Of a stretch of 14,454 nucleotides of DNA, positions 1-14,454 are shown piece after piece (position 1 is the stretch's first letter; each line of letters begins with the position of its first letter). Location of the stretch: contig JAOPTX010000044.1 of the NCBI GenBank assembly GCA_051532055.1, positions 135,097 through 149,550 on the forward strand. Reading direction: 5' to 3'. Source of the DNA: Fibrobacterales bacterium. GTDB lineage: Bacteria > Fibrobacterota > Fibrobacteria > Fibrobacterales > JAOPTW01. Below the pieces are notes generated by a model, which was not told the origin of the DNA, ran no database searches, and saw only the letters and a list, made by a program, of their open reading frames with translations. The translations under genes and the position numbers were made by a program.

Positions 1-65
1 TAATCCGGACCCTTTTTATTTTGGCCAAAATATGTATTCAAAGAGATAGAAAGGTTAGATAAGGC

Positions 66-380
66 TTATAAAGGGTCGTCACTAAAGCGGCGGTCCTGAA
101 AGAGGGTGTTGAGGTCCCAGTATTGACTAAAGAAAGAGCCGGGTACACAGCTGGTAGCATTGTCGATATCGGTAATAATTGAATTAAGATATTTAACAGC
201 CTTATGAGCATCGCGCTTTTCTTTAGTTTCGGTAATAGCGGTTTTATACGCCTCAGAGTGACGTTTGAGGCGTTTTACTATACTGAGTGTCCTTGAATCC
301 AGGTTATTCGCTGGCTTATCAAGTAAATCGATCATAGCCTCTAACACCGAAAGAAGTTCTTGTGCTCTATCTTTCAACAA
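66..380 (-). CDS. Hypothetical protein, 104 aa, probably alpha-helical
   Basis: Open frame with TTG start that fills otherwise empty space downstream of the glycoside hydrolase on the same strand. Composition is protein-like with amphipathic helical patterning. No recognisable motif; start uncertain. Confidence 0.6.
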   Translation of the reverse strand: MLKDRAQELLSVLEAMIDLLDKPANNLDSRTLSIVKRLKRHSEAYKTAITETKEKRDAHKAVKYLNSIITDIDNATSCVPGSFFSQYWDLNTLFQDRRFSDDPL

Positions 381-527
381 AACAATACTGCTCTTTTTTA
401 CCTACTTATCCTAAAATGTACATCAAAAATGGCGACTCTGCCATATATTTGTGTGTTGTGTGTACTGTGTAAGTATTTAAATATGAATGTGTTAGGCCGA
501 ATATAGGGTATAACTTGTATGGAGCTT

Positions 528-1829
528 CTAGTAAGAGTACTCGTCGTAGGCTTCTCCAAGAGCATCATATACAGATTTCTTGGATCGATCAATGGTCATG
601 ATTCCCCAATACTCTTCATCAAAAGTAGCGTCGGGATAAGGCCCTCCACCAGGGGCAATGCCTTTGACGTCTTGTGTATCCCAGCTTGTGCCTTCAGCTT
701 TCCACCACTCATCATTCCATTCAAAAACGGTACCGCCAATAGTTGTAGCAGTCCCTTTTCCCGTTGCCGCCAGGTTATCCCGTATTTCGAGAACTAGTTT
801 TTTTACTGCATATGCTTGGGAATCATAATCTTCAGCGTTGATGTTGTGATTGTAACTGTCAGCTCCATATTCAGAAATAAAGAATGGCTTTTGAGAAAAC
901 TCTTTGTGGTATTCAAACAATTTACCAAATGAGTCTCCGGTATAGACTTGGCCTGCAAGAATATCAAATTCCATGGGCTCTATATGGTTAAAATAATCTG
1001 AATCTGTAGGGTGCCCCCAGCCAAGGATAGTGGGGTGATTAGGATCAGTTTCATGAGCGATAGCCAAGAGATTTTGAACATAACCTTTTGATTCGTTGAG
1101 GTTATTAAAATAATAGAGGTTGTTGTAGTTAAACTCATTCCCTACCTGCCATGCAAGAATACCCGGATGGTCTTTGAAGTGGTTGATGGTGTTTTTCCAG
1201 TCGTCAGGAGATATACCGCCCCATGATGCCACCATAATTATCCGAATTCCATGGTCAAAAAGCTTATCAAGAATCTCGGTTCCCTCATTGTTCGCAGGAA
1301 GGAGGCCATAGGTTCGTACGGCATTGATGTGAATCTTTTCCATCAGTTCAGCATCTTCAGCAACACGGCCACTATAGTTAGTATTCTGATTATTGGTACC
1401 TTTATCAACGGGGGACCAGCATACACCCTTAATAACATAAGGCCTTCGGTTAACCCAATTCTCTTCAATCATGTCTTCTATAAAAATTCCGTAGCCGTCA
1501 ACAGTGACTTTACTTCCTTCAATGGTACCTTCTATAGGTACAGGTTGTGTAATAGATGATGAACTGGAAGATGATGATATATCATCTGATGATTCAGGTT
1601 CATGGGAGGGTGCGGTGTTTGATGAAATGAGCGATTGTTTATCCGATGAGCTAATCGGGGCTTCTGATGAGTTTACTTCTGTTTCTTCTGATGAGATTAC
1701 CTCTATGAAACTAGACATTATACGAGTATTGTCTGAACTTTCGGATGGGTTAAGTTCTCCAGATTCTGGATTATTAGAAACGCAGTTCATGGCAAGCAGT
1801 AACACAGATATTAGATAGATATAACGCAT
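528..1829 (-). CDS. Secreted, probably lipid-anchored clan GH-A (beta/alpha)8 glycoside hydrolase (GH2 TIM-barrel-like) with Ser-rich N-terminal linker
   Basis: Signal peptide MRYIYLISVLLLAMN-C; Ser/Glu/Pro-rich linker at about aa 17-95 including ISSSSSSSSIT; motifs IKGVCW, INAVRTY, WQVGNEFN (acid/base E232), FISEYGAD (nucleophile E320), VFEWNDEWWK and EEYWGIM. Exact GH family not resolved. Confidence 0.8.
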   Translation of the reverse strand: MRYIYLISVLLLAMNCVSNNPESGELNPSESSDNTRIMSSFIEVISSEETEVNSSEAPISSSDKQSLISSNTAPSHEPESSDDISSSSSSSSITQPVPIEGTIEGSKVTVDGYGIFIEDMIEENWVNRRPYVIKGVCWSPVDKGTNNQNTNYSGRVAEDAELMEKIHINAVRTYGLLPANNEGTEILDKLFDHGIRIIMVASWGGISPDDWKNTINHFKDHPGILAWQVGNEFNYNNLYYFNNLNESKGYVQNLLAIAHETDPNHPTILGWGHPTDSDYFNHIEPMEFDILAGQVYTGDSFGKLFEYHKEFSQKPFFISEYGADSYNHNINAEDYDSQAYAVKKLVLEIRDNLAATGKGTATTIGGTVFEWNDEWWKAEGTSWDTQDVKGIAPGGGPYPDATFDEEYWGIMTIDRSKKSVYDALGEAYDEYSY

Positions 1830-2124
1830 AAGCCCCTATGATGTCGGTGTGTAGTGTGGTACCATTAAAGTATATTCATTTGATAAATTCAATACTGTTT
1901 TTTTTGGGTTTACGCCTATAGGGCTCAAAATGGTCGATAGTGCCCTAAAACCCTTCATTTCTCTGTCAATATCTTAGAGATATCAAAAAATATACACAAC
2001 TCATAATGATGCCAAAATTGGATAGATTTTACCTATTTTTGGGCGTTTTGTACCAATATGTCCTCTTTTTTAATACATTTGATCACAAAATTTGATAACT
2101 CAGAAACAATAAAAAGGAAAGTAT

Positions 2125-3606
2125 ATGAATTACTTTAATACCCTGCCTTTACGTATCCAGCTCGAAGAGCTTGGCAAATGTCGTTTTATGGACCCTTCAG
2201 AGTTCAACGGTGTAGAGTACCTTAAAGGTAAGAAAATTGTAATTATCGGTTGTGGAGCACAGGGCTTGGCACAAGGCCAAAACATGAGAGATAGCGGATT
2301 AGATATTTCTTACGCACTCAGAGATGAAACAATCACTAATAAAGACCTTCCTTTGAATAATGCAAAAGAGAATGGTTTTGAGTTTGGCACTTATGAAGAA
2401 ATGGTTCCTAAAGCGGATCTTGTTCTTAACCTTACTCCTGACAAATATCACACTCCAGTAGTAAATAAAGTAGTACCTCTTATGAAAAAAGGTGCCTGTC
2501 TTTCTTACTCACATGGTTTTAATATTGTTGAAGAAGGGATGCAAGTTCGTGAAGACATTACTGTGGTAATGGTTGCTCCTAAATCTCCTGCATCAGAAGT
2601 ACGCGCAGAATTCCAGCGTGGATTTGGTGTTCCGACTCTTATCGCGGTTCACCGTGAAAATGATCCTAATGGCGATGGTCTTGATATTGCAAAAGCATAC
2701 TGTTGCGGTACTGGTGGCGATAAAGCCGGCGTACTTATGTCTTCTTTCGTTGCTGAAGTTAAATCTGACCTTATGGGTGAGCAAACTATTCTTTGTGGTG
2801 TTCTCCAAACAGGCTCAATTCTTTTCTATGATAAACTTATTGCTATGGGTGTTGACTCAAAATGGGCGTCTAAGTTTATCCAATACTCATGGGAAGTAGT
2901 TGGTGAAGGTCTTAAACATGGTGGTATTACCAACATGATGGATAGACTCTCTAATCCTGCAAAAATTGAGTGTTTTAACATTGCTCAAGAGCTTAAACAA
3001 ATCATGACTCCTCTGTTCAACAAACACATGGATGATGTTATTGATGGCACTTTCTCAGAAACAATGATGAAAGACTGGGCTGAAGGTGATAAAAATCTTC
3101 TTGCATGGAGAGAAGCAACAAACGAAACTGCATTTGAAAAATCGGTATGTGGTGATATGGAAATCACAGAGCAAGAGTATTATGATAAAGGTCTTGTTGT
3201 TGTTGCTATCCTTAAAGCTGGTGTTGAGCTTGCATTTGACACAATGGTTGCTGCGGGTATTAAACCTGAATCTGCGTATTATGAGTCACTTCACGAAACA
3301 CCACTTATCGCAAACACTATTGCACGTATGAAGCTTTATGAGATGAACAAAGTGATTTCTGATACTGCTGAGTATGGATGTTACCTCTTTTCACATGCTG
3401 CAGTACCTCTTCTTAAAGATTGGGTTGATGCAATTAAACCTGAGTGGTTGGGTGCTGATTTCAACGAAGGTAAAACAAACCAAGTTGATAACCAAGAGCT
3501 TATCATGGTGAATGAAGAAATCAGATATACTGAAGTTGAAGTTGTTGGTGAAGAGCTCCGTGCTTCAATGACTGCAATGCAAAAAATTGATAATACTGAC
3601 GCATAG
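2125..3606 (+). CDS. ilvC: Ketol-acid reductoisomerase, class II (long form, 493 aa)
   Basis: N-terminus MNYFNTL..LGKCRFM, Rossmann [43 protein letters not shown] and ISDTAEYG, all colinear with E. coli-type IlvC. AAGGA RBS just upstream. Confidence 0.98.
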
Positions 3607-3625
3607 GCGCAGTATTTGAACTATT

Positions 3626-3655
3626 AGAGGCGGCCCTTCGGGGGCCGCTTTTTTT
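3626..3655 (+). terminator. Rho-independent terminator after ilvC
   Basis: GCGGCCC (3630-3636) pairs with GGGCCGC (3642-3648) around a TTCGG loop, followed by T7 (3649-3655). Confidence 0.92.
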
Positions 3656-3706
3656 GTACATTTATCTATAAATATTAGTGCATAATTCATCAGTAAGGCT
3701 TAGAAA

Positions 3707-4309
3707 ATGGGTTCTCTTTTTATAAAAAATGATTCACTACAACATTCAGAAGCACTTCTCAATCTTGATAAGTCAGTATTATTGTTAATCGATATACAAG
3801 AACGACTTGTTCCATCGGTATTTAACGCTGAAGAAGTTCTTGCAAATACCGCACTCTTATTAGAGTCTGCTCGAATTCTTGGAGTACCTGTTTTGGCGAC
3901 GGAACAGTATCCTAAAGGGTTGGGGCATACTCACTCTGAACTTGAACTCGAAGAAACTATTCCGGTTTATGAAAAAACAGTGTTTAGTGCTTTGGGGACA
4001 GAGGGTGCTGAAATTCAAGGACTATTCTCAAAATTAAAAGAATTGGGCAGAGACCAGATTGTAGTTTGTGGCATAGAGACCCATGTGTGTGTGTTGCAGA
4101 CAGTACTTGATTTAATGGTGCATACTAATGGCTGGGTTTATCCGGTAGTTGATGCTTGTGGGTCTCGGAGTGAGCTTAACTGGAACGCTGGAATTGAGCG
4201 TATGTCAAAAAATGGTGCACAGCTTGTTACTGCAGAAATGGTTGTATTTGAGTGGCTTGAAAAAGCGGGTACCACAGAATTCAAACAGATTCAAAAAATG
4301 ATTCTTTAG
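3707..4309 (+). CDS. Isochorismatase-family cysteine hydrolase (YcaC/ISOC-like)
   Basis: LLLIDIQERL (catalytic Asp), TEQYPKGLGHT, EKTVFS (Lys), GIETHVCVLQT (Cys nucleophile), DACGSR and EMVVFEWL. Confidence 0.92.
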   Translation: MGSLFIKNDSLQHSEALLNLDKSVLLLIDIQERLVPSVFNAEEVLANTALLLESARILGVPVLATEQYPKGLGHTHSELELEETIPVYEKTVFSALGTEGAEIQGLFSKLKELGRDQIVVCGIETHVCVLQTVLDLMVHTNGWVYPVVDACGSRSELNWNAGIERMSKNGAQLVTAEMVVFEWLEKAGTTEFKQIQKMIL

Positions 4310-4843
4310 TTGGTTGATACAATGGCTTTTATCAATGCCTCGATTCAGTTTTGTATGAGGCCATTTGTATGGGTGGTGGTTTGGAGTATGGTCTCAGCAT
4401 GTAATGGCGAGCTTAAGCCAGAGTGGAATTCAATATATACGTACATCGATTCAGAATATCCCAGCGTAAAACAAATCTCTGTGGCTGAGGCTTCACAGCT
4501 CAATAGTGATTCAGTTCTGTTTGTAGATGTGCGAGAAAAGGACGAGTATGAACTGAGTCACTTGCCTGGTGCTCTGTGGTACCATTCAAATGTTGATTTT
4601 ACTGACAACTCTTTAATAGGAAAAATAGTGGTACTTTATTGTTCTGTTGGGGTGCGGTCATCAAAGCTTGCTGTGAATCTTCCCAAAGAGGTTACGGCGA
4701 GAGTCTATAATCTTCAAGGGTCTATTTTTAGATGGGTGGCAGAAGGGCATAGTGTAGTACATCAAGGGGAGTTTACTAGAAAAGTACACCCTTATAATGA
4801 AGAGTGGGGCCAATTATTGGACTCTCTATATCATCCTGAGTGA
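4310..4843 (+). CDS. Single-domain rhodanese-like protein, probable lipoprotein; real start may be ATG 4355
   Basis: FVDVREKDEYELSHLPGA, active-site loop YCSVGVRS, and YNLQGSIFRW. From ATG 4355 the N-terminus reads MRPFVWVVVWSMVSA-C, which has a canonical-looking lipobox. Confidence 0.85.
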   Translation: MVDTMAFINASIQFCMRPFVWVVVWSMVSACNGELKPEWNSIYTYIDSEYPSVKQISVAEASQLNSDSVLFVDVREKDEYELSHLPGALWYHSNVDFTDNSLIGKIVVLYCSVGVRSSKLAVNLPKEVTARVYNLQGSIFRWVAEGHSVVHQGEFTRKVHPYNEEWGQLLDSLYHPE

Positions 4844-4955
4844 ATTCCCAAGAGATTTTATTTTTTGGGGTGTTATGACGACTCTTTCATAAGTATACTA
4901 GTATTAAATAACGATAGCTGTAACCGATACTTGTGTATAAGTAGTATGAGAAATT

Positions 4956-6869
4956 GTGCCTGAACAAATTTTAAAAAATGAAATAGAACTTCTTCTTGAA
5001 TCAGCTCCTGATTCATTGCTTGTACTATCTGAATTAGGTGCGATTGTTAATTGTAATAATACTGCGCTCAAGAACCTTAGTTATAGTGAAAAAGCATTAC
5101 TTGCATTAACGATTAATGACCTCGAAGGGGTTGTGAATGGGGAACGAGTACTTGATGTAATTACTCGGTTGGTGCCTGGTGAGCAGTGCGCATTAAAGAC
5201 TACTTTTATACAGGGTACCGGAGAACGATTACCTGTTGAAGTAACGGTAAGTAGACCAGAGCGACTCCTCGGCTGTTATTATATCTGTTGTGTGCGTGAT
5301 ATCTCTTCATATATTTCTGCCCGTGAAGAGTTGATGCGTAATGAACGCCTAGGAATTGATATAGAAAAGCTCAATAAGACTGGGGGGTGGGAATATACCA
5401 TACTTACCAAAGAAATCTATTGGACCAAAGGCATGTATATTATTCACGAGATGCCATTAGATCCATCTTTTGATCTCATTGAAGAGAGCCTACAATGTTA
5501 CCCGATTGATTATCGAAAACAAGTAATAGATTCGTTTAATCAGCTCATAACCGGAGGAGTTGAATTTGATTTTGAGCTTCCCTTTACCACATTTAGAAAA
5601 AATAGACGTTGGGTGCGTACAAAGGCTGAATCAGTCTATCAGGATGGTGTTCTCACTAAGGTTGTAGGGTCTCTTTCAGATATTACCGAGCGTAAAGAAC
5701 TTGCTCTTCGCCTCGAAGAAAGCACCCTCCGTTTTCAACAAATTGCTGATAATATTGATGAAATATTTTGGCTGATTAGAGTAGATGGCACCGTGTTGAT
5801 GGTGAATAGTGCTGCGGAACGTATTCTTGAGCAACCGGGAACTTTAGGAAAGGATTTTTGGAACCTTCCCTTTTGGAACGAAGCGGAATGTGATGAGATG
5901 AGGAAGTATTGTACCTTAATGTTGGTTAATAGGATACGACATTCAACACGAGAGACATGTTGGTCAAAGAGTTCAGGCGCGCTTCGTACTTTTCAGCACA
6001 ATATCTCACTGGTACCTGATGATGCAGAAGGGTTTGCTTATTTTGCTATTACTTCGCAAGATATTAGCGCGCATAAAGAGTATGAAGCTCGGGAAAAGGT
6101 ACAGCAAGAGCAGTTGCGTCAAGCAGATAAAATGGCGAGTCTTGGTATCTTGGTGTCAGGGGTGGCTCATGAAATAAATAACCCCAATAATTTGGTAATG
6201 CTCAATGCTGCCTTTTTGCAAAAGGTGTGGCAGGATGTGATTCCGGTACTTGATGATGTTGTTGTACAGGATCCAGATCTACGATTGAATAACTTACAGT
6301 ATCGGCAAGTGCGAGATAAATTTGCCGAGCTTCTCAAAAGTATTAGTATGGGGAGTGACCGGATAAAAGGAATAGTCCATAGCCTTAAAGAGTTTGTACG
6401 AGTGGATACTGGTAGGCTTGATGGTAAGGTTGTAATAAATACTGTAGTGAAAGAAGCTGTAATGATTGTACAAAATGTAGTGTCAAACTCTACTGATCAT
6501 TTTAATGTGAAGTATGCCTCAACAGAAATAGTGGTTAAGGGTAATGCGCAACAAATAGAACAGGTTGTAATAAATCTTTTAACTAATGCTTGTCAAGCGC
6601 TGACACAACGGACACAAGTGATCGAAGTGATAATAGAATGTGAGGGTAGTGATGCTGTAATCTCGGTGATTGATGAAGGGTCCGGGATGTCACGAGAGAC
6701 TTTGAAGAAAATTAAAGATCCATTTTTTACAACCAATAGAGATCACGGGGGCACAGGATTGGGGCTTTCGGTTTCGCATACCATTGTTGAAGCACATAGT
6801 GGTATGTTACAATATGAATCTATCCTTGGTAAAGGAACACGTGCATACGTTCGGCTACCCCTTGTATAA
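4956..6869 (+). CDS. Cytoplasmic multi-PAS sensor histidine kinase (NtrB-like)
   Basis: About three PAS/PAC repeats ending in VRDIS, LSDITERK and SQDIS. H box GVAHEINNP, N box NLLTNACQA, G1 DEGSGM, F box DPFFTT, G2 GTGLGLS. No evident transmembrane segment; GTG start. Confidence 0.93.
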   Translation: MPEQILKNEIELLLESAPDSLLVLSELGAIVNCNNTALKNLSYSEKALLALTINDLEGVVNGERVLDVITRLVPGEQCALKTTFIQGTGERLPVEVTVSRPERLLGCYYICCVRDISSYISAREELMRNERLGIDIEKLNKTGGWEYTILTKEIYWTKGMYIIHEMPLDPSFDLIEESLQCYPIDYRKQVIDSFNQLITGGVEFDFELPFTTFRKNRRWVRTKAESVYQDGVLTKVVGSLSDITERKELALRLEESTLRFQQIADNIDEIFWLIRVDGTVLMVNSAAERILEQPGTLGKDFWNLPFWNEAECDEMRKYCTLMLVNRIRHSTRETCWSKSSGALRTFQHNISLVPDDAEGFAYFAITSQDISAHKEYEAREKVQQEQLRQADKMASLGILVSGVAHEINNPNNLVMLNAAFLQKVWQDVIPVLDDVVVQDPDLRLNNLQYRQVRDKFAELLKSISMGSDRIKGIVHSLKEFVRVDTGRLDGKVVINTVVKEAVMIVQNVVSNSTDHFNVKYASTEIVVKGNAQQIEQVVINLLTNACQALTQRTQVIEVIIECEGSDAVISVIDEGSGMSRETLKKIKDPFFTTNRDHGGTGLGLSVSHTIVEAHSGMLQYESILGKGTRAYVRLPLV

Positions 6870-6896
6870 AGGGAATGTCGTTACACAGGAGATACA

Positions 6897-8249
6897 ATGA
6901 AAGAATTTAGACAGAAAATATTATTAGTAGATGATGAGGCGGGCTTTCTAGAGACGGCAGTTCTTACTTTACAATCATATGGATTTAGTCAAGTAGATAC
7001 CTTGGTAGATTCACGGGATGTTATTGCATTTTTGAGAACTAATCCCGTTGATATTGTTTCTCTTGATTTGACAATGCCCTATATCTCAGGAGAGGAACTG
7101 TTACAGCAAATATCCGATGAGTTTCCTCATATTTCAGTGATTATTATCTCAGGAATAATGGATGTCGAGACGGTCATAACGTGCATGAGGCTTGGGGCAA
7201 AAGATTATATCATGAAGCCTTTAGACGATAAGCGACTTTCAACAACTATTGCCAATATTGCAGGTGAACATCAGCTTCGTGATGAAAATCGTTTGATTCA
7301 AAATAAAGTGCTTTCAAGTGTTGTTGAAAATGGTTCTGCGTTTAATGAAATTGTTACAGGATCGCCCTTGATGCAAAATTTGTTCTCCTATGCTGAAGCT
7401 ATTGCAGTGTCGCCCTTGCCGGTACTCATCACGGGGGATACAGGGACGGGTAAAGAATTGATGGCTCGGGCTCTCCATAAAGTTCGACACCCTGACGCTC
7501 CCTTTGTTGCGTGTAACGTGGCGGGAATTGATGACTCTGTTTTTTCTGATACGCTGTTTGGTCATGTAAAGGGTGGTTTTACTGGGGCTGATTCAAATCG
7601 TGAAGGTGTTATTGAGCAAGCAAATGGTGGTACACTCTTTTTGGATGAGATTGGTGAGCTCTCACCTGAATCTCAAGTGAAATTATTGAGGTTGCTACAA
7701 GAAGATGAGTATCAACCCATTGGCGCAGATCGATTAAAAAGGAGTAAGGCGTGGGTTGTATTGGCAACAAACCGTGATTTGGAAAGCCTTCCTCAGTTTA
7801 GAAAAGATCTCTATTATAGACTTGCGGCACATCGGTTACATGTCCCCCCTCTGAGTGAACGAGTGGAAGATATTCCGCCTCTTATTCAGCATTTTATTCG
7901 TAAGTATGATAAAACGATACAAGATGAGCAATTGGTTACTCTTTCTCGTGAGGTTGAGCGTGATGTTCTGGACAAGCCCCTCAATGGAAATATTCGTGAG
8001 CTCGAAGGAATTGTTGCTAATCGCGTCATATCGGGGAATGGGGCCTACATTTTTACTCCTGGAGGCGGAGAACAGTCGAATGACTCTGTTGCATTTAACT
8101 TCTCAGCCTTTCCCACAATGAGTGAGATACGCGTAACGGCTGTTCGGGAAGCTATTGATTATTGTAATGGCAATAAAACCTCTGCCGCTCGTTTATTAGG
8201 GGTGTCAAAACAAACGGTTTTTACTGTGGTTAAAGAGTCTATTAACTAG
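6897..8249 (+). CDS. NtrC-family sigma54-dependent response regulator (REC-AAA+-Fis HTH)
   Basis: Receiver LLVDDE / SLDLTMP / MKP; Walker A GDTGTGKE; L1 loop GGFTGA; Walker B LFLDEIG; DLYYRL; sensor II GNIREL; C-terminal HTH GNKTSAARLLGVSKQT. AGGAG RBS. Confidence 0.95.
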   Translation: MKEFRQKILLVDDEAGFLETAVLTLQSYGFSQVDTLVDSRDVIAFLRTNPVDIVSLDLTMPYISGEELLQQISDEFPHISVIIISGIMDVETVITCMRLGAKDYIMKPLDDKRLSTTIANIAGEHQLRDENRLIQNKVLSSVVENGSAFNEIVTGSPLMQNLFSYAEAIAVSPLPVLITGDTGTGKELMARALHKVRHPDAPFVACNVAGIDDSVFSDTLFGHVKGGFTGADSNREGVIEQANGGTLFLDEIGELSPESQVKLLRLLQEDEYQPIGADRLKRSKAWVVLATNRDLESLPQFRKDLYYRLAAHRLHVPPLSERVEDIPPLIQHFIRKYDKTIQDEQLVTLSREVERDVLDKPLNGNIRELEGIVANRVISGNGAYIFTPGGGEQSNDSVAFNFSAFPTMSEIRVTAVREAIDYCNGNKTSAARLLGVSKQTVFTVVKESIN

Positions 8250-8328
8250 ACCGTAGCCAAGAGTACTGTGCTGAATATTTGACTCTTTCCTATCCACTTT
8301 GATTGATGCAAAATAAAACTATTTGATT

Positions 8329-8351
8329 AAAGCCCCATTTGGGGCTTTTTT
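8329..8351 (+). terminator. Probable intrinsic terminator after the two-component pair
   Basis: AAAGCCCC-ATTT-GGGGCTTT hairpin running into a T-tract. Confidence 0.75.
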
Positions 8352-8355
8352 ATTT

Positions 8356-8372
8356 GAGGCACGTCATTTGCT
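8356..8372 (+). promoter_or_regulatory. Sigma54 (-24/-12) promoter
   Basis: GAGGCACGTCATTTGCT: GG (8358-8359), exactly 10 nt, then GC (8370-8371). It matches TGGCACG-N4-TTGC except for the first T, and lies about 32 nt upstream of ATG 8404, next to a sigma54 activator gene. Confidence 0.8.
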
Positions 8373-8403
8373 TACTCAATAGTGAAGTTGAATAAGGAAT
8401 TTT

Positions 8404-8787
8404 ATGAGTAGCTTTATTATAGTAGATGACGAACCTAATATCCGAATGACATTAGAGCTGGTCTTACAGTCTGCAGGACATGCTGTGTTTTCTTTGGATA
8501 ATGCTCATAATGCCATGATATTGGCTGAAGAAGCTCTTCTCGAGTCCTTTTCTATAGACTTCTTAATTACTGATATCCACATGCCTGGTAAACGAGGGGA
8601 TGTTCTCGCAAGAGAGATTAAAGCTTTCTTCCCTGACATCAGGGTTATTGCAATAACGGGGTCTGTTAATGAAGAAATTAAATCTCAATTGAGTGCTTCG
8701 GGGTGTAAAAATATCATTGAAAAGCCTTTTACAGATGATCAGGTATTGTCATTGATCGATTCTGTGAGCCAAGAGCAGTTGGTATAA
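8404..8787 (+). CDS. Stand-alone receiver-domain (CheY-like) response regulator
   Basis: IIVDDE, LITDIHMPG (phospho-Asp), IAITG and EKPF; no output domain. AAGGA RBS. Confidence 0.92.
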   Translation: MSSFIIVDDEPNIRMTLELVLQSAGHAVFSLDNAHNAMILAEEALLESFSIDFLITDIHMPGKRGDVLAREIKAFFPDIRVIAITGSVNEEIKSQLSASGCKNIIEKPFTDDQVLSLIDSVSQEQLV

Positions 8788-8857
8788 TGGGGGGGAGCAG
8801 TGCATATAAGGGTGTAGCAGCCTGTGGGTGTACCATAAATAAACTAAAAAGAGCGAT

Positions 8858-9604
8858 ATGTATAAATTAAGAAAAGATAGCAATACACTAACGGTAGATT
8901 TTGAAAGTAGACTCGATTATATTGATCGTGTGGTACTAGACCTCTCTTATTTTGTATTGAAAAAAGGGGATTTTAATAGAGTTCCCCTTGAACAGGTGAT
9001 ACGAGAGCTCGTATCCAATGCAGTTATTCATGGTAACATTCTTGACAGTAATAAGAATGTAACGGTAACTTTAAAAGCTTTTGCAGGGAGTAGATTTCAA
9101 CTTATCGTGGTTGATGAGGGTTTTGGGCTCTCTCAATCAGACTTAGTGATGGGGGGAGAGAAACCTCAAAAATATATTGGACAAAAAGGACTGGCTTTAG
9201 TGCATCATTTTGCAGATGAAGTTCTTACCGATCCAGCGACAGGAACAGTCTCTCTGTATATTACGCTCTCTCCTGATTTTGAATGGGGACTCATACAGTC
9301 GGATGAAAAACTACTTATTTCTCCCAGTCGAGAAATTACTTCTGATACTCTCCACGAATTTCGTTCAATTCTCTTTGGGTGGCTGAAAAGTGACGTTCCT
9401 GATTGTGAACTCTGTTTGGTCAATTCTCGGGAAATGAGTTCGGAAATTTTGAGTGTCATGATCCTCTTTTCGGTGTATCTCAAGCGATCGCCAAAAGCAA
9501 ATAGTTTTCGGCTCACTGGTGTGTCACCAGAACTCATGACTCTTTTTACCATTTCACATATGATATCTCTATTTAATATCAATCATAAGTACCAATATGC
9601 ATAA
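8858..9604 (+). CDS. RsbW/SpoIIAB-like serine kinase (HATPase_c_2) fused to a C-terminal STAS-like domain
   Basis: N box ELVSNAVIHGN, G1 VVDEGFG and G2-like GQKGLALV, with no His-phosphotransfer domain. The last ~105 aa follow the STAS pattern (EITSDTLHEFRSIL...LCLVNSREMSSEILSVMI...FRLTGVSPELMTLFTISHMISLFNI). Confidence 0.75.
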   Translation: MYKLRKDSNTLTVDFESRLDYIDRVVLDLSYFVLKKGDFNRVPLEQVIRELVSNAVIHGNILDSNKNVTVTLKAFAGSRFQLIVVDEGFGLSQSDLVMGGEKPQKYIGQKGLALVHHFADEVLTDPATGTVSLYITLSPDFEWGLIQSDEKLLISPSREITSDTLHEFRSILFGWLKSDVPDCELCLVNSREMSSEILSVMILFSVYLKRSPKANSFRLTGVSPELMTLFTISHMISLFNINHKYQYA

Positions 9605-9636
9605 ATGGTATAAAAAATGGACCTATGGGTTAGGAA

Positions 9637-9655
9637 TGGGGTAGTGGTTACCCCA
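9637..9655. promoter_or_regulatory. Perfect inverted repeat TGGGGTA-N5-TACCCCA, candidate regulator binding site
   Basis: GC-rich palindrome in an AT-rich intergenic region upstream of the PAS-LuxR gene. The same heptamer recurs at 10733 and 10744. Confidence 0.5.
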
Positions 9656-9791
9656 GTTTAACATCATTTAAAGAGGTTAAAATGTTGCTAATTTTATCGA
9701 ATTATAAATTATAAATGGAAACATATTCCTAGGTCATTTTGACTTGTTTGATATCTGTTCCATCGTTAAAAATAGAGATATTTTGCTTTGA

Positions 9792-10700
9792 TTGGACTAT
9801 GTGGAGGAATGCTTGAGTAGAGTGGAAGAAAATTTTGACAAAAACTATTCTTTATTAGAGATGGCTGTAAAGGAAGCGAATACAGGAATCGCTATTTATG
9901 AAATAAAAAATGAGAATCCTTTACAACTCACCTATTTTATGGCGAGTAAAGGGTTTTTATCTATAACTGGTTATGAAGAAGCAGAGCTTTCATTAAAGGC
10001 TCATGGTATTTTTGGTGAACTTTATAGTGATAGTAGTGCGTCAATATTCAATACACTCATTTCAGAAAATCGTACTCACGATGACCTACAGATAGAATTA
10101 ACGAGAAAATGCGGGGATATTCGGCATGTACAGGCCTCAGCTCAAAAAATAATTTGTACCTATGGCTCATTTTTGGTAAAAACTATAACTGACATTTCTG
10201 AACTCCAGAAAGTGCAGTTGAAAATACTTAAGAAGAATAAAAATCTTCTTGAAGAAAATGAGAAACTAGAACGTCAGGGAGATGCTGCGGTTAATGTAAT
10301 TGAATCGATGGCTGAAGAGCGTAAAAAGAGTCAAGCACGGATATATACCTCTGTTGTACAGCTTCTTGAGCCCGCAATTCACAATTTGAAATTTAACAAC
10401 TTATCAAAAGAAGAGATGGTGACTCTCCTAGAGTCTATTACACTTTCGCTTTCTGGTTTAGGTAGTGAAAAAATTCAGAGTGCTTTAAGGGTACTCTCTG
10501 CTAAAGAACTCGAAATGGCTCATTTAATTCGGCAGGGCTACGCATCAAAAGAGATTGCGAGATTTATGAATGTAGGACATCAGACCGTTTCCTCTTATCG
10601 TAAAAATGTTCGTAAAAAGTTGGGGATTCAGAATGCATCCATTAATTTGAGAGAGTACCTTGTCGAGCTCTTTGAAAAAGGTGACTCTGAAGATGGTTAA
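9792..10700 (+). CDS. PAS-domain, coiled-coil, LuxR/GerE-type HTH transcriptional regulator
   Basis: PAS features (GIAIY, FLSITGYEEAEL, ITDISE), a central coiled coil, and a C-terminal LSAKELEMAHLIRQGYASKEIARFMNVGHQTVSSYRKNVRKKLG LuxR HTH. TTG start uncertain. Confidence 0.9.
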   Translation: MDYVEECLSRVEENFDKNYSLLEMAVKEANTGIAIYEIKNENPLQLTYFMASKGFLSITGYEEAELSLKAHGIFGELYSDSSASIFNTLISENRTHDDLQIELTRKCGDIRHVQASAQKIICTYGSFLVKTITDISELQKVQLKILKKNKNLLEENEKLERQGDAAVNVIESMAEERKKSQARIYTSVVQLLEPAIHNLKFNNLSKEEMVTLLESITLSLSGLGSEKIQSALRVLSAKELEMAHLIRQGYASKEIARFMNVGHQTVSSYRKNVRKKLGIQNASINLREYLVELFEKGDSEDG

Positions 10701-10732
10701 TAATATACTAGAGACAATGCGGTATGCTGGAG

Positions 10733-10750
10733 TACCCCATTTTTACCCCA
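10733..10750. promoter_or_regulatory. Direct repeat TACCCCA-TTTT-TACCCCA (11-bp period), candidate regulator site
   Basis: Two exact copies of the heptamer seen at 9649-9655, located about 60 nt upstream of the 81-aa ORF. Confidence 0.45.
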
Positions 10751-10811
10751 ATTAAATAGTACAGGGTTTTGCATTATTTAGTAAAATATCATTATTAAGG
10801 ATTGAAAGAGA

Positions 10812-11057
10812 ATGCTAAAAATTTCAGGATATAATGAATACCATTTTTGGCATAAAGCGGTTGTAGATATGCTCAAAAGGGTTCCCATTTCTGTCAGAGA
10901 GGAAACCAATTGGGATGTGCTCAGTGAACTCGTAGTACTCACTCACCCCGATCGAGTATCCGAGGAATTATATAAAAAATGTAAATCACTCCATGATAGC
11001 CGACTTGATCACCTCCATGCCCAAGTACGACTATTGTTTGTTGATGAAGACGAATAG
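10812..11057 (+). CDS. Hypothetical protein, 81 aa
   Basis: ATG start preceded by purine-rich AAGGATTGAAAGAGA; fills the intergenic gap in the same orientation as its neighbours. No confident family. Confidence 0.6.
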   Translation: MLKISGYNEYHFWHKAVVDMLKRVPISVREETNWDVLSELVVLTHPDRVSEELYKKCKSLHDSRLDHLHAQVRLLFVDEDE

Positions 11058-11199
11058 TTAATCGCTGCTTTTTTGATCTCTTGTTCATCACTTTTTAATC
11101 ATTACTATTTCACTCGATAAATTACCTACAGATCTGTATCTTAGGGGTGATAAGTAGTAGTTTTTTGGGTGAAAATTGCTACATTTTGCTCCAAATTAG

Positions 11200-12327
<1,128 letters not shown>

Positions 12328-12339
12328 GAAGAATGGGTC

Positions 12340-12365
12340 TTCAGGCTGGGTATCCCCAGTCTGAA
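12340..12365 (+). other. Intercistronic stem-loop without a U-tract
   Basis: TTCAGGCTGGG-TATC-CCCAGTCTGAA: 11-bp stem with one G-U pair, between leuB and cimA. Confidence 0.7.
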
Positions 12366-12402
12366 CAATCGGCTTGGGAACCTTTAAATAAACGAGATAT
12401 GT

Positions 12403-13971
12403 ATGACTGTAAAAATATATGATACTACCCTTCGTGATGGTAACCAGGCTCGAGGCCTCTCATTTTCACTTGCAGATAAGTTGATGGCTACTGAAAGACT
12501 CATTGATTTTGGCGTTGATTATATTGAGGGTGGCTGGCCTAACCCCACGAGTGAACTTGATGTGGAGTATTTTAAAAAAGTTAAGTCATTGAATCATCAA
12601 AAAACAAAGATTGCAGCATTTGGTTCAACGCGGCGCCCTAAAAATAGTGTTGAGGATGATGTCATTCTCAATAGCTTGGTGCGCGCAGAGACAGAAGTGA
12701 TTACCATTTTTGGTAAAAGCTGGGACCTTCATGCTACTGATGTTATTCGTGTGGGGCTCGAAGAGAATCTCGAAATGATCGAATCTTCAATTGCCTATCT
12801 TAAGAAATATGCTGATGAAGTATTTTATGATGCTGAACACTTTTTTGATGGGTATAAAGCGAACCCGGAGTATGCACTACAAACATTACTTGCAGCACAA
12901 AAAGGTGGCGCTGATTGTTTGGTACTTGCTGATACAAATGGCGGTATGGCACTTCCTTGGGAATTTAAAGAGATAATTGAATCAGTAAAATCTGCAATTG
13001 ATGTACCCTTTGGAATACATACTCATAACGATACGGGGGCTGCTGTGGTGAATTCTGTCAGTGCTGTGGAGTATGGTGCTCAACAGGTACAAGGAACGAT
13101 TAATGGCTATGGTGAACGGTGTGGAAATGCTAACCTTATAACCATCATTCCTAATCTAGTACTTAAAATGGGTAAGGATCTTACTTGTGCTGAAAACCTT
13201 AAGGATTTACGAAATCTAAGCGTTAATCTCGATGAGATTTTAAACCTCCCTAATGACATACGGGTACCGTATGTTGGTGAAGCAGCTTTTGCTCATAAGG
13301 GTGGTGCTCATGTTGATGGCGTTATGAAAGTACAACACAGCTTTGAGCATATTGATCCGTCACTTGTTGGAAACAATAGAGAATTTATTTTGTCTGATCA
13401 AGCCGGTGGTTCACTAGTTGTTGATCGTCTTAAAGCTGTAGTTCCTGACGTTGATAAAAAAGACCCTGCCGTTAAAGAGCTTCTTGCAGAAGTTAAAGAG
13501 ATGGAGAATGAAGGGTTTCACTTTGAGACTGCAGGTGCCACCTTTGAGTTAATGGCTGCGAAGAAGCTCGGTAAATTTAAACACCCTATTGAAGTGGTGG
13601 GCTATAGAGTGATAGAAGAGCGCCGTGCTAATGGACTTTCGGTGTCGGAGTCTTCTATTAAAATAAGAGTCGATGGTGATGTGAGTCACCGAGTTGCAGA
13701 AGGAGATGGACCGGTTAATGCCCTTGATGGCGCCCTCCGTCTCGCTCTTGAAAAATATTTCCCCTATGTGGGCGAAGTAAAATTAAAAGACTATAAGGTA
13801 CGTGTTTTGGGTGATAATGTTGGTACTGATGCAAAGGTTCGTGTTTGGACAACCTTTGGTGATGGAGATACCACATGGAATACGGCTGGTGTTTCAACCA
13901 ATATTGTTGAGGCGTCATTCACCGCACTGCTCGACGGTTTGAGCTATAAAATTATGAAGGAGAATATCTAA
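12403..13971 (+). CDS. cimA: Citramalate synthase (LeuA-like DRE-TIM enzyme with C-terminal allosteric domain)
   Basis: YDTTLRDGNQ, YIEGGWP, AAFGSTRR, IFGKSWDLH, YDAEHFFDGYK, DTNGG, HTHND, AFAHKGG and AEGDGPVNALD. The GKSWDLH, DAEHFFDG and HKGG motifs mark the bacterial CimA subfamily rather than LeuA. Confidence 0.9.
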   Translation: MTVKIYDTTLRDGNQARGLSFSLADKLMATERLIDFGVDYIEGGWPNPTSELDVEYFKKVKSLNHQKTKIAAFGSTRRPKNSVEDDVILNSLVRAETEVITIFGKSWDLHATDVIRVGLEENLEMIESSIAYLKKYADEVFYDAEHFFDGYKANPEYALQTLLAAQKGGADCLVLADTNGGMALPWEFKEIIESVKSAIDVPFGIHTHNDTGAAVVNSVSAVEYGAQQVQGTINGYGERCGNANLITIIPNLVLKMGKDLTCAENLKDLRNLSVNLDEILNLPNDIRVPYVGEAAFAHKGGAHVDGVMKVQHSFEHIDPSLVGNNREFILSDQAGGSLVVDRLKAVVPDVDKKDPAVKELLAEVKEMENEGFHFETAGATFELMAAKKLGKFKHPIEVVGYRVIEERRANGLSVSESSIKIRVDGDVSHRVAEGDGPVNALDGALRLALEKYFPYVGEVKLKDYKVRVLGDNVGTDAKVRVWTTFGDGDTTWNTAGVSTNIVEASFTALLDGLSYKIMKENI

Positions 13972-14454
13972 TGTCTGATTACGTATATGTAGATGGCGAG
14001 TTTTACGATAAAGATAAAGCAGTAGTATCTGTTTTTGACCATGGGTTCCTCTATGGTGATGGTGTGTTTGAAGGTATTCGTGCCTATAATGGTCGTGTTT
14101 TTAAACTTGATGATCATATTGATCGTCTCTACGATTCAGCAAAAGTAATTGCGTTGAAGGTAGGAATTACTAAAGATGAGATGAAGCAGATCTGTATTGA
14201 TTCATGTGCTAAAAATGGTATTACAGACGGGTATATTCGCCTCATTGTGAGCCGTGGTAAAGGTACGCTTGGCTTAAATCCCTATTTGTGTGAAAAGGCT
14301 TCCATTATTTGTATTGCGGCCTCAATTCAGTTATACGATCCAAAATTCTACGAAGAGGGTCTTAAAATAATTACCGTTCCTACAACACGGAACTACCATG
14401 AAGCACTGAATCCTCGAATCAAGTCATTGAATTATCTTAATAATATTATGGCTA
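13971..14454 (+). CDS. ilvE: Branched-chain amino acid aminotransferase (PLP fold type IV), 5' part, truncated by the window edge
   Basis: Not in the ORF track. Manual translation from ATG 13971, which overlaps the cimA stop as TAATG, gives MSDYVYVDGEFYDKDKAVVSVFDHGFLYGDGVFEGIRAYNGRVFKLDDHIDRLYDSAK...YIRLIVSRG...RIKSLNYLNNIMA, including the PLP-binding Lys motif KSLNY. Confidence 0.95.
   Translation, partial: MSDYVYVDGEFYDKDKAVVSVFDHGFLYGDGVFEGIRAYNGRVFKLDDHIDRLYDSAKVIALKVGITKDEMKQICIDSCAKNGITDGYIRLIVSRGKGTLGLNPYLCEKASIICIAASIQLYDPKFYEEGLKIITVPTTRNYHEALNPRIKSLNYLNNIMA

Follow-up and report, generated by a model that had tools for sequence, protein, structure and literature searches.

The window, that is, the whole 14,454-nucleotide stretch of Fibrobacterales DNA analysed here, carries ilvC at 2125..3606 on the forward strand, where all features named below lie unless stated otherwise. 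Profile search, PDB match and structural model identify its 493-aa product as a class II (long) ketol-acid reductoisomerase (KARI), an enzyme of valine and isoleucine synthesis. The protein scores 836.8 bits against NF003557, above the curated cut-off of 713; its top PDB match is E. coli IlvC (1yrl/3ulk, E = 4e-203), aligned with 1yrl in one full-length stretch; and it has the length (~490 aa) and the duplicated knot domain expected of class II. An AlphaFold2 model, computed from a 63-sequence alignment and containing no ligand, has a pLDDT of 90.5 and matches 3ULK with a TM-score of 0.93 and an rmsd of 1.9 Å (64% identity). TM-scores in the class II structure comparisons were 0.93–0.95.

The catalytic motifs are intact. 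Residues G42, G44, Q46 and G47 of the Rossmann glycine motif (residues 42–47, 2248..2265), the DLMGEQ metal-binding motif (residues 215–220, 2767..2784) and the YYESLHE motif of the duplicated knot domain (residues 385–391, 3277..3297), which we take to bind metal as well, are invariant in the 63 aligned sequences, as are the Mg-binding acids D215, E219, E387 and E391. The available text of PMC13753588 describes a metal-site role for the Asp and Glu equivalent to those in DLMGEQ. Chemistry on acetolactate would presumably be the same as in other KARIs. This ilvC is the sole KARI match in the window's own genome (G000, 94% complete), and its product is an intact, housekeeping class II enzyme of that genome. 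Class and motif integrity had both been proposed in a preliminary description of this DNA, and both are borne out.

The neighbours of ilvC are unrelated to it. Upstream on the other strand (528–1829, −) lies a GH2-like protein, encoded by a lipoprotein-like ORF that weakly matches a GH2 TIM barrel (E = 2e-10) and contains a Ser/Glu-rich linker; this linker is strongly different from that of the copy at locus L001, discussed below. Isochorismatase- and rhodanese-like genes follow. A GC-rich hairpin and T run at 3626..3657 make a likely intrinsic terminator (−21.1 kcal/mol, z = −4.5; none of 200 shuffled sequences matched it); a promoter and terminator consensus scan found nothing above chance and did not call this hairpin. 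A signalling cluster occupies 4956–10700 (+), with a PAS histidine kinase, a sigma-54 response regulator, a small receiver-like ORF, an anti-sigma-like ATPase and a LuxR-type regulator. At 11239–13971 (+), leuB adjoins a citramalate synthase gene (TIGR00977, over cut-off), a neighbourhood that suggests isoleucine synthesis via the citramalate route.

The cofactor loop and characterised KARIs

According to the available sections of PMC5940873, the beta2-alphaB loop alone contacts the adenosine 2'-group, with an Arg and a Ser holding the phosphate; acidic loop residues repel the 2'-phosphate, accept bonds from the ribose hydroxyls and mark NADH use in natural KARIs. The window KARI aligns with E. 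coli IlvC without a gap over the stretch in question, so window residue i corresponds to E. coli residue i+2. The preliminary description had placed a segment running from a YALR loop to LTPDKY at 2311–2448, and translation inside the 493-aa ORF agrees. The 12-residue cofactor loop spans residues 65–76 (E. coli 67–78; 2317..2352), and the model has helices at 67–71 and 75–82. R66, D67, T69, D74, P76 and Y108 correspond to E. coli R68, K69, A71, R76, S78 and Q110. Both R66 and K73 (E. coli K75) are kept, and the E. coli-type NADPH-specific loop R68/R76/S78 is absent as a set, D74 and P76 taking the other two places. D74 (codon at 2344..2346), the predicted 2'-phosphate discriminator, gives the protein one NADH-type trait, an acid at a conserved phosphate-binding loop position. 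The hydroxyl of Ser78 is removed by P76 (2350..2352), and Y108 (2446..2448) serves as a marker of the group described below.

Table 3 of PMC5940873 gives NADH/NADPH ratios of 0.003 for E. coli IlvC and 185 for its engineered derivative 6E6 (A71S/R76D/S78D/Q110V), and agrees with the E. coli loop and the 6E6 mutations as the preliminary description had given them. An earlier cofactor switch of E. coli IlvC likewise used R76D, in the available part of PMC5817062. The window KARI is like E. coli IlvC in length, fold, 12-residue loop, R68 and catalytic motifs, and differs from it by A71T, R76D, S78P and Q110Y. As previously described, the changes fall on all four positions altered in 6E6; R76D is identical and R68 is kept in both, whereas at 71, 78 and 110 the natural enzyme has Thr, Pro and Tyr and 6E6 has Ser, Asp and Val.

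The same table lists four natural NADH-preferring KARIs (Tp, Ua, Af and Do), all without an Arg at the R68 position; the natural Arg-keeping enzymes in it are bispecific or NADPH-preferring, and Arg at this position combines with NADH preference only in its engineered variants. The text available from PMC13753588 names an Arg-to-Glu change at this position as the key one. An acidic beta2-alphaB loop is common to the window KARI and to the natural NADH-preferring (Tp, Ua/4XDY, Af, Do) and bispecific (Ia/4XDZ, Ms, Hs, Sw) enzymes, and the 12-residue loop length is shared with Ua and Sw. A second NADH-type trait, loss of the first loop Arg, is present in the four natural examples but absent in the window KARI, which retains R66. 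This loss is a mark of the natural NADH-preferring set and not a requirement, as engineered variants retain the Arg. The preliminary description had held that the known natural NADH-using KARIs are short class I forms; this stands for 4XDY (338 aa) and 4XDZ (343 aa), both short class I and so unlike the class II window KARI, and the remainder (Tp, Af, Do, Ms, Hs and Sw) are taken to be class I too.

Two states among class II homologues

The homologue pool was drawn from two homologue searches, 67 genome loci and the best 30 loci found across 201 genomes from the phylum. Dropping sequences below 450 aa and exact duplicates, with near-copies kept, reduced 323 sequences to 310 besides the query. 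E. coli numbering is used for homologues throughout. R76 is present in 137 of the 310 and absent from 173, a share that reflects search bias and hence is not a frequency. The R76 homologues have R68 (137/137), S78 (137/137), A71 (129/137) and Q110 (132/137). Those without R76 have Y110 (173/173, compared to 2/137 with R76) and E71 (169/173), with Gln, His or Leu at position 76 in most of them. Position 71, 76 or 78 is acidic in none of the 137 R76 homologues versus all 173 of the others; in each of the four that lack E71 (L001, P0002, P0006 and L034), Asp or Glu occupies 76 or 78. The window KARI also lacks E71, the acid usual in this group. Counting how often Asp and Pro occur at positions 76 and 78, as the preliminary description had proposed, showed Asp76 to be rare (3/310), while Pro78 was found in 39/310, all without R76.

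Losses elsewhere in the clamp were confined to the homologues without R76 (R68 13/173, S78 40/173; 0/137 and 0/137 with R76), and 13 of them lack R68, R76 and S78 together. R68 is kept in 160/173 and K75 in most. To judge from these residues, the rest of the phosphate clamp relaxes after R76 loss. One carrier of the triple loss, L013, has no other KARI match in its own genome. Desulfobacterales class II KARIs (P0122–P0128, P0140, P0147, P0149 and L013:3001-4464) have Leu68, Glu71, Leu76 and Pro78, and this combination probably makes them the cleanest NADH candidates.

The K69-to-D change noted in the preliminary description is indeed present (Asp at window position 67) but is not diagnostic: Asp69 is common to both states, and its occurrence in 24/137 ordinary R76 homologues rules it out as an NADH marker. 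Nor does the picture of the window KARI as a one-off mimic of 6E6 hold up, as it has a wide group around it with E71, R76 loss and Y110, and shares only R76D with 6E6; the group mostly has Glu71 where 6E6 has Asp76/Asp78. Comparison of the sequences indicates that the non-R76 homologues are an unstudied natural class II group, with E71, R76 loss and Y110 as its signature and the window KARI as an extreme member. Named members come from Prolixibacteraceae, other Bacteroidales, Desulfuromonadales, Desulfobotulus and Desulfatiferula; P0026 (Draconibacterium aestuarii) has the loop type E71/H76/S78 and P0136 (Desulfatiferula olefinivorans) E71/L76/P78. A literature search whose coverage excluded the primary 2011–2015 papers and patents turned up neither a natural class II KARI that uses NADH nor a paper tying KARI and NADH to four of the group's genera.

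R76 is kept in 28/28 other Fibrobacterota loci examined. Three Fibrobacterota KARIs (L086, L088 and L089) combine Arg76 with Phe at 110, possibly a step towards Tyr110.

For an independent sample, we scanned metagenomes with a key on the Y110 motif alone. This gave 120 loci, of which 19 were not KARI and 1 lacked the loop; the 100 used comprise 87 distinct strings, with 56 loops not seen in the homologue pool. R76 was found in 0/100, E71 in 99/100 and Asp76 in 0/100. The sole exception to the acid rule, L129, has Tyr110, Ser71, Asn76 and Ser78. Even samples show the non-R76 state to be a minority: among 300 genomes from the phylum of G203, one KARI match out of nine had Tyr110, and among 300 Bacteroidia genomes none of 21 motif matches, themselves not confirmed as KARI, had Tyr at this position.

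Repeated changes of state

We built a quick tree of 82 rows with the trait columns removed; 14 rows were forced in and rows of differing state were retained, a sampling that favours contrasts. On this trait-free tree the R76 state changes at least 8 times, with 5 changes forced by well-supported branches, and a topology with all non-R76 rows in a single clade is rejected (p-AU 0.0012). Acid gain accompanied R76 loss in 5/5 independent pairs, the P value of 0.0625 being the floor for five pairs, so that significance is unreachable. Across eight opposite-state pairs, the eighth of which shares a lineage with the second, 6 of 488 columns differ in at least 7/8 pairs, and 4 of those 6 lie within the loop. 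Over the rest of the sequence, three pairs of opposite state have identities of 93.6, 94.0 and 97.0%. P0018 and P0050 (Gly71, Arg76, Tyr110) are 97% identical to P0012 (Glu71, Gln76) and look like natural reversions by two changes.

On the free tree the window KARI groups with Bacteroidales and Desulfuromonadales sequences. A topology that places it among other Fibrobacterales survives the test (p-AU 0.47), so we do not claim horizontal transfer into the window genus.

Cofactor preference of the window enzyme and its relatives

Because Arg76 and Ser78 of the phosphate clamp are replaced by Asp and Pro, the window KARI, on sequence grounds, seems somewhat likelier to prefer NADH than otherwise. 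The preliminary description had suggested use of NADH or of both cofactors; the homologue comparison strengthens this suggestion, and the retained R66 keeps dual use a strong candidate. R76D is shared by the two NADH variants engineered from E. coli IlvC, and this too would count towards NADH. Under NADH preference, the 2'-phosphate would be repelled by the carboxylate (Glu71 in most members, Asp76 in the window KARI), which would form hydrogen bonds to the ribose 2'- and 3'-hydroxyls. Arg68 may be kept for stacking on adenine, and Tyr110 may repack the adenine pocket, as Val110 does in the engineered enzyme. Pro78 is predicted to sit in the first turn of modelled helix 75–82, where proline is usually tolerated.

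The persistence of R66 and K73 would count against a strict preference. Arg66 might still pair with the 2'-phosphate and make NADPH about as good a cofactor as NADH, a possibility that we consider unlikely overall but serious, since natural Arg-keepers are bispecific or NADPH-preferring. The Ia, Ms and Sw KARIs, with Arg kept and an acidic loop, have ratios of 0.8–1.2 (PMC5940873, available sections); R68 is likewise retained across most of the non-R76 group, and near-identical pairs flip state, which would be easier via a dual-use intermediate. Against bispecificity, 6E6 shows a 185-fold preference for NADH in that source despite retaining R68, and the window KARI lacks both R76 and S78 and has Asp at 76.

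It is rather improbable that the window KARI still prefers NADPH, with the phosphate held by R66, K73 and helix backbone and with the changes at 71, 76 and 110 tuning affinity, salt tolerance or loop structure, for example through Glu71–Tyr110 pairing. Predictions from the loop are fallible: although its acidic loop resembles those of the bispecific enzymes, Sac-KARI favours NADPH 20-fold (PMC5940873, available sections). The general retention of K75 fits continued NADPH use, as does L129, with Y110, no R76 and no acid at all, a combination that, like the lack of E71 in the window KARI, would weigh against the NADH reading. Continued preference for NADPH leaves unexplained the 13 proteins devoid of R68, R76 and S78, and an acid that shifts among 71, 76 and 78 yet is present in 173/173.

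Cofactor supply bears on the same question. Searches of G000, which is 94% complete, gave no match to PntB or G6PD; the genome has six [FeFe]-hydrogenase-family and two COX1-family matches. Its contig C1 carries adjacent NfnA/NfnB-like genes (L098:175-2531), to which profile models give other names. We take this pair to be of the NfnAB type, so NADPH can likely be made, which would fit an NADPH-preferring enzyme. G6PD is present in 1/5 carrier genomes tested. Desulfobacter, an anaerobe, has a KARI that keeps R76. Given the NfnAB-like pair, the G6PD in one of five carriers and the many anaerobes that keep R76, anaerobic life or NADPH shortage is not supported as a general cause; the potential NADPH supply and the R76-keeping anaerobes would also count against NADH preference.

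That the loop is an assembly error, or that ilvC is decaying, is scarcely credible: the window lineage does have a longer branch (0.29) than its neighbours, but the catalytic motifs are intact in the genome's sole KARI, an RNA-library contig spans 2176–3631 (not in itself proof of transcription), and T71/D76/P78/Y110 recur in L001 (same record as G189/L069; 99% identical) and P0002 (95% identical), which with the window make three distinct assemblies whose agreement excludes the misassembly that the preliminary description had allowed for. One marine sample, possibly the window's own source and hence not counted as independent, gave contigs from its DNA and RNA runs (X1, X2) that show no loop difference from the window.

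For the group as a whole we can be only tentative. It may represent a widespread NADH-dependent class II KARI family in Bacteroidales, Desulfuromonadales, Desulfobacterales and the window's Fibrobacterales genus, using a Glu71/Tyr110 solution unreported by directed evolution of E. coli IlvC. Two or three substitutions would flip the state to or from the NADPH form, and the window sub-lineage would have moved the acid to 76, converging on the engineered R76D.

Anaerobic production of isobutanol and valine has a known redox bottleneck in the NADPH need of KARI, and E. coli IlvC needed engineering for NADH use in oxygen-free isobutanol production. Engineered switches of the KARI cofactor often lower activity, about two-fold in one case (PMC9755324, available text). 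The natural NADH users so far are from extremophiles, with kcat values of 0.02–0.46 per second, compared to 3.6 per second for E. coli IlvC with NADPH (PMC5940873, available sections). The value of the present observations lies more in the non-R76 group than in the single window gene. The opposite-state pairs at 94–97% identity make the evolution of cofactor switching directly testable. If the NADH reading is correct, the automatic name NADP(+)-dependent on at least one member (P0015) would be wrong, and a natural NADH group with named species would offer ready parts and new substitutions to try, the window KARI being 64% identical to E. coli IlvC.
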